Source of the DNA: a virus
IMG/VR virus record: IMGVR_UViG_3300021376_000037
Location: 12,998 to 76,997 of that record
Reading direction: 5' to 3' (one strand)
Length of the DNA: 64,000 nucleotides
In this document: in pieces, positions 1 to 64,000 of the stretch
Numbering within the stretch: the stretch's first letter is position 1
How the letters are laid out: every line of letters begins with the position of its first letter
Made by a program: the position numbers and the translations under genes
Notes under the pieces: model-generated
Database searches by the model: none
The model's input: the letters and a program-made list of their open reading frames with translations, nothing else
Told to the model about the DNA's origin: nothing

Positions 1-285
1 TTACAATTAGGTTATGCAGATACAATGTGGCATTCCCAATGCGATTTTAATTGGACGCAAGATATACAGTTTGAAGAGAATGACAGTAGAAAAACTACAT
101 TTGACCCATACATAAATTTAAAATGCGGAATAGGTATTTTAGCTAATCAAATACAAAGACATGGTAAAATTATCCTAAACCGTGGAGCATATTGGTCTGT
201 ATTAAAAGATGGACACAAAAATAGCAGATTAGAAGGCATAAGAAAGATAGTCATACAATACGACATGTGTAAAATAAATGAATAA
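1..285 (+). CDS. Lytic transglycosylase (SLT-like), 5'-truncated by the window
   Basis: Frame is open from base 1 (LQLGYAD...). The LQL.Y.D, NL.CG..IL and GAYWS.L motifs resemble the C-terminal half of an SLT domain. Confidence 0.55.
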   Translation, partial: LQLGYADTMWHSQCDFNWTQDIQFEENDSRKTTFDPYINLKCGIGILANQIQRHGKIILNRGAYWSVLKDGHKNSRLEGIRKIVIQYDMCKINE

Positions 286-601
286 TAACATAAAGATAGC
301 AATAGTGGCACTATGTCTGATTAGTAACGGAATATTTGCAGCATTTCTTTCCAAATCTATCCGTTCTGGAAATACCGAATGGTATTGGTCATATTTAACA
401 AGTTTTATTAGTGCTTCTATATTTGCTTATCAACTAAAAGAAAGAATGTTGCCACTAACAGTAACTTCTGTATTCCAAACGTTTTTCTTTCATGCAGCTT
501 GGTATGCGACAGCATTTTTTATTATGTCTAACGAATTACATGGACATAAATTAATAGGACTTTTGCTTGCTTTTTGTGGTATGATAGTAATGAGTCTATA
601 A
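278..601 (+). CDS. Small 4-TM membrane protein, SMR/EamA (DMT)-like
   Basis: 107 aa with four hydrophobic segments, ending in E.....KLIGLLLAFCGMIVM, a DMT-type C-terminus. Confidence 0.55.
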   Translation: MNNNIKIAIVALCLISNGIFAAFLSKSIRSGNTEWYWSYLTSFISASIFAYQLKERMLPLTVTSVFQTFFFHAAWYATAFFIMSNELHGHKLIGLLLAFCGMIVMSL

Positions 602-610
602 GGAGGCTTT

Positions 611-865
611 ATGAGTTATTCACAAGCAGAAATACAAAACGCTGTAAATTATTCATGTGAAAGTTGTGACAACGAAACATTTAAGCAGGTATTTGTAATT
701 AAAAGAATTTCAGCCCTAGTTTCAAAAGAAGGTAAAGATACATTTGTTCCAATTCCTATTTTTTCATGCGATATATGTGGTCATATAAATGAAATTTTTT
801 CTAAAGATTTAAAAATCAACGATAAGTCCTCAGAAAAAGATTCAGTTTCTAACATACAATTATAA
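611..865 (+). CDS. Zinc-ribbon protein
   Basis: CESC...CDICGH; strong SD AGGAGG at 601-606. Confidence 0.7.
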   Translation: MSYSQAEIQNAVNYSCESCDNETFKQVFVIKRISALVSKEGKDTFVPIPIFSCDICGHINEIFSKDLKINDKSSEKDSVSNIQL

Positions 866-870
866 ACTAG

Positions 871-899
871 TTGACTGTTAGTTCAAATAAATGTATGAT
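871..899 (+). promoter_or_regulatory. Sigma70-type promoter
   Basis: TTGACT (871-876), 17 bp, TATGAT (894-899), upstream of the HNH gene. Confidence 0.7.
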
Positions 900-909
900 T
901 GGCAGATAA

Positions 910-1449
910 ATGGAGACTTTAAATATGAAAGTTCTTGCTTTATCTGCCAATTATGAACCTTTAGGAGTGGTAACTTGGGAGCGTGCTATTACGCTGGTTT
1001 ACTCTAATAAGGCGTTTACTGTTGAAGAATATAATTGCACTGTCCGGTCGCCTTCTACAGAATTTAAAGTTCCGGCAGTTATAGTTTTTAAAAAAGGTTA
1101 TATTGGCAATAAACGAAATTCTGTAAGATTTTCTCGTAGAAACGTTTGGATTCGTGATGAAGGTAAATGCCAATACTGCCATTTACACGTTTCTCTTTCT
1201 ACTTTTACAATCGATCACGTTATTCCAAAGAAAAACGGTGGACAAACAGTATGGGATAATGTTGTTGCCTGTTGTTATGCCTGCAATCAGAAAAAAGGCG
1301 ATAAAACTGTAAAAGAAACCGGTTTCAAGCTATTTAAATTACCGAAGAAACCAAATAGACTTCCATATATTCAAGAAATAACTGATGGACAATATAATTT
1401 AGAAAAAAATATTCCTGAACAATGGAAGTTCTATTTAGAAAGATTTTAA
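910..1449 (+). CDS. HNH endonuclease (McrA-like)
   Basis: VLAL.ANYEPL N-terminus, RDEGKCQYC, TIDHVIP, W.NVVACC..CNQKKG. Confidence 0.9.
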   Translation: METLNMKVLALSANYEPLGVVTWERAITLVYSNKAFTVEEYNCTVRSPSTEFKVPAVIVFKKGYIGNKRNSVRFSRRNVWIRDEGKCQYCHLHVSLSTFTIDHVIPKKNGGQTVWDNVVACCYACNQKKGDKTVKETGFKLFKLPKKPNRLPYIQEITDGQYNLEKNIPEQWKFYLERF

Positions 1450-2064
1450 ATGAGAATTACAGTTATTGATACCGAAACAACAGGTCTAGACTTGTCAAAG
1501 CATGAAATTATTCAAATTGGAGTAGTGCAACTACAACAAGAAGATTTCGGAGATATAAAATCTCTAGCAGAATATGAATGTAATATTCGGCCATACAATA
1601 TTAAATCTGCTAGTCCAGAAGCATTAAAAATTAATGGCTATACAGAAGAAAAATGGAAACATTCAATTAGTTTTAAAGATATGTTTAACCCATTAAATCA
1701 TATTTGGGAAAAAAGCGACCTACTTCTTGGACAAAATCTTATATTTGATTTACGATTTATTACTAAACATTATAAAAGATATGGCCTTGATAGACCAATG
1801 TTTCCTCGCTATTTAGACACTAAACACATGGGTTCTCAATTAGTTAACGAAGGAATTATGAAATCATCTTCAATGGACAGCATGTGCAAGCATTTTAATA
1901 TAAAGTTTAAAGGCAGGGCACATACAGCGTTGACAGATTGCCAAAGGACTGTTACTCTATGGAGACAGTTGGGTAAGTACGCAGAAGCAAAGAAGTTTTC
2001 CTACGAGGAGCCATACGATCCACATGCAAAAACGAATTCTAATGCCAGATCATCTAAGCAATAA
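1450..2064 (+). CDS. DEDDh 3'-5' exonuclease (DnaQ-like)
   Basis: ExoI IDTETTG, ExoII QNLIFD, ExoIII AHTALTD. Confidence 0.9.
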   Translation: MRITVIDTETTGLDLSKHEIIQIGVVQLQQEDFGDIKSLAEYECNIRPYNIKSASPEALKINGYTEEKWKHSISFKDMFNPLNHIWEKSDLLLGQNLIFDLRFITKHYKRYGLDRPMFPRYLDTKHMGSQLVNEGIMKSSSMDSMCKHFNIKFKGRAHTALTDCQRTVTLWRQLGKYAEAKKFSYEEPYDPHAKTNSNARSSKQ

Positions 2065-2218
2065 AGATGTAGACAGTATAGTGTATGTTTTTTCTAAAAT
2101 GTCTGTTGCTTCAAAACACGATTTCCTAGCAGCGTTGATGGTAGAACACCCAGAACACTTTCCAAAAATCACTGATGCCCTTGGAAACGATTACAAAAAA
2201 TCTATGGTGCTAGCATGA
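2024..2218 (+). CDS. Hypothetical protein
   Basis: ORF in the gene chain; ATGA overlap with the next gene. Confidence 0.55.
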   Translation: MQKRILMPDHLSNKDVDSIVYVFSKMSVASKHDFLAALMVEHPEHFPKITDALGNDYKKSMVLA

Positions 2219-2433
2219 AAGAGGGAGATTTAGTTAAAGTTGCTATTGACAATAAAAATGATAAAATGTTTGCATATGGCATATTAACTAATAATACCCC
2301 AGAAACTGGTCTTGATGGATATAAAGAAGTATGGTTGTTTAAATATCCAAATATATTTGGTGATATGCCTCCTCAAAAAAGCTTATACGTTAAAGAACGT
2401 ATTACCCACATCAAGACGTTTGAAGATTGGTAG
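2215..2433 (+). CDS. Hypothetical protein (KOW/SH3-like start)
   Basis: Starts MKEGDLVKV; coupled to the upstream gene. Confidence 0.6.
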   Translation: MKEGDLVKVAIDNKNDKMFAYGILTNNTPETGLDGYKEVWLFKYPNIFGDMPPQKSLYVKERITHIKTFEDW

Positions 2434-2446
2434 GACTAAATAATAT

Positions 2447-2629
2447 ATGGGTATTTATGCCCATAAGGAGTTTGATATGTTCCTCCCAGCCATAGCTGAA
2501 AAACTAAAGAAAGAAAAAGATCTACCAATTGAAAAACATTTAGAATTGCCTATATATTACGAACAAATGCCGCAAAATAAACAAGAAAAACAATCAAATC
2601 AAACAGTTATACATATTCAAATAATCTAA
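2447..2629 (+). CDS. Hypothetical protein
   Basis: 60 aa ORF with AGGA SD. Confidence 0.55.
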   Translation: MGIYAHKEFDMFLPAIAEKLKKEKDLPIEKHLELPIYYEQMPQNKQEKQSNQTVIHIQII

Positions 2630-2654
2630 TTAAAATAGAAATTTAAGATGTGAG

Positions 2655-2690
2655 AAACTACTTATGACATAGCGCATAAGTAGTTTTTTT
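2655..2690 (+). terminator. Intrinsic terminator hairpin with the late-promoter motif in its 5' arm
   Basis: AAACTACTTATG (2655-2666) / CATAAGTAGTTT (2675-2686) perfect inverted repeat; T run to 2690. Confidence 0.7.
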
Positions 2691-2696
2691 CATTTT

Positions 2697-3518
2697 ATGA
2701 ACCTATTACTAGAAAACATTAGTTACGACGATCTTAAAAAATATCTAAAAGAGTTCTATAATTATGCTAAAAAAGAACTTGTGTTAGATAGACCTCCGCG
2801 TTTATTCTTAAAAGAAGATCAAGAAAACGCAAATGATTTATTAGGAAAAACAGGATATTACGATCCGCAAAAGGAAGAAATACATTTATTTATAACTGAT
2901 AGACACGGTAAAGATATAATTCGTTCTTTTTCACATGAACTAGTGCATCACTGTCAAAAATTACATGGTATGAACGATAATATCGATTTGTCAGCGACAA
3001 AAGATCCTGCATATGCTTCTAAGAATCCGCAGTTAAGAGAAATGGAACGTGATGCTTTTGAGCGCGGAAATATGATTTTTAGAGATTGGACAGACATGAA
3101 AAAATCGGAGAAAAACAAAATGTTAAATGAAAAGAAAAGTAAAGGTAAAAAACCAAAAACTTTTGCGGGTAAAGTAAAAAGAGTGCAACAAAAAAATCCT
3201 GATCTTTCTAAATCTTCTGCTGAAAGAATTATAGGCGCTCAAGTTGCTGGTGAAAAAAAGAATGAAACAAAAAAACCATTAACTATTAAAGAAAAGGCAA
3301 AATTACAAGCTAAAGAACATGTAAAAGCAGCTTTGGGAAGAGGAGATTATATGAAAGAAGAAAGTCCGCAAGAAATAAAAGAAGAATTAAAGCAAGAGCA
3401 AAATAAAAATCCATATCCTCAATTATTTACTGAAAAAGAGCGTTTGCTAAAAGACGCCTTTAATAAAAGAGAAGATGTTATATATCAAGAATTAATTCGC
3501 AGATTTATTAAAAAATAA
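2697..3518 (+). CDS. HExxH zincin-like protein, probable head-internal protein
   Basis: RSFSHELVHHCQ motif with downstream EMERDA. Confidence 0.6.
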   Translation: MNLLLENISYDDLKKYLKEFYNYAKKELVLDRPPRLFLKEDQENANDLLGKTGYYDPQKEEIHLFITDRHGKDIIRSFSHELVHHCQKLHGMNDNIDLSATKDPAYASKNPQLREMERDAFERGNMIFRDWTDMKKSEKNKMLNEKKSKGKKPKTFAGKVKRVQQKNPDLSKSSAERIIGAQVAGEKKNETKKPLTIKEKAKLQAKEHVKAALGRGDYMKEESPQEIKEELKQEQNKNPYPQLFTEKERLLKDAFNKREDVIYQELIRRFIKK

Positions 3519-3680
3519 ATGGCAAGAGATTTTACAATAAAAATTGATCCTAATGAATTAACTGGTAGTGTTAACGGTAATATTGTACAAGTGCCGTTTA
3601 TTAGACACGTTAATAGTGTGCCGTCGCTTAAGCAAGATTCAGAAGCTTATACGGTTTATAATGGTGGAAAAAAGGTATAA
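3519..3680 (+). CDS. Hypothetical 53-aa protein (not in the ORF track)
   Basis: ATG directly follows the upstream TAA; MARDFTIKIDPNELTGS...GGKKV* fills the gap exactly. Confidence 0.55.
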   Translation: MARDFTIKIDPNELTGSVNGNIVQVPFIRHVNSVPSLKQDSEAYTVYNGGKKV

Positions 3681-3683
3681 CCC

Positions 3684-5162
3684 ATGTCACAAACTATTTT
3701 AGAGAGCGGTTTAGAAACTAAAAAAGAATTAACTTTTTCTAAAATAAAAGAAATTTTAACTTCCGCTTGCGATGTTAGTTTAAAAAAAACAAAAGAGCTA
3801 TCAGGACAAAAAGTTTTTATTTCCTTTGTTGACGGCAAGGCAAGAACAATTATCAATTCATCAGATAAAAAAACTGGTGGTATTACAGCAGCTGAAATAG
3901 AAAATAAAATATCTGATAAAGATAAAAGTTTGTCGTTGAAAAATGCAATTAATAGTTTTGAAAAAATAATAAATACATATATTAGTCATGAGCAACAAAA
4001 AGAATTATTTGAAGAAACAGATACAGATAATTTACAACAAGAAGAAAAAAGATATATTTATTATTTTGGTTTTCAAATAATGGATCATAGTAACAATGAA
4101 ATGATAAATTATGATACAAAAACTTTTATTTTAAATCATAATGAATATAAAAAAATAGATTATGCAACAGGTAAAGAAATACCTGCTGATTCTTCCGATG
4201 TGTCTAAAAGATCTAATAAGTTAGAAAAAATTATCAACTCTGCCCAAGACGATAAGAATTCAGATTCTAATCACAATGAAATATCAGCTTTTAAAAAATT
4301 ATCTTCTTTATCTGATAAGGTTCCTTTAAATACAGCGATAAATAAAATTGATTCTTTATTATCTGCTACTAACAGTTATATAAATAACGAAGAGTTATCT
4401 TTAACAGACGAATCTTCTATAGATGATTTTATGTTAGCAAGAGTTATCGCTTATATAAACACTATTTTAAAACATAAAAAAATTAATGTAGACCCCATGT
4501 TAAAAGTTGCTATTGCTAAAACTGTTATGGGGGTCGGTGGAATATCTATAGTTGATATTTCTAAAAAATTAGAAGACAAAGATAAAAAATATATAAAAGA
4601 AAATATAATTAACCCAAATAGTAAAAAAGCTATTATAAAAAAGTCTATCTATCCATTAGAGCTTATAATTAATAATTTTGCTGTAGATATGCTAAAAGGA
4701 ATGAAAAGCTTATTTTTATTAACTAAAAATAAAGATTTAGTAAGTATTAGCAAAGATATTGATTCAGCTATTAAGAGTATAGGTAATATAACGGACGGTG
4801 ATACTAAAAACATTTTAAAGAACGAAATAAGAAATCTTAAAAAAGCGGACGCCCTAAGCTCTACTAATAATGGTTTTACATTTATTTTTGATAATATTGT
4901 ATATAAATTTAATGGTAGTTACGAGCCAGTTAGTAAATTATTAAGTTTGCTAAATTACAAATCAGAAATTGAGCAATTAAATGAAAATGTTTTTGATATA
5001 AATGATATAATTAGTGAAGTTTTATCCTGTAAAAAAGAAAAGTATAATTTATTACGTAAAAAGAAGAAAGTAAAGGAAATGGCGGCGGCTGGTATGGGGG
5101 GCGCAATTACAGGATTTGGTGCTCCACTGATAGTTAAACGTAGAAGCTTAAGGAGATATTAA
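3684..5162 (+). CDS. Hypothetical 492-aa protein
   Basis: Long ORF with a Gly-rich tail, EMAAAGMGGAITGFGAPL. Confidence 0.75.
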   Translation: MSQTILESGLETKKELTFSKIKEILTSACDVSLKKTKELSGQKVFISFVDGKARTIINSSDKKTGGITAAEIENKISDKDKSLSLKNAINSFEKIINTYISHEQQKELFEETDTDNLQQEEKRYIYYFGFQIMDHSNNEMINYDTKTFILNHNEYKKIDYATGKEIPADSSDVSKRSNKLEKIINSAQDDKNSDSNHNEISAFKKLSSLSDKVPLNTAINKIDSLLSATNSYINNEELSLTDESSIDDFMLARVIAYINTILKHKKINVDPMLKVAIAKTVMGVGGISIVDISKKLEDKDKKYIKENIINPNSKKAIIKKSIYPLELIINNFAVDMLKGMKSLFLLTKNKDLVSISKDIDSAIKSIGNITDGDTKNILKNEIRNLKKADALSSTNNGFTFIFDNIVYKFNGSYEPVSKLLSLLNYKSEIEQLNENVFDINDIISEVLSCKKEKYNLLRKKKKVKEMAAAGMGGAITGFGAPLIVKRRSLRRY

Positions 5163-5163
5163 G

Positions 5164-6000
5164 ATGGAACATGTGCAAGTATTAAGAGAATATGTACGAA
5201 ATGTTTTGAGACAGTTAAAATCTAAACAAAGAGAAGAACTACGTCTAGAAAATCAAAACTTTAGAAGATTACGTAGAGAAATTCGTAAAGTATTGCGAGA
5301 AAAACAAGACACTACTCAACATAATTCTACAGGTCTTAATGCATTAGAGAAACTTTTAAATAGCATTGTTCCAATTCTAGAAGTCGGATATAAAGATTTA
5401 AAAACAGACGTTTCACAACGCACATCCTTCAAAGCACACATAGTACGTGGTATACAAAATTTATTGTCTACAGCAGATTTATATTCTAGAGTAGACGACG
5501 AAATAACGGGTGATGTTGCTCCACAGGAAGAACCACAAGAACAATTAGAAGAAGAAGATGGCGTAGACGTAAAATTAACTCCTGAAAAGAATCCTAAGTT
5601 TATTGATATTGACAAGGATAAAAAAGATAAAGAACAGCAGCAACAAAATGATCCAATGAATGCATTTCAACCAGTAGAAGGAGAAGACTTAACTGGTAGA
5701 AACTTTGCCTTGGAAACATTCAAGAAAATTCAAAAACAAATTTTAGAAACATTTTCACTCCTTTCAGACGAAAAAGATAGAGATATTTTCTACAGATATT
5801 TAATAACAAATGTTAAATTGTACTTTGACAAGTTTGAAACTGAATTACAAGCTACCCCGGAGGAACCCACAACTCCTGAATATGAAGCCGAGAAAGCAAA
5901 ACTAGATGCAGAGTTACAAGCATCAGCACCACCGACTGGTGGAGAAATGGCAGCGCCACCGGAACCGGGATTAGAACAACCAATTGAAGAGCCAGCATAA
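5164..6000 (+). CDS. Hypothetical protein, probable prohead-core/internal protein
   Basis: Repeated LRxx(V/I)RxVL helices and acidic Pro-rich linkers. Confidence 0.7.
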   Translation: MEHVQVLREYVRNVLRQLKSKQREELRLENQNFRRLRREIRKVLREKQDTTQHNSTGLNALEKLLNSIVPILEVGYKDLKTDVSQRTSFKAHIVRGIQNLLSTADLYSRVDDEITGDVAPQEEPQEQLEEEDGVDVKLTPEKNPKFIDIDKDKKDKEQQQQNDPMNAFQPVEGEDLTGRNFALETFKKIQKQILETFSLLSDEKDRDIFYRYLITNVKLYFDKFETELQATPEEPTTPEYEAEKAKLDAELQASAPPTGGEMAAPPEPGLEQPIEEPA

Positions 6001-6069
6001 TAAGCATAACCAGAAAGTACAACAACAAAAATTTGTAGTTAAATCTAAATATTAAAAAGGAATATAAAC

Positions 6070-6309
6070 ATGAATCCTGCAAAACGTAAAAAATTATACA
6101 GACAAAGTTTAGCTCAACAAAAACAACAAGTTGCTGTTCAAGTTAAACCAGTTGAAAAATCAGTTGAAAAAAAAGAAGTAGTCGTTGAAAGCGTTGTTCA
6201 GCAAGCTGTTTCTACAGAATCTTCAAATGTGGAGCTAGGTTTAAAAGTGACTGAGACTACAGAAGACAAAAAAGATAAGAAAAAGAAAACTGCTACACAA
6301 GAAGCTTAA
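6070..6309 (+). CDS. Hypothetical charged low-complexity protein
   Basis: SD AAAGGA; K/E/V-rich. Confidence 0.65.
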   Translation: MNPAKRKKLYRQSLAQQKQQVAVQVKPVEKSVEKKEVVVESVVQQAVSTESSNVELGLKVTETTEDKKDKKKKTATQEA

Positions 6310-6329
6310 TTGTGTTATAGTGGTTAGTT

Positions 6330-6611
6330 ATGAGCCACAAAACATATAAGCTAATTGGTGAAGAAATAGGCAGTTTAGTAGATGAAAAAAATGCTGCATA
6401 CGGTAGTTCGTTTGCTGAATCTTATAAAATCTTGAGCGTCTTATATCCAGATGGTATTAAACCACATCAATATACAGACGCTCTTGCTATTATAAGAGTA
6501 ATAGATAAATTATTTAGAATAGCCAACAAAAAAGATGCATTTGGTGAATCTCCTTGGAGAGATATAGCAGGATATGCTATATTAGGAGTTGCCAATAATG
6601 AAAAAGAATAA
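6330..6611 (+). CDS. DUF1599/Nmad-like all-alpha nucleotide-modification-associated protein
   Basis: KNAAYGSSF, R..DKLFRI and D.AGYAIL motifs; extended -10 TGtTATAGT at 6313-6321. Confidence 0.6.
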   Translation: MSHKTYKLIGEEIGSLVDEKNAAYGSSFAESYKILSVLYPDGIKPHQYTDALAIIRVIDKLFRIANKKDAFGESPWRDIAGYAILGVANNEKE

Positions 6612-6996
6612 TTATAAAAATACTTGTAAAGATTATAGTATTAGTAAAGTATTAAGAGAAGAAAAAAGAAGTAATGAATACTTTGAAATAATGTTAAATA
6701 ATTTAACTTTAGAAGAATTAATAGCTTTAAAGTTAGAATTAGGATATAAAGCTATTGGATTTCCTTTACATGGGTTTCCTGTTTGGAGAAGTACTAATTA
6801 TATAGTAAAAGACGCATTATTAAAATATGCTGTTTCAGCTACACAAACTAAAAGAGAGGCAATGAGATTTTTAGGTTTAGAATCAAAAAGATTCTTTAGA
6901 TTATTGAAAAAATTTAATATCAATGCCTATTTCACCAAACAGGAAAAACAAACAGATGAATATAACAAAAGATCAGTTGAAGAAAATATATCCTAA
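6598..6996 (+). CDS. Fis-type HTH protein
   Basis: C-terminal KREAMRFLGLESKRFFRLLKKFNI matches the Fis/HTH_8 pattern. Confidence 0.55.
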   Translation: MKKNNYKNTCKDYSISKVLREEKRSNEYFEIMLNNLTLEELIALKLELGYKAIGFPLHGFPVWRSTNYIVKDALLKYAVSATQTKREAMRFLGLESKRFFRLLKKFNINAYFTKQEKQTDEYNKRSVEENIS

Positions 6997-7531
6997 TATA
7001 AGACCTGAAAAACTAGAGGTATATACAAATGCTTTTAATAAAGTTTTTCCTTCTTATTGTATCGATACCCCTAGACGGATTGCTGCATTTCTTGGACAAG
7101 TCGGCGTCGAAAGCGGAGAACTCAGATACGACAAAGAACTAGGCTCTAAATGGAACAAGAGAGATGTCGGTAATCGATTTGAACCTGTTGGTACTCTTTA
7201 TGAAGGACGCAAGAATTTAGGTAATACTCAAGTTGGCGATGGTCCTAAATTTATTGGTCGCGGCATTCTTCAGTTGACAGGTAGAGCAAACTATACTAAT
7301 ATGTCTAAGAAATTAGGAGTTGATTTAGTAAACAATCCTGAATTAGCATGTGATCCAGAAATAAGTACTAAAATTGCTTGTGAATATTTTAAAGAACGTG
7401 GTTTATTAGATTTATCTGATAAATGGAATTTAGAAGAAATAACACGTAGAGTAAATGGTAATGCTAAACTTCATCATGATTTGCGTGTACAATACAGCGA
7501 AAGAGCATTAAAAACTTTAAATCCATTTTAG
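6956..7531 (+). CDS. GH19 family endolysin
   Basis: RIAAFLGQVGVESG (catalytic Glu), YEGRKNLGN, GDG.KFIGRG.LQLTGRANY, ITRRVNG. Confidence 0.92.
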   Translation: MNITKDQLKKIYPNIRPEKLEVYTNAFNKVFPSYCIDTPRRIAAFLGQVGVESGELRYDKELGSKWNKRDVGNRFEPVGTLYEGRKNLGNTQVGDGPKFIGRGILQLTGRANYTNMSKKLGVDLVNNPELACDPEISTKIACEYFKERGLLDLSDKWNLEEITRRVNGNAKLHHDLRVQYSERALKTLNPF

Positions 7532-7532
7532 T

Positions 7533-7733
7533 ATGAATAATTATAAATTTTCCTGTGATGAATGTGGATGGCATAATGCTCCTAATATGATGGCTGTTGC
7601 ACATATCGGTTTTAAGTGGTATTGTAGTAGGTGTTTAGATAAATTCTTAAAAGAAGAAAAACGTAAACAAAAAGAAAAGCAACAAAGATTAGCAGAACAA
7701 CAATTAAATATTAGTGGCAGTAAGCCTGTATAG
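7533..7733 (+). CDS. Small Zn-finger protein
   Basis: CDEC...CSRC; the last 10 nt overlap tRNA-Thr. Confidence 0.55.
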   Translation: MNNYKFSCDECGWHNAPNMMAVAHIGFKWYCSRCLDKFLKEEKRKQKEKQQRLAEQQLNISGSKPV

Positions 7734-7795
7734 CACAGCGGTAGTGCAATAGTTTTGTAAACTATAGGTCGGGGGTTCAAATCCCTCTACAGGCT
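7724..7795 (+). tRNA. tRNA-Thr(UGU)
   Basis: Acceptor GCCTGTA/TACAGGC, anticodon arm ATAGT-tt-TGT-aa-ACTAT, T-loop TTCAAAT; no encoded CCA. Confidence 0.95.
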
Positions 7796-7801
7796 CAAAA
7801 T

Positions 7802-7875
7802 GCGAATATAGCTCAGTTGGTTAGAGCAGACGCTTGATAAGCGTCAGGTCAGTGGTTCAAATCCACTTATTCGCA
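7802..7875 (+). tRNA. tRNA-Ile(GAU)
   Basis: Acceptor GCGAATA/TATTCGC, anticodon arm GACGC-tt-GAT-aa-GCGTC. Confidence 0.95.
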
Positions 7876-7879
7876 CTAT

Positions 7880-7963
7880 GCCCGTGTGGTGTAATGGTAG
7901 CCACGGCAGATTCAAAATCTGCTGCCCCTTAAAGGCGTACTGGTTCAAGTCCGGTCACGGGTA
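7880..7963 (+). tRNA. tRNA-Leu(CAA)
   Basis: Acceptor GCCCGTG/CACGGGT, anticodon arm GCAGA-tt-CAA-aa-TCTGC, long variable arm, A73. Confidence 0.95.
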
Positions 7964-7966
7964 TTT

Positions 7967-8038
7967 GCAGGAATAGCTCAGTGGTAGAGCATCACGTTGC
8001 CAACGTGACGGTCGTGGGTTCAAATCCCATTTCCTGCT
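7967..8038 (+). tRNA. tRNA-Gly(GCC)
   Basis: Acceptor GCAGGAA/TTCCTGC, anticodon arm TCACG-tt-GCC-aa-CGTGA, U73. Confidence 0.95.
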
Positions 8039-8355
8039 TGTTGATAGTAGGTAGTAGGCTTACAAGTAGCCATCTTTAATGAGTGAGACAAAATCCTTAT
8101 AGCAGATATAATTCCGTTAACAGCGGGGAGCGTTGCGAAATATTGCCCGAAGAAAGCACAACGAAACCCGAAGTCAGTTGTGTAGACACATCGTTGGTAG
8201 GAAAGCTCCTATATATCATTAGTCTTGAAGGTTGGGTAATGGGCAGAAAGTCAGGAAACTGATTGGACCGTAATCAACGATAAGATAATACTGAAAATAT
8301 TATTCTGTTGGTTGCCACCATCTCTTTAGTGTAGTAACACGTCTACTATTAACAA
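8038..8355 (+). ncRNA. Structured RNA containing a split mimic of 23S rRNA helices 43/44 (GTPase-associated centre)
   Basis: 13-bp terminal stem 8038-8050/8343-8355. The H43-like segment GTAGGCTTACAAGTAGCCATCTTTAATGAGT and the H44-like hairpin GT-GTAGTA-AC flank a multi-helix insert. No ORF; richer in GC than the flanking genes. Confidence 0.8.
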
Positions 8356-8370
8356 CTTGAAAGGAAATAT

Positions 8371-8670
8371 ATGGCTAAGAAAAAAGAAACATATTGGAAT
8401 TATAGATTATATGAAAAAGAATTTTGTAGTTCCGCTGGAGAAAAATGGACTGAATGTGGTATAATTGAAGTGTATTATGAAGGACAAAAGATTAAAGGTT
8501 ATACAGATAGTTTTATGTTCCCCTATGGTGAATCAGCTGCGGAAGCAAAAGAAGATTTCTTATTAATGAGTAAGGCTTTTGAAAAACCAGTTCTAACAAT
8601 AAAAGATTTAGAACCTAAAAAAACAAAAGCTAAGAAAGTGAAAAAGAAAAATGAGAAAAGCAAGCGTTAA
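8371..8670 (+). CDS. Hypothetical protein (WNYR...EVYY family), copy 1
   Basis: SD AAAGGA; paralog of the next gene. Confidence 0.75.
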   Translation: MAKKKETYWNYRLYEKEFCSSAGEKWTECGIIEVYYEGQKIKGYTDSFMFPYGESAAEAKEDFLLMSKAFEKPVLTIKDLEPKKTKAKKVKKKNEKSKR

Positions 8671-8959
8671 AGATTGGAATTATAGAGTATTTAAATCTGG
8701 TGATTTTTTTGGTATAGTAGAAGTATATTATGATGTTAGCGGAAATCCTGTTGGCTTTAGTGATTATAATTATCCGTTTGGTTATACTGAGGGAGAATTA
8801 AAATTAGATATATCCAGCATGCTAAAAGCTTGCAGATTACCTGTATTAACAAAAGAAGATTTTGAAAAAAAATCTGTACGTAAGAGTAAAATTGTTGTAC
8901 CATCAGTAAAGAATCCTCCACCTAAAGAGGTCATGGCTAAAGGAGATAATAATGTCTAA
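8651..8959 (+). CDS. Hypothetical protein (WNYR...EVYY family), copy 2
   Basis: Shares WNYR, GI.EVYY, P.G and PVLT..D with the previous gene. Confidence 0.75.
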   Translation: MRKASVKDWNYRVFKSGDFFGIVEVYYDVSGNPVGFSDYNYPFGYTEGELKLDISSMLKACRLPVLTKEDFEKKSVRKSKIVVPSVKNPPPKEVMAKGDNNV

Positions 8960-9200
8960 TTCTTGGAAAGTAGAAAATGTTTTTATTTCTTATGAAAATG
9001 CAAAAAATTTTAAAAATGAGTTGCAAAGATCTCCAAGAGGTGCTACATTACAAGTTAAGATTCATCGTTATGCTGCAACCGATAAAGTAAATACACAAAC
9101 ATTTGTTGTTAAAAGTAGAACTGACCCAAGTTTAGTCGCTACAATACAAGAAATAGAAGAACAATTGTTAATTAATAAGAGTAAAACTAAAAAGAAATAG
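8952..9200 (+). CDS. Hypothetical protein
   Basis: SD AAGGAG; overlaps the upstream stop. Confidence 0.65.
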   Translation: MSNSWKVENVFISYENAKNFKNELQRSPRGATLQVKIHRYAATDKVNTQTFVVKSRTDPSLVATIQEIEEQLLINKSKTKKK

Positions 9201-9207
9201 GTGATAT

Positions 9208-9834
9208 ATGATCTTCGGTAAAACACTCAACGACGATAAGGATAAGCAGAAGGAAGCTGCGCCACAACGTAAGTCTAGAGAAAAAGACGAAGATATTCTT
9301 GAGGTAGAACATGAAGATGGACGTATTTATTTTTATACTGAAGTTAACAAAGGTTCTATTTTAGATCTCAATAAGGCTATTCGTGCAAGCGAAGCAGATA
9401 TGCTTCATACTGCTAATGTTTTAGATATTGCTCCACCGCATATTAAATTGCATATTAATAGTCCCGGTGGCAGTTTATTTGACGGTCTTGCAGCAGTTGA
9501 TTATGTACGCAAGTGTAAAGTACCTGTTCATTCTATTATTGAAGGTATGGCAGCGTCTGCTGCTACACTTATTTCTGTAATGGCCCATAAACGTTCCATC
9601 AATAAACATTCTTATATGCTTATTCATCAACTTTCTTCTGGATTAGTAGGAAAGTATGAAGAGTTAGTGGATGATATGGAAAACAATAAAACTTTAATGA
9701 AAGCCATTAAGCAAATTTATCTGGAACGTACAAAAATCCCAGAAAACCTGTTGAAAGATATTCTTAAAAAAGATATCTATTTTGATGCAAAGCAGTGTTT
9801 GAAATACGGTTTAGTAGACCATATTATTGAATAA
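9208..9834 (+). CDS. clpP: ClpP-like protease (S14)
   Basis: INSPGGS, GMAASAA (Ser), YMLIHQ (His), D.YF.A...LKYGLVD. Confidence 0.9.
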   Translation: MIFGKTLNDDKDKQKEAAPQRKSREKDEDILEVEHEDGRIYFYTEVNKGSILDLNKAIRASEADMLHTANVLDIAPPHIKLHINSPGGSLFDGLAAVDYVRKCKVPVHSIIEGMAASAATLISVMAHKRSINKHSYMLIHQLSSGLVGKYEELVDDMENNKTLMKAIKQIYLERTKIPENLLKDILKKDIYFDAKQCLKYGLVDHIIE

Positions 9835-9847
9835 AGGAAAATATACA

Positions 9848-10120
9848 ATGAAGACTATCGTTATGACAGCAGTAGCAGCAGCTATGTTTGTAGGCTGTAC
9901 CAGTAAGACTTCTACACCAGTAACAGGCACAACTACGACCACTACACCTGTTGTTGAAGTAACTGCTCCCGCTGTATCTACACAAACAACCCCTACTGTA
10001 GCCGCTCCAGTTGCTCCACAAACCGCTGTAGTGGCCCCATCCGTAGATGGAAGCTCCTCTGCCGTTCCATCGACAGGTAGCGTTTCTGACAGTTCTACAA
10101 ACACAGTAGAAAAGAAGTAG
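9848..10120 (+). CDS. Small Thr/Pro/Ser-rich lipoprotein
   Basis: Signal and lipobox MKTIVMTAVAAAMFVG-C, then a low-complexity T/P/V/S tail; SD AAAGGA. Confidence 0.75.
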   Translation: MKTIVMTAVAAAMFVGCTSKTSTPVTGTTTTTTPVVEVTAPAVSTQTTPTVAAPVAPQTAVVAPSVDGSSSAVPSTGSVSDSSTNTVEKK

Positions 10121-10130
10121 TTTGCATAAT

Positions 10131-10185
10131 CCCACAGGTGACGGCATGGGGAGTTCGCTTTATTAACGAACAAAAAGATGTCGTC
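10131..10185 (+). other. Candidate small pseudoknotted RNA element
   Basis: Helices CCCA/TGGG, GACGGCA/TGTCGTC and GTTCG/CGAAC in a GC-rich intergenic gap. Confidence 0.4.
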
Positions 10186-10199
10186 TTTCTATTTATTAT

Positions 10200-10502
10200 G
10201 TGCTTCCTATAATAATAATTATAGTGGTTGGATTAATAAATAGTTATGCTTCATTAAAGTCATTTAATGGTGGGAGTTTTTTGTGGCCTTTATTAACTGG
10301 ACAATTATCAGTAATAACATGGACATACATAACAAAACAATCTTTTTCTCCTTGGATGGCTGCTATACTATTTGATGGTTTATATTGTATTAGTTGGTAT
10401 ACTGGTGCTGTGTTACAGGGACAAAAAGTTAATTTATTTCATATAATAGGTGCGCTTTTCGTAATCTGCGGTATAATTATAACAAGTGTAGGTAGTAAAT
10501 AG
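10200..10502 (+). CDS. Small 4-TM membrane protein, SMR/EamA-like
   Basis: Four hydrophobic helices; HIIGALFVICGIII C-terminus; similar architecture to 278-601. Confidence 0.55.
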   Translation: MLPIIIIIVVGLINSYASLKSFNGGSFLWPLLTGQLSVITWTYITKQSFSPWMAAILFDGLYCISWYTGAVLQGQKVNLFHIIGALFVICGIIITSVGSK

Positions 10503-10572
10503 GGCGATTAGTTAAACGGGATAACAACGGCTTTGCAAGCCGTGATTGACAGTTCGATTCTGTCATCGTCCA
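10502..10572 (+). tRNA. tRNA-Ala(UGC)
   Basis: Acceptor GGGCGAT/ATCGTCC with the G3:U70 Ala identity pair; anticodon arm ACGGC-tt-TGC-aa-GCCGT; A73. Confidence 0.93.
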
Positions 10573-10573
10573 T

Positions 10574-10765
10574 ATGAAAAAAAATAACAATAGCAGCACA
10601 GTTTGGTTAAGAATAATGGTAATAATAAACACACTTGCTGTTGCTAGTTATATTTTTTATGGTGAATGGGAAAAGAAACAACCACGGATGGTAAAACATG
10701 TTTGCCAAACCGTGGCTGCTGATCAAGAAAAAGGTTTGATCGCCCTTACCTGCTTAGAAGATTAA
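10574..10765 (+). CDS. Small bitopic membrane protein
   Basis: N-terminal TM segment and two Cys; ATG lies 1 nt past the tRNA-Ala discriminator. Confidence 0.6.
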   Translation: MKKNNNSSTVWLRIMVIINTLAVASYIFYGEWEKKQPRMVKHVCQTVAADQEKGLIALTCLED

Positions 10766-11580
10766 GCGCTTTCTAGTTGCCACAATCCCTCTGCAAGTGC
10801 CAATAATGTCTTAGCATTTTCTAAGCTAACACATATTGATATATGTTCATAAGCTATTGTACGTTTGCTTAATAAACCAATTACTTTACCTTTGTAAAAG
10901 ATACCTGAACCGCTATGACCGGGAGCAGAAGGAAGAGTAACTATTTCTTCGTTATTTTCATCTAATCCCATATATCTACCATCAGTTACGATGAAGATGT
11001 TTTTTGGATGATAGCCAAGAGCAGCACCAGATATTAACACACTTGCTCCAACTGGTGGTGTATTGTCAGCTAATTCTGCTGCTTCTCCTGCTATGCAAGC
11101 ACTTTTAATAACTGACAAATCTTTTTTTCCATCGCCAGCCATAGGATATGCTGCACATTTTTCACCATCTAATCTTTCAACCATCATTTCTATTGTATCT
11201 ATTTTGAAGAAATAAAAACCACTTTCATCAAATTCTAATGTTACCTTTTCTGGATGTGTTACGTGGGCAACACTTAATATCAAACTTTCTTTTTTGTTGT
11301 AGTTATTTCTGACAACCACGCCAGAACCTGTCCAACTTTTGCTTTCGCTTTTTTCTTTTGTTTCTGGTGGAACTGAAGCATTAACACCTAATAAACTAGC
11401 TAAATTGGTTCTATGACCAGAGATTTTAGTATATATTTTAACGGTGCTGCTCATTGCTTCACGGGCATCATAACCTTCTTCTTTAAACATTCCGCAACGT
11501 TTAAAACAACCGCTCATCATTACTAACATCATTGTTGCTGCTATTAATTTATGTTTAATCCATGTATTATTTCCTTTCAT
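10762..11580 (-). CDS. Trypsin-like (S1) serine protease, lipoprotein
   Basis: Lipobox MSG-C; TGSGVV, SVAHV (His), KDLSVI (Asp), GHSGSGIF (Ser); SD GGAGG. Confidence 0.88.
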   Translation of the reverse strand: MKGNNTWIKHKLIAATMMLVMMSGCFKRCGMFKEEGYDAREAMSSTVKIYTKISGHRTNLASLLGVNASVPPETKEKSESKSWTGSGVVVRNNYNKKESLILSVAHVTHPEKVTLEFDESGFYFFKIDTIEMMVERLDGEKCAAYPMAGDGKKDLSVIKSACIAGEAAELADNTPPVGASVLISGAALGYHPKNIFIVTDGRYMGLDENNEEIVTLPSAPGHSGSGIFYKGKVIGLLSKRTIAYEHISICVSLENAKTLLALAEGLWQLESA

Positions 11581-11621
11581 AACGCATTCTCCTCCCTATG
11601 AAGTAGGGTGTGGTATATTAT

Positions 11622-11629
11622 TAACTAGT
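11622..11629 (-). promoter_or_regulatory. Putative late promoter ACTAGTTA
   Basis: Motif lies on the minus strand, about 40 nt upstream of the only minus-strand gene. Confidence 0.55.
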
Positions 11630-11664
11630 GACCAAAAAAATCTTCGGCATTTTGCTACTTTTTG

Positions 11665-11672
11665 ACTATTTA
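11665..11672 (+). promoter_or_regulatory. Putative late promoter ACTATTTA
   Basis: Recurrent intergenic motif, upstream of tRNA-Ser. Confidence 0.5.
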
Positions 11673-11729
11673 CTTCTTAACCTTTTTTCTTTACATAAGC
11701 ACACAGACATGAGACACTGTTTATGTATT

Positions 11730-11816
11730 GGAGAGTTGGCCGAGTGGTCGAAGGCACCTCACTGCTAACGAGGCATACTTTAAAAGGTATCGAAAGTTCG
11801 AATCTTTCACTCTCCG
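11730..11816 (+). tRNA. tRNA-Ser(GCU)
   Basis: Acceptor GGAGAGT/ACTCTCC, anticodon loop ct-GCT-aa, long variable arm, G73. Confidence 0.95.
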
Positions 11817-11853
11817 CTGCTTTTTTGATTACTAGTTATTTTAGGAGGAATAT

Positions 11854-12072
11854 ATGGATATAAAAGGATTGGGAACTCTTAAAGTATTAGAAGTAGTAGA
11901 TAATCCAGATGGTACTGCAACTATTCATTTTGATGTTAGTGAAGATTTTCAAGCCAATCTTGTTAGAGAAATGGGTTGGAGTGAATGGTCACAAGAAAAG
12001 TTTGAAAAGCTTGTTTTAGAGGCATTAGAAAGAGCAGTAGCTACAAAATTAGTTGACCGTATAGAGGATTAA
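11854..12072 (+). CDS. Hypothetical protein
   Basis: SD AGGAGG; ACTAGTTA motif at 11831-11838. Confidence 0.7.
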   Translation: MDIKGLGTLKVLEVVDNPDGTATIHFDVSEDFQANLVREMGWSEWSQEKFEKLVLEALERAVATKLVDRIED

Positions 12073-12076
12073 ATAA

Positions 12077-12277
12077 TTGATTTTACAATTAAATCCAATG
12101 CTTCCTATTTACAGCTGTAAACATAATATGGAAGGTTATGCTTTTATAGTCATAGATTATTCTCAGGAACATGATTTATATTTTGTTGTTGCTTTAAAAA
12201 ATGGAGAAATTTGGACTTTAAACAATAAAGATGTTAAATTTCAAAATAATATTACTTTAGATAGAATAAAAAAATAG
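12077..12277 (+). CDS. Hypothetical protein
   Basis: TTG start with GAGG SD; compact beta-rich 66 aa. Confidence 0.65.
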   Translation: MILQLNPMLPIYSCKHNMEGYAFIVIDYSQEHDLYFVVALKNGEIWTLNNKDVKFQNNITLDRIKK

Positions 12278-12306
12278 TTGACTCATAATAGTTTTACTAG
12301 TATAGT
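12278..12306 (+). promoter_or_regulatory. Sigma70-type promoter
   Basis: TTGACT (12278-12283), 17 bp, TATAGT (12301-12306); predicts a nearly leaderless spoU mRNA. Confidence 0.7.
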
Positions 12307-12315
12307 GTTTTTACT

Positions 12316-12897
12316 ATGCAAATCACCACTATAAACAATAACTCTAATGATAATCGTAACATCGTTGATCGGTATAAGCATGATCGTTTGGTTAAATGGA
12401 CTACGGAAATGATAAAGACTGATCTTCAACAAAAGTCTTTTCCATTTGCAGTTATGATGGAAAACTTTGTTGGAGATTTTAATCTTTCTTCTGTTCTACG
12501 TTCTTGTAATGCCATGAATGGTCGTGAAATGTTCTATTTGGGTCGTAAACAATATGACCGTCGTGGAACTGTTGGAACACATCACTACACTGATTTGATT
12601 AACGTAAAGACCCGTGAGGAGCTTTTAAAGCTAAAGGAACGATATACTTTCGTTGCACTTGAAAATAGCGTACCGCAAGCAGAATCTATTTATGATTTTA
12701 TGTGGCCCGAAAATCCACTTATTATTATTGGTGAAGAGGGAGTAGGGATTACACCAGAAACTCTTGAACTCTGTGACCGTTATGTATTCATTAATCAATA
12801 CGGCTCAGTGCGCTCAATGAATGCAGCAGTAGCGGGAAGTATTGCAATGAATGACTTTGTAATGAAATATGTAAAAAATAAAGACAAGATGCGCTAG
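12316..12897 (+). CDS. SpoU/TrmH-family RNA 2'-O-methyltransferase (SPOUT)
   Basis: Motif 1 EN....FNLSSVLRS, motif 2 IIGEEGVGI, motif 3 I...GSVRSMNAAVAGSI. Confidence 0.9.
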   Translation: MQITTINNNSNDNRNIVDRYKHDRLVKWTTEMIKTDLQQKSFPFAVMMENFVGDFNLSSVLRSCNAMNGREMFYLGRKQYDRRGTVGTHHYTDLINVKTREELLKLKERYTFVALENSVPQAESIYDFMWPENPLIIIGEEGVGITPETLELCDRYVFINQYGSVRSMNAAVAGSIAMNDFVMKYVKNKDKMR

Positions 12898-12942
12898 AAT
12901 ACTATTTATATCGTGCCGATTTATTGCACGAAGGAATACATA

Positions 12943-14256
12943 ATGTCAAAAAAATACTATGTTCTAGATACAAACGTGTATCTAAGTGACTGTGACGCAA
13001 TCTTTGCTTATAAGAATCATAACGTAGCAATCCCTTTAAAAGTATTAGAAGAAGTAGATAAGCACAAGAAACGTCAAGATGGTGTTGGAGCTAACGCAAG
13101 ACAATTTATAAGAACCCTAGATGCCCTTAGAGAAAAAGGAAGTTTAGATGACGGGGCAAAGCTAGGTAAGGGCAAAGGAATTGCCTCAGTTATTCCTTGC
13201 GATTTGTCACTACTTCCTACTGGATTTGAAAAAGATAATGCCGACAACCAAATTATTGCTGCTGCCCTAACTCTTATTCGTGAAATAGGAGATAATAAAA
13301 ATGTATTCTTAGTGTCTCAAGATATCAACATGAGAGTCAAGTGTGACTCCCTTGGTATCAATACAGAAGATTATATTCCTAATCAAATAGTAGAACGTGC
13401 AGAAGAAGTATTTACAGGATTTACACAATATCTTGTTGATGATGCTTTAATTGATCGTTTCTATGCTGGCGAAAAGATCATGTTTGAAGAAAAAGATATT
13501 AAGTTATGTCCAAATCAATTTGTAATGCTTGTATCCAATGCAAATGATAAAAAGACAGCACTAGCTCGTTTCCGTGCTTATAATAAGCCAATTACAAAAG
13601 TTCGGGAATATAAAGACGGTGTTTGGGGTATCTATGCAAAGAATAAAGAACAACAATTTGCATTAGAATTACTTATGGACCCGGAAGTTAAAATTGTTTC
13701 TATTATTGGTCGTGCTGGTGGTGGTAAAACACTCAATGCATTGGCGGCTGGCTTACAACAAATTCTAGATGACAAGGTTTATAAAAAGCTTATTGTATCC
13801 CGCCCCGTCCAGCCAATGGGTAAAGATATCGGTTATTTGCCGGGAACATTAGAAGAAAAAATGTCTCCTTGGCTAGCGCCTGTACAAGACAATTTAGAGT
13901 TTCTTATGGGTGATGATAAAGCACATTTACAAATGTTAATGGAAGCTGGAACAATTGAAATGGAAGCTTTAACATATATCCGTGGTCGTTCTATTGCTAA
14001 TGCTTTTATCATCATCGATGAATCGCAAAATTTAACTTCTCACGAATTAAAGACTATAATTACTCGGGTAGGCGAAGGAACAAAAATAGTATTAACCGGA
14101 GATATTGAACAAATAGATAATGCATATGTAGATGCTACAACAAACGGTCTTACTTATGCTGTAGAAAAGTTAAAAGATTACGAAATTTCTGGTCACATTA
14201 CATTAAAGAAAGGTGAGCGTTCCGCTGTAGCTACTCTAGCCGCTCAAGTATTATAA
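12943..14256 (+). CDS. phoH: PIN-PhoH protein (PhoH2-type)
   Basis: PIN domain VLDTNV...EEVD...DNQII...SQD; Walker A GRAGGGKT; GYLPG, YIRGRS, IIDESQN, GD.EQID. ACTATTTA at 12901. Confidence 0.93.
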   Translation: MSKKYYVLDTNVYLSDCDAIFAYKNHNVAIPLKVLEEVDKHKKRQDGVGANARQFIRTLDALREKGSLDDGAKLGKGKGIASVIPCDLSLLPTGFEKDNADNQIIAAALTLIREIGDNKNVFLVSQDINMRVKCDSLGINTEDYIPNQIVERAEEVFTGFTQYLVDDALIDRFYAGEKIMFEEKDIKLCPNQFVMLVSNANDKKTALARFRAYNKPITKVREYKDGVWGIYAKNKEQQFALELLMDPEVKIVSIIGRAGGGKTLNALAAGLQQILDDKVYKKLIVSRPVQPMGKDIGYLPGTLEEKMSPWLAPVQDNLEFLMGDDKAHLQMLMEAGTIEMEALTYIRGRSIANAFIIIDESQNLTSHELKTIITRVGEGTKIVLTGDIEQIDNAYVDATTNGLTYAVEKLKDYEISGHITLKKGERSAVATLAAQVL

Positions 14257-14528
14257 TGGAAATATTTAATCAAGATTTATTGAAGATTGTTGAAAAAGAA
14301 AATCCAATGAAAGAATGGCTTGTAGATTATGTAGGAAACAAAAGCAAACCAGAAAATGGCGAAGTAACTGTTGAGATGATAGTTACTGAGATGATGAAAG
14401 AGTTTCCAGAATTTCTAATGGTTATTGCAGAGGAGAACTTTATTCGTGGATATCAGCAAGCTTTTGCTGATTTAGAAAATAGTGAACAAATTACACAAAC
14501 AGCACCAGAAGAACAAAAAAATGAGTAG
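14256..14528 (+). CDS. Hypothetical protein
   Basis: TAATG-coupled ORF. Confidence 0.7.
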   Translation: MEIFNQDLLKIVEKENPMKEWLVDYVGNKSKPENGEVTVEMIVTEMMKEFPEFLMVIAEENFIRGYQQAFADLENSEQITQTAPEEQKNE

Positions 14529-15207
14529 TGAATCATATATTAGAGAATCTTCCAAAAAAGCTAAAAAAGCATTAAAAGAGTATACTCTATTTGATGAAAT
14601 AATGGTAGTAATAAAAGATGCTGTAGGAGAAGACATAAATCTTGATTTTATATTTAAAACAGTTAATAAAAGAATTCCACAGCATTTAGCAAGAGAAATA
14701 GATATTGTATATATTGGGCAATTTCCTCAATTAAAAGCAAGAAATGTTGAATCTGCGTATTTAAATGGTGCTATATTTTTATCTAATTTAATAGTTGACG
14801 ATGATACATTTATTAAAAGTATAATACATGAACTGGCTCATAACGTAGAAAAAATATATGGTCGTGAAGTATATGGAGATCAAAGAATTATAGATGAATT
14901 TATAGAAAAACGTAAAAGACTAAGAGACACATTAGAAAACAAAGATTTATTTTGTGATCCTCGTTTATATATCCAGTTTGACTATAATAAAATATTTGAT
15001 GACTTTTTATACAAGACAGTAGGTTATGACAGATTAGCTATATTAACTACTAATTTATTTGTTTCACCGTATGCTGCTACAAGCTTAAGAGAATATTTTG
15101 CTAATGGTTTTGAGCATTATTTTGTCGATGAAAATCCAAAATTCTTAAAATCTCTATCTCCACAATTATACCTAAAGATTAATTCTTTGACAAGAATGCA
15201 AGATTAG
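14521..15207 (+). CDS. Zinc metallopeptidase-like protein (anthrax lethal factor/gluzincin-like)
   Basis: IIHELAH plus SPYAATSLREYFANGF. Confidence 0.65.
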   Translation: MSSESYIRESSKKAKKALKEYTLFDEIMVVIKDAVGEDINLDFIFKTVNKRIPQHLAREIDIVYIGQFPQLKARNVESAYLNGAIFLSNLIVDDDTFIKSIIHELAHNVEKIYGREVYGDQRIIDEFIEKRKRLRDTLENKDLFCDPRLYIQFDYNKIFDDFLYKTVGYDRLAILTTNLFVSPYAATSLREYFANGFEHYFVDENPKFLKSLSPQLYLKINSLTRMQD

Positions 15208-15215
15208 TGTATACT
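15187..15215 (+). promoter_or_regulatory. Sigma70-type promoter with overlapping inverted repeat
   Basis: TTGACA (15187-15192), 17 bp, TATACT (15210-15215). Confidence 0.75.
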
Positions 15216-15237
15216 CATATTAGAAAGTGAGTATATA

Positions 15238-16008
15238 ATGTCTAAACATATTTCTTATTCGTCTTTAAAGACTTGGAATGAGTGTCCGTTTAAGTATAAG
15301 CTTGTTTACGTAGATGGATTAGGAAAGTACACTGGCAGTGAATATACTGCTTTCGGCACTGCTTTGCATGAAGCGTGCGAAAAGAAACTGCTGAATAACA
15401 GCGAGGATGAAGTAAAGATCTTTACTGAATCTTTTGAAGATGAAATTAAGAAACTTACTTCTCAAAAAACTCCTGACGAAAAATTAATCACTGAAATGCG
15501 TGAACAGGGAAAAACGCTAGCTAAACTAGTTCTTCCTGCCGTCTTAAAGCAATTTGGTAATTTTACTGTGCTTGCTGCTGAAGAAGATATTTATCTAAAA
15601 ATTGCTGATTTTGCTGATTGGAACTTTAAAGGTTTTATTGATCTTATAATTAAAACTGAAGATGGTAAAATTCACATTCTTGATTGGAAAAGTTGTGCAT
15701 GGGGTTGGGATGCTAAGAAAAAAAGTGATGCAATTACTACTTATCAATTAACGTTATATAAGCATTTTTATTGCTTAAAGCACAACATAGAAACATCTAT
15801 GGTTGAAACACATTTTGCTCTGCTTAAACGAACTGCTAAGGAAGATAATGTAGAAATATTTCGCGTTACAAGTGGCGATAAAAAAACAGAAAATGCTCTT
15901 AATTTAATGAAAAAAGCATTGTATAGTATTGATAAAAGTTTTTTTCCAAAAAATCGCTTGAGTTGTAAAAATTGCGAGTTTAATAATACTAAGGAATGTC
16001 CTAAATGA
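15238..16008 (+). CDS. PD-(D/E)XK nuclease, Cas4/RecB-like with 1+3 Cys
   Basis: ISYSSL..W.ECP, GTALH, GFIDLI...ILDWK, QL.LY, C..C.F...C. Confidence 0.85.
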   Translation: MSKHISYSSLKTWNECPFKYKLVYVDGLGKYTGSEYTAFGTALHEACEKKLLNNSEDEVKIFTESFEDEIKKLTSQKTPDEKLITEMREQGKTLAKLVLPAVLKQFGNFTVLAAEEDIYLKIADFADWNFKGFIDLIIKTEDGKIHILDWKSCAWGWDAKKKSDAITTYQLTLYKHFYCLKHNIETSMVETHFALLKRTAKEDNVEIFRVTSGDKKTENALNLMKKALYSIDKSFFPKNRLSCKNCEFNNTKECPK

Positions 16009-16985
16009 AAACTGCTGTTGTAACTGGAATAACCGGACAGGATGGTAGTTATCTTGCGGAGTTGTTATTAGAAAAAAATTATAAAGTTATTGGTTTAGTT
16101 CGTAGAAGTTCTATGGAAGATAAAAAACTGTATAACATACAGCATATATTAAATAATCCTAATTTAACTTTAGAAAATGGTGATTTAACAGATGCCCCTT
16201 CGTTGTGGAGAATAATAGGAACTTATCAGCCTCATGAATTTTATAATCTCGCTGCACAAAGTCATGTTGGCGCGTCCTTCACATCACCTGAAAGTACATT
16301 TCAAATAAATGCTACGGGCGTTGTAAACTGTTTAGAGGCAATTAGAACGCTATGCCCTACTACTCGCTTTTATCAAGCGTCTACAAGTGAAATGTTTGGC
16401 GATAATGTGGCTGCTCCTCAAAACGAGCAATCGTTTTTATCTCCTGTCTCACCATATGCCTGCGCTAAAGTCGCTGCTCATAATATAGTTATTAACTACC
16501 GTAAGGCATATAACCTTTTTGCCTGCTCTGGTATTTTGTTCAATCACGAATCTCCTAGACGTGGTGAACAATTTGTTACTAGAAAGATTACTAAAGCCGC
16601 CGCCCGTATTAAACTTGGATTACAAAAGGAATTACGTCTTGGTAATCTTGATGCACAAAGAGATTGGGGTTACGCAAAAGAATATGTAGAAGGTATGTGG
16701 TTAATGATGCAGCACAGCATACCTGACGATTATGTTTTAGGTACTGGTAAAACTAGAACAATATTACATTTTATTAATTGCGTATCAGAAATTGCTGGTT
16801 ATAATTTAATGCAACATGTAATTGTTGATGATAAGTATAAGCGACCAAGCGAAGTTCCTTTACTATTAGCGGATGCATCAAAAGCTAAAAGAGTTTTAGG
16901 TTGGGAGCCAAAAACAAATCTAAAGCAATTAGCTGAATTGATGTATAATTCGGATTTAGAAAAGGAAAAAGAAAATGTCAAATAA
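16005..16985 (+). CDS. gmd: GDP-mannose 4,6-dehydratase
   Basis: TGITGQDGSYLAE, NLAAQSHV, FYQASTSE, SPYACAK, GILFNHESPRRG, RDWG. Confidence 0.97.
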   Translation: MKTAVVTGITGQDGSYLAELLLEKNYKVIGLVRRSSMEDKKLYNIQHILNNPNLTLENGDLTDAPSLWRIIGTYQPHEFYNLAAQSHVGASFTSPESTFQINATGVVNCLEAIRTLCPTTRFYQASTSEMFGDNVAAPQNEQSFLSPVSPYACAKVAAHNIVINYRKAYNLFACSGILFNHESPRRGEQFVTRKITKAAARIKLGLQKELRLGNLDAQRDWGYAKEYVEGMWLMMQHSIPDDYVLGTGKTRTILHFINCVSEIAGYNLMQHVIVDDKYKRPSEVPLLLADASKAKRVLGWEPKTNLKQLAELMYNSDLEKEKENVK

Positions 16986-18216
16986 GAAAATTAAAATCCT
17001 AACCATGAGTGATGATCCAAGATCTCCTAGTGGCGTTGGTACACAAACAAGCTATATATTGCACAGCTTAATGAAAACTGGTAAATATAAGATTATCTCT
17101 CTTGGCGGTGCTATTAAACATTCTGATTATCGACACGCTAAATTTGAAGAATATGGTGATGATTTTGTCATTATTCCTGTAGATGGGTATGGAATCCCAG
17201 ATCTTATTAGAGGTATATTAGCAAAAGAAAAACCAGATATTATCTGGATGATGACTGATCCAAGATTTTATACTTGGTTTTGGAATATGGAGCAAGAAGT
17301 CAGAGCTAATGTTCCTATAGTATACTATCATGTATGGGATAACTATCCGTACCCTAAATTTAATCGTCCATATTATTTATCAAACGATAAAATTGTTACG
17401 ATTTCAAAACTTACTAGCGATATTGTAAAAACTGTTGCTCCAGAAGTAGAAGAACAGTATGTCCCCCATGCAGTAAACCCTGATATATTCAAGATTTTAG
17501 ATGAAAAAGAATATGCACAGTTTAGGATGAAAAACAAAACGCTTTTCTTTTGGACTAACAGAAACGCTAGAAGAAAGCTAAGTGGAACACTTATTTACTG
17601 GTATAAAAAGTTCTTGGACGTTGTAGGACACGATAAGGCATTTTTATTGATGCATACGGACCCTAATGATCCAAACGGTCAACCATTACATGTATTAGCA
17701 GAAGAAAATGGCTTAACTAGAGATAATTTTGCTATTTCTGTTAATAAAATACATCCACAAGAAATGGCTAAGTTTTACAACGCTGCCGATTGCACTATAA
17801 ATATTAGCGATGCGGAAGGTTTTGGTCTTTCTTGTTTAGAAAGTTTGTCTTGCGGAACACCAGTAATTGGTAATAAAACTGGCGGTATTCAAGACCAGCT
17901 AACAGATGGAAAAGAACAATTTGGTGTATTAGTAGAACCTGCTAGCAGAATCATAGTAGGTAGCCAAGATGTACCTTGGATTTATGAAGATCGTGTAAGT
18001 GAACAAGGTATAGTAGATGCTATGGTCAAAATTCATAACATGACTAGAGAACAAAGAAAAGAACTGGGTTTGAAAGGTAAACAGCATGTAGAAAATTGTT
18101 TTAATTTTAACAATTTTTGTCAATCATGGGATAAAATCATGACTGATATTCATGACAAACATGGTTCTTGGGAAACTAGAAAAAATCATACATCTTGGAG
18201 CGTAAAGGAATACTAG
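16975..18216 (+). CDS. Glycosyltransferase, GT-B (GT4-like)
   Basis: NRNARRK and EGFGLSCLESLSCGTPVI (EX7E). Confidence 0.9.
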   Translation: MSNKKIKILTMSDDPRSPSGVGTQTSYILHSLMKTGKYKIISLGGAIKHSDYRHAKFEEYGDDFVIIPVDGYGIPDLIRGILAKEKPDIIWMMTDPRFYTWFWNMEQEVRANVPIVYYHVWDNYPYPKFNRPYYLSNDKIVTISKLTSDIVKTVAPEVEEQYVPHAVNPDIFKILDEKEYAQFRMKNKTLFFWTNRNARRKLSGTLIYWYKKFLDVVGHDKAFLLMHTDPNDPNGQPLHVLAEENGLTRDNFAISVNKIHPQEMAKFYNAADCTINISDAEGFGLSCLESLSCGTPVIGNKTGGIQDQLTDGKEQFGVLVEPASRIIVGSQDVPWIYEDRVSEQGIVDAMVKIHNMTREQRKELGLKGKQHVENCFNFNNFCQSWDKIMTDIHDKHGSWETRKNHTSWSVKEY

Positions 18217-18217
18217 A

Positions 18218-19435
18218 ATGAAAAAAATATTAATAAGTGGTCCTGTATTATCTAGAAGCGGTTATGGAGAAATGGCTAGATTTGCATTACGATCTTTAAA
18301 AGATAGACAAGATGTTGATCTTTATATTTTACCCACTAATTGGGGCAATACTGGGTGGCTTCATGAACTTAATGAAGAAAGAAAATACATAGATAATATT
18401 GTTTCTAAAACTCAAGTTTTATTGCAGCAAACAAATAATCAACCTCAATTTGACGTTTCTATTCAAGTAACTATCCCTAATGAATGGAAGAAACTAGCTG
18501 CCGTTAATATTGGATACACCGCTGGAATAGAAACTAATTTAATATCTCCTGCTTGGTTGCAGAATTCACAATTAATGGATAAAATCATCGTTATTAGTGA
18601 ACACGCTAAGTCTGGTTTTGTAAATACCATTTTTGGTAATCCTCAAGGACAACAATTCAAAGTATCAACGCCTGTCGAAGTTGTACATTTACCATTCAGA
18701 GATTTACAAAAGGTAGATTTAGATTTAAAACTAAAGTATGATTTTAACTTTTTAGCTGTTTGCCAATGGGGTCCAAGAAAGAATTTAGAACAAACAATTG
18801 TTGGATTTTTAGAAGAATTTAAAAATGAAGAAGTTGGTTTGGTGTTAAAAACAAATACAGCTAATGACTCTATAATCGACAAGTTTCATACAGATAAACG
18901 TTTAAGTGCCATATTAGCTAACTATAAAGATCGTAAATGTTCTATAACCTTGCTGCATGGTCATTTAAGCGATGAACAAATGGCATCATTGTATACCCAT
19001 CCAAAAATTAAAGCAATCGTTTCTACAACTCATGGAGAAGGTTTTGGCTTACCATTGTTAGAAGCAGCCGCAAACGCTTTGCCGGTTATTGCAACTGATT
19101 GGAGTGGTCATACAGATTTTTTATATGTTAATGATAATGATTCTAAAAAGCGTATGTTTGGTAAAGTGGATTACGAATTAAAACCAATTAGCAAAGAACA
19201 TGTGTGGAAAGGTGTTTTAGAAGAAGGAACAAGCTGGGCTTATCCTATAATGTCTAGTTATAAAAATAAATTAAGAGATTGTTTTAAAGACTACGGTAGA
19301 TACAAGTCTCAAGCTAAAAAACTTGCTCCTTGGATTAAACAAACATTTGAACAAGTAAAATTACATGAAAAGTTCTCTTCTTCTGTTTTTCAACTATCTG
19401 GAATAGTACAACAACAGTTAATATCCTTAGAATAA
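18218..19435 (+). CDS. Glycosyltransferase, GT-B (GT4-like)
   Basis: SGYG, RKN, GEGFGLPLLEAA...PVIAT.WSG. Confidence 0.9.
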   Translation: MKKILISGPVLSRSGYGEMARFALRSLKDRQDVDLYILPTNWGNTGWLHELNEERKYIDNIVSKTQVLLQQTNNQPQFDVSIQVTIPNEWKKLAAVNIGYTAGIETNLISPAWLQNSQLMDKIIVISEHAKSGFVNTIFGNPQGQQFKVSTPVEVVHLPFRDLQKVDLDLKLKYDFNFLAVCQWGPRKNLEQTIVGFLEEFKNEEVGLVLKTNTANDSIIDKFHTDKRLSAILANYKDRKCSITLLHGHLSDEQMASLYTHPKIKAIVSTTHGEGFGLPLLEAAANALPVIATDWSGHTDFLYVNDNDSKKRMFGKVDYELKPISKEHVWKGVLEEGTSWAYPIMSSYKNKLRDCFKDYGRYKSQAKKLAPWIKQTFEQVKLHEKFSSSVFQLSGIVQQQLISLE

Positions 19436-19436
19436 T

Positions 19437-20492
19437 ATGAAAAAAATATGCTTTGTGGTTCCAAGATATCATCCTATAGTTGGTGGAACAGAAAAATTAT
19501 GTGAAGAAGTTTTATCTTCTTTAGCAGACGATTATAATGTTTCTGTTATAACAACACCAAGCTTGCAAAGAGATAAAACTTTATATAAATATAAAATTTT
19601 CGATTGTTCTTTTGAGCAGTTTCCTTTAATGAAAGAGCATTTTGAAATTTTTAATTATGATTTAGTGCTATTTTTTGCCGATTTGCATACTCCTTATTTA
19701 TCTCTATACGACACAACATGGGGTAAAAAAAATGTCTGTGTTTTAAATTTAGATGAAAGAACTTATAGCTGGAAAGATAACTTTCGTAATGCTACTGAAA
19801 ATTTAAAAAAATTTGACATGGTGGTTACTTTTACAAAAAATGGAATAGCAAATAAATATTTACAAGAAAATAATATAAAAAATGTATATATTCCAAATTT
19901 TTCTAGAGATGTATTAGAAACAGTATTAGAACAAGATTTTATTTCTAAAGTAGGATTAGAAAAAAATAAAAAAACAATTCTTTATAATGCCGCTTATGAA
20001 GAAAGAAAAAATCAATTAAAAATTATTGAATATATAAAATCTTCTAAAAATTTACAACAATACAACTGGTTATTTATTGGCTCGGTTGCAAATGAAGAAT
20101 ATCTAAGAAAGTGCATATTATTTTCTTCTGATATAAAAAATATTAAATTTATAAAGGCAACTGCGAATACCAAAATTGTAGATCAAATTTATCAACAATG
20201 TGATTGCTTATTGTTAGCCTCAATAGCCGAAGGAATGCCATTAGTATTATTAGAAGCAATGTCAGCTAATAAACCAATTATTAGCACGCCTGTAGGTGGT
20301 ATTGAAGGAGTATTAAAAAACGAATGCGATATACAGATATTACCAAATATTGAGTTTTCGGTTTCTGATTTAGAAAATTGTATTTTAAAACAATTAAATA
20401 ACAAATTTAATTTTAGAGAAGTTTGGAGTAGAATGTTTAACAAAAAAGATATTTGTAATAAATATAAGGAATTATTTAAGGATCTAATATGA
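19437..20492 (+). CDS. Glycosyltransferase, GT-B (GT4-like)
   Basis: YHP.VGGTE, RKNQ, EGMPLVLLEAM...PII.T.VGG. Confidence 0.9.
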   Translation: MKKICFVVPRYHPIVGGTEKLCEEVLSSLADDYNVSVITTPSLQRDKTLYKYKIFDCSFEQFPLMKEHFEIFNYDLVLFFADLHTPYLSLYDTTWGKKNVCVLNLDERTYSWKDNFRNATENLKKFDMVVTFTKNGIANKYLQENNIKNVYIPNFSRDVLETVLEQDFISKVGLEKNKKTILYNAAYEERKNQLKIIEYIKSSKNLQQYNWLFIGSVANEEYLRKCILFSSDIKNIKFIKATANTKIVDQIYQQCDCLLLASIAEGMPLVLLEAMSANKPIISTPVGGIEGVLKNECDIQILPNIEFSVSDLENCILKQLNNKFNFREVWSRMFNKKDICNKYKELFKDLI

Positions 20493-21433
20493 AATTAGCT
20501 TTTATATGCGCGGGAGATATACAGGTGCCACCCCCAGCATGGGGAGCTGTAGAAATATTAGTTTGGGAGTATTATAATAACCTATTAGATCTTGGCATTC
20601 ATCCTCATATATATAATTCTAAAAATTTATCTTGGGTTAAAAGTGAAATTGAAAAAAACAATTTTGACTTAGTACATTTACAACATGAAGATTTATTGCC
20701 TTACTTGCATGACGTAAAGACAAAAAAATTAGCTGTCACTTCTCATTGTGGTTGGGCAGAAAACTACGAACATTACTATCCTTATTATTGGAAAACTTTT
20801 AAACATATATTAAATGGTAATCATTATATTTTTGCTTTATCGGAACAAATAAAAAATAATTACCTTAATTTTGGCTTTGATAGTAACAAGGCATTTATAA
20901 CTAAAAATGGTGTTAATACACAAAATTACAGAGTAACTAATACTCCTAAATATCATGATAGAAGCCTATATTTAGGTAAAATAGAGTTTAGAAAAAGACA
21001 ATATTTAGTTTCTGATAAAAACCTAAATATAGATTTTGCTGGCTTTGGCGATACTTTAAATCTTTCTTCAACAAATAAATTGCTAGGACAATGGACTAAA
21101 GATAAGGTATACAATGAAACAACAGAATATGCTAATCTTATTCTCTTGTCTATTTCTGAAGCTCATGCACTAGTTTGTATGGAGGCTTTAGCTAGCGGAT
21201 TAGGTTTAGTAATATCAGAAAAAAGTACAGCTAATTTAGATTTAACTAAAAAATTTATTACTGTAATTCCCGAAGAAAAAATAAATGATTTACAGTACTT
21301 AAAAGAAAAAATAGAATCTAATAGAGAATATTCAATTAATAATCGTAAAGAAATAGTTGAGTATGCTAAATCTTTTGATTGGAAAATAGTAACGAAAGAG
21401 TATTTAGAAACTGTTCAAAAGGTAATAAATTAA
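20489..21433 (+). CDS. Glycosyltransferase, GT-B
   Basis: VPP.AWGAVE, NGV, GKI..RK.Q, EAHALVCMEALASGL. Confidence 0.85.
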   Translation: MKLAFICAGDIQVPPPAWGAVEILVWEYYNNLLDLGIHPHIYNSKNLSWVKSEIEKNNFDLVHLQHEDLLPYLHDVKTKKLAVTSHCGWAENYEHYYPYYWKTFKHILNGNHYIFALSEQIKNNYLNFGFDSNKAFITKNGVNTQNYRVTNTPKYHDRSLYLGKIEFRKRQYLVSDKNLNIDFAGFGDTLNLSSTNKLLGQWTKDKVYNETTEYANLILLSISEAHALVCMEALASGLGLVISEKSTANLDLTKKFITVIPEEKINDLQYLKEKIESNREYSINNRKEIVEYAKSFDWKIVTKEYLETVQKVIN

Positions 21434-22116
21434 TGAAAATACAAGCTATTATGATGATGAAGAATGATATCAATAGAGCTGATTTTGTTCTTCATAATTT
21501 TTTTAAATGGAATCCTGATATTCCTGTTTTAGTATATAATTGCGGCGGTAAATCTCCTAAACAAGTAATAGATAAATATTCTAACGCAAAGTTAATCGAT
21601 TATGACGATATTTGGCATAAAGGAACACATGATGGAGCCGGTTCTTTTGATCCAAGATGGTTCAAGCTTATGTTTGAATATGGTTTAAATGATGATTTTA
21701 CACACACTTTGTTTTTAGAAACAGATGTATTAACTACTAAAAAGATTTGTATTGAACCAAAATATGATATGTCTGGAATTTTAAATTTTTGTGGTTCAAA
21801 AGAAAATATTTTGTATAAATATTTTAATATTTCTTACGGACCACATTCCAGTTGCGGTTCTACTATCTTTAAAACCGATTTTTTTAAAAAAAGTTTTTCT
21901 AATCTTTATTTGATCGATAAAGCTTTTAAAGAAAAGCAGCAAAATTTTTACGCTGATTTATTAATGACTATTCTAGGAAGAATATCTGGTTGTTCTTATG
22001 GATATTGGGAAGAATGTTCTGATTTAAGAGGTTACCATGTACCAATAGACGGAAAATTAGTTTTTGTACCTTCATCAGATTATTCTACTACTTTTGTTCA
22101 TTCACTAAAGGTATAA
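21433..22116 (+). CDS. Putative GT-A-fold glycosyltransferase
   Basis: Lies within the glycan cluster; LFLETDV resembles a DxD motif; C-terminal HxxK. Confidence 0.45.
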   Translation: MKIQAIMMMKNDINRADFVLHNFFKWNPDIPVLVYNCGGKSPKQVIDKYSNAKLIDYDDIWHKGTHDGAGSFDPRWFKLMFEYGLNDDFTHTLFLETDVLTTKKICIEPKYDMSGILNFCGSKENILYKYFNISYGPHSSCGSTIFKTDFFKKSFSNLYLIDKAFKEKQQNFYADLLMTILGRISGCSYGYWEECSDLRGYHVPIDGKLVFVPSSDYSTTFVHSLKV

Positions 22117-22118
22117 AT

Positions 22119-22919
22119 ATGTACGGATTAATTAACATTGTCAAGGAAGGAAAAAATCTGAAAGTTAAAAACTATGGCGGTTATGAATCAAGAAATCAAA
22201 GCTCTATAAAGTTAGCTTCTCAAATGTTAAAATCGCTTGATAAAGACATAGAATTCAATATTTACACTGAAGATAGGCCAATAAAAAATATAAATAATAT
22301 TAAAACTTTTTCTTATTCTACCATAGATGATGATTATTCTTGTACATGTCCTGATTTTATTTTTGAAAATTGGAGAGAAGTTGGTATAAATAATTATAAT
22401 GAAACCTGTGATTTAAATTATAAAAGTGGTTTAGAATCTTATCAAACTTGTAAAATTGGCTGGATAGGAAGTTTTACTAACAATCTTAGAAAAGAATTTT
22501 ATAATTTTTCTTTAAATAATAACGATATTTTAGATGTTAGAATTACTAATTTTAGCAAAAATGTAGATGGTTCTGTTACATCTAATAATTTTCTAACTAT
22601 GCAGCAACAAATAAAATTATGGAAATATCTTATTGACATAGAAGGAAATGGTTATTCAGGTAGAATGAAGTTATTGATGCATTCCGGTAGGCCACTGTTT
22701 TTGGTTGAAAGGCCATATAAAGAATATTTTTATCAATTTTTAATTCCTTGGAAACATTATATTCCTGTTAAAAGAGATTTTAGTGATTTAAAGAGTAATT
22801 TAAATATTTTAGAAAAAGATACTTCTTTGTATGATATTATTAGTAAAGAAAGTATAAATTTTGCTAAAAAATATCTTTCTAAAGAATATGCTTTAGAATA
22901 TTGGAAAAATAATTTATAG
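22119..22919 (+). CDS. GT90 (CAP10/POGLUT/KDELC-like) glycosyltransferase
   Basis: PDF.F..W, W.G, KYLIDIEGNGYSGR.K.L..SG, EYFY..L.PW.HY.PV..D.SDL. Confidence 0.88.
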   Translation: MYGLINIVKEGKNLKVKNYGGYESRNQSSIKLASQMLKSLDKDIEFNIYTEDRPIKNINNIKTFSYSTIDDDYSCTCPDFIFENWREVGINNYNETCDLNYKSGLESYQTCKIGWIGSFTNNLRKEFYNFSLNNNDILDVRITNFSKNVDGSVTSNNFLTMQQQIKLWKYLIDIEGNGYSGRMKLLMHSGRPLFLVERPYKEYFYQFLIPWKHYIPVKRDFSDLKSNLNILEKDTSLYDIISKESINFAKKYLSKEYALEYWKNNL

Positions 22920-22930
22920 GATTATAATAT

Positions 22931-23521
22931 ATGGATAAAAATAAATTTTTAGAAATTTTAAAAAATTTACAAGCTTTTAAATCGCAAGAAGAAATAATGC
23001 TTCATTACTTGCATAATAGCCCTCCACATGATTTAAATTTAGAATTTGGCGTTTTTGAAGGAAAAACTATTAATTTATGTTCAAGTATGTACAAAGATAG
23101 ACAATTTTATGGATTTGATACTTTTGAAGGATTACCGGAAGATTGGAGAGATGGCTTTCCTAAAGGTTTTTTTAACTTAAATGGTAACTTACCAAAAATT
23201 AATCAAAATGTAACCTTAATAAAAGGACTATTTTCAAATACTTTACAAGATTTTATTAATTTAAATAACAAGAAAATATCTTTTTTACATATTGATTGTG
23301 ATTTATATTCTTCTACCAAGTATGTTTTAGAAACTTTAAAAAATAGTCTTCAAATAGGAACAATTATTTTATTTGATGAATTTTATAATTATCATGGTTG
23401 GGAAAATGGAGAATTTAAAGCTTGGAATGAATTTGTAGACAAAAACAGTAACATTCAATATGAATTTATAGGCTACAATATGTTTCATGAACAAGTAGGA
23501 GTAAAGATTACAAATGTATGA
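22931..23521 (+). CDS. TylF/MycF-like SAM-dependent O-methyltransferase
   Basis: LEFGV.EG, GFDTFEGLPE, LIKGLF..TL, HIDCDLYSS, ILFDEF. Confidence 0.88.
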   Translation: MDKNKFLEILKNLQAFKSQEEIMLHYLHNSPPHDLNLEFGVFEGKTINLCSSMYKDRQFYGFDTFEGLPEDWRDGFPKGFFNLNGNLPKINQNVTLIKGLFSNTLQDFINLNNKKISFLHIDCDLYSSTKYVLETLKNSLQIGTIILFDEFYNYHGWENGEFKAWNEFVDKNSNIQYEFIGYNMFHEQVGVKITNV

Positions 23522-24602
23522 TTATATAATTGTAGGATCTGGTTTATTTGGCTCTATATTTGCTCATGAGACAAAAAAAAGAAATAAAAAAGTTCTTGTT
23601 TTAGAAAAAAGAAGTCATATTGGCGGCAATTGTTATACGGAAAAAATTGAAGATATAAATGTTCATAAATATGGACCTCATATATTTCATACTAATGATG
23701 AAGATATCTGGAAATACATAAATCAATTTGCTCAATTTAATAATTATGTTAATAGACCTAAAGTAAATTTTAGTAATAATATTTACTCTTTTCCTATTAA
23801 TTTATTTACTTTATATCAATTATGGGGAGTCCGAACTCCTTCTGAAGCGCAAAATAAACTACAATCTGTTAGAATAAAAAATGACAATCCTCAAAATTTA
23901 GAAGAATGGATTCTGTCTCAAGTAGGTCAAGAGATATATGAAAAATTTATAAAAGGATATACAATAAAACAATGGGGTAGAACTCCTGATAAATTACCAG
24001 CTTCTATTATTAAAAGATTGCCTATTAGATTAACATTTGATGATAATTATTTTTTTGATAAATATCAAGGTATTCCTATTGGTGGCTATACTCAAATTTT
24101 TGATAAATTATTAAATGGCGTAGAGGTAAAACTACAAACTGATTTTTTTGAAAACAAAACATATTGGGAATCAATAAGCAAGTACATAGTTTATACCGGT
24201 AAAATTGATGAACTATATGATTACCAGTTTGGTAAATTAGAATATCGAAGTTTACGCTTTGAGAATGAAATTCATGATGGCGACTATCAAGGAAACGCTA
24301 TTATGAATTATACAAACGCAGAAATACCTTATACTAGAATTACTGAACATAAACATTTTGAATTCGGTAAACAAGAAAAATCTTTTATTACAAAAGAATA
24401 TCCGGATAATTATGATGATGGCAAAGTACCCTATTATCCAATAGGTGATGAAAAAAATAACGAAATATATAAAAAATATAGAAGTTTAAATCATAATGAA
24501 AAATATATATTTGGCGGAAGATTGGCAGAGTATAAATATTATGATATGCATCAAATAATTGGATCTGCCTTATCAAAAGTTAAAAAACATTTTGGAGAAT
24601 AG
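23514..24602 (+). CDS. glf: UDP-galactopyranose mutase
   Basis: IVGSGLFG, HIGGNCY, HKYGPHIFHT, YQGIP, LEYRSL, PYYP, GRLAEYKYYDM. Confidence 0.97.
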   Translation: MYDYIIVGSGLFGSIFAHETKKRNKKVLVLEKRSHIGGNCYTEKIEDINVHKYGPHIFHTNDEDIWKYINQFAQFNNYVNRPKVNFSNNIYSFPINLFTLYQLWGVRTPSEAQNKLQSVRIKNDNPQNLEEWILSQVGQEIYEKFIKGYTIKQWGRTPDKLPASIIKRLPIRLTFDDNYFFDKYQGIPIGGYTQIFDKLLNGVEVKLQTDFFENKTYWESISKYIVYTGKIDELYDYQFGKLEYRSLRFENEIHDGDYQGNAIMNYTNAEIPYTRITEHKHFEFGKQEKSFITKEYPDNYDDGKVPYYPIGDEKNNEIYKKYRSLNHNEKYIFGGRLAEYKYYDMHQIIGSALSKVKKHFGE

Positions 24603-24603
24603 T

Positions 24604-25455
24604 ATGAAAGTATTAGTTACTGGTCATAAAGGTTATATTGGTTCTAAAATATATGAAAGATGTTTATCATCAGGATGGGAAACAAGAGGAATAGATTTAA
24701 AAGAAAAACGAGATGTGGTAGAAATATCTGAATATAAAGAATATATTGATTTCAAGCCAGAAATTATTTTTCATCTTGCAGCTAATCCGCGAGTGCAAAT
24801 GAGTGTTGATAATCCTTTAGAAACCGCTTATCACAACACGCTTGGTACAACATCTATTTTAAATTATGCTAAAAAATGTGGTACTAGAAGAGTTGTATTT
24901 TCTAGTTCTTCTGCCATATATGGTAACGGAAATGGCCCAGTTAATCCTTATGGCCTACAAAAGCTTCAAGGAGAATTAGAATGTCAGTTATATTCGCGCA
25001 TATTTAATGTTGATACTGTATGTTTAAGATATTTTAACGTGTATTCAGAAGATCAAAAATCAACTGATGTTTATCCAACTGTTATAGCTGCTTGGATGGA
25101 AAAGCTTAGAGCTGATAAGGAATTGTTAGTATATGGCGACGGAAGCCATAAAAGAGATTATATACATGTTAATGATATAGTGGATTGTAATATATTTATT
25201 TCTAAACAAGATTGTAAATTTAATGGTGCCGTATATGATGTGGGAACAGGAAAAAACTATGATTTAAATTATATTAAATCTTATATTTTAACCATAAAAT
25301 CAAATGCGATATTTAATCATCTACCCGCCCGCCCAACTGATCCATTATCCACCTTATCCGATACATATAATTTAAATAATTTAGGATGGTCTGCTAAAAT
25401 AAGCTTTTTAGATGGGTTAAAAAAATGTTTTAATGAACAAAATTTAAAAGGATAA
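24604..25455 (+). CDS. NAD-dependent nucleotide-sugar epimerase/dehydratase/reductase (extended SDR)
   Basis: VTGHKGYIGS, HLAA, SSSAIYG, YGLQK, RYFNVY, RDYIHV.D. Confidence 0.9.
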   Translation: MKVLVTGHKGYIGSKIYERCLSSGWETRGIDLKEKRDVVEISEYKEYIDFKPEIIFHLAANPRVQMSVDNPLETAYHNTLGTTSILNYAKKCGTRRVVFSSSSAIYGNGNGPVNPYGLQKLQGELECQLYSRIFNVDTVCLRYFNVYSEDQKSTDVYPTVIAAWMEKLRADKELLVYGDGSHKRDYIHVNDIVDCNIFISKQDCKFNGAVYDVGTGKNYDLNYIKSYILTIKSNAIFNHLPARPTDPLSTLSDTYNLNNLGWSAKISFLDGLKKCFNEQNLKG

Positions 25456-25458
25456 CAT

Positions 25459-25635
25459 ATGAAACTTTCAGATCAAGCTTTAACATGTGTAATGGTAGCA
25501 CTTCAAAAGAGTATCATGGAGCAAACAGATATTGTTCCTGTATTAAAAGGCTTTCAACTAGTACAGGAAGGGGAAGAGTTGTTAGTAACTAATCCTCCTA
25601 CTACCATGACTGCCAATCTTGTAGAGGGAAAGTAA
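25459..25635 (+). CDS. Hypothetical 58-aa protein (not in the ORF track)
   Basis: SD AAGGA; MKLSDQALTCVMVALQKS...EGK*; TAATG-coupled to the next gene. Confidence 0.7.
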   Translation: MKLSDQALTCVMVALQKSIMEQTDIVPVLKGFQLVQEGEELLVTNPPTTMTANLVEGK

Positions 25636-25889
25636 TGCCAACCTATATTTATAAGTGTGATAAATGCGAAAATACCTTTAAAGCATTTCATGGTATGAGC
25701 GATACTCTTAATGAATGCCTTGATTGCCATGAAACCGGCACAGTTCATAAACTACCTACGCTTTTAACCTCTTTACCTGAACGTGACAAACAAAAAGAGG
25801 CGGCTGGGCAGAGGGTAAAAGAAGCCATAGAAGATAATAGGCAATTATTATTAGACAGTAAACAGGAATACTTAAATAGAAAGCTATAA
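25635..25889 (+). CDS. FmdB-type zinc-ribbon protein
   Basis: MPTYIYKC..C...F...C..C. Confidence 0.8.
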   Translation: MPTYIYKCDKCENTFKAFHGMSDTLNECLDCHETGTVHKLPTLLTSLPERDKQKEAAGQRVKEAIEDNRQLLLDSKQEYLNRKL

Positions 25890-25890
25890 T

Positions 25891-26268
25891 ATGACTACAC
25901 TATTTGCTTCATTATTAGCTGTTTCCTTTGTTATTAACTGTATTTTAATATGGTATGTTAGAAAATTAGTTCAAAACATGTCTTATGCTATTTACAACGT
26001 AGACGAAATGCAAAAAATGCTTAATGAATATGCCGTTCTATTACAGCCGTTAGCCACTATGGAAAATTATTATAATGATCCTGCACTAACTTCTGCTATA
26101 AACAATACGCTTCTCGTCGTTGATGCGTGTAAGGTTTTCAAAAAAACGATGATTGTGAGTGGCGATGAAGAAAATCAAGAACAAGAAACCAAAGAAAACA
26201 GTCAAACAGACGACAAAGAACAAAAAGCCCCATTCAGAGGCGCAACCATCGGCTCAGTTGGCAGCTAA
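25891..26268 (+). CDS. Membrane-anchored hypothetical protein
   Basis: N-terminal TM segment followed by a coiled coil. Confidence 0.65.
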   Translation: MTTLFASLLAVSFVINCILIWYVRKLVQNMSYAIYNVDEMQKMLNEYAVLLQPLATMENYYNDPALTSAINNTLLVVDACKVFKKTMIVSGDEENQEQETKENSQTDDKEQKAPFRGATIGSVGS

Positions 26269-27049
26269 ACGTCCTAAACGAGCTTATAAAAAGACCTTAC
26301 CAGCAACCCCGGTAAAGTCTGTTGTCATTTCTGCAAAACCCGTAGAAGCCAAAAATCAATATTTTACGAAGTTACATGAGGATGCTATTTTAGAATATGC
26401 ATCTATTCTAGACAACAATCGTAAAACAGAATTATATATATCTTTAATACAACCTGCATTTAATGAAATGGTTGAAAAGATAGTATATACATATAAATTC
26501 AACAACTTACCTAATATAGATGATTTAAAAAACGAATGTAAAACGTTTTTAACTACTATATTAGACAAATATGATACTTCCCGTGGTTCTAAGGCATTTT
26601 CTTACTTTTCAGTTATTACTAAAAATTGGTTTATACATAAAGTAAAAAAGAATAATAATAAAAAAGAAGTTTATATAGAAGATATTAAAGATTCTCCTCA
26701 AGAAGAAGAATTAGTATATGAAGATTCATATGTTCATAGTAGAGAAAAAGAGGAGTTTTGGGCTGCTTTAGAAGCAGAAATGCATGGTTGGTTTGATAAA
26801 CGTTTAAAAGAAAACGAATTAAGAGTATATAAAGCAATCCTTGTTCTTTTTAAAGAAAGTGAAAATATAGAAATTTTTAATAAGAAGGCTATTTATTTAT
26901 ACATGAGAGAAATTACAGGCTTAAATACTAAGCAGGTAGTTAATAACTTAAAGAAGTTTAGAAAAAAGTATGAAGATTTTAGAAATAAATGGCAAAATGG
27001 ACAAATTTCTCATATAAAAACAAGGATTTACAAAAATGAGTTCTTATAA
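26165..27049 (+). CDS. Phage late sigma factor (T4 gp55-like)
   Basis: Region-2-like DDLK.EC..F....LDKYD..RGSKAFSYFSVITKNWFI; basic N-terminal extension; lies directly before the structural module. Confidence 0.65.
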   Translation: MKKIKNKKPKKTVKQTTKNKKPHSEAQPSAQLAAKRPKRAYKKTLPATPVKSVVISAKPVEAKNQYFTKLHEDAILEYASILDNNRKTELYISLIQPAFNEMVEKIVYTYKFNNLPNIDDLKNECKTFLTTILDKYDTSRGSKAFSYFSVITKNWFIHKVKKNNNKKEVYIEDIKDSPQEEELVYEDSYVHSREKEEFWAALEAEMHGWFDKRLKENELRVYKAILVLFKESENIEIFNKKAIYLYMREITGLNTKQVVNNLKKFRKKYEDFRNKWQNGQISHIKTRIYKNEFL

Positions 27050-27335
27050 AACATTAGAAGAATACATCGATGAAGCGACTAAAAATATAGAAAATGATCG
27101 CGCCGTAACTAGTAAGCTTTTATTAGACTTAGTAGACCACATGAATAAACATTCCGAAGATAAGTATACTCATAAAAACTTTGGTGAAATCGCTGCCATG
27201 TATCTTGAAACTTTACAAAGATCTAATGAGCAATTAGTTAAAGTAGCCGCCATTATTCAACGTCAAGAAGGCGGAAAAGATGGTATGAGTAAGAAAGAGA
27301 AGGATGTGCTATTTGACTTAATACGCGAGGGATAG
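27036..27335 (+). CDS. Hypothetical helical protein
   Basis: 99 aa coupled ORF. Confidence 0.7.
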   Translation: MSSYKTLEEYIDEATKNIENDRAVTSKLLLDLVDHMNKHSEDKYTHKNFGEIAAMYLETLQRSNEQLVKVAAIIQRQEGGKDGMSKKEKDVLFDLIREG

Positions 27336-27338
27336 CAT

Positions 27339-28640
27339 ATGTCTAATCCAAAAGATAGAGATACGCCAGTTGTTGGACCTGACAAAAACGCTCGTTTAAG
27401 ACCCCGCGTAGATGACCAGTTAACAACTAAAAAAGCTGTTGATGATTGGACATCTATCAACGGTCCATTAAGACCAAATTCTGAAGAAGGAATTAATACA
27501 AGATTTGCAAAAGTAGTAGGAGTTGAAAAAGATCCTGCTAATTTTGATATGAATCATCATGCTGAAATGGTTGATGCTTTATCAGGACAACCTCCAATTA
27601 GATATAAGCTTTTACCACAGGGTGCAGCAGGGCAAATTTTTGTGCCACCTGAAGGTTTTGGTGGCAATACACCTGAAGATAAAATTGTAAATGAGTCACT
27701 TCCTGATTTTGGTTTAAATGATGCAAAAATTCCTGCTTTAAACGTAGGAGACACGGTTGCTGTAGATTATGCTAATAGTTCTACTAAACAGGGTGGTTTT
27801 ATAACTTCTAAAGTTTCTAAATATTCTGATGGTTCTGGAACATTGAGAGAAAAAAGAAAAAAAATTACTAGTCCAAGCACCAACTTTTCAGACAAAAAGC
27901 CTGTAACTAATGCAAAAGCTAAAGCTCAAGTTAAAAAACCTAATTCTAGTAAACCTCCTCCAACTCCAAAAACAGAATATAATCCCGTTTTTTTGAGTTT
28001 TAATATTTTACAGAAAATTTTTAATAAAACACCGGCAAATATACTTAAAGTTTATTCATCTTCTATCACTCAAAATTTAAAGACTTATAAGTATAATTCA
28101 ACAGTAAAAGATTATAATTTTAATACTTATGGAAGTACAGCATTAGTCTTAGCAGCCGTGAAAACAGTAACAGGAGACTTACAAGTTATTTACTCCCAAC
28201 GAGAAGCTGAAAACGTTAACTCGGTTGGTGCTTTATTTGGTTCTAATAAAAGATTTTATGGGAGAGGATTTATGTGGCCTTTTGTTAGAGGAGAAACGGA
28301 ATACAAAACTTTATCTAATAATTTAGGTATTGATTTAATACAAGATCAAAAAAACGATGGGTTCTTTAAAGGTGTTGGTAAAGTTTTACAGGCTCCGTGG
28401 GCTGCTGTACTTGGTCAAAAAACAGCAGCTGATTTTTTAGTTTCAACTCCCTTTTTAACAGTTGTTTCTGGATATGACTATTTATCAAGAAAAAATTTTA
28501 AAATTTATGGCGACACCTTTAATAGAGAGGCGGCTGCTTCTGTTTTAAAACTTCAAAAAAACGAATATAACTACTATATAAGTGAATGTAAAAGAATATA
28601 TGATATAATGGTAGAAAATGATAATATTTTAACATATTAA
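27339..28640 (+). CDS. Probable baseplate hub protein with an OB-like segment and a degenerate GH19 domain
   Basis: VGDTVAVDY segment; the C-terminal part aligns by eye to the 6956-7531 endolysin (FYGRG...Y..LS..LGIDL). Confidence 0.5.
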   Translation: MSNPKDRDTPVVGPDKNARLRPRVDDQLTTKKAVDDWTSINGPLRPNSEEGINTRFAKVVGVEKDPANFDMNHHAEMVDALSGQPPIRYKLLPQGAAGQIFVPPEGFGGNTPEDKIVNESLPDFGLNDAKIPALNVGDTVAVDYANSSTKQGGFITSKVSKYSDGSGTLREKRKKITSPSTNFSDKKPVTNAKAKAQVKKPNSSKPPPTPKTEYNPVFLSFNILQKIFNKTPANILKVYSSSITQNLKTYKYNSTVKDYNFNTYGSTALVLAAVKTVTGDLQVIYSQREAENVNSVGALFGSNKRFYGRGFMWPFVRGETEYKTLSNNLGIDLIQDQKNDGFFKGVGKVLQAPWAAVLGQKTAADFLVSTPFLTVVSGYDYLSRKNFKIYGDTFNREAAASVLKLQKNEYNYYISECKRIYDIMVENDNILTY

Positions 28641-28648
28641 GAATTTTT

Positions 28649-29566
28649 ATGGCACCTATAAGAAGAAATAAATTAAATCAAATTATTGATGATCTTTACG
28701 GCTTGTTCAAGAATGAAACTAGCCCTAATGCTGAAGAGGGCTTTGCTAGAAGTACAATGTATGAACCCAATAATATTCGTCATTTAAATACTACTGATGC
28801 CGATGAAACAATAGAAGGTCAGAATAATCAAGCTATTTGGTTTAGAAGAGATGGCTTTAATGATCATACAGATGGTTTGGGTGGTGCCGGTCATGCTAAA
28901 TGTGGCGCTATAGATATATGTGTTGGTTTTTCTTCCATTCTTGATCATGAGGATATTCCCGGTCCTGTTAATCCAAGTACCGGTGCTGACGCAGCCAGAG
29001 TGTATTTAAGTCAAAAATCTCTTGTTGATCAGTATTTCGGAATTAAATTACCAATGTTTGGTGAAAGCCCACCTCGTTCCGCAGTGGCAATAAAAGCAGA
29101 TGATGTTCGTTTGATAGCTAGAAATAGCTTTAAAATTGTAACCAACACAGACAACGTATTATCTATAAATGCACCTAGTATGAACGGTACTGGTGTTCAA
29201 CTTATAGCTAATAATGAAAGCCCAGACGTTTTACAACCTATGATAAAAGGTCAAAACCTAATAGAAGGGTTAACAGAGTTATCTGAGAAAATAGACGCTA
29301 TAAATAGCACTCTTCTAAGTTTTATACAGGCACAAAAAAGTCTTAATGAAGAATTACGTACACACGTTCATCAAGTACCTTTTTACGATGATGCAGTAAC
29401 CTTTTATTCTACTAGTGTTTTTCAACTGGGTTTAAACGTAAACACATTTCTTGATTCTTTACAAGAAAAAAATAAAATGGAATCTATTAATTTAGGTTCT
29501 TGGAGAAATAAGTTTTTGGATCATGGCGAAAAGCATATAGCTAGTTCTTATCATTTATTAAATTAA
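28649..29566 (+). CDS. Probable baseplate central spike (gp5 C-terminus/gpV-like)
   Basis: Beta-strand repeats (AVAIKADDVRLIAR..FKIV), P..KG..L helix, THVH metal-binding tip motif; position before the wedge genes. Confidence 0.55.
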   Translation: MAPIRRNKLNQIIDDLYGLFKNETSPNAEEGFARSTMYEPNNIRHLNTTDADETIEGQNNQAIWFRRDGFNDHTDGLGGAGHAKCGAIDICVGFSSILDHEDIPGPVNPSTGADAARVYLSQKSLVDQYFGIKLPMFGESPPRSAVAIKADDVRLIARNSFKIVTNTDNVLSINAPSMNGTGVQLIANNESPDVLQPMIKGQNLIEGLTELSEKIDAINSTLLSFIQAQKSLNEELRTHVHQVPFYDDAVTFYSTSVFQLGLNVNTFLDSLQEKNKMESINLGSWRNKFLDHGEKHIASSYHLLN

Positions 29567-29567
29567 T

Positions 29568-32500
29568 ATGTTTAATGTAAATTCTAAAAAGTATCCTGTT
29601 TATAAAGATTTTAATACTCATACTTTATCCAGTAATTCAGGCGATGTATTAAAACATTTTTTCGCTATTCAAGAATTGCCGCCTTCAACTCCTATTCCTG
29701 TTAACTATGAGCTTTTGGACGATAATACTCCTATTATATTGTTAGAAGAAAAAATAGGCTATAAGGGTTTATGGAATAGGATAAAAGTAAAAGATGGCGA
29801 TAACTATAAAATTGGTTACGTTAAAAGCGTTTTAAAGCCAATTAGTGGGTCTTTACCTTTTCATCCTGTTAATTTAGCTATTGAAAATTTGCCAAATTAT
29901 TCAGCTGCACAAATTGATTGGATTAATCAACCTCCCGGTGTCGTATACGACGATGTACATAACGCATGTTATGCTGTGCATTATGAATTAGAAGATGTAA
30001 CAAGTGTAGAAGATAGAAACACTTTTAATAATAGTTTAAGAAGAGCTTATTTAGAGGGTTCAAAATTAATTTTAGAAGAAAAAGGATTCTCTTCTAATGA
30101 AATAGATAATTTACTAAATAATTATTACATTTTTTCTAGAGCAGAAGAATGGTATATAAATCCTAGACCGTGCTCCACATTAAGAGTTTTAGTGGCTATT
30201 CCAAAAAAATATGTCAATTATTATTTGAATAGAAACGTTATTAATAAAATTTCTAATTTCAAACCAAAAAGTCCTACTAAAAAATACAAAACTAAAACAT
30301 TTAATAATTATTTTGAATATAAAGAATTTTTTGATAGTTTGACAACAACTCTTAAACATTATAATACGGGCTTAGTGGGAAGAACATGGGAATTAGACCC
30401 AGATTACATGACCTTTAATCTAGCAGTAGAGGCTGAAAATGTAATGAAACTAGAAGAAAAAATAATTCTTTTTCTAAAGCAAAATATTCCTTCTGCCTTC
30501 GTAAATACTCAGCGTGATTTATTATTTACTTCTAAAGAAATATGGCTAGGAAGTTTAGAATTAGTTTTTGATGAACTATGCATTACAGAAATAAAATTTA
30601 AAACATTCAACAATAATAAATTAAATAGTTTATATGAAATAGTTAAAAATAGATCATATGAAGATTTGAAAAATAACTATATAAATGATTTGCCTGATAC
30701 AGATGCAGTGTTCAATACTGGTGTTACGTCTTTTTTAAAAGACGCAGCTGTTTTAGATAAAACTAATGTCTATTATTTGCTTAATTTTAATCCTTCTGAC
30801 GATTCCGTAGCTATTATTGACAATTTATTAGATGTTAACTATGAAAAAAAGATAGAGACTTTTTTGGTGGAAAAGCATTATCCAAGCATTTTTAAATTTG
30901 AATTTAAACCATTAAATTTAATTCAATGTTCTGTAGATAACGCTATGCGTTTAAATAATTTAGCTCAATATAAGTTACCTAGTGAAATAGAAAAATTTAA
31001 AAGAGTTCGCCAAAGAGCAGTTGATAATCAAATAAAAAATGAAGGTGATCCGTTCTCAAGCGCTTTTGTTGATTTAAACACGGTAGTTGATCCTAATATG
31101 AGAGTTTTATTAGGATTAGATTTACCGCGTGGTAAAACGGCTAAAGAAAAATTAATGAATTATATCATTGTAGCCAAGCGTATAGATTGGGGAAAATTTT
31201 TAGCTATCTCTTCAGCGTGCATGGCTAAATATCTATCTCCTGAAGAATATAGACAATTATTAGATAGTTATCAAAACGCTAAAAAATATCTTGATACTTT
31301 AGCAGCAAATAGTATTTGTAATCCATATTTAACTAATGCTTTAAAGACAATAAATATGGTTGGAATACCAGAATTTCCTGTAATAAGTCAAAATGCTTCT
31401 TTAGTTAAACAAATAGAAAATGCAATTATTCAGATGGTGATGGATTTATTACAGCAAACGATTAAATCTGCTTTAATTAATGCTGCAAAAGCGTGCTTAT
31501 CTGATCCAAACGCTGACTATACAGATAATAGTCCTCAATCGGCTGATGAAGTAGGTGATTTTTTAAATAATAATTCTAATAACAATGTTAACAATTTATT
31601 AAATGATTTAGGTGATTCTTCTTTATCGCCTGATAAAGTAAAAAACGATTTAATAAGTCTAATTGATGATCTTTCATCTTGCTTGACTCCAAAAGAGATG
31701 TGCAAATTATTTAGTAACACTACCCTAAATGACGATGTTATGCAGATAATCATAACACTAGTCAAGAGAAAATATCCTGAATATTCAAATAAACTAAACG
31801 ATAAAAAATCTATTTCTAACTTATTCCTTACTCTTGGAAATAATATAGATTTAACTATCTGTAGGGATTTAATAAATTCTGACACTCCTTCCTCTGCTGA
31901 TTCTACAAGCGTAATTTGTGACGGAGAAAAAATAAATAACATAAGAGAGGCTTTATTAAAAGATAAAGGCTTGGATCAAGAATTAATAGATGATCTGCTT
32001 AATCAAATAAAACAAAAAGAAAAGAAAAATTTAGAAGACGTTTTTAAATTGCTAAGTTCTGATAAACCTTTTGATATTTCTTTAGCTCCTAATGTTTTGT
32101 GCAATATGTTACCTGATGAAGCGCTCGGAACTTTTGATCAAGACCAGAAAAACAGTATAGACTCTATTTTTAACTCGATGTATAGCATATTTGATGAAGA
32201 AGCGTTAGAGTGGCACAAGATAACTTATTCAACAAAAAAGCAAAATAAAACAATAATTGAATGGGACTCTAACAATCAAACATTCAAAATTCCGCCTCCA
32301 GATTCTAATGCGTTCAAGCAACAAGGTGATGAAATAAAAAAACTTAATGATCCCGACAAAAGTAAGGATATTAATATTGCTTTACTCGATAGTTCTGTAA
32401 ACGATAAAAAAATACCTTTTTATTTATTTAAATATGGTTTACGTAATTCTTCTTATGAGGTTTATGATGATAAAAATAATTTCTATTTATACAATAAAAT

Positions 32501-35228
32501 AGATGGCGATCTGGAGCAGAGACTAAATTATGAGTTTAAATTTACTGGTGGCGATGATTTAAACAACTTAAGACAAAACGTATTAAATTTAAATTCTAAC
32601 TCAACAAACCAAACAGAAGGAATTATTCCTATTATTCATGAAACTTTTAAATATGTAGATGATTATTTGCGCGATAATAATATTACATTACAACAATTTT
32701 ATGAAATTAAAGGAAATATTATCGATAAAGTATTATTACTATTTGATGGTTATATAAATGACAATACATATGATTTTTATGAAAATAGAAAAAAATATCC
32801 TACATTATATAAATATTTAAATATTTCTAGGTCTAATATTGCTAATTCTTTCTTTTTTAATTTTGAAGGTATATCTACACTTTCTGCTATAAGTGAATTA
32901 TTGGATTCAAACGATACTTTGAAAGATTTTTTCTTTTTCTCTGTTGGTGGCAAGAGAACTTTATTTGTTAATTCTTTCTTTACAGCAGAAAAATACTATA
33001 ATACAATTTATTCCAATCTAGCCACTTATAACGTTTATGAAACACAATATTTAAATTCTTTACAAGAAAATTTAATTTTAAAGAAAAATAATAAAAATTT
33101 TATTAATATAAAAAACACTGAACCTATAGATCAAAATATACAAAATTATATTTTTAATGATTTAAATCTGTCACTTAGCAATTTAAATAAACAGGATGTT
33201 TTTGTTAAGTTTATAAATAACAAAAAAAGTGTTTATCCTGTTTCCGGCGAACAAATAGATACTTCTTCTAGCCCCGACTTAAAACAGACATTTAAGTATT
33301 TTAATGATTCAATTATTGAAAATTTATTGTCGGTAGAAAACAAATTTTGTTATTTAAAAGAACAATCTAAGTTAAATACTTCTTCTCCTGATTCTCAAAC
33401 TATCTTTTTGTCTGATGAAGGCTATGGTCGTCCTTATACTAAGTTATTAAAATTAGTAATTAATCAAACAATGGATGAAAAAAGCTGTGATATTAAGCCA
33501 AATTATTTAGACATAGATCTAATCAAAAAAGACGCTTTAAGTAATAAAAATAATTGTTCTTTTTTTGAAGTGCCTAAGTACGAAGAGGTATCAAGCGCAC
33601 CAGAAGCAGTTTTAAATTATAATTTTAATTATATTTTGAAGCCGGATGAAATATATGATATACCGCAAAATAGTAAGCAAAAAAATATATTAAATTCATT
33701 ATATACTTTATTTATTAGAACATATGTTCATGAGGCAATTTTAAAAGCTGCTTCGCTTTTTAGCTTTTATGATCCACAAAGTTTTAAAAATAATAATTTC
33801 TTTTATCAATTATTAACTGATTTGGTAGAAAACGAAATGCGTTTTAATGATAATAAAACTTTTGAATTAATGATGAATTTTTACGGTAAAAATAATACGC
33901 TAGAACAAAGAAGAGGAATTTTAAAACAAAAAATTGTTTTTGAATTAAATAATTATGTTTTACCAAAAATTACAAAAAGAGTCGATCAAGATACAAATAA
34001 CGCAATCATGTCTGAGCCAAATGAAGTGCCAATATCTTTAGTTGACTTTGAAGAAAACATAAAAAATAATAAATGTATTGAATTAGATTCAAATTGTGTT
34101 TATTTAATATATTATTCAAATAATATAAAAACAAAACAAAAAATTTATCAAACTTCGGACAGTAACGTATGGAATAGTTTTAAAAATTCAAATGAATATA
34201 AATTATTATTTAACTTTTTAATTCCTCATAAGCATATATTAGCATATTTCTTTGCTCTTTCTTATGTCAGCATTAACGCCAATAAAAACAATACTAAACC
34301 TTTTATTAACACAAAAAGAGCACTTTCTAGAACAGTAAAAAATATAGTAACAAAAGGTTTTAGAATCGCGTCAGATCCACTAGACGCTCAAGATACTGTT
34401 CTTAGTGATGCTAATTTAGATTTAATTAAGTTTATTTTAAAAAGTATGATAACCACACCAATTAAAATTTTAAAAGGCGTGGCAGAAACTACAGAGCCAA
34501 ATTTATCATTAGTATCAAAACTTTACTTAGGTGCTAAAACGCTTAATCCTGATTTATCTTCGGTTTTCATTCCTGCGGTTTCTATACCTTTGGGCTTACC
34601 TACGCCCGTCAGTCCTCCAATACTTCCTTTTGTTAATCTACCTTTAGCTTTAGCGTATTTTGGAAGTTTAGCTTGGTTTTCTGATGATATAAGTTTTAAT
34701 CTTGATTCCTCTAAAGAAGCCGCAAATAATGCATTAAATAAAAATGTAAATGGAATTAATTGTGAACAAAAAATTTTATCCAATAGAGATAGTACATATT
34801 TCAAATCGTATACTACAAAAAATAATTCAGTATATTCTAATTATAAAATAAATAATATTTTAAATGAAACTTTACTACAGTATGTAAACAGAAAATATAC
34901 TTCTTTAGATAAAATGTTTAGCAAGGAAGCTTATTCAGCGGATAAAAAACCTCCTAACGCCATTTGGTCCGACTCTCCGTATAGTATTGAATTTAAGAAA
35001 ATTGAATCCTTAATCGATGTTTATAGTAATACGGGTATAGGGCTTTTATGGCTAGATCTTGATATGCCTTATCCGGTAGACGGTCCAGAAGGATTCAAGA
35101 GTTTTGTAGAATTAGCTTTTAATAATTCTGGTGAAACTGATTTTAATAAATGGGTTCTTAAAGAAGACGTGTTTGGGTTATCCCCAGCAGTTAAAGTAGA
35201 TTTCTCAATACTAGCCGCAAATAAATAA
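29568..35228 (+). CDS. Large (1886 aa) hypothetical virion protein
   Basis: Long ORF in the baseplate module; SH3b-like W..IKV....KIGYVKS near the N-terminus; Pro-rich hydrophobic segment near the C-terminus. Confidence 0.75.
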   Translation: MFNVNSKKYPVYKDFNTHTLSSNSGDVLKHFFAIQELPPSTPIPVNYELLDDNTPIILLEEKIGYKGLWNRIKVKDGDNYKIGYVKSVLKPISGSLPFHPVNLAIENLPNYSAAQIDWINQPPGVVYDDVHNACYAVHYELEDVTSVEDRNTFNNSLRRAYLEGSKLILEEKGFSSNEIDNLLNNYYIFSRAEEWYINPRPCSTLRVLVAIPKKYVNYYLNRNVINKISNFKPKSPTKKYKTKTFNNYFEYKEFFDSLTTTLKHYNTGLVGRTWELDPDYMTFNLAVEAENVMKLEEKIILFLKQNIPSAFVNTQRDLLFTSKEIWLGSLELVFDELCITEIKFKTFNNNKLNSLYEIVKNRSYEDLKNNYINDLPDTDAVFNTGVTSFLKDAAVLDKTNVYYLLNFNPSDDSVAIIDNLLDVNYEKKIETFLVEKHYPSIFKFEFKPLNLIQCSVDNAMRLNNLAQYKLPSEIEKFKRVRQRAVDNQIKNEGDPFSSAFVDLNTVVDPNMRVLLGLDLPRGKTAKEKLMNYIIVAKRIDWGKFLAISSACMAKYLSPEEYRQLLDSYQNAKKYLDTLAANSICNPYLTNALKTINMVGIPEFPVISQNASLVKQIENAIIQMVMDLLQQTIKSALINAAKACLSDPNADYTDNSPQSADEVGDFLNNNSNNNVNNLLNDLGDSSLSPDKVKNDLISLIDDLSSCLTPKEMCKLFSNTTLNDDVMQIIITLVKRKYPEYSNKLNDKKSISNLFLTLGNNIDLTICRDLINSDTPSSADSTSVICDGEKINNIREALLKDKGLDQELIDDLLNQIKQKEKKNLEDVFKLLSSDKPFDISLAPNVLCNMLPDEALGTFDQDQKNSIDSIFNSMYSIFDEEALEWHKITYSTKKQNKTIIEWDSNNQTFKIPPPDSNAFKQQGDEIKKLNDPDKSKDINIALLDSSVNDKKIPFYLFKYGLRNSSYEVYDDKNNFYLYNKIDGDLEQRLNYEFKFTGGDDLNNLRQNVLNLNSNSTNQTEGIIPIIHETFKYVDDYLRDNNITLQQFYEIKGNIIDKVLLLFDGYINDNTYDFYENRKKYPTLYKYLNISRSNIANSFFFNFEGISTLSAISELLDSNDTLKDFFFFSVGGKRTLFVNSFFTAEKYYNTIYSNLATYNVYETQYLNSLQENLILKKNNKNFINIKNTEPIDQNIQNYIFNDLNLSLSNLNKQDVFVKFINNKKSVYPVSGEQIDTSSSPDLKQTFKYFNDSIIENLLSVENKFCYLKEQSKLNTSSPDSQTIFLSDEGYGRPYTKLLKLVINQTMDEKSCDIKPNYLDIDLIKKDALSNKNNCSFFEVPKYEEVSSAPEAVLNYNFNYILKPDEIYDIPQNSKQKNILNSLYTLFIRTYVHEAILKAASLFSFYDPQSFKNNNFFYQLLTDLVENEMRFNDNKTFELMMNFYGKNNTLEQRRGILKQKIVFELNNYVLPKITKRVDQDTNNAIMSEPNEVPISLVDFEENIKNNKCIELDSNCVYLIYYSNNIKTKQKIYQTSDSNVWNSFKNSNEYKLLFNFLIPHKHILAYFFALSYVSINANKNNTKPFINTKRALSRTVKNIVTKGFRIASDPLDAQDTVLSDANLDLIKFILKSMITTPIKILKGVAETTEPNLSLVSKLYLGAKTLNPDLSSVFIPAVSIPLGLPTPVSPPILPFVNLPLALAYFGSLAWFSDDISFNLDSSKEAANNALNKNVNGINCEQKILSNRDSTYFKSYTTKNNSVYSNYKINNILNETLLQYVNRKYTSLDKMFSKEAYSADKKPPNAIWSDSPYSIEFKKIESLIDVYSNTGIGLLWLDLDMPYPVDGPEGFKSFVELAFNNSGETDFNKWVLKEDVFGLSPAVKVDFSILAANK

Positions 35229-35254
35229 ATATTTAATAATAGGAAATAAAAAAT

Positions 35255-35629
35255 ATGCAAGGATATTCACCTAAACTTCCGTTACTAAAAGATTCTATAG
35301 ACGGTTGCTATGGACTAAATAAAACAATTGTTGATACTATAAAACAAAACTTTAAAATGCTTATTCTTACTAATCCGGGTGAGAGGGTTATGATACCTGA
35401 TTTTGGTGTTGGAATTAGAAGATTTCTGTTTGACCAAGATACCGATGCGGTTAGAGCTAGCATTACAACAAGAATTAGACAACAGGTAAGTCAATATATG
35501 AGTTTTTTAACTATAGACGATATAGCTATATCAAAACCAGAATCAAACGATGAAAATACGGTTTTTATACAAATAAAATATTCAATAACCAATTTAAATG
35601 TAAAAGATATACTAAATATTGAAGTATAA
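35255..35629 (+). CDS. Baseplate wedge protein, gp25/GPW-like
   Basis: ILTNPGERVMIPDFGVGIRRFLFD. Confidence 0.9.
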   Translation: MQGYSPKLPLLKDSIDGCYGLNKTIVDTIKQNFKMLILTNPGERVMIPDFGVGIRRFLFDQDTDAVRASITTRIRQQVSQYMSFLTIDDIAISKPESNDENTVFIQIKYSITNLNVKDILNIEV

Positions 35630-35668
35630 CTTGTATAACATGCTATTTATATACTGAGGAAAGCATAA

Positions 35669-37471
35669 ATGGCTAAAAAAATAATACCTATTAAATACAC
35701 AAGTCGTGATTTTCAGAGCATAAAAGACGATTTAATAGAACATGCTAAGAGATATTATAAAGATTCTTATAAGGATTTTAACGAAGCGTCGTTCGGCTCT
35801 TTAATGCTAGATTCTGTAGCATATATAGGCGATATGTTATCTTTCTATATTGATTATCAGGCAAATGAAAGCTTTCTTGATAATGCGGTAGAGTATGAAA
35901 ATATTATAAAAATAGGTAGACAATTAGGATATAAATTTACTAATTCTGTTTCTTCAACAGGGGTGGCTAGTTTTTATATTTCTCTTCCGGCTATAGCTGG
36001 TGGTTTAACACCTAATTTTGATTATGCGCCCGTATTAAAAAGAGGTAGTACTTTTAAAACAGTCAACGGAGTATCGTTTATATTAAACGAAGATGTAAGA
36101 TTTGATAATCCAAACAATGAAATAAGGGTAAGTACAGTAGACGAAGACGGATCACCGACTTTTTATGCTGTAAAGGCGGTAGGAACTGTAGTTTCTGGCT
36201 TGACAACATCAGAAACTGTATCTGTCGGCGCATATGAGAGATTTAAGAAAATTAATTTAAATCAGTTAGATATTGTTGAAATATTATCTGTTGTAGACTC
36301 AGAGGGTAATGAATATTTTGAAGTTGATTATTTATCTCAAAATGTTATTTATAAATCTTATACTAATAAAAATCCTACTGATGCCGTATTGGCAAAAGAA
36401 ATATTAAAACCATTTGTTGTTCCAAGAAGATTTGTGGTTGATAGAAACTTAAGAACTACCTCATTACAATTCGGTGCTTCAACTAATATAGAGCTAGATA
36501 ATTCTAATAATATCAGTTTTGAGCCTACCAATGTAGTATTGGATATCTATGGAAAAGATTATATTTCCAGCGACTCTTTTGACCCTTCAAGACTATTAAA
36601 TAATGATAAATTTGGTATTTGTCCTTCAAATACCACTCTTACTGTCACATATAGATATAACGATTCTTCTAATGGCGTTAACTTTGCAGTTAACTCTTTA
36701 AATTCTGTTTCAAATGCAAAGTTTGACTTTATGAATGAACAAGATTTAGACCCTGATTTAGTAGATGCTGTACAGGAAAGTTTAGAAATAAACAACGATG
36801 TTCCATTACTTGGTGATGTTACTGTAATAGATTCTGAGGAGTTAAAGAGAAGAATTGAAAATAGCTTTTCTGCTCAGAATAGAGCTGTAACGCAGCAAGA
36901 TTATAAATCTTTAGTATATGCTATGCCATCCAAATTTGGAGCTATTAAAAGAGTAAATATTATAAGAGATGATAATTCCTTAAAGAGAAATTTAAATCTT
37001 TATATCTTATGTGAAGACGCAGATGAAAAACTAACCATCGCTAATCAAAGCGTAAAATCAAACATAAAAACGTGGCTAAGTCGCAATAAAATGATTAATG
37101 ATTCTATAGATATATTAGATGGAAAAATTATTAATTATGCTATTACGTTTGTAGCTTTAGGTACAAATGAAAAGGCAAAAAGCGATATTTTAATTGATGC
37201 CCTAAATCAACTCAAGTCTGATTTTTCGAGACTTCCTGATTTTGGAGAAACATTTAATATTATTGATATCTATTCTAGCTTGAAAAAAGTTCCATCTATT
37301 ATTGATGTTGTTTCTGTTAAAGTGGAGCCAAGAGTTGGAAATAATTACTCTAATTCACAAATGGATTTTAAACAAAATACAACTGCTGATGGAAGGTTTA
37401 TAAGTGTACCTCTCAATGTTGTAATGGAATTAAAATATCCGGATAGTGATATAAAAGGAACAATTTTATAA
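35669..37471 (+). CDS. Baseplate wedge subunit, T4 gp6-like
   Basis: YTSRDF.SIK..L, DFNEAS.G, AYIGD.LSFY.D, QFG, AQNRAVT.QDY; CTATTTATA upstream at 35643. Confidence 0.88.
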   Translation: MAKKIIPIKYTSRDFQSIKDDLIEHAKRYYKDSYKDFNEASFGSLMLDSVAYIGDMLSFYIDYQANESFLDNAVEYENIIKIGRQLGYKFTNSVSSTGVASFYISLPAIAGGLTPNFDYAPVLKRGSTFKTVNGVSFILNEDVRFDNPNNEIRVSTVDEDGSPTFYAVKAVGTVVSGLTTSETVSVGAYERFKKINLNQLDIVEILSVVDSEGNEYFEVDYLSQNVIYKSYTNKNPTDAVLAKEILKPFVVPRRFVVDRNLRTTSLQFGASTNIELDNSNNISFEPTNVVLDIYGKDYISSDSFDPSRLLNNDKFGICPSNTTLTVTYRYNDSSNGVNFAVNSLNSVSNAKFDFMNEQDLDPDLVDAVQESLEINNDVPLLGDVTVIDSEELKRRIENSFSAQNRAVTQQDYKSLVYAMPSKFGAIKRVNIIRDDNSLKRNLNLYILCEDADEKLTIANQSVKSNIKTWLSRNKMINDSIDILDGKIINYAITFVALGTNEKAKSDILIDALNQLKSDFSRLPDFGETFNIIDIYSSLKKVPSIIDVVSVKVEPRVGNNYSNSQMDFKQNTTADGRFISVPLNVVMELKYPDSDIKGTIL

Positions 37472-38901
37472 TGTCTATTAAAAAATTTATTGCTTCTAAA
37501 GATACTACTATTACCGATGCTTATAAAGAAGATTATAGGTCACGCGCTATAAATTCGAATATTGGGGCGGCAGATTCTTTAGAAGTTTTTTCAATTTATG
37601 GTCAAGTTACTACTTCTTCTTTGGAAAAAAGCAGAATTTTAGTTGAATTTCCAATATCGCAAATTTTATCCGATAGACAATCCGGTAAATTACCAGCTAG
37701 TGGTAGTGTAAATTATTTTTTAAAGTTAACAAACGTTGTACATCCTTTCAGTGTTCCTAGACAATTTAAAATGACCATAAATCCAATAACAAAGTATTGG
37801 GAAGAAGGTTATGGCTTAGACATGGAAGGCTATACCGATGACGGCTTTAAAGAAAATATAGGCGGTAACGGTGCAACATGGGTTATGGCTTCTAGTGGGA
37901 CTTATTGGGATACTCAAGGAGGCGACTATTTAACATCATCGCAGTATACTTTAACTAGTAGTTTTGAAACAGGGTTAGAAAATATAGAATTAGATATTAC
38001 AGAAATAACTGAAAGATGGTTATCTAGCGTAATACCAAATTATGGTTTTATTATCAAACTTTCTTCATCTTATGAAGATGGTTCAACATTACAGAGTTTT
38101 TATACTAAAAAATTTTCTGCCAGAGGATCGCAGTTTTTTTATAGTAGACCTGCCATAGAAGCTAGATGGAATCCGGCTGTAACTGATGATAGAAATAGTT
38201 TTTATGCCTCTAGCAGTTTGCTTTCTGCTGATGACAATAAAATGAATTTGTATTTTTACAATAAAGTAAATGGAGCATCTAAAAATATAGTTAATAATCC
38301 AACAGCTACTGTTAAATTTTACTCCAATTCTTCTTTGTCTAATGAAATAATCCCTTCTTATTTATCAGTAACCAATCCTTTTCCCGGCGTATATAAAGCC
38401 CAAGTAGCTATAAACACTACGGCTAGTATTTTGTATGATAAATGGGTTGATGCATCTAATATTACTGATAAATTTTTCTCTTCCTCTTTTGACGTTCTAC
38501 AAAGAGAAAACGATATTGTAAGTGATGTACCGCAATATATTATAAACATAACAAATATGAAATCTTCATATTTTCAAAATGAAAACACCAGATTTAATAT
38601 TTTTGTTCGTGAGCGTGATTGGCAACCTAATATCTATACAGTAGCTTATAATAATATAGAAAATATTATAATTCCCAATTTATATTATAAAATTTTTAGA
38701 TTTAACGATAATTATACTGTAATTGATTATTCAACTGGATCGTTAGCTTATACTAAAACTTCTTACGATTCAAATGGTAATTATTTTGACTTGGACATGA
38801 ATATTCTTGAAAAAGATTATGGTTATGCTATAAAATTAGCTACTTGGGATGGAGTTCAATTACAAGAATTCAAAGATATATTTAAATTTAGGGTAGAATA
38901 A
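37471..38901 (+). CDS. Virion protein with a DNRLRE-like beta-sandwich
   Basis: A.KDTTI, N.G....L, SRILVEF, W.EG.G, DIT...E.W......NYGFIIK, F.AR.....P.IE. Confidence 0.6.
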   Translation: MSIKKFIASKDTTITDAYKEDYRSRAINSNIGAADSLEVFSIYGQVTTSSLEKSRILVEFPISQILSDRQSGKLPASGSVNYFLKLTNVVHPFSVPRQFKMTINPITKYWEEGYGLDMEGYTDDGFKENIGGNGATWVMASSGTYWDTQGGDYLTSSQYTLTSSFETGLENIELDITEITERWLSSVIPNYGFIIKLSSSYEDGSTLQSFYTKKFSARGSQFFYSRPAIEARWNPAVTDDRNSFYASSSLLSADDNKMNLYFYNKVNGASKNIVNNPTATVKFYSNSSLSNEIIPSYLSVTNPFPGVYKAQVAINTTASILYDKWVDASNITDKFFSSSFDVLQRENDIVSDVPQYIINITNMKSSYFQNENTRFNIFVRERDWQPNIYTVAYNNIENIIIPNLYYKIFRFNDNYTVIDYSTGSLAYTKTSYDSNGNYFDLDMNILEKDYGYAIKLATWDGVQLQEFKDIFKFRVE

Positions 38902-38903
38902 TA

Positions 38904-41900
38904 ATGTCTTTAAAAAATCTATTTGGTAAAACTTCTGAAAACATCATTAGTAATAAAGAATTACAAAAAATTTACGATGATTCAGAATCTCAACAATATG
39001 TTGAACAGGTTATAGAAGAAAAAAATAAATTCATTCCTGTTGTTGATTTTACGTCGGCTTCTAATTTTGCTAGATACGGTTCAGCAGAAAGATATTATGT
39101 TGATGCATTAACCAACATATATCAAAACTATCCATATGATGGCTCTAAGAAAGAAAAATTAGAATGGAGAAATCGCAGTACTCCTTTTGATTTATATGTT
39201 TTTGACAATTTATATCCTAAAACAACTGGTTATGTAAATTTATCTGCTAATATAACACTAAGTTCACAAATAGTAGATTTAGTTTCTTATCGTTCTTCTT
39301 CTGCGCCGCAGTATATAACTGTTAAAGGTGGTCCAAATCCGGCTATAGATGGTAAATTTGAAAATTCTAATATATATGATTTAAAAACTAACAGGGAATG
39401 TAATTTAGGTATTACTCAACAAGGTAATACAGTAGAATTTTGGTTTAAAGATGAATATTCTTCTACCGGTTCTTTAACTAATTCCAGATATGCCTTATTT
39501 GACTTATGGAATGGTAAAGCGAAATCTGATAATTCTTATTCTAGACTTTTAATTGAAAATTTAAACGGTACTAGTTTTGGCGTTACATACATGTCTGGTT
39601 CTTCTGGAGCAGACCGCGTATCTATTGAACATTCTATAGATAAAAATAAGTGGCATCATTATGCCTTTACTTTTAAAAATAACAGTCAAAATAATAATAA
39701 TTTAGACATAAGTTTATATGTAGATGGTGATTTGGTTAAAAAAATAACTACTACTGCAACAGGGAAAATTAATTTAGCTAATAATTCCGGCATGATAGCT
39801 AATATTGGCGCTTATAGAACTAATATAGATGCTAATAACAACGCATGGAATGGATTTGGTGTTTCTTATGGAAGCTATGATGAATTAAGATTTTGGAAAG
39901 TCGCTAGAAACTCTAAGCAAATTTTCAATAGCTGGCACCGTTCTTCCGGTGGCGGCACAAATAAAGATACAGCTAATACAAATCTAGGTATATATTTTAA
40001 ATTTAATGAAGGCGTAATAGATGAAAATAACATTAATGATTTAGATAAGATATGCCTTGATTATTCTGGACGCTTATCTAATGGCGTTATAGTTAATTAT
40101 ACGGCTGGTTGTAAAAATACTAGTTCTGCTATAAATGAATATTTTTCTAAAATAATAGAAGAAAAAGAGCCAATTATATTTTCTTCTAATCCCTTAGTGC
40201 AACAAGTGATTGATGAATATTCTATTTTAGGTTTTCAATACGATCAGACTAATCCAACATCTTTTTATAAATCTGTTCCTTCTTGGATAGTAGACGAAAC
40301 GGAAAATAAAGATTATCAAGATTTAAATTATTTAATACAAATTATTTCAAGTTATTTTGATTCTTTGCATCTTTATATTGAAAAATTGCCAAGAATAAAA
40401 GATGTAGAATATTTAAAATCTGTTGATAAACAAAAAACTTTTACTAAAAATTTATTGACTTCTCATGGATTTGAATTTAGCGATATCTTTTCTGACGCTT
40501 CATTATATGAGGAATTATTTTCATCAACTGAAAAAGAAGATTTTTCAGATAAACTTTATAATGTAAAAAATGCTATATATCAAAATATATACAACAACTT
40601 AACTTTTATTTATAAGTCCAAAGGAACTGAAAAGTCATTAAGAAATTTAATTCGTTGCTTTGGTGTAGATGATGAATTAGTTAAAATTAATTTGTATGCT
40701 GATAATATAACATATGACTTAAAAGACAGATATGTACCAACAGCAATAAAGAAAAAATATATAAATTTTAATAACACAGATAAAATAACCGGTTTTATTT
40801 ATCAAAAGCAAACACCGGGAAATCCTACCTCAAAAGGTTTTATTACCGGCTCTACGGATGAAAAGTTAAAATTTATACCATTAACTTTTGAAACAGAAGT
40901 TATATTTCCAAAAAGAAATGATGTCTATTCTATAGACTATTTCAGCGCTCAGTATACTGATGTTTCTCTTTTTGGCGTTCATACCGCTAAAGATGACGAA
41001 AATGATTTATCTTGGGGCAGTGATAAATTTAATTTTTATGTTTACGCCACTAAGATAGCAAACGACAGTCCAGATGTATACTTTAGCTTGTCTGGATCCT
41101 TTAACGGGCAGCAAATATACGTCACAAGTAGCGTATATAAAAATACTTATAATAACGAAAAATGGAATTTGTCTGTTAGATTATACCCAGATAAACTTAA
41201 TAATATAAATTTAACTTCCGGCTCTGATGAAATAACAAAATATTATTTAGATTTTGTTGGTTATAATGTTTTAGGTGATGACGTTAATAACAACTTTATT
41301 GTTAGTGCTAATATATTATCTGGTAATTACGAAGAGGCTATAAAGCAAAATAAAAGATTATATGTTGGTGCCCATTATGAAAATTTTGACGGTACAACTA
41401 TAAAAGCTTATTCTGATGTAAAAATATCAAATTTAAGATTATGGTTTGATTATCTTAATAATGACGAGCTATTATCACATGCTTTAGAAGTTAATACACA
41501 TGGTAGACAATACCCAAACTGGAATCCAAACTATTTAAACTCTATCGTTAATACTTTTACGTCAAGTTATATTATAAGCAGTCAAGATACTCTAGTTTTA
41601 GATTGGACTTTTGAAGATGTAACCTCTTCTGATAATAATGGACAATTTTACGTTAAAGACTTTTCTTCTGGCAGTTTAGATGCAAATTATAATTACGGCT
41701 TAGGATGGTTAGCGGATTATTTAACTAATGAATATACAGCTTTTGGTGATAAATTCTTTCCCAATGATTTATCGACCGTAGAAAATCAGTACATTTACTC
41801 TCTAAAAAAGCAACAACCAGAAACTTTGAATAGTAATGACTTAATAGATATTTCTCCTATTGACGATTTTACTAGAACAAAACAATCAAAACCATATACA

Positions 41901-44900
41901 TATTTTATTGCTATAGAAAAAAGTATGGCTCAAGTTATAAATGATGAAATACTTGATTGGTTTGCTACTATAAAAGATTTTAATAACTTAATCGGAGATC
42001 CCTCAGAGAGATATCGTATTGAATATAACGGTCTTGCACACTTAAGAAAATTATTTTTCAGTAGAGTAAATAATGAACCAAGTTATGAAAAGTTTTTAGA
42101 ATTTTATAAATGGATTGATTCTTCTATAACTGTTTTAATAAATCAAATATTACCAGCTAGTGCAAATATAACAGACAAAATTAGAAACGTAGTCGAAAGT
42201 CACATATTAGAAAGAAATAAATACGAAAATAAATTACCAACCTTAGAATTTAAAGGAAAAGTTAAGTCATATCCCGTTCAATCACATTTAGAATATAATT
42301 ATGTGGAACAAGCAGCAGAATTATCTAGCTTATCTGAACAATTAAAAGTCAGCAGATACTATAATTTTAAGCCTATATGGTTAAAGAATAGGGTGGAAAG
42401 AAACAACACCTTAGTTGATACGGATCTTTTACCACAAAATGATATAGATAGAGAAGTTCTAAGACAAATTATAAACAATAAAAATCTAGATTCTCCACCG
42501 ACAGTATACTTGCCAAATGATATTACTGGTTATGAACATGATACATACAAAATTAGAACATTATCTAAAACATATAAATTAAATACAGATAAGTTAATAA
42601 TTTGTGAAGATATAATAAAACCAATAAATATAGAAAATACAAAATTTACAGGACAGATACAATTTGCAGAAGACTTAGAAAATTCTGCTAGTTCTGATGT
42701 ACTACCTAAATCCTATAAGAAACAAGGAAATTTCTTAAATAATTATGAATACTTACAGACTTCTGGAAGAACTGAAAACAATAAATCATTTGTTTCTGCA
42801 TCTGGAATTTTAACCAGTACTTCTTCTGTTAATGAACTAGGATATGCTGATAAAAGTTTAATACAAAGAGCTGCAAAAAAGAATGTATTTGTTGAAAGAT
42901 TTAGTGCTCCCGGTGGCGCAGAAGTAAATAGTAGAGGTGCATTAGATAGAGATGCGGAAGAATATTCTGCTTACAATAACTTAAATTATAGAAATTTTAG
43001 AGTTAGAAAACAACTACATGCTTGGTTGGCGGAAAGCATGAGTATAAATCCAGTAAATCCTTCTTATCATAAAGTAAATAGAAACTTTGGTTATCTACCG
43101 GGAGAACCATATTATGAATATGTTGGAGGAAATTCTGGTAATGGACCAATTCCTACATATACTTTATCTTCGTCTGCTTATACATTAAATAATTTCATGG
43201 GTATCCTTTATGATACAGGAGGTGTAGATCAAGATTATTTAATTTCAGAGCAAAAATATGTATTTATTGAACCACCGGGAGGTATAACTAAATTTACTAT
43301 TAATTCTTTCTCTACTGCTGATTTTAATGATAAATTAAAAATTTATTACAATCCCAATCCAGAAATAGAAGTTGAATTACCAAAGCCTCATGGCGCAGGC
43401 GGCAGCCAAGGTTGGTCTGATATTTCATTAGGATTAAATAATAACGCTCTTGCATTAGCTAAAATAGATAATAAAATATATGTTGCTGGCGATTTTGCGT
43501 TTAATGGTAGCGAAGCAGTTAATTTAAATTCTATTGCTGTTTGGGAATCAGGTAGTAATTTAATGCCTCTAAGCGGTGGCGGTGTAGACACTGACGGAGG
43601 TGAAGAAATAAATTGCTTATATGTAAGTGGCACCGATATATACGTTGGAGGAAATTTTTATACAGTCGGTGTTGACCCATTAATTACAATCCAGCAGCCT
43701 TTAACTGATTGGACCATTTTAACAGCTTCAACGGTATTTTCAGTAGAATATCCATATAAAATATTTTCTGTAAATGATACTTTATATGTTGCTGGATATT
43801 GTGATACAACTTCTAAAAATGGTATTTCCTATTATAATGAAACATCCGGATGGCAAATTTTAACTTCTAGTGATGGATACTATATAAGCGGTACAATACA
43901 CGCTATAGTAGTTAAAGATAATTATATTTATTATGCCGGTAACATAAGAAATGTTAATAATACATCTGATATCTTAGCTCAATCAAATATTGGTAGATAT
44001 GATCTGACAACTAATACTTATGAAACTCTAGGTACGCCACATATAGATATTACAGATTTTTCTTCTGGTTCTTATGTAAACTGCATGACCATTTCTGGTT
44101 CTGATGTATATGTTGGATTATGGGATGCAAAAAATTATATAGTATGGAAATGGGATGGCTCTTCTTGGTCGGGCGTGGGAGATCAAATACTAAACTTTGT
44201 TCCTACCTATGCAAATGATATTCAATTTAGCGGTAGTGATATTTATCTTGGTGTAACATTTGAGGCTGGTTTATGGACTCTTTCTTCAAGTATTTGGATT
44301 CCAGTAGCAAATTATGACGGCTCATATGTTAAGCAAAATAATATAAACCCTAATTACAATAGTTCAACGGGTTTAGAAGCGTTAAAGGGTGAAAGTGGAG
44401 TATCAACCGTAAGAAAAATTATTGTCAATGATGATGGAACTATAGATATATTTGGCGGTTTCAATAAATTAGCTGATAATAATGGAAATGCAATTTTAGA
44501 ATTAAGCGGCGCAGCTAAAATATCATTTGATGTAACTGGTAGTATAGTTTTTAGTCAAATCGGTGATGGTTTGTTGGTATATGGTAGTCCCACATATGAT
44601 ACAAGATATGTACAACAAATACACGCGGCTCATTACAGTGGCAGTGACTTATATGTTGCAGGAGCATTTGACGATTATACAAGTTATAAGGTCTATAAAT
44701 TAGTCGGAACGGCTTGGATACCACAACTTTCCAGTGATTATTCTTCTGGCGAAGGAGTAATTTATGATTTTACCTTTTTAGGAGAAAAAACTTATTTTGT
44801 CGGTAATGACTTATTAGATTCCATTAATAGTAATTACAATAACGTATTACAAACTGGTGGAACCATAACAGTTCCAACGCCAACTACATCAGTAAACAAC

Positions 44901-47021
44901 ATAGCTAAATACGATACTTTAACTGATGCTTGGTCTTCTTTGGGAGATGGATTACCAGATACGGTTTGGACAATTACTAAATTTAATGGTGAGATATATG
45001 CCGGATACGATGGAGAAGACGCATTAAGTGGTAATTATATATCTAAATTTAATGGAACATCTTGGGAACCTGTTGGCGTTGGAGATGAAATAAGTACATC
45101 TGTTTATGCTTTAGCGTCTTCAGGAAGTGACTTATATATTGGAGGTAATTTTTTCTTCCCCAAACCGGATGGAGATGAAAGAATAGCTGTATGGAATGGT
45201 ACTTCTTGGAGAGGTTTTTTTGAAGGAGTTACATATCCTACTTCTTCCTATGTCTGGTATCACAACGGCGCTATAAGCGCTTTAGAAGTTTATGAAAATA
45301 AATTATATATTGGTGGCGATTTCACCAATATGCGTACAGGCATCGGTGGAGAAGAGGTTTATAACCATATATGCGTTTTTGATACTGAAACCGGAATTGT
45401 ATCTGCTTTAGGAAATGGTTTAAATGATATAGTGAAAACCATATTTGTTTCTGATAGCAATAATGTATATGCCGGTGGTTCTTTTACTGTCACTGGTAAT
45501 TTTATTTCTAAATGGAATGGAACAAATTGGTCACAGCTTGGAAATGATTTAATAACATCTGGCGGTAATTATGTAACTGATATTTTAGTTAGTGGTAATT
45601 GTATATTTGTAGTTGGCGATTATACAACCAGTAGTTTATATAGCGCTTATGAACATGGCGTTGGTAGATATTGTGAAGTTCCAACATACACTTTATTAGC
45701 CGAATTATCTGGTTCTGAGGGTCTAGATTATAGCTCTTCTTCTATTCAAACCATAAATACATTCCCGTATGATATAACGATACCAGAAGAAAATGGTAAA
45801 TTTTTAATTTCTTGGGTTACAGATGAAGAGGATACAAATTCTGGTTTCTCTATTACTTGGAATGAAGATCAATATATAGCTCCCGTTCCACCAACACTAG
45901 TTTTAACTGCGGTAGCAAAATCAATAAAACACGATAACGAATATGTTGTACATCAAATACCAAGAAATGATATTCAATATGCTTGGATGACGGCATCCGC
46001 CGTTCCATCGTTATTGCCTTATGGATTTATCAACGGATATGCTAATCAATATTTTTCTACAATAAGCTTTTTATCAGGTAACCTTTCTGGCTCTCATATA
46101 ATAGATTATGTTGGATTAAACAACGTTATATTTAAAAACGTTAACACCTCTTCTAATACGATATCACCAGATGGTAATGTTATTGACGTAAACGCATATA
46201 TTTCTAATATCTATGGCCCTTATCAGGGTGCTTCTTGGAAGCAAATTAGAGGAACAGAAAATAAATTAGTAAATATTTCTAGAAAAAATAACCATATCCT
46301 AGTACAAGATGTTCCTAAGATTAGAACTATAGTAAATAATGATCGTACTAAAACGACTACCATAGATAGCAGAAGCACAAATTTCACTTCCTATAAAGAA
46401 CCGGCTGTTGACTATAATTATCCTATGGAACATAAGGTAATGATTAGTAGTTCATTGGACGGAATACAAAATATTAATATTGTTAACAGTTATGATAACA
46501 ATAAAAATTTACTATCTAATATAGATTTAAGCTTAAGATTATCTGTATCGGAAAGACAGGAATTACAAACACACGATTTACTAAATAATTTATCTAAAGA
46601 TAACACTTATGATCCAAGTCCGGTTATAAATGAAGCTTCTTATATACAACAAGTATTTCCATCTAGAGAAACTGTAACTATTAAAGAAATAAGAGTAAAA
46701 GATAATTATGATGATAATTTAGTTAATTCCTCCAGCGTGGCACATGTAAAAACATATTGGAAGGAAAACTATATTGACCGTAGAAGAATAGATGGAAGCA
46801 GTGATCTATTTAGCTCTATAAGCTCATCTTATACCGCGTTAACTAATTTTACATCCTCTATTTTAGGAAAGTGTCCGGTTATTCATAATGTATCCGGAAC
46901 ACACTATGCGTCTATTTATTCAATTGATAATTTAACTGGTTCTTTTAATGAATATAATAGTAATATTAGCGGTTCAATTGCAAGACCAATAATTCCGTGG
47001 GCAAGACGTTTTATTTTATAA
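38904..47021 (+). CDS. Giant baseplate/receptor-binding protein (LamG, gp7-like segment, CUB, beta-propellers)
   Basis: TVEFW...WHHYAF...LYVDG...DELRFW (LamG); YKSKGTEKSLRNLIRCFG (gp7/tail-I-like); YVGG.F...IA.W.G..W..LG.G blade repeats. Confidence 0.75.
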   Translation: MSLKNLFGKTSENIISNKELQKIYDDSESQQYVEQVIEEKNKFIPVVDFTSASNFARYGSAERYYVDALTNIYQNYPYDGSKKEKLEWRNRSTPFDLYVFDNLYPKTTGYVNLSANITLSSQIVDLVSYRSSSAPQYITVKGGPNPAIDGKFENSNIYDLKTNRECNLGITQQGNTVEFWFKDEYSSTGSLTNSRYALFDLWNGKAKSDNSYSRLLIENLNGTSFGVTYMSGSSGADRVSIEHSIDKNKWHHYAFTFKNNSQNNNNLDISLYVDGDLVKKITTTATGKINLANNSGMIANIGAYRTNIDANNNAWNGFGVSYGSYDELRFWKVARNSKQIFNSWHRSSGGGTNKDTANTNLGIYFKFNEGVIDENNINDLDKICLDYSGRLSNGVIVNYTAGCKNTSSAINEYFSKIIEEKEPIIFSSNPLVQQVIDEYSILGFQYDQTNPTSFYKSVPSWIVDETENKDYQDLNYLIQIISSYFDSLHLYIEKLPRIKDVEYLKSVDKQKTFTKNLLTSHGFEFSDIFSDASLYEELFSSTEKEDFSDKLYNVKNAIYQNIYNNLTFIYKSKGTEKSLRNLIRCFGVDDELVKINLYADNITYDLKDRYVPTAIKKKYINFNNTDKITGFIYQKQTPGNPTSKGFITGSTDEKLKFIPLTFETEVIFPKRNDVYSIDYFSAQYTDVSLFGVHTAKDDENDLSWGSDKFNFYVYATKIANDSPDVYFSLSGSFNGQQIYVTSSVYKNTYNNEKWNLSVRLYPDKLNNINLTSGSDEITKYYLDFVGYNVLGDDVNNNFIVSANILSGNYEEAIKQNKRLYVGAHYENFDGTTIKAYSDVKISNLRLWFDYLNNDELLSHALEVNTHGRQYPNWNPNYLNSIVNTFTSSYIISSQDTLVLDWTFEDVTSSDNNGQFYVKDFSSGSLDANYNYGLGWLADYLTNEYTAFGDKFFPNDLSTVENQYIYSLKKQQPETLNSNDLIDISPIDDFTRTKQSKPYTYFIAIEKSMAQVINDEILDWFATIKDFNNLIGDPSERYRIEYNGLAHLRKLFFSRVNNEPSYEKFLEFYKWIDSSITVLINQILPASANITDKIRNVVESHILERNKYENKLPTLEFKGKVKSYPVQSHLEYNYVEQAAELSSLSEQLKVSRYYNFKPIWLKNRVERNNTLVDTDLLPQNDIDREVLRQIINNKNLDSPPTVYLPNDITGYEHDTYKIRTLSKTYKLNTDKLIICEDIIKPINIENTKFTGQIQFAEDLENSASSDVLPKSYKKQGNFLNNYEYLQTSGRTENNKSFVSASGILTSTSSVNELGYADKSLIQRAAKKNVFVERFSAPGGAEVNSRGALDRDAEEYSAYNNLNYRNFRVRKQLHAWLAESMSINPVNPSYHKVNRNFGYLPGEPYYEYVGGNSGNGPIPTYTLSSSAYTLNNFMGILYDTGGVDQDYLISEQKYVFIEPPGGITKFTINSFSTADFNDKLKIYYNPNPEIEVELPKPHGAGGSQGWSDISLGLNNNALALAKIDNKIYVAGDFAFNGSEAVNLNSIAVWESGSNLMPLSGGGVDTDGGEEINCLYVSGTDIYVGGNFYTVGVDPLITIQQPLTDWTILTASTVFSVEYPYKIFSVNDTLYVAGYCDTTSKNGISYYNETSGWQILTSSDGYYISGTIHAIVVKDNYIYYAGNIRNVNNTSDILAQSNIGRYDLTTNTYETLGTPHIDITDFSSGSYVNCMTISGSDVYVGLWDAKNYIVWKWDGSSWSGVGDQILNFVPTYANDIQFSGSDIYLGVTFEAGLWTLSSSIWIPVANYDGSYVKQNNINPNYNSSTGLEALKGESGVSTVRKIIVNDDGTIDIFGGFNKLADNNGNAILELSGAAKISFDVTGSIVFSQIGDGLLVYGSPTYDTRYVQQIHAAHYSGSDLYVAGAFDDYTSYKVYKLVGTAWIPQLSSDYSSGEGVIYDFTFLGEKTYFVGNDLLDSINSNYNNVLQTGGTITVPTPTTSVNNIAKYDTLTDAWSSLGDGLPDTVWTITKFNGEIYAGYDGEDALSGNYISKFNGTSWEPVGVGDEISTSVYALASSGSDLYIGGNFFFPKPDGDERIAVWNGTSWRGFFEGVTYPTSSYVWYHNGAISALEVYENKLYIGGDFTNMRTGIGGEEVYNHICVFDTETGIVSALGNGLNDIVKTIFVSDSNNVYAGGSFTVTGNFISKWNGTNWSQLGNDLITSGGNYVTDILVSGNCIFVVGDYTTSSLYSAYEHGVGRYCEVPTYTLLAELSGSEGLDYSSSSIQTINTFPYDITIPEENGKFLISWVTDEEDTNSGFSITWNEDQYIAPVPPTLVLTAVAKSIKHDNEYVVHQIPRNDIQYAWMTASAVPSLLPYGFINGYANQYFSTISFLSGNLSGSHIIDYVGLNNVIFKNVNTSSNTISPDGNVIDVNAYISNIYGPYQGASWKQIRGTENKLVNISRKNNHILVQDVPKIRTIVNNDRTKTTTIDSRSTNFTSYKEPAVDYNYPMEHKVMISSSLDGIQNINIVNSYDNNKNLLSNIDLSLRLSVSERQELQTHDLLNNLSKDNTYDPSPVINEASYIQQVFPSRETVTIKEIRVKDNYDDNLVNSSSVAHVKTYWKENYIDRRRIDGSSDLFSSISSSYTALTNFTSSILGKCPVIHNVSGTHYASIYSIDNLTGSFNEYNSNISGSIARPIIPWARRFIL

Positions 47022-47061
47022 AATTTAACTTTTTTGATATAATATACTTTGGAGTTTAATA

Positions 47062-50000
47062 ATGCCATTATTTGATTTTAATTTTGATTTTGTTTATTCG
47101 AATGATAATTTAAACATGACTATGAGTTATGGCGGCACGCAAAAAGGTGCCATATCTCCATATTCATTAGCAGAACACCGCTACTTTATAATGGAACCGC
47201 AAGATTTTGGAAATGTTTCTTTAGAAATGGCGGCAAAATATGATGGTTCAAAAATTAGTAAGTATTCTCCAACTATTATCAATTATTATCCGGAAAGACA
47301 GTCTAACTTTACTGGCAGTAGTATAACAATTAATAATAGTATTTATATTGGATATAGTTTTAAATGGAATATGTTTGGATTACCCGGCTCATTACCTCCT
47401 TATTATCATAAGTTTGCTTTTATTTCTGATTCTAGTTATAGTTTTATAAAATATAACTTTTTATTTAATAGTGGCGATTTTGATAATTGTAATATAAATA
47501 AAATTATAGTATATAATAATACTATTTATGCATTTGGAGATTTTAATAAAGCCTCTTCTAGCTCCAGCTCTTTACCTCCTAATTATACGGCTTTAAATTC
47601 AACGGCTACTAATGCTAGATACGCAGTAAAGAATAATATTAATGGAGGTTCATGGACGGAACTTAGCGGCGGCACTAATGCAGCCGTAAAAGATGCAGTG
47701 CTTATTAACAATGAAGACTTATATATAGTAGGCAATTTTACACAAACGGGTCCAAATATAAATAATGCACGTTATATTGCTAAATATAATATTTCTTCCT
47801 CTGCTTGGATAAATATGTCTGGTGGTTTGAGTGGTGTTACTAATTGTATAATTGCAGCAGGAAATGATCTATATGTTGGTGGCTTGTTTGTTACTGGCTC
47901 TAGCTCTTTAGGAGGTGAAATTACTCTTAATAATATAGCTAAATGGAACACCATTTCTAAAACTTGGTCTTCTTTAGGCAATGGTTTAAATAATGAAGTA
48001 AAATGTTTGTTTTATGATTCAGATACTACAAGATTGTATGCTGGTGGCAGTTTTACTACAGCCAGTTACGGTACAGCTAGTGTATTAGTAAATTATGTTG
48101 GCTATTATTATAATAATGAATGGTATGCATTAGACGAAAATAAGTTATTAAATAATGAAGTTTTGAGCATAACTAAATTTGATGAAGATATATATTTAGG
48201 TGGTAATTTTACAAATACAATAAATTCAGACTATAATATTCCTTATTTAGCAAAATATACTGACAATTATTTATATGCCGTTGGAAAATCGGTAAATAAT
48301 TCTGTTTATTCTTTCGCTACTGGCTCTAATAATCTTTATTTAGTTGGCGATTTTACTTCTACTTTTTTTGGTAAACAAACAATAACCACCAAAGATATTT
48401 ATATACCTTTTGAAGCTGCTAATTATGATTCTTATAGACTTGCTCCACGACCTCAATATGTATTTAATAATCATTTGCCAAGTTCAACTGGTTCTAGTAA
48501 TTTTGGTGGTATGAAAATATTTGATTTAAATCCTAATAATCCATTAATACCAACTAAAACTTATAAATCAGAACCAGAAGCAATATTTGTTTTAAACGAT
48601 GGTTATATTTATGAAACTGATAAATTATCAGGTAAAAAACCATTTTTTAATTCTTACGATGAATATTTTGAAGACTTAAAACCATTATCACAAAAATACT
48701 CAATTATTCCTGAATTTCGTATGGAAAATGTAATTGATTATTATCTTAAAGAAAAAAATGGCGATTTTACTGCCGGTTTAACATCTAGTTATCTAAGTTT
48801 AGATTCCAATGTTGATAATTTAGATGATATAAATTCCAACATAAATTTAACCAATCCTATTAAGACTTTTATTGAAGATGTAAATATACCATCTAGAGTT
48901 TCTAATTTGTCTATTACCGTTAACGGTTTAAAAAAATTATTACCTTATAATGGTTTCTATCCTCAACAAAGAGTAGCACAATTAGCTGATAAATTCATAA
49001 ATTCTTTTATAGATACGACTAGTAAGTATTTATCAAACGATGGAATAGAGTACGACACAAATTTATCAAACGGAACTCCTAGAGATCAACAAATACTTAC
49101 TTTATTACAGCCGTTATTTGCTCCCGGCATATTAATGAACAGTATCAAATCGTCTATTGCGGTTGATTGGCCTGCATTTATTGGTAACTATGGCGCTTAT
49201 AGCGGCTCAAAGCCTAATTTTTATGAAACTTATAATTTAACTTTAGCAGAAAATTCACCGTTCACGAATGGGTATAATACTTCTTATTGTTTATCTGCTG
49301 ACAAATTTGATTTTAGATTCCCATTCGAATCTTTATTAGAATTTGACAAAATAATACCATCACAATTTAAGACAGGAAGTAATAATTTATATTACTTAGA
49401 TCCCACGTACTATTCTACTGATGTAGTATCGGGCAGTGATAGACAGTATTTAAGGTATCCTTGCTATAACTTATCTACTGGATCATTAAAACCATTTAAT
49501 TTTATAAATAATACATATAAATTAAGTATGCATAATTTTTTAGCTGAAGTTCCCAATTTTTTCTTACAAAATGGATTAAATAATTTTATTTCTGAAAAAA
49601 TAGATACAGTTACCCCTTTATCTGGCGTGGCTTATATTTTAGATGTAAAACTATCAAGAAACCCTTCAGAATATAAAGAGTTTATTCAACATCCTTTATA
49701 TGAATCATTAAGAAATCTTTCTGATACTTTTATTTCTGGTACTTATTTACCTCCCGGTGCTGATTCTTTGTATGGACCACCTTGTAGATTTTTCCTAGAT
49801 TTTTCTGCTATTGCTTCTGTAGCTCCAATAAATGAAATGATAAAATATAGTTTAGCAAATTATGAACTTAAATACTTAGATTCTCCTGCTTATGCTCCAT
49901 ATGTTCCTCCTTATTATTATGGAGAATCTGTGGCAAGAATAGTATTCTTACCTGACGAAAATAGACCATATACTTTACAAGAAATTCAGGAAAACGCAAA

Positions 50001-51303
50001 AAAGTATACATATTTTTTCAATACCGGCTCAGACACATTGTTTGATTATAAAAACTCTCTTTTTGGTTCTGAAAATCCGTCATCTAAATATAATACACTA
50101 GCTTATAAAGAAAGGATGAATTTATCTGCAAGTGTTAATCTTTTTTCAGAAACAGAAATACAAGATGTATCAATTGATGTGTCAACCGGAATACCAAAAG
50201 AATCACTTAGCCCTAATAATAAAAAATATAGCTGGGTAATTCAAACTAAATTTGAAACTCCTTCTATTAACTTCGCTAAAGTAGGCAACTATAATAATTT
50301 AGGAATGAATTTTCTAGGTGGCACAAAATCAGATTATGTAGAAGGTATATATTCTAATTTATATAAAGGGCTTTGGACTTCTTACGGCAAACCTGTAACT
50401 GAAGATGAAGGAATAAAGTTATCTATTCTTCCTTTTGACTTTAATTTATATGTAAATGACGTTCCGACAGCTGCTCAAGCAGGAGCTACTGATGTGGCAC
50501 ATTTAACTGACTTAATAAACTTTGCAGATATAGCTGGCAATAATACAAGAACAATTGGTTTAATAGCAAATAAAAAAATAATTAAAGAAGGCGTTGTTGT
50601 TATACCATATATTATGACCGATCCTACTTACAATGAATCAGAATTTGCTTCATTAGCGCAGCCAATATTTGGAGAAAATGGTAATTACGTTAATTTATTT
50701 CCCTACAATACTCCTAGATATTTTAAAATAGATAAAAAAATAATATCTGATGCTTTAGGTTTAGGTAAGGCATTTGAAACTGCTACTTTTGAAGAAATCA
50801 AAAAGCAAGTTAATTCTAATAAGGTAAATCCAAACAACTCAATTATTAAAACGATAAAAGCAATGACAGAATTTGTCATTCCTCCACATTTAAATTGGGT
50901 AAAAAATACAAATCTAGAACCCTTTGTAATGTATATTTTTCCATTTTCTTCAGAACTAGATACTGACGATTTATCAGATATTTGGCAAGGAGTAATGCCA
51001 AAGCAGGCTCGTAGAGTTGAAAAAGAAAGTATAGAAATCAATCACGGATTAGAAGAAAATGAAATGTTTCATGGTAAGAAGCTTCCTCAAGATATAAAAT
51101 TCAAGATTTTTAAAGTTAAGCAACAGGCTAATATTAACTATTATAAATTAACTAACGACTCAAAAGACGATGCTAACTTTAAGTTTACTTTCAATAATCA
51201 AGAAAAAGTACCTGATTACTCTTTCAACTATCCATATGACTATTTTTCACTAGTAGAACTAGTTAATGTTGATGCTAAAATAACTATTTCTAAAATAGGA
51301 TAA
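47062..51303 (+). CDS. Large virion protein with an N-terminal beta-propeller
   Basis: SD GGAG; several LY(V/A)GG.F...IAK(W/Y)....W..L..G blade repeats at about 47500-48370. Confidence 0.75.
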   Translation: MPLFDFNFDFVYSNDNLNMTMSYGGTQKGAISPYSLAEHRYFIMEPQDFGNVSLEMAAKYDGSKISKYSPTIINYYPERQSNFTGSSITINNSIYIGYSFKWNMFGLPGSLPPYYHKFAFISDSSYSFIKYNFLFNSGDFDNCNINKIIVYNNTIYAFGDFNKASSSSSSLPPNYTALNSTATNARYAVKNNINGGSWTELSGGTNAAVKDAVLINNEDLYIVGNFTQTGPNINNARYIAKYNISSSAWINMSGGLSGVTNCIIAAGNDLYVGGLFVTGSSSLGGEITLNNIAKWNTISKTWSSLGNGLNNEVKCLFYDSDTTRLYAGGSFTTASYGTASVLVNYVGYYYNNEWYALDENKLLNNEVLSITKFDEDIYLGGNFTNTINSDYNIPYLAKYTDNYLYAVGKSVNNSVYSFATGSNNLYLVGDFTSTFFGKQTITTKDIYIPFEAANYDSYRLAPRPQYVFNNHLPSSTGSSNFGGMKIFDLNPNNPLIPTKTYKSEPEAIFVLNDGYIYETDKLSGKKPFFNSYDEYFEDLKPLSQKYSIIPEFRMENVIDYYLKEKNGDFTAGLTSSYLSLDSNVDNLDDINSNINLTNPIKTFIEDVNIPSRVSNLSITVNGLKKLLPYNGFYPQQRVAQLADKFINSFIDTTSKYLSNDGIEYDTNLSNGTPRDQQILTLLQPLFAPGILMNSIKSSIAVDWPAFIGNYGAYSGSKPNFYETYNLTLAENSPFTNGYNTSYCLSADKFDFRFPFESLLEFDKIIPSQFKTGSNNLYYLDPTYYSTDVVSGSDRQYLRYPCYNLSTGSLKPFNFINNTYKLSMHNFLAEVPNFFLQNGLNNFISEKIDTVTPLSGVAYILDVKLSRNPSEYKEFIQHPLYESLRNLSDTFISGTYLPPGADSLYGPPCRFFLDFSAIASVAPINEMIKYSLANYELKYLDSPAYAPYVPPYYYGESVARIVFLPDENRPYTLQEIQENAKKYTYFFNTGSDTLFDYKNSLFGSENPSSKYNTLAYKERMNLSASVNLFSETEIQDVSIDVSTGIPKESLSPNNKKYSWVIQTKFETPSINFAKVGNYNNLGMNFLGGTKSDYVEGIYSNLYKGLWTSYGKPVTEDEGIKLSILPFDFNLYVNDVPTAAQAGATDVAHLTDLINFADIAGNNTRTIGLIANKKIIKEGVVVIPYIMTDPTYNESEFASLAQPIFGENGNYVNLFPYNTPRYFKIDKKIISDALGLGKAFETATFEEIKKQVNSNKVNPNNSIIKTIKAMTEFVIPPHLNWVKNTNLEPFVMYIFPFSSELDTDDLSDIWQGVMPKQARRVEKESIEINHGLEENEMFHGKKLPQDIKFKIFKVKQQANINYYKLTNDSKDDANFKFTFNNQEKVPDYSFNYPYDYFSLVELVNVDAKITISKIG

Positions 51304-51306
51304 TAA

Positions 51307-52278
51307 ATGTCTTTTTTTGATAGTAAAGAAGAGGTTATAAAATTAGAGTTAACTACTCACGGTAAATATTTACTCTCTAAAGGTAAATTTAAACCTGTTT
51401 ATTACTCTTTTCACGATGAAGACATTTTGTATGATGCTGAATATGCTGATTTATTAGAAACGCAAAATAGCACTCAGACTAGAATATTGGAAGAAACGCC
51501 GTTTTTAAAACCACAAACAACTTATACTAGTGTTGAAAATAGCGTAAACAAAAATAAATCTTTATTGCTCTATAGCTTTTCTAATCTTTTAAAGCAACAA
51601 GAAGAACAGCTACAAAATGATAGAGATTATGCATTATACTTATCTTTAGCAAATTCTGCTTATAACAACGTATACGCCCCGGCGTGGAATGTCAATATAA
51701 TTTCAGGTACAATATCCACTTGTGAACAGTATATAGATAATTTAGACGGTTCTAAAAACTCTCTTTCACCATATTCTAAAATTCCACAAATTAATTTGTC
51801 AGAAAGTGTATATAGGTACAAAATATTAATTAATGCCCCAGATGATAAACTAGCTTCTGAATTAAAAGATGACATGTTGGTTTCTTATGTGTCCGGTTCA
51901 TCATATATATTAGAAAATAAAATACAAAATGAATATGTAATAAGTATTAAAGAGGAAAATGTTAATAACATAAAAGATAATTTTGATATGGAAATATTTG
52001 TTGAAGAAGATAAATATTCTTACATTAATGATGTTGTTGTTACATCATCTTATTGGAAAAAATTAAACTTTAAAAAACAAACAGAACAAATAAAAAATAA
52101 CATTCTTTTAGATAAACCTTTAATTTTTGACACACAAGAAGATTCTACTATTGTAGAATATTTTTTAGATATAACTGTGGATGAAGAGTTATTTGATGGT
52201 CCTACTGATGTGGCTTCAATCGGGACTTACACATCTAACATCACCAATGATGATGGTCCATTTGGAGAAGACTGCTAA
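51307..52278 (+). CDS. Virion protein, paralog of 57117-58058
   Basis: M.F.D....I...LT..G...L.KG.....Y.F.D..I.Y...LE.TP.L shared with 57117. Confidence 0.65.
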   Translation: MSFFDSKEEVIKLELTTHGKYLLSKGKFKPVYYSFHDEDILYDAEYADLLETQNSTQTRILEETPFLKPQTTYTSVENSVNKNKSLLLYSFSNLLKQQEEQLQNDRDYALYLSLANSAYNNVYAPAWNVNIISGTISTCEQYIDNLDGSKNSLSPYSKIPQINLSESVYRYKILINAPDDKLASELKDDMLVSYVSGSSYILENKIQNEYVISIKEENVNNIKDNFDMEIFVEEDKYSYINDVVVTSSYWKKLNFKKQTEQIKNNILLDKPLIFDTQEDSTIVEYFLDITVDEELFDGPTDVASIGTYTSNITNDDGPFGEDC

Positions 52279-55094
52279 TGTTTATTAAATTTAGCGATGA
52301 ATTTATCAATGAAATAAGAAATAACTGTTTTCCTGTTCTACAGGAAACACAATTTAATAAACTTTCTTTACAGACAAAAGGACAAAATACTGATTTATCT
52401 TTTCAACTAACTATAGATGACGGTAGAGACATAATCAAAACAGATAAATTTAAAAATATAAAATGTATTATTTTTTATCCTTTATATATAAATAATAATA
52501 TAACTATAGATCAAGTATTTCAGACATCTGATATAAGTAAAATAGTTAATTTTATAAAAGCCTACTGTCCTATTTATCATGATTTTTCTATCTCTTCTGA
52601 GTATTCTTCCATCTCAGAAGCAAAATATATTTATGATATAGTTTTTCCTTTTTCTAACACATACAGCAAAACATTAGACGAAAATTTTAAAAATGACTTA
52701 TCACAAGTAAATTATTTATTTTATTATGATAAATTAGAAAATGTCTCTGAGCAGCAAGAAGTAGATCTTAGAACTATGTTTACCGACATGGTTTCTTATG
52801 CTTTTAATAAAGATAATTGTTTAGATAAACGAGTTATAAATAATATCTTTAAAAGTTCCTTATTTACACAGCAAATTCTTAATGTTGTTCAATCGGCTGA
52901 TAAAATTAACATATTACCAGAAAAAATCAATAGTTCACCAGTAAAACCATATTTTTCTAATTTATTTCTTAGTAGAAATACAAATGATAATTTTGCATTT
53001 GTATTTAATTTAGACGAAAGATCGTTTTTTATTGAAAATAGTACGCCTATTTTTAAAAACATAATCGGTTCTAATGCTAGTGACGCATACACAGTTTTAA
53101 AGGATAAAAATAAATTAAAAAGTGTTTCTATATATAAAAGAAAAATTGATAGGACACAATATAATAAACCAAAAGAAAAACAAATTATTCCTTTATACGA
53201 TACGAATGAGTTATTAGTAAATGCTACGCTAAATAATAATTTGTTTGAAGGCAAAAACGAAAATTGTGAAATATACGAAAGACAATTAAATTTTTCATTA
53301 GGCGATATTCGATCTTTTGAATGCGTTGACAAGACATATAGTAAAACTTTTAGAGGACAGTATCAATACGGAGTTGAAATAACGGTTGAAAATAAATATA
53401 TACAAGAATTAAAAAATCAAATCTCTGCGGTTAATAATTCACTTAATGATGTTAATAAATATTATCAGTATACTTCTTTTAATAGATTAAAACTTGATAC
53501 TTTTTATTATGATATAAATTTAAAGTCTTTTACTGGTTTATTTTTCAATTCTCAAGTATATAATAATTTAAAACCTTTGCTTTTTACAAATATAGATTTA
53601 TTTTTATCTTTAATGAAGGTTTTTGGTATTTATCAAAAAATACTTTCAATTTATCCCGATATACAATTACAAAACTTATTTGAAACCATGTTGTATGCGG
53701 AAACTGCCAGTGCAGAAAGTATATCGGAATATACTACACTAGTGCAACAGGTGTTGTCTTATACCAATAAGTTAATAAATAGTAATAAAAATGATACATA
53801 TTCTTATACTTATTGGTTTGATAATGTTGTAGCTGACAGTGAGTTGCCTAAAAAAACAGGATATATTTTCTTAGATAGTATTAATTTTACTGATACGTTT
53901 TTTAATATAAAAGCTACTAATTTTTCTCAACAAATATCAATAGATGCTCAAAAATTTATTGGTTCTGCCAACACACTACCATCCGATATAGAAAATGAAA
54001 AATATAGCTTTATTTCACCAACTGGAATATTGTTTAATAAACAAAATATAGAACTAAAAGATGCTAATAAATACAATATAAAGCTTTATAATAATTTAGA
54101 GATTAATATTCAAAACTTTATTTTATCAACAACTGATAAATTAGATATAAATATAAAAAGTTTTTTTCCTGTAAATACCGTAACAAATGAAAAAGGAAAA
54201 GAAGTTAATCCATTAAATATTAGTGGATTTTCTGTATCTAATCTATATTCTAAATTATCTAATTCTTCAATATTAAAAAAAGAAAAAATTAATTCTAAAA
54301 TAGATAATTTGTTATTAATGTTGAACCGAGCTTATAAAGTTAATGATCTCCAAGCTGACACACTAGATATAAATTCTGTTTTATTAGACAATACAACACC
54401 TTATCAAATAAGAGATCTTTTAAATAGCAAGGCGTCAAATGTATTACCTTCTGGATATGAAAAAGACGTTAATTTACTATCTAAATTTTACTTTTTCTAT
54501 AATACAATTCACAAGATTGAATTCCTAAATTATAGTGCAGCCGGTTTGAAACAAGAAAACTGGATTACCTTAACAAAAGAAAATTTTGATCAATTTGCAT
54601 CTTTAAAAAGATATCTATGTAGATTGAATGTTTATCAAAGTGATAAAGCGGGTGTTAATCATTTTCATAAAATAAAGTTACCAATTTATAATGAATATTT
54701 TTTCATAGAAAATGTATTTAATATTTCTAATTTAGTAAATGTTGTTAATAACTTTTCTCCTTCTTTTGGCAGTAGAAAAGAATTAAAAATGAAAAAAATA
54801 ATAGATCCTAAATGGTGGCCCTATATTCCTGATAGAGATTACCATCCTTCTACTAACTCTTTACAAGCGATACCGGCAAATTTTGTTATTAGAAAAGGGC
54901 AAGTTATTTCTAAAGACAAATTAACTGCAAAACAGGCTTTTGATTTATCCAATATCAATTATAGCGGATATGAATCATATGATACCGACCTAAGTATCCA
55001 ACCTCCACAATGTAGTATCGATAAGGTATATATTCGTGGAAATTGTTATTCCGTTGAAGATGATTCGCCTCTTTATATAACAGTTTACAGATAA
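52278..55094 (+). CDS. Hypothetical virion protein (938 aa)
   Basis: TAATG-coupled long ORF. Confidence 0.75.
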   Translation: MFIKFSDEFINEIRNNCFPVLQETQFNKLSLQTKGQNTDLSFQLTIDDGRDIIKTDKFKNIKCIIFYPLYINNNITIDQVFQTSDISKIVNFIKAYCPIYHDFSISSEYSSISEAKYIYDIVFPFSNTYSKTLDENFKNDLSQVNYLFYYDKLENVSEQQEVDLRTMFTDMVSYAFNKDNCLDKRVINNIFKSSLFTQQILNVVQSADKINILPEKINSSPVKPYFSNLFLSRNTNDNFAFVFNLDERSFFIENSTPIFKNIIGSNASDAYTVLKDKNKLKSVSIYKRKIDRTQYNKPKEKQIIPLYDTNELLVNATLNNNLFEGKNENCEIYERQLNFSLGDIRSFECVDKTYSKTFRGQYQYGVEITVENKYIQELKNQISAVNNSLNDVNKYYQYTSFNRLKLDTFYYDINLKSFTGLFFNSQVYNNLKPLLFTNIDLFLSLMKVFGIYQKILSIYPDIQLQNLFETMLYAETASAESISEYTTLVQQVLSYTNKLINSNKNDTYSYTYWFDNVVADSELPKKTGYIFLDSINFTDTFFNIKATNFSQQISIDAQKFIGSANTLPSDIENEKYSFISPTGILFNKQNIELKDANKYNIKLYNNLEINIQNFILSTTDKLDINIKSFFPVNTVTNEKGKEVNPLNISGFSVSNLYSKLSNSSILKKEKINSKIDNLLLMLNRAYKVNDLQADTLDINSVLLDNTTPYQIRDLLNSKASNVLPSGYEKDVNLLSKFYFFYNTIHKIEFLNYSAAGLKQENWITLTKENFDQFASLKRYLCRLNVYQSDKAGVNHFHKIKLPIYNEYFFIENVFNISNLVNVVNNFSPSFGSRKELKMKKIIDPKWWPYIPDRDYHPSTNSLQAIPANFVIRKGQVISKDKLTAKQAFDLSNINYSGYESYDTDLSIQPPQCSIDKVYIRGNCYSVEDDSPLYITVYR

Positions 55095-55111
55095 TAAGGT
55101 AAAATATAATT

Positions 55112-57031
55112 ATGTATAAAATAGGAAAACAATCAACATTTTTAGGTCAAACTAAAACATCTTATGAAAGCTTTGCATCTCATTATGAAGAATTAGTAGA
55201 GATACCTGTTTCTAAAAGTTTGAATATTTTTCCTTACGAAGACGCTAGTATTTTAAAGTTTAAAGCATTATTAGAATATAATTTTTTAGATAAGCAATAT
55301 GAAGAATATATATCCACTAAAGAACTTCCCGAATTACAGATTCCTAATTTTTATAAGTTTGTAAATGATAGAGTTCAAACTTATGCAGACACTAACAATT
55401 TCAACTCTTTAGGAACTAGTTTTTTATCTGATCCGTCGTTATTAGAGCAAATTATATTTGACAATACAGATCCTAATATTGACCCTGTACCGATTACTAG
55501 TAGCAAAATAAGCTTCTTAGATAGCGAGTATATGTATTATCAAGGAAATTTAAAACAAAATATAAAATTAGATAAATATTTAAATAATTTTAATCCATTT
55601 AAAGAACAGTTTCCATTTTATACTGATATTTATTTCGATACACATCATAAACTAAATAATAATATATCTGATGTTTTTTTTAAAAACAGTTTAACAGTTG
55701 ATTTATTTAATCTTTTAGAGAAAAAAACGTTTACAGAATTAGAAAAAAATAAATATTTTGTTTTAGATAGCAGTTTTATTACTGAATTATTAAACAATAA
55801 TAATAATTTAAATTTCCTATTTGATTTGAACAATAGTTTAAAAAACAAAAAACAAAAATATAGTGAAGTAATTGGTTATAGATTACAAAAATTTGTTGGT
55901 TCAGGCGGAAATTTTTCAGCGCCTATACAAGAATGGGTTATTCCTAATTGCGTTGAAGACAAAATTAATTTAGTAGACACGCAAATTCATTATGATAAAG
56001 AATATACATATAAATTAAATTATTACTTATTAATGGTTGATAAAATAGGGCAAAACAATGATTTATCTATTATTATTTATTTAATAGAAGACGAAAACAT
56101 TACTCCTATATATACGAATAGATTAAGAGATTATCCACCATTAGAGCCTGAAGTCCAATTTGTACCTTATATTGGAGTAGACAAAAAAATAAAAATTTTA
56201 TGTAATACTTCAACAGGTTTAAAAAAGTTGTTACCAATTAATTTCTTCACAGAAGATTTAAAAATAACTGAATTAAATGTAAAAGCTCAAAATCAATCAA
56301 TTTATAATCCTCCCGTTTTAACATATCAAACAGACGAACCTGCCGTAGCATTTCAAATATTTAGGTTAGACTCTAAACCAAATTCTTATGCTGATTTTAC
56401 TAAAGGAAAAATCTTTTCTATAGTTACCAACAATGCATCTGGTGCGGGTATAGATGATGACTTATTGCCAAACATAAAATACTATTATACTATTAGATGT
56501 ATTGATTATCACGGTAATATTTCTAATCCTACTGAAATTTATGAAATAGAGATAGTTAATGATAAAGGTACAATATATCCTTTAATAAATATCTTTAGCT
56601 TAAACCAGCAACAAAACAACACACAACCTATCAAATCATTTAAACAATATATTAAGATAAAGCCAAGTACGCAAAATTTAATTGCTTTTTTGACAGAAAA
56701 TGGCAGTTTATCAACTGGAATAGCTGCTGAAAAAACATGGAATAAGAATTTTAAAATTAGATTAATATCTAAATCGTCTGGTAAAAAAATAGATTTAAAT
56801 CTAAATTTTAAAACTGAAGAAGATAAAATCAATTTTAATACGAATAACATGCCCATCTCTCCCGACACACAGCAAAATACTGAAGAAAGTTTGCCAACGC
56901 AGCCAGTATGTAAAGATAATAATGGTAATATATGGAGAAATGTTGGCGGTAAATGGTATGTAACTTCTGTTGATGGTAAAACCTCTGTGTTAGGGGGCAG
57001 AGTAGTATTACCTAATTTAACGTGCAAATAA
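55112..57031 (+). CDS. Hypothetical virion protein with FN3-like segments
   Basis: D.L.PN.KYYY.IR.ID.HGN.SNP and D..I.YDKEYTY patterns. Confidence 0.6.
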   Translation: MYKIGKQSTFLGQTKTSYESFASHYEELVEIPVSKSLNIFPYEDASILKFKALLEYNFLDKQYEEYISTKELPELQIPNFYKFVNDRVQTYADTNNFNSLGTSFLSDPSLLEQIIFDNTDPNIDPVPITSSKISFLDSEYMYYQGNLKQNIKLDKYLNNFNPFKEQFPFYTDIYFDTHHKLNNNISDVFFKNSLTVDLFNLLEKKTFTELEKNKYFVLDSSFITELLNNNNNLNFLFDLNNSLKNKKQKYSEVIGYRLQKFVGSGGNFSAPIQEWVIPNCVEDKINLVDTQIHYDKEYTYKLNYYLLMVDKIGQNNDLSIIIYLIEDENITPIYTNRLRDYPPLEPEVQFVPYIGVDKKIKILCNTSTGLKKLLPINFFTEDLKITELNVKAQNQSIYNPPVLTYQTDEPAVAFQIFRLDSKPNSYADFTKGKIFSIVTNNASGAGIDDDLLPNIKYYYTIRCIDYHGNISNPTEIYEIEIVNDKGTIYPLINIFSLNQQQNNTQPIKSFKQYIKIKPSTQNLIAFLTENGSLSTGIAAEKTWNKNFKIRLISKSSGKKIDLNLNFKTEEDKINFNTNNMPISPDTQQNTEESLPTQPVCKDNNGNIWRNVGGKWYVTSVDGKTSVLGGRVVLPNLTCK

Positions 57032-57116
57032 CTATTTCTTGTACAAATTAAAGATTATAAGAGATAATTATTTAATTGATACTACTTATAAAAAATAGGC
57101 ATAAAAGGGAAAAAAC

Positions 57117-58058
57117 ATGGCATTTTTAGATAATAGTGGTGATATCATATTAGACGCTGTTTTGACCGATACCGGTCGTATGCGTTTAGCGAAAGGTGAT
57201 GGCTCTTTTAGAATAGTGAAATTTGCTTTAGCAGATGATGAAATAGATTATTCTTTATATAACGGTTCACACCCAAGCGGTTCTGCCTATTTTGATCTAG
57301 AAGTTTTACAGACTCCTGTTTTAGAAGCATTTTCTAATAATATTGCTAGTATGAAAAGTAAATTACTTTCTATTAGTAGAAATAACTTGCTTTATTTACC
57401 TATATTGTTACCTAATAATATAGATGGAAGTACACGATATTCTGAAGCCACTTCTTTAGTAAATAATGGATATGTTTTTATTCCTGACACTACAACTAGT
57501 GACTTTATTTTACAAACAGCTACTTTTAATGGTCAAGATGTCGGTAATCAAGGTCTTATACGTGGCAGCGGTAATCCTACAACATATCATATTAGAATAG
57601 ATCAAGGCATAAATAGCACTAATGCCGGTTTGTCTCTCGACGCAGATTTAAAAGAATCACAATATATGGTTGAAATGGACAACAGATTTATGTCTATCAA
57701 AGATATGACTCCTTCTTATATTGATGACGATAATATTGCTTCATATTACTTTGATAGTTCAATGAATGATTTAGTAGAAGATATTGCTTCGCCACCTACT
57801 GGTTTTACAAAAAATGCAGATGACGTTTTAGTTGGCCCTAAAGGCTCTAAATTACTATTAACTTTAAAATCACAAAATGAAATCATTCAAAGTAATTATT
57901 TATTTGAACAGTTAGGAAGTTCTGTGGTTGGAACATGGGCGGGTACTAGTGGAACGGCTAATAATGTTAAATCTATATTGACAAACATCAGCGTAACCGG
58001 TATTACAACAGGTGCTTCCGTAGAAATACCTATATTAATACTTAAAAAATTAGCATAA
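57117..58058 (+). CDS. Tail/baseplate protein (tail-collar-fibre N-terminus-like)
   Basis: LDAVLTDTGR.RLA.G...IVKFALADDEIDY; ACTACTTA upstream at 57081. Confidence 0.6.
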   Translation: MAFLDNSGDIILDAVLTDTGRMRLAKGDGSFRIVKFALADDEIDYSLYNGSHPSGSAYFDLEVLQTPVLEAFSNNIASMKSKLLSISRNNLLYLPILLPNNIDGSTRYSEATSLVNNGYVFIPDTTTSDFILQTATFNGQDVGNQGLIRGSGNPTTYHIRIDQGINSTNAGLSLDADLKESQYMVEMDNRFMSIKDMTPSYIDDDNIASYYFDSSMNDLVEDIASPPTGFTKNADDVLVGPKGSKLLLTLKSQNEIIQSNYLFEQLGSSVVGTWAGTSGTANNVKSILTNISVTGITTGASVEIPILILKKLA

Positions 58059-58070
58059 AGGAAGAAATAA

Positions 58071-59180
58071 ATGGCAACAACATATAAATCTTTTCTTGAT
58101 AACGATTTAGTATCTACTAGAACTTTATTACATGAAAATATACCATTAACAGGTTCTATTATTAATGGTACGCCGTACTCTAATAACAATATTAAATCCT
58201 ATAATCACGGAATGTTTCAAAGTGTATATGATTATCCAGTATTAAGTTCTTCTGCTAATCATCTTTTTGATTTAACTGTTGGCCTTTCCAGCACTTCTCC
58301 AGCTAGTTCTAGTATTAGCAACGATGTTTTTCTAAAGAAAAAACGTAATATTTACAACCAGATGGCTCAAGTGTTAGTTGGTCATGATCCAACTGGCTCA
58401 ATTTATGAATTTGATAGAGATGGTAACCCTGCTACTGATACAGATAAATTTACATCTATGTATTTTCTTAATTTCTCTAGATTGTTAGTAAAAGATGAAA
58501 TTAAAAAAGGAAGCGTTGTATTAACAATAGGCGTAAATTCATCAAGTGCATCTCCTTTTACTGAGCTAATTACCGTATCTGATACTAATGGTGCGTCTAA
58601 CTATTTTATTAATTCCCCTACTGGAGAATATGGTACTTTATTTTTAAATGGCACTACGGGTGTTCAATCTACGCAAACAAATAAAGCAGTTGGTTTTGTA
58701 TTTTATCAAGCAGGCGTGGTTGCTTTATCGCCCATTATATTCTCTATATCAAGCTCTACTGCTCCAGAAGACTCTTTAGCATCTAATCAGTTTGGTCAAT
58801 TAACACACGAAGTGCAATTAAATAGCACTTATAACTGGGATGTTCAAAGGGCTTTTGAAAGTGGTTCAATTAATCAAATAAACGATGCTCTAAGGGCACG
58901 TATAAAAAACATTACATTTAACAATACAACAGAACTAAATTCAACTATTCATTTTTGCCGTATTAATCACAATGAATTTAATTATAGTTCTAATCCAACA
59001 TATTTGCAAGATAGCAAAATTAGAGTTAAAAACACCACAAGTGATGCTCCGGTTTCTTATATAACCACTGTTGGTTTATATTCGCCAGACAACGAATTAT
59101 TAGCTGTAGCTAAGGTGTCAGAACCGCTAAAGAAAGACCCTACACAAGAAATGATTTTAAGAGTTAGATTGGACTACTAA
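58071..59180 (+). CDS. Tail/baseplate protein, paralog of 60124-61101
   Basis: EFNYSSNPT...YIT.VGLY....ELLAVAK.S.P..K......RVRLDY. Confidence 0.65.
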   Translation: MATTYKSFLDNDLVSTRTLLHENIPLTGSIINGTPYSNNNIKSYNHGMFQSVYDYPVLSSSANHLFDLTVGLSSTSPASSSISNDVFLKKKRNIYNQMAQVLVGHDPTGSIYEFDRDGNPATDTDKFTSMYFLNFSRLLVKDEIKKGSVVLTIGVNSSSASPFTELITVSDTNGASNYFINSPTGEYGTLFLNGTTGVQSTQTNKAVGFVFYQAGVVALSPIIFSISSSTAPEDSLASNQFGQLTHEVQLNSTYNWDVQRAFESGSINQINDALRARIKNITFNNTTELNSTIHFCRINHNEFNYSSNPTYLQDSKIRVKNTTSDAPVSYITTVGLYSPDNELLAVAKVSEPLKKDPTQEMILRVRLDY

Positions 59181-59182
59181 AA

Positions 59183-59404
59183 ATGTCATTTAAGAAATTT
59201 GAATCTACAGATATATTTCAAAATACTATCAAAACAAAACCACGTTTTGAATTTAAAATATATAATGGTAAAATTTCTTTAAATACATTAACAGGATATA
59301 CATATTTAAACAACCTAAACTTACCAACATTTGAAGGTTGTGAATTACCTTACTCTTTTGATTTTACTTGCCCTGATAATTCATATAATATAGGTTTGAT
59401 TTAA
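59183..59404 (+). CDS. Hypothetical protein
   Basis: 73 aa ORF within the operon. Confidence 0.6.
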   Translation: MSFKKFESTDIFQNTIKTKPRFEFKIYNGKISLNTLTGYTYLNNLNLPTFEGCELPYSFDFTCPDNSYNIGLI

Positions 59405-59416
59405 GGATAAAAGTTA

Positions 59417-60091
59417 ATGGCTACTGAAAGTTTAACAATTAAAGATGGCACAGGGTCGATTAAATATTTGGCGGTTGAAAGTAGTAGCTATGGTTTTATT
59501 CCAATACACCAAATTTCATCTTCTAACTCAAACCCAATATTTATTACCGCTTCATTTGTTAACCCAATACCTGTTACTGGCAATATAAACGTTGATGTAG
59601 TAGTAGGAGATTTAATTAATATTACTGCATCGGCGTCAGCGCCTGTATATGTAACTGGCGTTCTTACTGTTAATACGGGGTCTTCTACTGTTAATATAGG
59701 TTCCGTTGTTACTGTTACTTCTTCTGTCACTCAACCTGTTTATGTATCTCAAAAACCAGTAACAACTGTAAACAAGAATTTTGTCAATACATTTGATTGG
59801 ACAATTGATAACGGCGCTTTTGCCATAGCAGACGAAGATACAAATAGAAAAGGTTTAGTTTTATTCAATCCCGGTCCATACAATCTATATGTCAGCTTAG
59901 ATACTGATGGCGTAGTGGGAGATAAAGGATTTATAATTACCGATACAGGTAGCAGCCCAGATTTATTCTCGTTCATAGTTTATGCGTCAGGAACATATTT
60001 TGCTGATGATACCACTGTCGGTGTTTATCATGCTGGATATTTTATTAGTGGATCTGCTTCAGATTATTTGATGATTACTAAAGTAACCTAA
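59417..60091 (+). CDS. Virion fibre/decoration-like protein
   Basis: Repeats of the form (I/V)T(A/S)S...P(I/V).V; C-terminal RKGLVLFN....LYV domain. Confidence 0.6.
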   Translation: MATESLTIKDGTGSIKYLAVESSSYGFIPIHQISSSNSNPIFITASFVNPIPVTGNINVDVVVGDLINITASASAPVYVTGVLTVNTGSSTVNIGSVVTVTSSVTQPVYVSQKPVTTVNKNFVNTFDWTIDNGAFAIADEDTNRKGLVLFNPGPYNLYVSLDTDGVVGDKGFIITDTGSSPDLFSFIVYASGTYFADDTTVGVYHAGYFISGSASDYLMITKVT

Positions 60092-60123
60092 CAAATTTAT
60101 AAACGGTAATATAATTATATATT

Positions 60124-61101
60124 ATGTCACAATATTATCGATTTTTACCAAAAGGTAGCTCTTTAGAATCTTTTAAAACAGTATCTGCCGAACAACACAA
60201 TTATAGTGGTTATGGAGAAATATTTACTGGTAGTTATCCTCTTAGTTCCTCCATTAATTTAGAATATTATTCTCAAAATTTATCGTTTGTTCCCGATAGA
60301 CCACATATTTATTCACTTAAAAATGTGTTAAATTATTATTCCTACTTAAGTCCTCATTTTTCTTATAATTCTAATTTAGGTAATAAAAATTCTCAAGCCA
60401 TTAAACTAATAAGTATACCATCTATATTTTTTGGCTCTTCTCTAGATAAAGGCTCAATAGAACTAGATTTTTTTATATCCGGTACTTTAGTTGCTAAGTT
60501 ACAAGATTATAAAAAAAATGGGGAGCTTATACAAACCACTGGTTCAAATGGACTAGGACAAGTAGCAGGAGTAGTTTTGTATAATGAAGGTTTTATTTTA
60601 ATAACTGGATCTTGGAATTTAGATAATTCACATACAGAAACATATATTTATAACGACAATGGCTCCAGCGTTAGCGATAATCCAAAATGGATATATTGGG
60701 GCACTGGATTAAATCAAGAGAACAATTTAACTATTTCTTCAAGTTTTGATTTAAAATTTGAAGGTATAAACTATGTCAATGTTTTAACTATGTTAGCTCA
60801 CGCGGAAAAAGGAGAATTTAATTACTCTAATAATCCAACATTTATTAAAAGCTCTTCTATGACTGCCAGTGCGCCAATTAGTGGCAGTAAAATGTATATA
60901 GAAAATCCTAATTTAGAAATAAAAAATGTTAAAAAGTACGCTTACGAAGATTATGTTGGAGATTTAGAAAAGGAAACTTATATCTCTAAAATAGGTATTT
61001 ATGACGAAAATAAAAATTTAATAGCCATAGCTAAATTAGCTAAACCTATAAGAAAAACTGAAAATAGAGACTTAACATTTAAACTTAAATTAGATATATA
61101 A
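60124..61101 (+). CDS. Tail/baseplate protein, paralog of 58071-59180
   Basis: EFNYSNNPTF...YISKIGIYD...NLIAIAKLAKPIRK......KLKLDI. Confidence 0.65.
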   Translation: MSQYYRFLPKGSSLESFKTVSAEQHNYSGYGEIFTGSYPLSSSINLEYYSQNLSFVPDRPHIYSLKNVLNYYSYLSPHFSYNSNLGNKNSQAIKLISIPSIFFGSSLDKGSIELDFFISGTLVAKLQDYKKNGELIQTTGSNGLGQVAGVVLYNEGFILITGSWNLDNSHTETYIYNDNGSSVSDNPKWIYWGTGLNQENNLTISSSFDLKFEGINYVNVLTMLAHAEKGEFNYSNNPTFIKSSSMTASAPISGSKMYIENPNLEIKNVKKYAYEDYVGDLEKETYISKIGIYDENKNLIAIAKLAKPIRKTENRDLTFKLKLDI

Positions 61102-61107
61102 CTTTCA

Positions 61108-63123
61108 ATGATTAAAGATCAAAATAGCGAAGTAAATAAAGGAATTAATTTAACACCAACTGTGATAGAAACAGTTGATTCTGCTTTTTTTGATTATATT
61201 AATAGCTTAGAAATAAATTGTAACACTAATGAGGGATGGCAAAAGATTCCTATTATCTGGTCATCGGCAGAAAGATCATATCAGATAAAAAATAATAAAA
61301 AACTAAGAGATAAAAATGGCGCTCTAGTGCCGCCCATAATTTCTTTAGAAAGACTTAGCATAACAAAAGATCCTAATAAAAAAGGAAACTTTCAAGCAAA
61401 TTTATCTCCAAAAGATGATAGACACTATATTACAAAAGTTTTAAATCAAGATAAAACTTCTAATTTTGCAAACGCAGATGCTGCTAAAAGTAATGGTCCT
61501 AACTTTGCTACCGGCAAAAAAAACAAAAAAGTTGTCTATGAGCATATAGCTGTACCTATACCAATCTATGTTGTATGCGAATACAAAATAAATCTTTTAA
61601 CTGGTTATCAAGCACAGATGAATGAAGCCTTACAGCCATTCATTGCCAAAACAGCACAAAATTATTTTATAATAAAGAAAGATGGGTATCGTTTTGAATG
61701 TTTCATGGATCAAAACTTTGCTCAAGATAATAAGTCAGATTTTACTGAGGAAGAAAGAAAGTTTACTACTTCTATTAACATAAAAGTTCTTGGTTATGTA
61801 ATTACGCAGGGTCAAAACGAAGAAAAAGAATTTAAAAAAATAGATGAAAACGCTGTAGAAATAAAAATACCTAGAGAAAAAGTAATTGTAGATACGCCAG
61901 CAACAACAAGAAAAAAAATTAAACAATTACAATCAATTCAAGGTTTATCTACAAGTATTACATTACCGCCCGATAAGCCATTAAAAACAGGAGAATTGTC
62001 TGGAGAAATAGAGGGTGGACAGCGCGATGAAACTTCTGAAAAATCTAAAAAGCTAAATCTTAAGTCTAGCAGTATTGAGACTATTGATTCTGCATTCTTA
62101 GAATATGTTGAAAATTTAAATGTATTTTGTAATACAAATGAAGGTTGGGAAAAAGTACCTGTTATTTGGGGGTCTGCCGAACGAGCTTATCAAATAAAAA
62201 ACAACAAAAGACTAAGAGATAAAAATGGAAGTTTAATAGCCCCTATAATATCGCTTGAAAGAACCAGTGTTAATAAAGACCCTAACAAAAAAGGTAATTT
62301 TCAAGCGAATGTTTCTCCTAGCGATGATAGGTACACTATTACAAAAGTTTTAAATCAAGATAAAACATCTAATTTTGCAAATGCAGATGCATTAAAAAAG
62401 AGCGGCCAATTAAATTTTTCAACATCAAAGAAAAATAAAAAATTAGTTTATCAACATTACTCTGTCCGCATTCCTGTATATGTTACAGTAGAATACAAAA
62501 TAAACATTTTAACCAACTATCAAGCTCAAATGAACGAGATTATGCAACCGTTCATGGCTAAAACAGCACAAAACTATTTTGTTATTAAAAAAGACGATCA
62601 TCCGTATGAATGTTTTATGGATCCCGCCTTTCAACAAGAAACTATAAACGATTTATCAGAAGAAGAAAGAAAATTTAAAAGCACTATAACCGTAAAAGTG
62701 CTAGGCTATTTATTAGGCGAGGGAGAAAACAGAGAAGACAGAAACGTTAATATAGATGAAAATGCGGTTGAAATTAAAATACCGCGTGAAAAAATTATAT
62801 TAGATAATCCTGATCCAAAGAAAAAACGTAAAGAAATATCTAGCTTTGATTCAATTTCTTCCGGTTTAGGTTCTGGAACATCTTCACAAGTTGGTGTTTC
62901 GGGCGTTGTTAAAAAAACATTTATTATTGGTAACGCTATAGATTCTGTTTATACTGTATCTCATGGATTAAATACACGTGATATTTATGTGTCTGTTAGA
63001 GAAAACTTTGGTAGCTTCTATCAAGTAATTGCCCATATAGAATTTCCGAGCCTTAATTCTATTCTTGTGGATATGGGCGATATTATTGAAGAAAATAGCT
63101 ATGTTGTAACTATTATGGGCTAG
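61108..63123 (+). CDS. gp15-like tail completion/terminator protein, internally duplicated
   Basis: Two ~250-aa copies of (V/I)P.IW.SAER...PIISLER...P.YV..EY.IN.L...Q.QMNE..QP; small C-terminal HGLNTRD domain. Confidence 0.6.
   Translation: MIKDQNSEVNKGINLTPTVIETVDSAFFDYINSLEINCNTNEGWQKIPIIWSSAERSYQIKNNKKLRDKNGALVPPIISLERLSITKDPNKKGNFQANLSPKDDRHYITKVLNQDKTSNFANADAAKSNGPNFATGKKNKKVVYEHIAVPIPIYVVCEYKINLLTGYQAQMNEALQPFIAKTAQNYFIIKKDGYRFECFMDQNFAQDNKSDFTEEERKFTTSINIKVLGYVITQGQNEEKEFKKIDENAVEIKIPREKVIVDTPATTRKKIKQLQSIQGLSTSITLPPDKPLKTGELSGEIEGGQRDETSEKSKKLNLKSSSIETIDSAFLEYVENLNVFCNTNEGWEKVPVIWGSAERAYQIKNNKRLRDKNGSLIAPIISLERTSVNKDPNKKGNFQANVSPSDDRYTITKVLNQDKTSNFANADALKKSGQLNFSTSKKNKKLVYQHYSVRIPVYVTVEYKINILTNYQAQMNEIMQPFMAKTAQNYFVIKKDDHPYECFMDPAFQQETINDLSEEERKFKSTITVKVLGYLLGEGENREDRNVNIDENAVEIKIPREKIILDNPDPKKKRKEISSFDSISSGLGSGTSSQVGVSGVVKKTFIIGNAIDSVYTVSHGLNTRDIYVSVRENFGSFYQVIAHIEFPSLNSILVDMGDIIEENSYVVTIMG
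61147..62805 (+). repeat. Intragenic direct duplication (61147-61893 vs 62056-62805)
   Basis: Identical protein blocks such as ITKVLNQDKTSNFANADA, AKTAQNYF and IDENAVEIKIPREK. Confidence 0.95.
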
Positions 63124-63244
63124 TATAAATACGTAATAAGACTTTTCCTAAAAATAAAACTATTTATTATACAGCGATTTTAATCGGTTGTTTAGGTTAA
63201 AGCGCTATTTTTTTATTCGCCTCTAGGCAAGGAAAAGTAATAAA

Positions 63245-64000
63245 ATGGCTAATCCATTAAAGATTTTAACAGTGTTATCAGCTTCTAAAGCAGTTGAAAT
63301 GGAAGAAACATTAAAAGTAATTGGTAATGCAGATTTCGATTCACAATTAACAGCTTCTTGGTTAAAAGTAGAAAACAGTGCTGACGTAGACGGTGCATTA
63401 GATGTAGGCGGCGCAGCAAGCTTAGCTAGCACATTAAGCGTAACAGGTATTGCTGACTTTGATTCACAAGTAACAGCATCATCCTTGAAAGTAGAAAACG
63501 CAGCCGAAGTAGCAGGTGCTGCTACATTCGGTAGCACAATGAAGGTTATTGGCAATGCCGACTTTGACGCTCAAGTAACTGCTTCTTTATTGAAGGTAGA
63601 AGGTGCAGCTGAAATTGCTGGCGCAGCAGAATTAGGTTCTACATTACACGTAGTTGGTATTGCAGATTTCGATTCACAAGTAACTGCTTCTGCTTTGAAA
63701 GTAGAAAATGCAGCTGAAGTAGTAGGCGCTGCTACATTTGGTAGCACAATGACAGTTATTGGTAATGCTGACTTTGATGCACAATTGACGGCTTCTACTG
63801 CAAAAGTAGAAGGTGCTGCTGAAATTGCTGGTGCTGCTGAATTCGGCTCAACCATGCATGTAGTTGGCAATGCTGACTTTGATGCACAATTAACAGCATC
63901 TGCTTTGAAAGTAGAAAATGACGCACAAATCGTAGGCGATTTATCAGTACGCGATATTGCTGCACGTTCTGGCTCATTCTCTGGCGATTTGTCAGTTCAA
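63245..64000 (+). CDS. Repeat-rich fibre/beta-helix protein, runs off the window (not in the ORF track)
   Basis: SD AAGGA, ATG at 63245 (MANPLKILTVLSAS...), open to the window end; ACTATTTA at 63159. Confidence 0.85.
   Translation, partial: MANPLKILTVLSASKAVEMEETLKVIGNADFDSQLTASWLKVENSADVDGALDVGGAASLASTLSVTGIADFDSQVTASSLKVENAAEVAGAATFGSTMKVIGNADFDAQVTASLLKVEGAAEIAGAAELGSTLHVVGIADFDSQVTASALKVENAAEVVGAATFGSTMTVIGNADFDAQLTASTAKVEGAAEIAGAAEFGSTMHVVGNADFDAQLTASALKVENDAQIVGDLSVRDIAARSGSFSGDLSVQ
63300..63935 (+). repeat. Coding tandem repeat, 105-nt (35-aa) unit, about 6 copies
   Basis: The first Asp codon of ADFD recurs at 63332, 63455, 63560, 63665, 63770 and 63875. Confidence 0.92.

What the first reader, a model, noticed from the sequence alone, without database searches (positions are those of the whole stretch)
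8038..8355. Phage RNA that rebuilds the ribosomal GTPase-associated centre (23S H43/H44) from two distant halves
Seen: a non-coding 318-nt unit begins at the tRNA-Gly discriminator and is closed by a 13-bp stem (TTGTTGATAGTAG 8038-8050 / CTACTATTAACAA 8343-8355). Its 5' part, GTAGGC-TTACAAGTA-GCCATCTTTAATGAGT (8054-8084), matches bacterial 23S about 1059-1090 (GUUGGC-UUAGAAGCA-GCCAUCAUUUAAAGAAA in E. coli). Its 3' part, GT-GTAGTA-AC-AC (8329-8340), matches H44 GC-GUAAUA-GC-UC. The A1067 and A1095 equivalents (8062, 8333) are retained. Established: this domain binds L11 and thiostrepton, lies next to the L10/L12 site, contacts EF-G/EF-Tu/RelA, and is held by a C1072.(C1092-G1099) base triple. 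Seen: all three triple positions change together to U.(U-A) (8067, 8330, 8337), the isosteric alternative, although they lie about 260 nt apart. This points to selection on the 3D fold rather than a decaying rRNA fragment. Inference: the RNA may be a decoy or scaffold for L11, L10-L12, translation GTPases, RelA or rRNA-targeting defence proteins. I cannot exclude that it belongs to a described tRNA-associated phage RNA class such as GOLLD-like RNAs.
Basis: partly seen in the sequence, partly recalled or inferred. Interest (0 to 1): 0.93.

Follow-up and report, generated by a model that had tools for sequence, protein, structure and literature searches.

The report
Phage RNA copying ribosome's GTPase-associated centre
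Right after a tRNA cluster, this lake-water phage encodes a 318-nt non-coding RNA whose two ends fold into a copy of the 23S rRNA domain that binds protein uL11 and meets the translation GTPases. It belongs to a class of several hundred phage RNAs that I found in no database or paper, and it probably imitates that ribosomal site away from the ribosome.

Summary
Window 8038-8355 is a conserved, non-coding, structured RNA. A covarying closing stem (H42-like), an H43 copy at the 5' end and an H44 copy at the 3' end rebuild the 58-nt uL11-binding domain of 23S rRNA. A 240-nt structured insert separates the two halves.

Thirteen homologues exist in lake phages. A divergent one matches only 23S rRNA in E. 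coli genomes and hits the Rfam LSU model. The family is one branch of a class of at least 200 phage contigs with the same split design and variable inserts. About half lie within 100 nt of tRNA or tmRNA genes. No member hits an Rfam family other than tRNA or tmRNA.

Across the class, the base triple 1072.(1092-1099) is C.(C-G) or U.(U-A) with almost no mixed forms. Pair 1058-1080 uses all four Watson-Crick types. The 3D fold is therefore under selection.

Function is inferred, not shown. The most likely role is a trans-acting imitation of the site that binds uL11 and/or absorbs ligands aimed at it. A1067 is often G in the class, which argues against a thiostrepton- or factor-specific role. It is not GOLLD or ROOL, and it has no L10 site. 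This scan has found the same class before on other DNA.

The parts
7967..8038 (+). tRNA-Gly(GCC), last of a Thr-Ile-Leu-Gly array. Its discriminator base is the first base of the RNA's closing stem, so tRNA 3' processing would create the RNA's 5' end (inferred).
   Evidence: ARAGORN; Rfam tRNA 74.5 bits
8038..8355 (+). The whole split-GAC RNA, 318 nt.
   Evidence: Conserved in 13 homologues. No ORF. No Rfam family.
8038..8052 (+). P1 5' strand, equivalent to the top of H42. Pairs with 8341-8355.
   Evidence: 15 pairs, 9 with changes on both sides, 86% paired. At class level the stem is 7-19 bp of unrelated sequence.
8053..8075 (+). H43 copy. Lower pairs A8053-U8075 (1058-1080) and G8054-C8074 (1059-1079). 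Stem GGC 8057-8059 / GCC 8069-8071. Nine-nt loop UUACAAGUA 8060-8068 with A1067 = 8062, G1071 = 8066, U1072 = 8067, A1073 = 8068. A8056 = 1061, the A of the stabilising U1061A variant.
   Evidence: The 1058-1080 pair covaries across the class. The U1061A RNA sequence is quoted in PMC1802607.
8075..8084 (+). Junction UUUAAUGAGU, equivalent to 1080-1090. G1087 = 8081 can pair with C8340 (1102). Bulged A1088 = 8082.
   Evidence: Invariant in the family. Class consensus NUUUAAAGAGU.
8085..8088 (+). Pi, the helix that closes the insert: GAGA pairs with UCUC 8321-8324.
   Evidence: G-C to A-U compensatory change in L004, L007 and L020.
8089..8320 (+). Family-specific insert domain.
- Subdomain A: Pa 8105-8110/8212-8217, Pb 8114-8118/8122-8126, Pc 8127-8130/8206-8209, Pd 8135-8137/8144-8146, Pe 8156-8162/8177-8183.
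- Subdomain B: Pf 8227-8231/8315-8319, Pg 8250-8254/8259-8263, Ph 8283-8289/8298-8304.
- Loop-to-strand pseudoknot Pk: ACCC 8166-8169 with GGGU 8234-8237.
   Evidence: RNAalifold with compensatory changes in Pa, Pc, Pe, Pf, Pg, Ph. Pk: A-U x8, C-G x3. Coordinates.
8321..8328 (+). Pi 3' strand UCUC (8321-8324), then UUUA (8325-8328). The class consensus is UUUG. U8327 can pair with A8339 (1101).
8329..8342 (+). H44 copy GUGUAGUAAC (1091-1100) plus tail ACGU (1101-1104). Pairs G8329-C8338 and U8330-A8337 (1092-1099). G8331.A8336 is the sheared-pair position. A1095 = 8333.
   Evidence: The rRNA register is shown by the C-G to U-A exchange at 1092-1099 with an unchanged ACAC tail.
8341..8355 (+). 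P1 3' strand.
8371..8670 (+). First downstream gene: a 99-aa protein of unknown function (phrog_21321), with a paralogue at 8651-8959. It starts 15 nt after the RNA. It is conserved in close relatives only and is not a partner at class level.

Best explanation
Window 8038-8355 encodes a stable, trans-acting RNA that imitates the uL11-binding GTPase-associated centre of 23S rRNA.

Shown:
- The two ends form the closing stem, H43, the junction and H44 with the rRNA's own secondary structure.
- The diagnostic tertiary base triple is kept.
- The fold is under purifying and compensatory selection in this family and across a class of several hundred phage RNAs.

Inferred:
- The RNA is transcribed with the tRNA array. 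tRNA-Gly 3'-end processing then releases it.
- Once folded it binds host uL11, as the isolated 58-nt rRNA domain does in vitro.
- As an RNA or an RNP it competes with ribosomes for uL11 and/or for molecules that recognise this site.
- The likely outcomes are uL11-poor ribosomes that cannot activate RelA (no stringent response during infection), or protection of real ribosomes from agents aimed at the GAC.
- The 240-nt insert is a family-specific accessory domain of unknown role.
For: Homology to the GAC:
- Sequence match to 23S positions 1053-1107.

Covariation:
- P1 covaries.
- Pair 1058-1080 is G-C 41, U-A 36, A-U 20, C-G 3. That is 98% Watson-Crick in 102 non-redundant class RNAs, against 33% after shuffling.
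- 1092-1099 exchanges C-G for U-A while the tail stays ACAC.

Base triple 1072.(1092-1099):
- 74 C.(C-G), 28 U.(U-A) and 1 genuine exception in the H43-anchored set.
- 47, 17 (plus 4 U.(U.G)) and 1 in the set anchored on the 3' half.
- 16, 9 and 3 with no exception in loci found only by the 3' half.
- Both states occur within three insert-defined clusters, so the concerted switch happened repeatedly.

Conservation pattern:
- Core tertiary nucleotides U1066, G1071 and A1073 are 99-100% conserved. Factor-facing A1067 is only 54-81% A. This fits selection on the fold and its protein-binding shape.
- A1061, as in the stabilised U1061A RNA used for uL11 complexes (PMC1802607).

Context:
- Same-strand tRNA or tmRNA lies within 100 nt in 54 of 122 loci and within 500 nt in 76 of 122. 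In L019 and L020 the RNA directly follows a phage tmRNA.
- No phage protein family accompanies the RNA across the class; the best is 9 of 122 loci.
- A 96%-complete relative encodes no uL11 and no translational GTPase. This points to a host partner.

From established knowledge: the isolated 1051-1108 RNA binds uL11 tightly, and uL11 is needed for RelA activation.
Against: - No binding, expression or processing data exist.
- The window copy deviates in the junction: one nucleotide fewer, U at 1086, and U.U at 1057-1081. L003, L009 and L020 carry a second insertion after C1079. uL11 affinity could therefore be lower than for rRNA.
- Titrating an abundant ribosomal protein needs high RNA levels, which are unknown.
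- Many class members elsewhere also carry a sarcin-ricin-loop copy, as do the cyanobacterial relatives. uL11 does not touch that loop. At class level this argues that the target is something that reads the whole factor-binding site.
- The large conserved insert is unexplained by a simple sponge.
Confidence: 0.42

Rival explanations
1. Decoy for attackers of the GAC. The RNA soaks up host or competitor effectors that recognise and damage this rRNA site, such as ADP-ribosyltransferases, nucleases, N-glycosidases and perhaps thiopeptides. Ribosomes then keep working during infection. This would parallel phage tRNAs that replace or out-compete tRNAs hit by anticodon nucleases.
For: - A natural toxin of this kind exists. 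Tre23 ADP-ribosylates H44 (bases 1095-1098) and blocks EF-G (PMC8661411).
- The RNAs sit in tRNA/tmRNA clusters, next to a CCA-adding enzyme in some phages.
- The contiguous cyanobacterial version (GAC plus an exact sarcin-ricin loop) lies in stress-induced tRNA arrays. Its neighbours are NADAR, Tpt1/KptA, an RNA ligase with a tRNA-binding domain, and other RNA-repair-type genes.
- The H44 loop purine 1095 is 95% A.
Against: - No defence system that targets the GAC during phage infection is known.
- Association with repair genes is seen in cyanobacteria, not around this phage RNA. Its neighbours are an endolysin, small unknown proteins and a ClpP-like protease.
- A decoy must out-compete tens of thousands of ribosomes.
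- A1067 variability argues against thiopeptides as the target.
Confidence: 0.25
2. Factor trap or platform. The RNA, with or without uL11, binds a translational GTPase (EF-G, EF-Tu ternary complex, IF2, RF3, BipA) or RelA, and sequesters or mis-activates it.
For: - The GAC is the docking site of these factors.
- Other class members and the cyanobacterial relatives combine the GAC with a sarcin-ricin-loop copy, the second half of the factor site.
- From memory: EF-G binds oligonucleotides of both elements (Munishkin and Wool 1997, 'ribosome-in-pieces').
Against: - This family has no sarcin-ricin-like hairpin in its insert.
- A1067, a main factor and tRNA-elbow contact, is frequently G in the class.
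- Affinity of factors for isolated GAC RNA is weak.
Confidence: 0.12
3. The GAC module is only a handle. A very stable, protein-capped closing module (GAC fold plus uL11) protects and presents the variable insert, and the insert is the functional part.
For: - The insert differs completely between subfamilies, from 23 to 365 nt in at least 64 sequence clusters, while the module is constant.
- In this family the insert is itself conserved. It has covarying helices and a pseudoknot.
Against: - Some class members have inserts of only about 20-60 nt, and compact uninterrupted copies exist (L080, L100, L189). The module can therefore stand alone.
- Nothing explains why a clamp would need an exact rRNA tertiary core.
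Confidence: 0.12
4. Cis-acting element: a 5' leader that controls the downstream small gene (8371), or a processing or termination signal of the tRNA operon.
For: The RNA ends 15 nt before the start codon at 8371. No terminator separates them.
Against: - Downstream genes differ across the family and the class.
- In many loci the RNA lies between two tRNAs.
- 318 nt with a preserved rRNA tertiary core is far more than a leader needs.
Confidence: 0.05
5. A captured, functionless fragment of host 23S rRNA.
For: Sequence identity to 23S rRNA. Genuine rRNA fragments do occur in some phage records (Paenibacillus phage Pd_22F).
Against: - The copy is discontinuous and is closed by its own covarying stem.
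- It is conserved over deep divergence, with compensatory changes and a coordinated three-position triple.
- In the genome survey, U1072 in genuine rRNA contexts was seen only in archaea, CPR bacteria and one endosymbiont.
Confidence: 0.01

Closest known systems
GTPase-associated centre / uL11-binding domain of bacterial 23S rRNA (top of H42, H43, H44; E. coli 1051-1108)
   Same: - Same secondary structure and nearly the same sequence in H43, the junction and H44.
- Same base triple 1072.(1092-1099), in its U.(U-A) form.
- Bulged A1088, G1071, A1073 and the G1093.A1098 position are retained.
- A1061, as in thermophile rRNA and the stabilised U1061A RNA.
   Different: - It is free-standing, not part of a 23S rRNA.
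- It is closed by a stem of arbitrary sequence.
- The strand is interrupted between about 1090 and 1091 by a 240-nt domain.
- Position 1101 is A instead of U, and one junction nucleotide is missing in this family.
- It is encoded by a phage beside tRNA genes.
Ribosomal-protein operon leaders that mimic rRNA binding sites (e.g. L10 leader RF00557, the L1-binding rplKA leader, L20 and S15 leaders)
   Same: An RNA outside the ribosome imitates the rRNA site of a ribosomal protein.
   Different: - Those are cis-acting mRNA leaders of ribosomal-protein genes in cells, used for feedback control, and are usually loose mimics.
- This one is a near-exact copy of a whole tertiary domain.
- It is not upstream of any ribosomal-protein gene and is phage-encoded.
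- No uL11-site mimic is among the described leaders I know of. None was hit in Rfam.
GOLLD and ROOL: large ornate RNAs of phages and prophages, often next to tRNAs
   Same: Large structured non-coding RNAs of unknown function in phage tRNA regions.
   Different: - No similarity. The Rfam models for both give no hit at gathering score or at E up to 10.
- No rRNA-like module is reported for them, to my knowledge.
Phage T4 stable RNAs C and D (species 1 and 2) at the end of the tRNA cluster
   Same: Small stable RNAs of unknown function, co-located and presumably co-processed with phage tRNAs.
   Different: Their sequences contain no GAC motif. rnaC ends in a tRNA-like T-arm and acceptor.
Cyanobacterial ~230-nt RNA with a contiguous GAC copy plus an exact sarcin-ricin loop (seen here in 52 genomes; apparently undescribed)
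   Same: - Free-standing GAC copy with the same U.(U-A) triple.
- Closed by its own stem.
- Often inside long tRNA arrays.
   Different: - The GAC is uninterrupted, and the extra domain (the SRL copy) lies 5' of it.
- It is chromosomal or plasmid-borne.
- Its neighbours are NADAR, Tpt1/KptA, an RNA ligase and a conserved 276-aa protein.
Other structural-mimic RNAs (6S RNA, bacterial Y RNA/YrlA tRNA mimic, viral tRNA-like structures)
   Same: They work by imitating the shape of another nucleic acid in order to capture its partner.
   Different: A different molecule is imitated. None imitates a ribosomal functional centre.

Membership tests
Split-GAC phage RNA class (defined in this scan; not in Rfam 15) | Self-closing stem directly flanking the H43 and H44 copies, with the sequence free to vary | tested here: met
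   8038-8052 with 8341-8355. Covariation. Class stems of 7-19 bp.
Split-GAC phage RNA class (defined in this scan; not in Rfam 15) | 5' half GU-N-GGC / 9-nt loop YYRNAAG[C/U]A / GCCAUC / N-UUUAAAGAGU | tested here: met
   8054-8084 = GUAGGC-UUACAAGUA-GCCAUC-UUUAAUGAGU. It is one nucleotide shorter in the junction.
Split-GAC phage RNA class (defined in this scan; not in Rfam 15) | Insert of variable size between GAGU and UUU[G/A], followed by G[C/U]GUAANA[G/A]C-ACAC | tested here: met
   Insert 8085-8324. Then UUUA-GUGUAGUAAC-ACGU at 8325-8342.
Split-GAC phage RNA class (defined in this scan; not in Rfam 15) | Isosteric triple 1072.(1092-1099), either C.(C-G) or U.(U-A) | tested here: met
   U8067.(U8330-A8337). 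Class counts.
Split-GAC phage RNA class (defined in this scan; not in Rfam 15) | Location in a phage genome, co-oriented with tRNA or tmRNA genes | tested here: met
   Starts at the tRNA-Gly discriminator. Class statistics.
23S rRNA uL11-binding domain (functional equivalence) | Secondary structure H42 top / H43 / H44 with rRNA pairing partners | tested here: met
   In the window copy 1057-1081 is U.U.
23S rRNA uL11-binding domain (functional equivalence) | Tertiary core nucleotides: G1071, 1072 triple, A1073, U1066, A1088, G1093.A1098, U1082.A1086 | tested here: inconclusive
   All are present except that the 1086 position is U and one junction nucleotide is missing in the window copy. L022 and L026 keep the rRNA form. 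The 3D fold was not modelled.
23S rRNA uL11-binding domain (functional equivalence) | Binds uL11 (and thiostrepton with uL11) | not testable with these tools
   No RNA-protein modelling or experiment was available.
Genuine 23S rRNA gene or gene fragment | Contiguous with flanking 23S sequence (lower H42, H41, H45 and so on) | tested here: not met
   - The LSU model finds nothing else in the phage record.
- The flanks are a tRNA and a protein gene.
- nhmmer of the family profile against the E. coli rrn operon finds only 1058-1088 significantly.
GOLLD (RF01998) / ROOL (RF03087) | Match to the family covariance model | tested here: not met
   No hit at gathering score or at E up to 10. None in 20 other class loci.
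Ribosomal-protein leader (e.g. L10 leader) | Lies in the 5' UTR of a ribosomal-protein operon; match to a leader model | tested here: not met
   The downstream gene is a phage protein of unknown function (phrog_21321). No Rfam leader hit.

The most novel reading that the evidence does not exclude
Phages, and the mobile tRNA arrays of cyanobacteria, carry 'ribosome-in-pieces' RNAs. These are free-standing, fold-exact copies of the ribosome's factor-binding site: the GAC, and in some members the sarcin-ricin loop as well. They would act in trans as decoys in a conflict over the translation apparatus. They could absorb rRNA-directed toxins or immune effectors, or strip uL11 from ribosomes to silence the stringent response. 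That would be a counter-defence principle parallel to phage tRNAs but aimed at rRNA.
Probability: 0.35. Interest if true: 0.95.

Novelty: categorically new. Interest (0 to 1): 0.86.

Why it matters
If these RNAs fold as the covariation says, nature has repeatedly excised a functional centre of the ribosome and expressed it as a separate molecule in viruses.

- It would open a new class of phage-host interaction aimed at the translation apparatus: uL11, the stringent response, translational GTPases or rRNA-directed toxins.
- It would give a natural, independently evolving data set on the GAC tertiary fold. The 1072.(1092-1099) triple is seen here switching repeatedly.
- It would explain part of the unannotated space in the tRNA regions of large phages.
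- It links phage tRNA clusters to the stress-induced tRNA arrays of cyanobacteria.
- Cultured phages carry unannotated members, so the question is directly testable. Examples are Pseudomonas pf16, UNO-G1W1, Milchi and Astolliot, Aeromonas 4_4572, Xanthomonas XacN1, Cronobacter GAP32 and Pectobacterium CBB.

Tried and rejected
- Rfam 15 on the whole window at gathering score, and on 7950-8450 at E up to 10: only tRNAs plus noise (PGK at E 7.8). No LSU hit on the window copy itself.
- BLAST of the RNA against 50,697 phage records: no match. The first exact-motif scan of IMG/VR found nothing.
- The family motif is absent from 185,579 species genomes.
- Similarity of the insert to 23S domain II (CGAAACCCG, GGUUGGGUAA): nhmmer E 0.47, not significant, so dropped.
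- No sarcin-ricin-like hairpin in this family's insert.
- RNA-seq: no RNA holder listed among the public runs. All 20 holders are lake-water or freshwater DNA metagenomes.
- The promoter/terminator scan gave no more sites than shuffled sequence.
- The SpoU methylase at 12316-12894 as an A1067 (Tsr-like) enzyme: closest to TrmH and RlmB instead. Its synteny is seen only among close relatives.
- Phage-encoded uL11 or translational GTPase: none in four related records, including a 96%-complete one.
- Conserved neighbouring protein across the class: none. The best cluster is TerD in 9 of 122 loci.
- T4 rnaC and rnaD as members: no.
- The G+C-rich patch at 9849-10121 as a second RNA: it is a lipoprotein-like ORF.
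- The MFE register of the H44 hairpin (GUGU/ACAC) is rejected. C-type members would have a C.A mismatch there, while the rRNA register covaries.
- Host identification through the prohead protease: no cultured relative above 32% identity.
- Literature: eight full-text searches found no description. The cyanobacterial tRNA-array papers and the 10,000 viral structured-RNA catalogue do not mention it.
Full report
**1. What is in the window**

The window is part of a 77-kb IMG/VR virus record, about 42% complete and A+T-rich. It is found in lake-water metagenomes. A Thr-Ile-Leu-Gly tRNA array occupies 7724-8038.

From the discriminator of tRNA-Gly (8038) to 8355 there is no ORF of 60 aa or more. 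G+C rises to 42-47% against about 30% around it.

The single-sequence fold gives the 14-bp terminal stem, a GGCU/AGCC hairpin just inside its 5' strand and a GUGU/ACAC hairpin just inside its 3' strand (z = -2.05).

Neighbouring genes are:
- a GH19 endolysin (6923-7528);
- two paralogous small proteins of unknown function (phrog_21321; 8371-8670 and 8651-8959);
- a ClpP-like protease (9208-9831);
- a trypsin-like peptidase on the other strand (10765-11580);
- a SpoU methylase (12316-12894).

**2. It is a conserved RNA**

The upstream endolysin led to eight related IMG/VR contigs. All of them carry the element at about 79% identity. In five of them no tRNA array precedes it, so it does not depend on the tRNAs.

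A metagenome scan with the invariant motif UUUAAWGAGUGARACAAAAUCC added six more contigs. Four of them are full-length, more divergent copies (L019, L020, L022, L026), one is a close relative (L025) and one copy is cut at its 5' end (L027). In L019 and L020 the RNA directly follows a phage tmRNA. In L022 and L026 it follows tRNAs.

On a 13-sequence alignment (A2), 9 of the 15 closing-stem pairs show changes on both sides. No shuffle reaches the observed covariation score, and the score collapses when partners are slid by one to three columns.

A helix GAGA 8085-8088 / UCUC 8321-8324 closes the insert. It shows G-C to A-U exchange in three sequences.

The insert has two subdomains with compensatory changes in six helices. 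A pseudoknot links ACCC 8166-8169 to GGGU 8234-8237 (A-U in 8 sequences, C-G in 3; coordinates).

**3. The rRNA resemblance is homology-grade, not chance**

The family consensus H43 (GGCUUAGAAGUAGCC) is closer to E. coli (GGCUUAGAAGCAGCC) than the window copy is.
- A 49-nt piece of L022 finds, in 28 Gb of complete E. coli genomes, only the 23S rRNA gene. It does so in all 5426 genomes, with a median of seven places per genome.
- The family HMM aligns to E. coli 23S positions 1058-1088.
- The Rfam bacterial LSU model hits L022 at E 2e-5.
- GUAGGC (A1061) is the stabilising U1061A form of the RNA used for uL11 complexes (PMC1802607).

**4. One family of a very large class**

I ran four pattern scans of IMG/VR or the species genomes.
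- The H43 motif with U1072 found 36 new phage contigs.
- The H43 motif with C1072 found more than 119.
- The 3' half found 120 stretches, many of them new.

Almost all share one design:
- closing stem of arbitrary sequence;
- GGNAN-GUNGGC-loop-GCCAUC-NUUUAAAGAGU;
- an insert of 23 to 365 nt, falling into at least 64 sequence clusters;
- YYUUUG-G[C/U]GUAANA[G/A]C-ACAC;
- closing stem.

Twenty of these loci contain only tRNA and tmRNA as Rfam hits. A same-strand tRNA or tmRNA lies within 100 nt in 54 of 122 loci and within 500 nt in 76 of 122. In no locus are the tRNAs found only on the opposite strand.

Cultured phages carry unannotated members. In Pseudomonas phage pf16 the RNA lies between tRNA-Asn and tRNA-Pro. 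Matches to the conserved 5' half, under no annotated gene (under a hypothetical protein in Milchi), occur in UNO-G1W1, Milchi, Astolliot, Aeromonas 4_4572, Xanthomonas XacN1, Cronobacter GAP32 and Pectobacterium CBB.

Earlier agents of this scan reported the same class on other DNA: 105 notes in at least 86 genomes. Some members have a sarcin-ricin-loop copy in the insert. I reached the class independently and then tested its key claims.

**5. Tests of the fold**

(a) Register of H44. The tail after C1100 is ACAC in both C-type and U-type members, while 1092-1099 is C-G or U-A. This supports the rRNA pairing and rejects the alternative GUGU/ACAC hairpin.

(b) Base triple 1072.(1092-1099). The table counts non-redundant RNAs.

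| Set | C.(C-G) | U.(U-A) | U.(U.G) | Genuine exceptions |
|---|---|---|---|---|
| Anchored on H43; 1092 and 1099 unconstrained | 74 | 28 | 0 | 1 (L252) |
| Anchored on the 3' half; H43 loop unconstrained | 47 | 17 | 4 | 1 |
| Loci found only by the 3' half | 16 | 9 | 3 | 0 |

- In the first set, the other off-type rows are false 3'-half calls, for example in tRNA genes.
- Both states occur inside three clusters defined by insert similarity. The three-position switch therefore happened several times.
- Natural archaeal and CPR 23S genes with U1072 have U1092 in 35 of 37 cases.

(c) Lower H43. Pair 1058-1080 is G-C 41, U-A 36, A-U 20 and C-G 3. That is 98% Watson-Crick against 33% after shuffling. 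Pair 1057-1081 is 89% Watson-Crick.

(d) Conservation. U1066, G1071 and A1073 are 99-100% conserved, and A1095 is 95% A. A1067 is A in only 54-81% of members and G in most of the rest. The tertiary core is therefore more constrained than the nucleotide that touches factors, the tRNA elbow and thiostrepton.

**6. What it most likely does**

Shown: a free-standing RNA whose GAC fold is maintained by selection.

Not shown: expression, ends, partners.

No phage protein travels with the RNA. A nearly complete relative encodes neither uL11 nor a translational GTPase. The partner is therefore probably a host component.

The default partner of this fold is uL11. From established knowledge, the isolated 58-nt domain binds it tightly, and uL11 is needed for RelA activation.

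My best reading (confidence about 0.4) is a trans-acting imitation of the site that binds uL11 and competes with ribosomes for it or for molecules that recognise the site.

The main rival (about 0.25) is a decoy for agents that attack the GAC.
- Tre23 shows that such toxins exist (PMC8661411).
- The cyanobacterial relatives sit in stress-induced tRNA arrays next to NADAR, Tpt1/KptA and RNA-ligase genes.

Factor trapping, a 'handle for the insert' role and a cis-leader role are less likely, for the reasons given under the rivals. A dead rRNA fragment is excluded.

**7. How this window's copy differs within the class**
- It is of the U.(U-A) type.
- Its insert of about 240 nt is well above the class median of 151 nt, and the fold is conserved within the family.
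- Its junction is one nucleotide shorter, with U at 1086.
- Three relatives (L003, L009, L020) have a second two-hairpin insertion after C1079.
- These deviations are the main reason to doubt full functional equivalence with the rRNA domain.

**8. Novelty**

None of the following shows a description of this RNA class:
- Rfam 15;
- GenBank annotation of the cultured phages (in Milchi the match lies under a gene annotated only as a hypothetical protein);
- eight full-text literature searches;
- the two cyanobacterial tRNA-array papers;
- the catalogue of 10,000 candidate viral structured RNAs.

Noticed in passing
L047 (Calothrix brevissima) about 5400-5700 minus strand; also L078, L046, L036, L041 and about 47 other genome-contig loci: A roughly 230-nt RNA occurs in 52 genomes, mostly cyanobacteria plus one Acidobacteriota MAG. 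It combines a closing stem (UGCGUGC/GCACGCA), an exact sarcin-ricin-loop copy (UAGUACGAGAGGAA) and an uninterrupted GAC copy with the U.(U-A) triple. About 13 copies lie inside long tRNA arrays of 10-35 tRNAs. Rfam sees only a 60-80-nt 'LSU rRNA' hit.
   Followed up: partly
L083:624-1064, L111:4674-5228, L103:4624-5907, L078:909-1739, L064:3264-3899: Genes just downstream of the cyanobacterial GAC+SRL RNA recur. They are NADAR (5 loci), Tpt1/KptA RNA 2'-phosphotransferase (3), an RNA ligase fused to a tRNA-binding domain (2), a ThiF-like enzyme, and a conserved 276-aa protein with no Pfam family (at least 17 loci). This looks like an RNA-repair and ADP-ribose context.
   Followed up: partly
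L020:1041-1391 and L019:1163-1511: Phage-encoded tmRNA genes lie immediately upstream of the family's RNA. tmRNAs are also present in class loci L148, L164 and L169.
   Followed up: partly
L003:5321-5349, L009 and L020 (alignment A1 columns 45-80): A second expansion lies inside the H43 copy. A CCGAAAGG hairpin plus a second hairpin are inserted after C1079 in three family members.
   Followed up: no
L231:5135-5155 and 5453-5473: Two split-GAC 5' halves lie 318 nt apart on one 174-kb phage contig, which suggests tandem copies.
   Followed up: no
L080:4305 (Gastranaerophilales MAG), L100:658 (Cetobacterium MAG), L189 (IMG/VR): Compact, uninterrupted, self-closed GAC copies lie outside rRNA genes. 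The L080 copy is 19 nt after a tRNA, in a region that also has a pistol ribozyme (L080:1325-1397).
   Followed up: no
L292:1494-1690 (Pseudomonas phage pf16, KU873925.1, about 29413-29609, minus strand): A cultured T4-like phage carries an unannotated C-type member of the class between tRNA-Asn and tRNA-Pro. This gives a ready experimental system.
   Followed up: partly
window 9849-10121 (+): The G+C-rich patch encodes a small lipoprotein-like protein with a signal peptide, an FVGC lipobox and a Thr/Pro/Ala-rich tail. It lies between the ClpP-like protease and tRNA-Ala and has no Rfam hit. It could be a spanin or a surface-exclusion lipoprotein.
   Followed up: partly
window 12316-12894 (+): A SpoU-family 2'-O-methyltransferase is conserved in all four related phage records. 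It is closest to TrmH (tRNA Gm18) and RlmB, and probably modifies the phage tRNAs.
   Followed up: partly
L293:1150-1560 (Paenibacillus phage Pd_22F, MZ092003.1): This phage record contains a genuine, contiguous stretch of 23S rRNA (positions about 1030-1400) under no annotation. It looks like host rRNA sequence inside a phage record.
   Followed up: no
L150:8493-9194, L246:1062-1943, L150:4728-6176: In one subgroup of class loci the RNA lies near TerD, vWA-TerF-like and DUF2828/DUF7788 proteins. This holds for at most 9 of 122 loci.
   Followed up: no

Follow-up and report, generated by a model that had tools for sequence, protein, structure and literature searches.

A structured RNA domain inserted into a phage-encoded copy of the 23S rRNA GTPase-associated centre

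The RNA locus and its ribosomal RNA copy

The window (the whole stretch of viral DNA that was analysed, 64,000 nucleotides long) carries a non-coding RNA of 316 nt at 8039–8354, directly 3' of four phage tRNA genes, with the end of tRNA-Gly at 8038 and the first base of the RNA at 8039; unrelated small ORFs lie on its 3' side. Both ends of this RNA rebuild H43/H44 of 23S rRNA, the GTPase-associated centre (GAC), and they are separated by an insert of 240 nt (8085–8324), an arm at about A1089. The parts of the RNA are as follows, in window coordinates.

8039–8051, + strand: 5' strand of the terminal 13-bp stem (H42-like), pairing with 8342–8354
8052–8084, + strand: 5' half of the GAC copy, corresponding to E. 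coli ~1057–1088
8085–8088, + strand: 5' strand of P1 (GAGA), closing the insert with 8321–8324
8089–8094, + strand: joiner CAAAAU, identical in 13/13 class members, an invariance that is partly ascertainment since the joiner was used in search patterns
8095–8104, + strand: 5' strand of P2; P2a CCUU (8095–8098) pairs with 8228–8231, and P2b is degenerate in the window
8105–8110, + strand: 5' strand of P3 (GAUAUA), pairing with UAUAUC at 8212–8217
8113–8127, + strand: hairpin P4, UCCG-UUAACAG-CGGG (stem 8113–8116/8124–8127; 98% paired)
8135–8146, + strand: hairpin P5, GCGA-AAUA-UUGC (stem 8135–8138/8143–8146; weak in the window)
8147–8155, + strand: conserved joiner CCGAAGAAA (class consensus CC.GAA)
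8156–8183, + strand: hairpin P6, GCACAAC/GUUGUGU
8198–8211, + strand: hairpin P7, UAGGA-AAGC-UCCUA (class motif UAGGKWAA)
8212–8231, + strand: 3' strands of P3 (8212–8217) and P2 (8224–8231), from comparative pairing and covariation
8232–8249, + strand: joiner UUGGGUAAUGGGCAGAAA (class consensus UUGGGKAAU.GGAMA), unpaired in the covarying model
8250–8263, + strand: hairpin P8, GUCAG-GAAA-CUGAU, with a GNRA loop
8264–8320, + strand: long bent hairpin P9a-P9-P10 (P9a 8264–8266/8318–8320, P9 8270–8278/8307–8315, P10 8285–8290/8298–8303)
8321–8324, + strand: 3' strand of P1 (UCUC), pairing with 8085–8088
8325–8341, + strand: 3' half of the GAC copy, namely UUUA, the H44 hairpin and ACG (family consensus UUUGGCGUAAUAGCACACC)
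8342–8354, + strand: 3' strand of the terminal stem, pairing with 8039–8051

The 5' half of the GAC copy, aligned to 23S positions 1051–1088, comprises the H43 stem-loop GGC-UUACAAGUA-GCC (8057–8071) followed by the junction AUCUUUAAUGAGU; this segment of the window (8057–8084) reads GGCUUACAAGUAGCCAUCUUUAAUGAGU and fits the family pattern of an H43 loop like UUAGAAGCA and then an AUC.UUUAAAGAGU junction. The H44 hairpin (8329–8338) is GU[GUAGUA]AC, in which G8329-U8330 and A8337-C8338 flank a hexaloop of the GUAAUA type closed by 1091-1100 and 1092-1099, the family consensus being GC[GUAAUA]GC. The 1072/1092/1099 base triple is present as U/U-A (U8067, U8330, A8337). Relatives show compensatory changes in these parts: the terminal stem differs in this way at four positions in L121, and in the X17 variant G8057A and C8071T occur together, converting G1062-C1076 into A-U. 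The H43 loop, on the other hand, is less conserved in the insert class of the window than it is in rRNA, since the window has G1068C, L159 has A1067U, and L160, L162 and L172 have further changes; this variation weakens a strict decoy reading of the RNA.

A scan of the surroundings for promoters and terminators returned nothing above shuffles, and a candidate promoter, GAGACA-N16-TATAAT, was rejected as it overlaps P3, whose covariation favours RNA structure. The downstream "WNYR" protein (phrog_21321) belongs to no Pfam or NCBIfam family; its AlphaFold model (pLDDT 79) has a beta-beta-beta-alpha fold that matched nothing in the PDB with Foldseek at E ≤ 0.001 and reached at best Z 2.7 with VIA-align, and the modelled fold is not informative. 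A SpoU methyltransferase at 12316–12897 is generic RlmB/TrmH-like and falls below all NCBIfam cut-offs; it was considered as an enzyme for A1067 methylation and set aside, no specific link having been found.

Fold of the insert

A first-pass annotation, made from the letters of the window alone, had proposed that the insert is a separate, multi-branched domain, and both parts of this proposal hold: the insert is self-closed by its own helix P1, which closes a four-way junction, and a common fold is kept in 12 homologues from other contigs. Support for this fold comes from compensatory change. In the 5' sub-domain (P2–P3 enclosing P4–P7), both partners have changed in 23 of 32 pairs, and the paired fraction of cells is 93.6% compared with 35–46% when partners are slid, figures to be read with the leaning of the alignment, derived from a covariance model, towards the model structure. 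Both sides change at 7/9 pairs of P2, at all six pairs of P3 (100% paired; e.g., GCUAGA/UCUAGC, UAACAGA/UCUGUUA, CGCUGA/UCAGCG, UUGCAA/UUGCAA and GCUAGC/GCUAGC) and at 7/7 pairs of P6, the loop of which opens with a conserved GAAACCC (8163–8169). The P4 stem varies likewise among members (CUC/GAG, CCA/UGG, CCC/GGG and CCUG/CGGG) around a variable loop, the place of P5 is taken in distant members by clean hairpins with a GAAA or UAAC tetraloop, and a hairpin is retained in all members at the position of P7, where the changes are one-sided only.

The 3' sub-domain could be modelled from six close relatives only, in which 92.9% of cells are paired compared with 37–51% when slid. P8 is 100% paired, with an A-U to G-C change in L165, and helices 2 and 3 of this sub-domain, both in the long hairpin, have 4 and 1 pairs that change on both sides; further, U8264-A8320 is G-C in relatives, and A8317T in the X17 variant restores a pair with A8267. 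Distal parts vary within the class: L159 and L161 lack P10, and a different 3' sub-domain with CCGAUAAAAAG is found in L160, L162, L163, L168 and L172. Two other routes to a fold were discarded, namely the minimum free energy fold of the whole element (z −2.2), in which the GAC was mispaired, and MAFFT with RNAalifold on all 12 sequences, among which the distant members were too poorly aligned.

The coordinates and letters of the first-pass annotation were correct throughout, and of its eight helices four stand, one stands in part and three do not. GAGA/TCTC is P1, CACAAC/GTTGTG is P6, TCAG-GAAA-CTGA is P8 (GUCGG/CCGAU in L165) and ATAATA/TATTAT is P10, a hairpin that is retained in relatives with a shifted register. 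For TAGGA/TCCTA (P7) a small hairpin is indeed retained there, but only its GG/CC core is kept in close relatives. The remaining three pair in the window only and overlap covarying helices: AGCAGA/TCTGTT overlaps P3 and P9, the 9-bp ATCGTTGGT/ATCAACGAT overlaps P9, and TGGT/ACCA overlaps P9 and P9a. Such window-only helices are expected by chance, since dinucleotide shuffles of the insert contain a stem of at least 9 bp in 85% of cases and a mean of 41 stems of at least 6 bp. P2, P3, P4, P5, P9 and P9a were missing from the earlier model, and its nested topology is wrong in the middle and in the 3' part; on the window sequence, the comparative model has an energy of −39.4 kcal/mol vs. −25.9 kcal/mol for the earlier one.

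The same annotation had postulated a pseudoknot between ATTGCCC (8142–8148), the C-run of which is formed by C8146 together with the joiner 8147–8155, and the downstream G-run in GGGTAAT (8234–8240). Its GCCC/GGGU core is possible in every member, but this core is nearly invariant, and its AUU/AAU extension occurs in the window only. In L163 and L172 longer C-runs come with longer G-runs, and the joiner at 8232–8249 is likely to be the pseudoknot or tertiary partner of the C-runs. The ACCC in the P6 loop is an equally good partner for the G-run; a pseudoknot in the insert is plausible, with its partner not assignable. As for an adjacent alternative partner, GGGCA (8241–8245), which had been taken as a possible switch, its letters belong to a 3-nt insertion that is peculiar to the window, and the switch is not supported.

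The insert class and the wider family of GAC copies

We assigned the insert to a class, labelled here "GACAAAAUCC...GGUUGGGKAAU", of 13 members on phage or freshwater metagenome contigs, each of them within a GAC copy, which were retrieved via insert-internal patterns and via a neighbouring gene; the invariance of GAGACAAAAUCC in this class is partly imposed by these search patterns. Nearly all sequencing runs that contain the element are DNA runs from lake water, and the domain was developed by a single lineage of lake-water phages. A covariance model of the 5' sub-domain, R1, recovers every one of the 13 members end to end (E ≤ 2e-5), including the window (171.6 bits, E 4e-36), and has no match in the other 118 GAC-mimic loci (L002–L119). 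Exact insert-internal patterns located no insert domain outside a GAC copy, including in one genome per prokaryote species, and GenBank phages had no blastn match to the element or to 20 kb of the window. Several isolated matches were dismissed: the only match of GGCTTACAAGNAGCCATC in IMG/VR (L120) lies within a coding region, as does a second R1 match in L159 (2296–2430, E 0.009); pattern matches in L167, L169, L170, L171, L173, L175 and L176 are chance, being in coding regions or without an R1 match; and an nhmmer match in L025 has no related features. Taken together, the insert domain is a well-defined new structured-RNA domain: it has 13 members and at least 10 helices, it covaries strongly, and it has unpaired motifs that are invariant. 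The fold and several unpaired motifs beside P1 have persisted in 13 diverged phage contigs, and the domain is therefore under selection.

This class is one of many. GAC copies are present on more than 100 IMG/VR contigs, with a 5' half of the form ..GGCUUAGAAGCAGCCAUC.UUUAAAGAGU, a 3' half matching the consensus given above and an intervening arm of 23–346 nt with a covarying closing helix, and every member with an extra arm has it at the same site, at about A1089. The arm had earlier been placed at the 1090/1091 junction; it instead enters between A1088 (plus GU) and the 1090 position. By blastn the arms split into many unrelated sequence classes, so that other GAC copies carry unrelated inserts at a site identical to that of the window, whose insert is a class of its own. 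Among 91 distinct elements, the arm-closing helices are of 61 different types, with at least 3/4 pairs in 83 of the 91, and the 1072/1092/1099 triple covaries (73 C/C-G, 17 U/U-A and one exception). As had been anticipated, the GAC copy needs no insert of this kind: L018 is a GAC copy without an arm, and the arm of L055 is a 23-nt hairpin. A comparison of insert length among homologues had been suggested as a check, and a range of 23–346 nt without a shared core is, as judged from these sequences, the behaviour of a peripheral arm and not of an intron.

Unannotated GAC copies also occur in cultured phages, namely Pseudomonas pf16, Aeromonas 4_4572, Ralstonia RSP15, Xanthomonas XacN1, Serratia BF, Erwinia pEa_SNUABM phages and Paenibacillus Pd_22F, which opens the family to experimental study. 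No description of the phage GAC mimic was found in full-text literature searches or in databases.

Possible roles of the insert and comparison with known systems

We consider it reasonably probable that 8085–8324 is a class-specific accessory domain, resembling an expansion segment, in a phage-encoded, free-standing copy of the 23S GAC. The insert leaves the H44 5' strand near A1089 and folds by itself on the four-way junction closed by P1, one branch being the 5' sub-domain and the others P8, with its GNRA loop, and the long P9a-P9-P10 hairpin. Since the connection between the GAC halves on the side of H44 is no more than the 3–4 bp of P1, the insert, once folded, may serve as a clamp that allows H43 and H44 to pack as they do in the GAC, and the junction may be stiffened by one or two pseudoknots between the conserved C-runs and G-runs. 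Such a clamp is dispensable for the GAC fold itself, given the insert-free L018 and the members with a plain hairpin. The GAC part would imitate the ribosomal site off the ribosome, with predicted binding of uL11 or another GAC reader, and the insert probably adds a second, lineage-specific binding surface.

Among the alternatives, a gate is unlikely, in which binding of a ligand or protein to the conserved junction would stabilize the short P1 and so decide whether the split GAC folds or not, in the way that P1 works in riboswitch aptamers. P1 has only 3–4 bp and lies beside a multi-way junction lined with the most conserved unpaired letters (CAAAAU, UUGGGKAAU.GGA), pseudoknots are possible in the insert, and the class is tied to one lineage, as is often the case with accessory sensors; however, no known riboswitch class matches, there is neither an expression platform nor a candidate ligand, and other family members manage with a plain hairpin or without an insert. 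It is less likely again that the insert is evolutionary ballast, a tolerated, functionless expansion folded only to spare the GAC copy. The hugely variable arm length and sequence in the family would suit this reading, as would the distal parts (P10 and the 3' sub-domain) that differ even inside the class, but the five-helix 5' sub-domain and the unpaired motifs are kept where helix sequences have fully turned over, and neutral arms are expected to shrink. Cage or lattice assembly has been shown for other ornate phage-associated RNAs, and ROOL and GOLLD often lie among tRNA genes, as does the RNA studied here. Kissing loops or GNRA-receptor contacts could similarly assemble GAC copies through the exposed loops of P4 (7 nt), P8 (GNRA) and P10 (A-rich), a role that we regard as improbable: these three loops are all variable within the class, no self-complementary conserved loop was found, and the RNA, at 316 nt, is smaller than ROOL, GOLLD, raiA and OLE and has no Rfam match to any of them.

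Two further readings would relate the insert to another part of 23S rRNA or to tRNA. The 5' sub-domain might derive from, or imitate, 23S nt ~672–825 (H32–H36), making the RNA a copy of two ribosomal sites. The class profile matches 23S rRNA twice (2.0 bits, E 0.09 each; E. coli ~672–721 and ~777–825), two matches were seen in 0/1000 shuffled 23S sequences and only four matches in 603 kb of control DNA, and window 8225–8239 is identical to 23S ~702–716 at 15/15 positions. Nevertheless, this origin is very improbable, as the scores are tiny and the test post hoc, the order of the two 23S segments is permuted, the helices fail to match up (P4 has no 23S counterpart and the register of H34 differs), and sharing at the class level is restricted to GGUUGGGUAA. 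On the ribosome, H43 and uL11 dock the elbow of the A/T-state tRNA, and the GAC part might do the same here while the P4 loop offers a codon to the anticodon, in the manner of a trans-acting T-box Stem I. Indeed, the gene is among tRNA genes, the 15-nt P4 arm CCGUUAACAGCGGGG is the exact reverse complement of the anticodon arm of tRNA-Asn(GUU), and the P4 loop has AAC or AAU (Asn codons) plus a purine in 9/13 members, with CAC in L159. The loops GUUAA, GCAA and UAAA of L160, L163 and L168, however, do not fit; there are about three independent lineages only, no T-box match was found, and the P4 loop also fits the anticodon-loop consensus, which makes it ambiguous. A tRNA-binding adaptor is therefore highly improbable, and we give equally little credence to the general proposal that the insert is a second functional module making the GAC copy a bifunctional adaptor, of which a trans-acting, T-box-like tRNA binder would be the strongest form; if it were true, such an RNA could enable a phage to sense one particular host tRNA, to sequester it or to protect it. 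Least credible of all is an excisable intron or self-cleaving ribozyme whose removal would join the GAC halves. Without 8085–8324 the RNA would be GAC-like and contiguous, in agreement with L018, which has no insert. Yet cmscan of 7950–8450 against Rfam 15 at E ≤ 10 returned one tRNA and two chance matches (PGK and ycf2) and thus no group I or II intron core (RF00028, RF00029 and relatives), small self-cleaving ribozyme or known riboswitch, within the described families that Rfam holds; no splice-site letters are conserved across classes, the 23–60-nt arms that relatives carry there cannot be introns, and P1 is a plain closing helix. One contig of a relative from an RNA library (depth 2.6) covers 8064–8217 unbroken across the GAC/insert boundary, with no joint seen in that interval, which weakly supports an unspliced RNA, DNA carry-over being possible. 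The excisable or catalytic element that the first-pass annotation had envisaged is not borne out, and the insert is not an intron or ribozyme.

The class-specific accessory domain remains the preferred reading. Across the family, the inserts show that large, lineage-specific folded domains have repeatedly been added by phages to the GAC copy at a single site. Knowing the partner of the insert would separate a simple decoy from a bifunctional adaptor that links a GAC-binding partner to something else.

At the gathering threshold, Rfam 15 identified only tRNAs in the whole window and nothing in the insert, and the RNA does not match ROOL, GOLLD, HEARO, OLE or raiA. With ROOL (RF03087) and GOLLD (RF01998) it shares the character of a multi-helix non-coding RNA of unknown function, such RNAs being often beside phage tRNA genes, but it is smaller, has no sequence or structure match to them and contains a recognizable rRNA copy. 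The likeness to T-box Stem I (RF00230) is an analogy only, through a possible codon-plus-purine loop and a distal platform that touches the tRNA elbow on the ribosome; unlike Stem I, the phage RNA has no family match, K-turn, distal interdigitated T-loops or antiterminator, and its loop is not conserved across the insert class. The ribosomal protein leaders (the L10 leader, RF00557, and the L1 and S15 leaders) are likewise non-ribosomal copies of rRNA sites that bind proteins, but those are cis-acting leaders of bacterial ribosomal protein operon mRNAs without large inserts, whereas the phage RNA stands alone and has no Rfam leader match. With the bacterial 23S GAC itself (H42–H44, E. coli 1051–1108; the uL11/thiostrepton site), it shares the H43 stem-loop, the UUUAA junction with G1087-A1088, the H44 hexaloop, the covarying 1072/1092/1099 triple and a closing terminal stem. 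It differs in being free-standing and phage-encoded among tRNA genes, with putative uL11 binding, an altered H43 loop (G1068C) and an H44 5' strand interrupted at ~A1089 by the 240-nt domain. In that last feature it resembles rRNA expansion segments and the peripheral domains of RNase P RNA and group I introns, in which lineage-specific helices occupy one tolerated site of the core. As in expansion segments, length and sequence vary widely between lineages while the fold is conserved within a lineage; unlike them, the insert is three times larger than the roughly 75-nt mimic core and has invariant unpaired motifs of its own.

The rRNA-mimic element and its locus

The window lies in a virus record of 76,997 bp (~30% G+C, 42% complete according to CheckV) and the stretch is found in DNA runs from lake-water and freshwater metagenomes. 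The RNA element fills the 316 nt between tRNA-Gly, which its first base directly follows, and the next ORF (start 8371), and its parts at 8052-8084 and 8325-8341 align to 23S rRNA 1056-1088 and 1090-1104, thus forming a copy of the GTPase-associated centre (GAC).

Features of the locus and of the GAC copy
7724-8038: tRNA genes Thr, Ile, Leu, Gly
8039-8051 with 8342-8354: terminal 13-bp stem, closing the 316-nt element
GGC-UUACAAGUA-GCC: H43 stem-loop of the GAC copy
UUUAA with G1087-A1088: junction of the GAC copy
GU[GUAGUA]AC: H44 hairpin of the GAC copy
8371-8670 and 8651-8959: WNYR...EVYY small protein, two tandem paralogues (phrog_21321)
Between the H43 3' strand and the UUUAA junction, contigs L128 and L159: second extra hairpin, CGAAAGGAC then an 8-bp hairpin

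A degenerate pattern, GGCTTANAAGNAGCCATC, retrieved at least 118 stretches from IMG/VR, with real 23S genes almost absent among the matches listed; the mimics share the order ..CCAUC.UUUAAAGAGU, a variable stretch and, further on, the consensus UUUGGCGUAAUAGCACACC. Of 91 complete and distinct elements, 73 have C/C-G at the known tertiary triple 1072.(1092-1099), 17 have U/U-A and one is an exception; the window has U/U-A. In a close variant from a lake run G8057A and C8071T occur together, turning G1062-C1076 into A-U. GAC copies are also present, unannotated, in cultured phages. Literature searches found no description of this family, and Rfam 15 holds no model for it.

All elements carry their arm at the same position, between A1088 (plus GU) and position 1090, and each arm is closed by its own helix (61 helix types; at least three of four pairs in 83 of 91 elements). 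Arm length ranges from 23 to 346 nt (median 132), and one GAC copy of ~55 nt has no arm (L018:3718-3770, GUGGCGUAGGCUUAGAAGCAGCCAUCGCUUAAUCAACGCGUAACAGCGAUCAC). In all-against-all blastn the arms fall into many classes of up to 25 members, none of which the window's arm matches.

Several further observations concern these loci. The H43 loop, nearly invariant in rRNA, differs among relatives of the window's arm: UUACAAGUA in the window (8060-8068), UUUGAAGUA (A1067U) in L159, UUAAAGGUA in L160, CUAACGGUA in L162 and UUAAUGGUA in L172. The second extra hairpin (L128:743-771; in L159 immediately 5' of the insert, on the minus strand) occurs in two non-sister members and is missing from the window. 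In the class member L168 (1-60) a short hairpin (GUCACGCUAAAGAC) replaces the H43 loop, with insert and 3' half normal; the contig begins 54 nt upstream, so this arrangement may be an assembly artefact. Contig L062 (5138-5473) carries a tandem pair of copies 318 nt apart, each preceded by a tRNA-like 3' end, and in L161 the mimic is immediately preceded by a tmRNA gene of the phage (1163-1508, tag ANDNVELSDYALAA). The window also encodes an endolysin-like protein (6923-7531), a ClpP-like or head-maturation protease (9208-9834) and, on the opposite strand, a trypsin-like peptidase (10762-11580), as well as a SpoU-family 2'-O-methyltransferase (12316-12897; Pfam E 6.5e-23). The last comes nearest to RlmB/TrmH models, falling short of their cut-offs, and no feature ties it specifically to A1067.

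Comparative fold of the arm

As a new structured domain the arm is well supported; it sits on an undescribed phage rRNA-mimic family. Contig L121, reached through an ORF related to the 99-aa one downstream of the RNA, has the same tRNA-RNA-ORF order and a clearly homologous arm, and patterns of conserved blocks yielded further members from IMG/VR and JGI metagenomes. The resulting class has 13 distinct members (six close, L145 and six distant), all inside a GAC copy; pattern searches, including representative prokaryote genomes, found no such arm outside one. A phrog_21321 homologue directly follows the RNA in nine of the 13, regardless of upstream content, and is absent from the other GAC-mimic classes and loci. 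This protein belongs to no Pfam or NCBIfam family, and its predicted beta-beta-beta-alpha fold has no informative structural match.

Fold of the arm (window positions)
8085-88 / 8321-24: P1, closing the insert
8089-94: joiner CAAAAU
8095-8104 / 8220-31: P2 (P2a firm, P2b degenerate in the window)
8105-10 / 8212-17: P3
8113-27: P4 hairpin
8135-46: P5 hairpin
8156-83: P6 hairpin, loop beginning GAAACCC
8198-8211: P7 hairpin
8232-49: joiner UUGGGUAAUGGGCAGAAA
8250-63: P8 hairpin, GNRA loop
8264-66 / 8318-20: P9a
8270-78 / 8307-15: P9
8285-90 / 8298-8303: P10

For the 5' sub-domain only, a covariance model (R1) built on the six close sequences (alignment A4) recovers each of the 13 members over its full length (E 1e-44 to 2e-5), with no match in the 118 remaining GAC-mimic loci (L002-L119). 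In the alignment derived from it, which was fitted to the model and somewhat favours it, 93.6% of cells are paired, compared with 35-46% for slid partners, and 23 of 32 pairs show both-sided changes, values reached by none of 500 shuffles. Most telling is P3, with six of six pairs compensated and no mismatch in any member, on which a hand alignment agrees; P6 has seven of seven pairs compensated. For the 3' sub-domain, the six close sequences give 92.9% paired versus 37-51% slid, with six double changes.

The first-pass annotation, which had proposed eight helices, a pseudoknot and a separate domain serving as multimerisation surface, switch or excisable/catalytic element, was partly confirmed in its observations and partly supported in its interpretation. 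Its P1, P6 (CACAAC/GTTGTG), P8 and P10 stand, and P7 does so in part. The remaining three, AGCAGA/TCTGTT, the 9-bp ATCGTTGGT/ATCAACGAT and TGGT/ACCA, pair in the window only, and each competes for bases with P3, P9 or P9a, which covary. They do not exceed chance: among dinucleotide shuffles of the insert a stem reaching 9 bp occurs in 85%, and the number of stems reaching 6 bp averages ~41. Computed energies for the window are -39.4 kcal/mol for the comparative model, -25.9 for the earlier nested set and -56.0 for the unconstrained minimum. As to the pseudoknot, the conserved run GGGK (8234-37) can indeed pair with the C-run after P5; the proposed AUU/AAU extension and GGGCA alternative are peculiar to the window. 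GGGK could pair equally well with ACCC, which lies in the loop of P6. The G-run at 8241-43 is a further candidate partner, and C-runs and G-runs lengthen in step in L163 and L172. Because the letters are nearly invariant and the loop alignment is ambiguous, the pseudoknot stays a choice of candidate partners.

Possible roles of the arm

Besides a ligand or protein gate, multimerisation and neutral ballast, we considered an intron, a second rRNA-derived module and a tRNA adaptor. The excisable or catalytic reading is rejected: relatives' arms at the same site, 23-60 nt long, cannot be introns; Rfam models of introns, ribozymes, riboswitches, T-boxes, ROOL and GOLLD gave no match even at E<=10; and a relative's metatranscriptome contig spans GAC half and insert without a break (8064-8217), at a depth of 2.6 with DNA carry-over possible. 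For a second rRNA-derived module, the class profile has two weak matches to 23S rRNA, ~672-721 and ~777-825, which exceed shuffles and control DNA and are never both reproduced by shuffles. Window 8225-8239 (UUGAAGGUUGGGUAA) is identical to 23S ~702-716 at 15 of 15 positions, and 8162-8170 (CGAAACCCG) and 8239-8246 (AUGGGCAG) are identical to ~673-681 and ~693-700. We do not call the arm a second 23S mimic, because the order is permuted and helices lack correspondence.

Regarding a tRNA adaptor, the P4 arm (8113-8127, CCGUUAACAGCGGGG) matches, as an exact reverse complement, the anticodon arm of tRNA-Asn(GUU) that occurs in many IMG/VR tRNA genes, and nine of 13 members carry an Asn codon plus purine in the loop. 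L162 has AAUAU, L172 AAUAC and L159 UUCACAG, the antisense of the loop of tRNA-His. The P4 loop would equally suit an anticodon loop with a Val anticodon, given the consensus Y32 U33 NNN R37.

Judging from the alignments, we take the arm to be functional rather than ballast, because its five-helix core and the unpaired motifs beside P1 outlast complete turnover of helix sequences in the class. Only 3-4 bp of P1 would join the two GAC halves on the H44 side, and we propose that the folded junction acts as a clamp for the GAC copy and offers a second, lineage-specific surface. The GAC part would stand in for the ribosomal site away from the ribosome. The unusual variability of the H43 loop within the class (G1068C in the window, A1067U in L159) makes a strict factor decoy less likely. 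The arm resembles an expansion segment, occupying one tolerated site, differing greatly between lineages and being conserved within a lineage.
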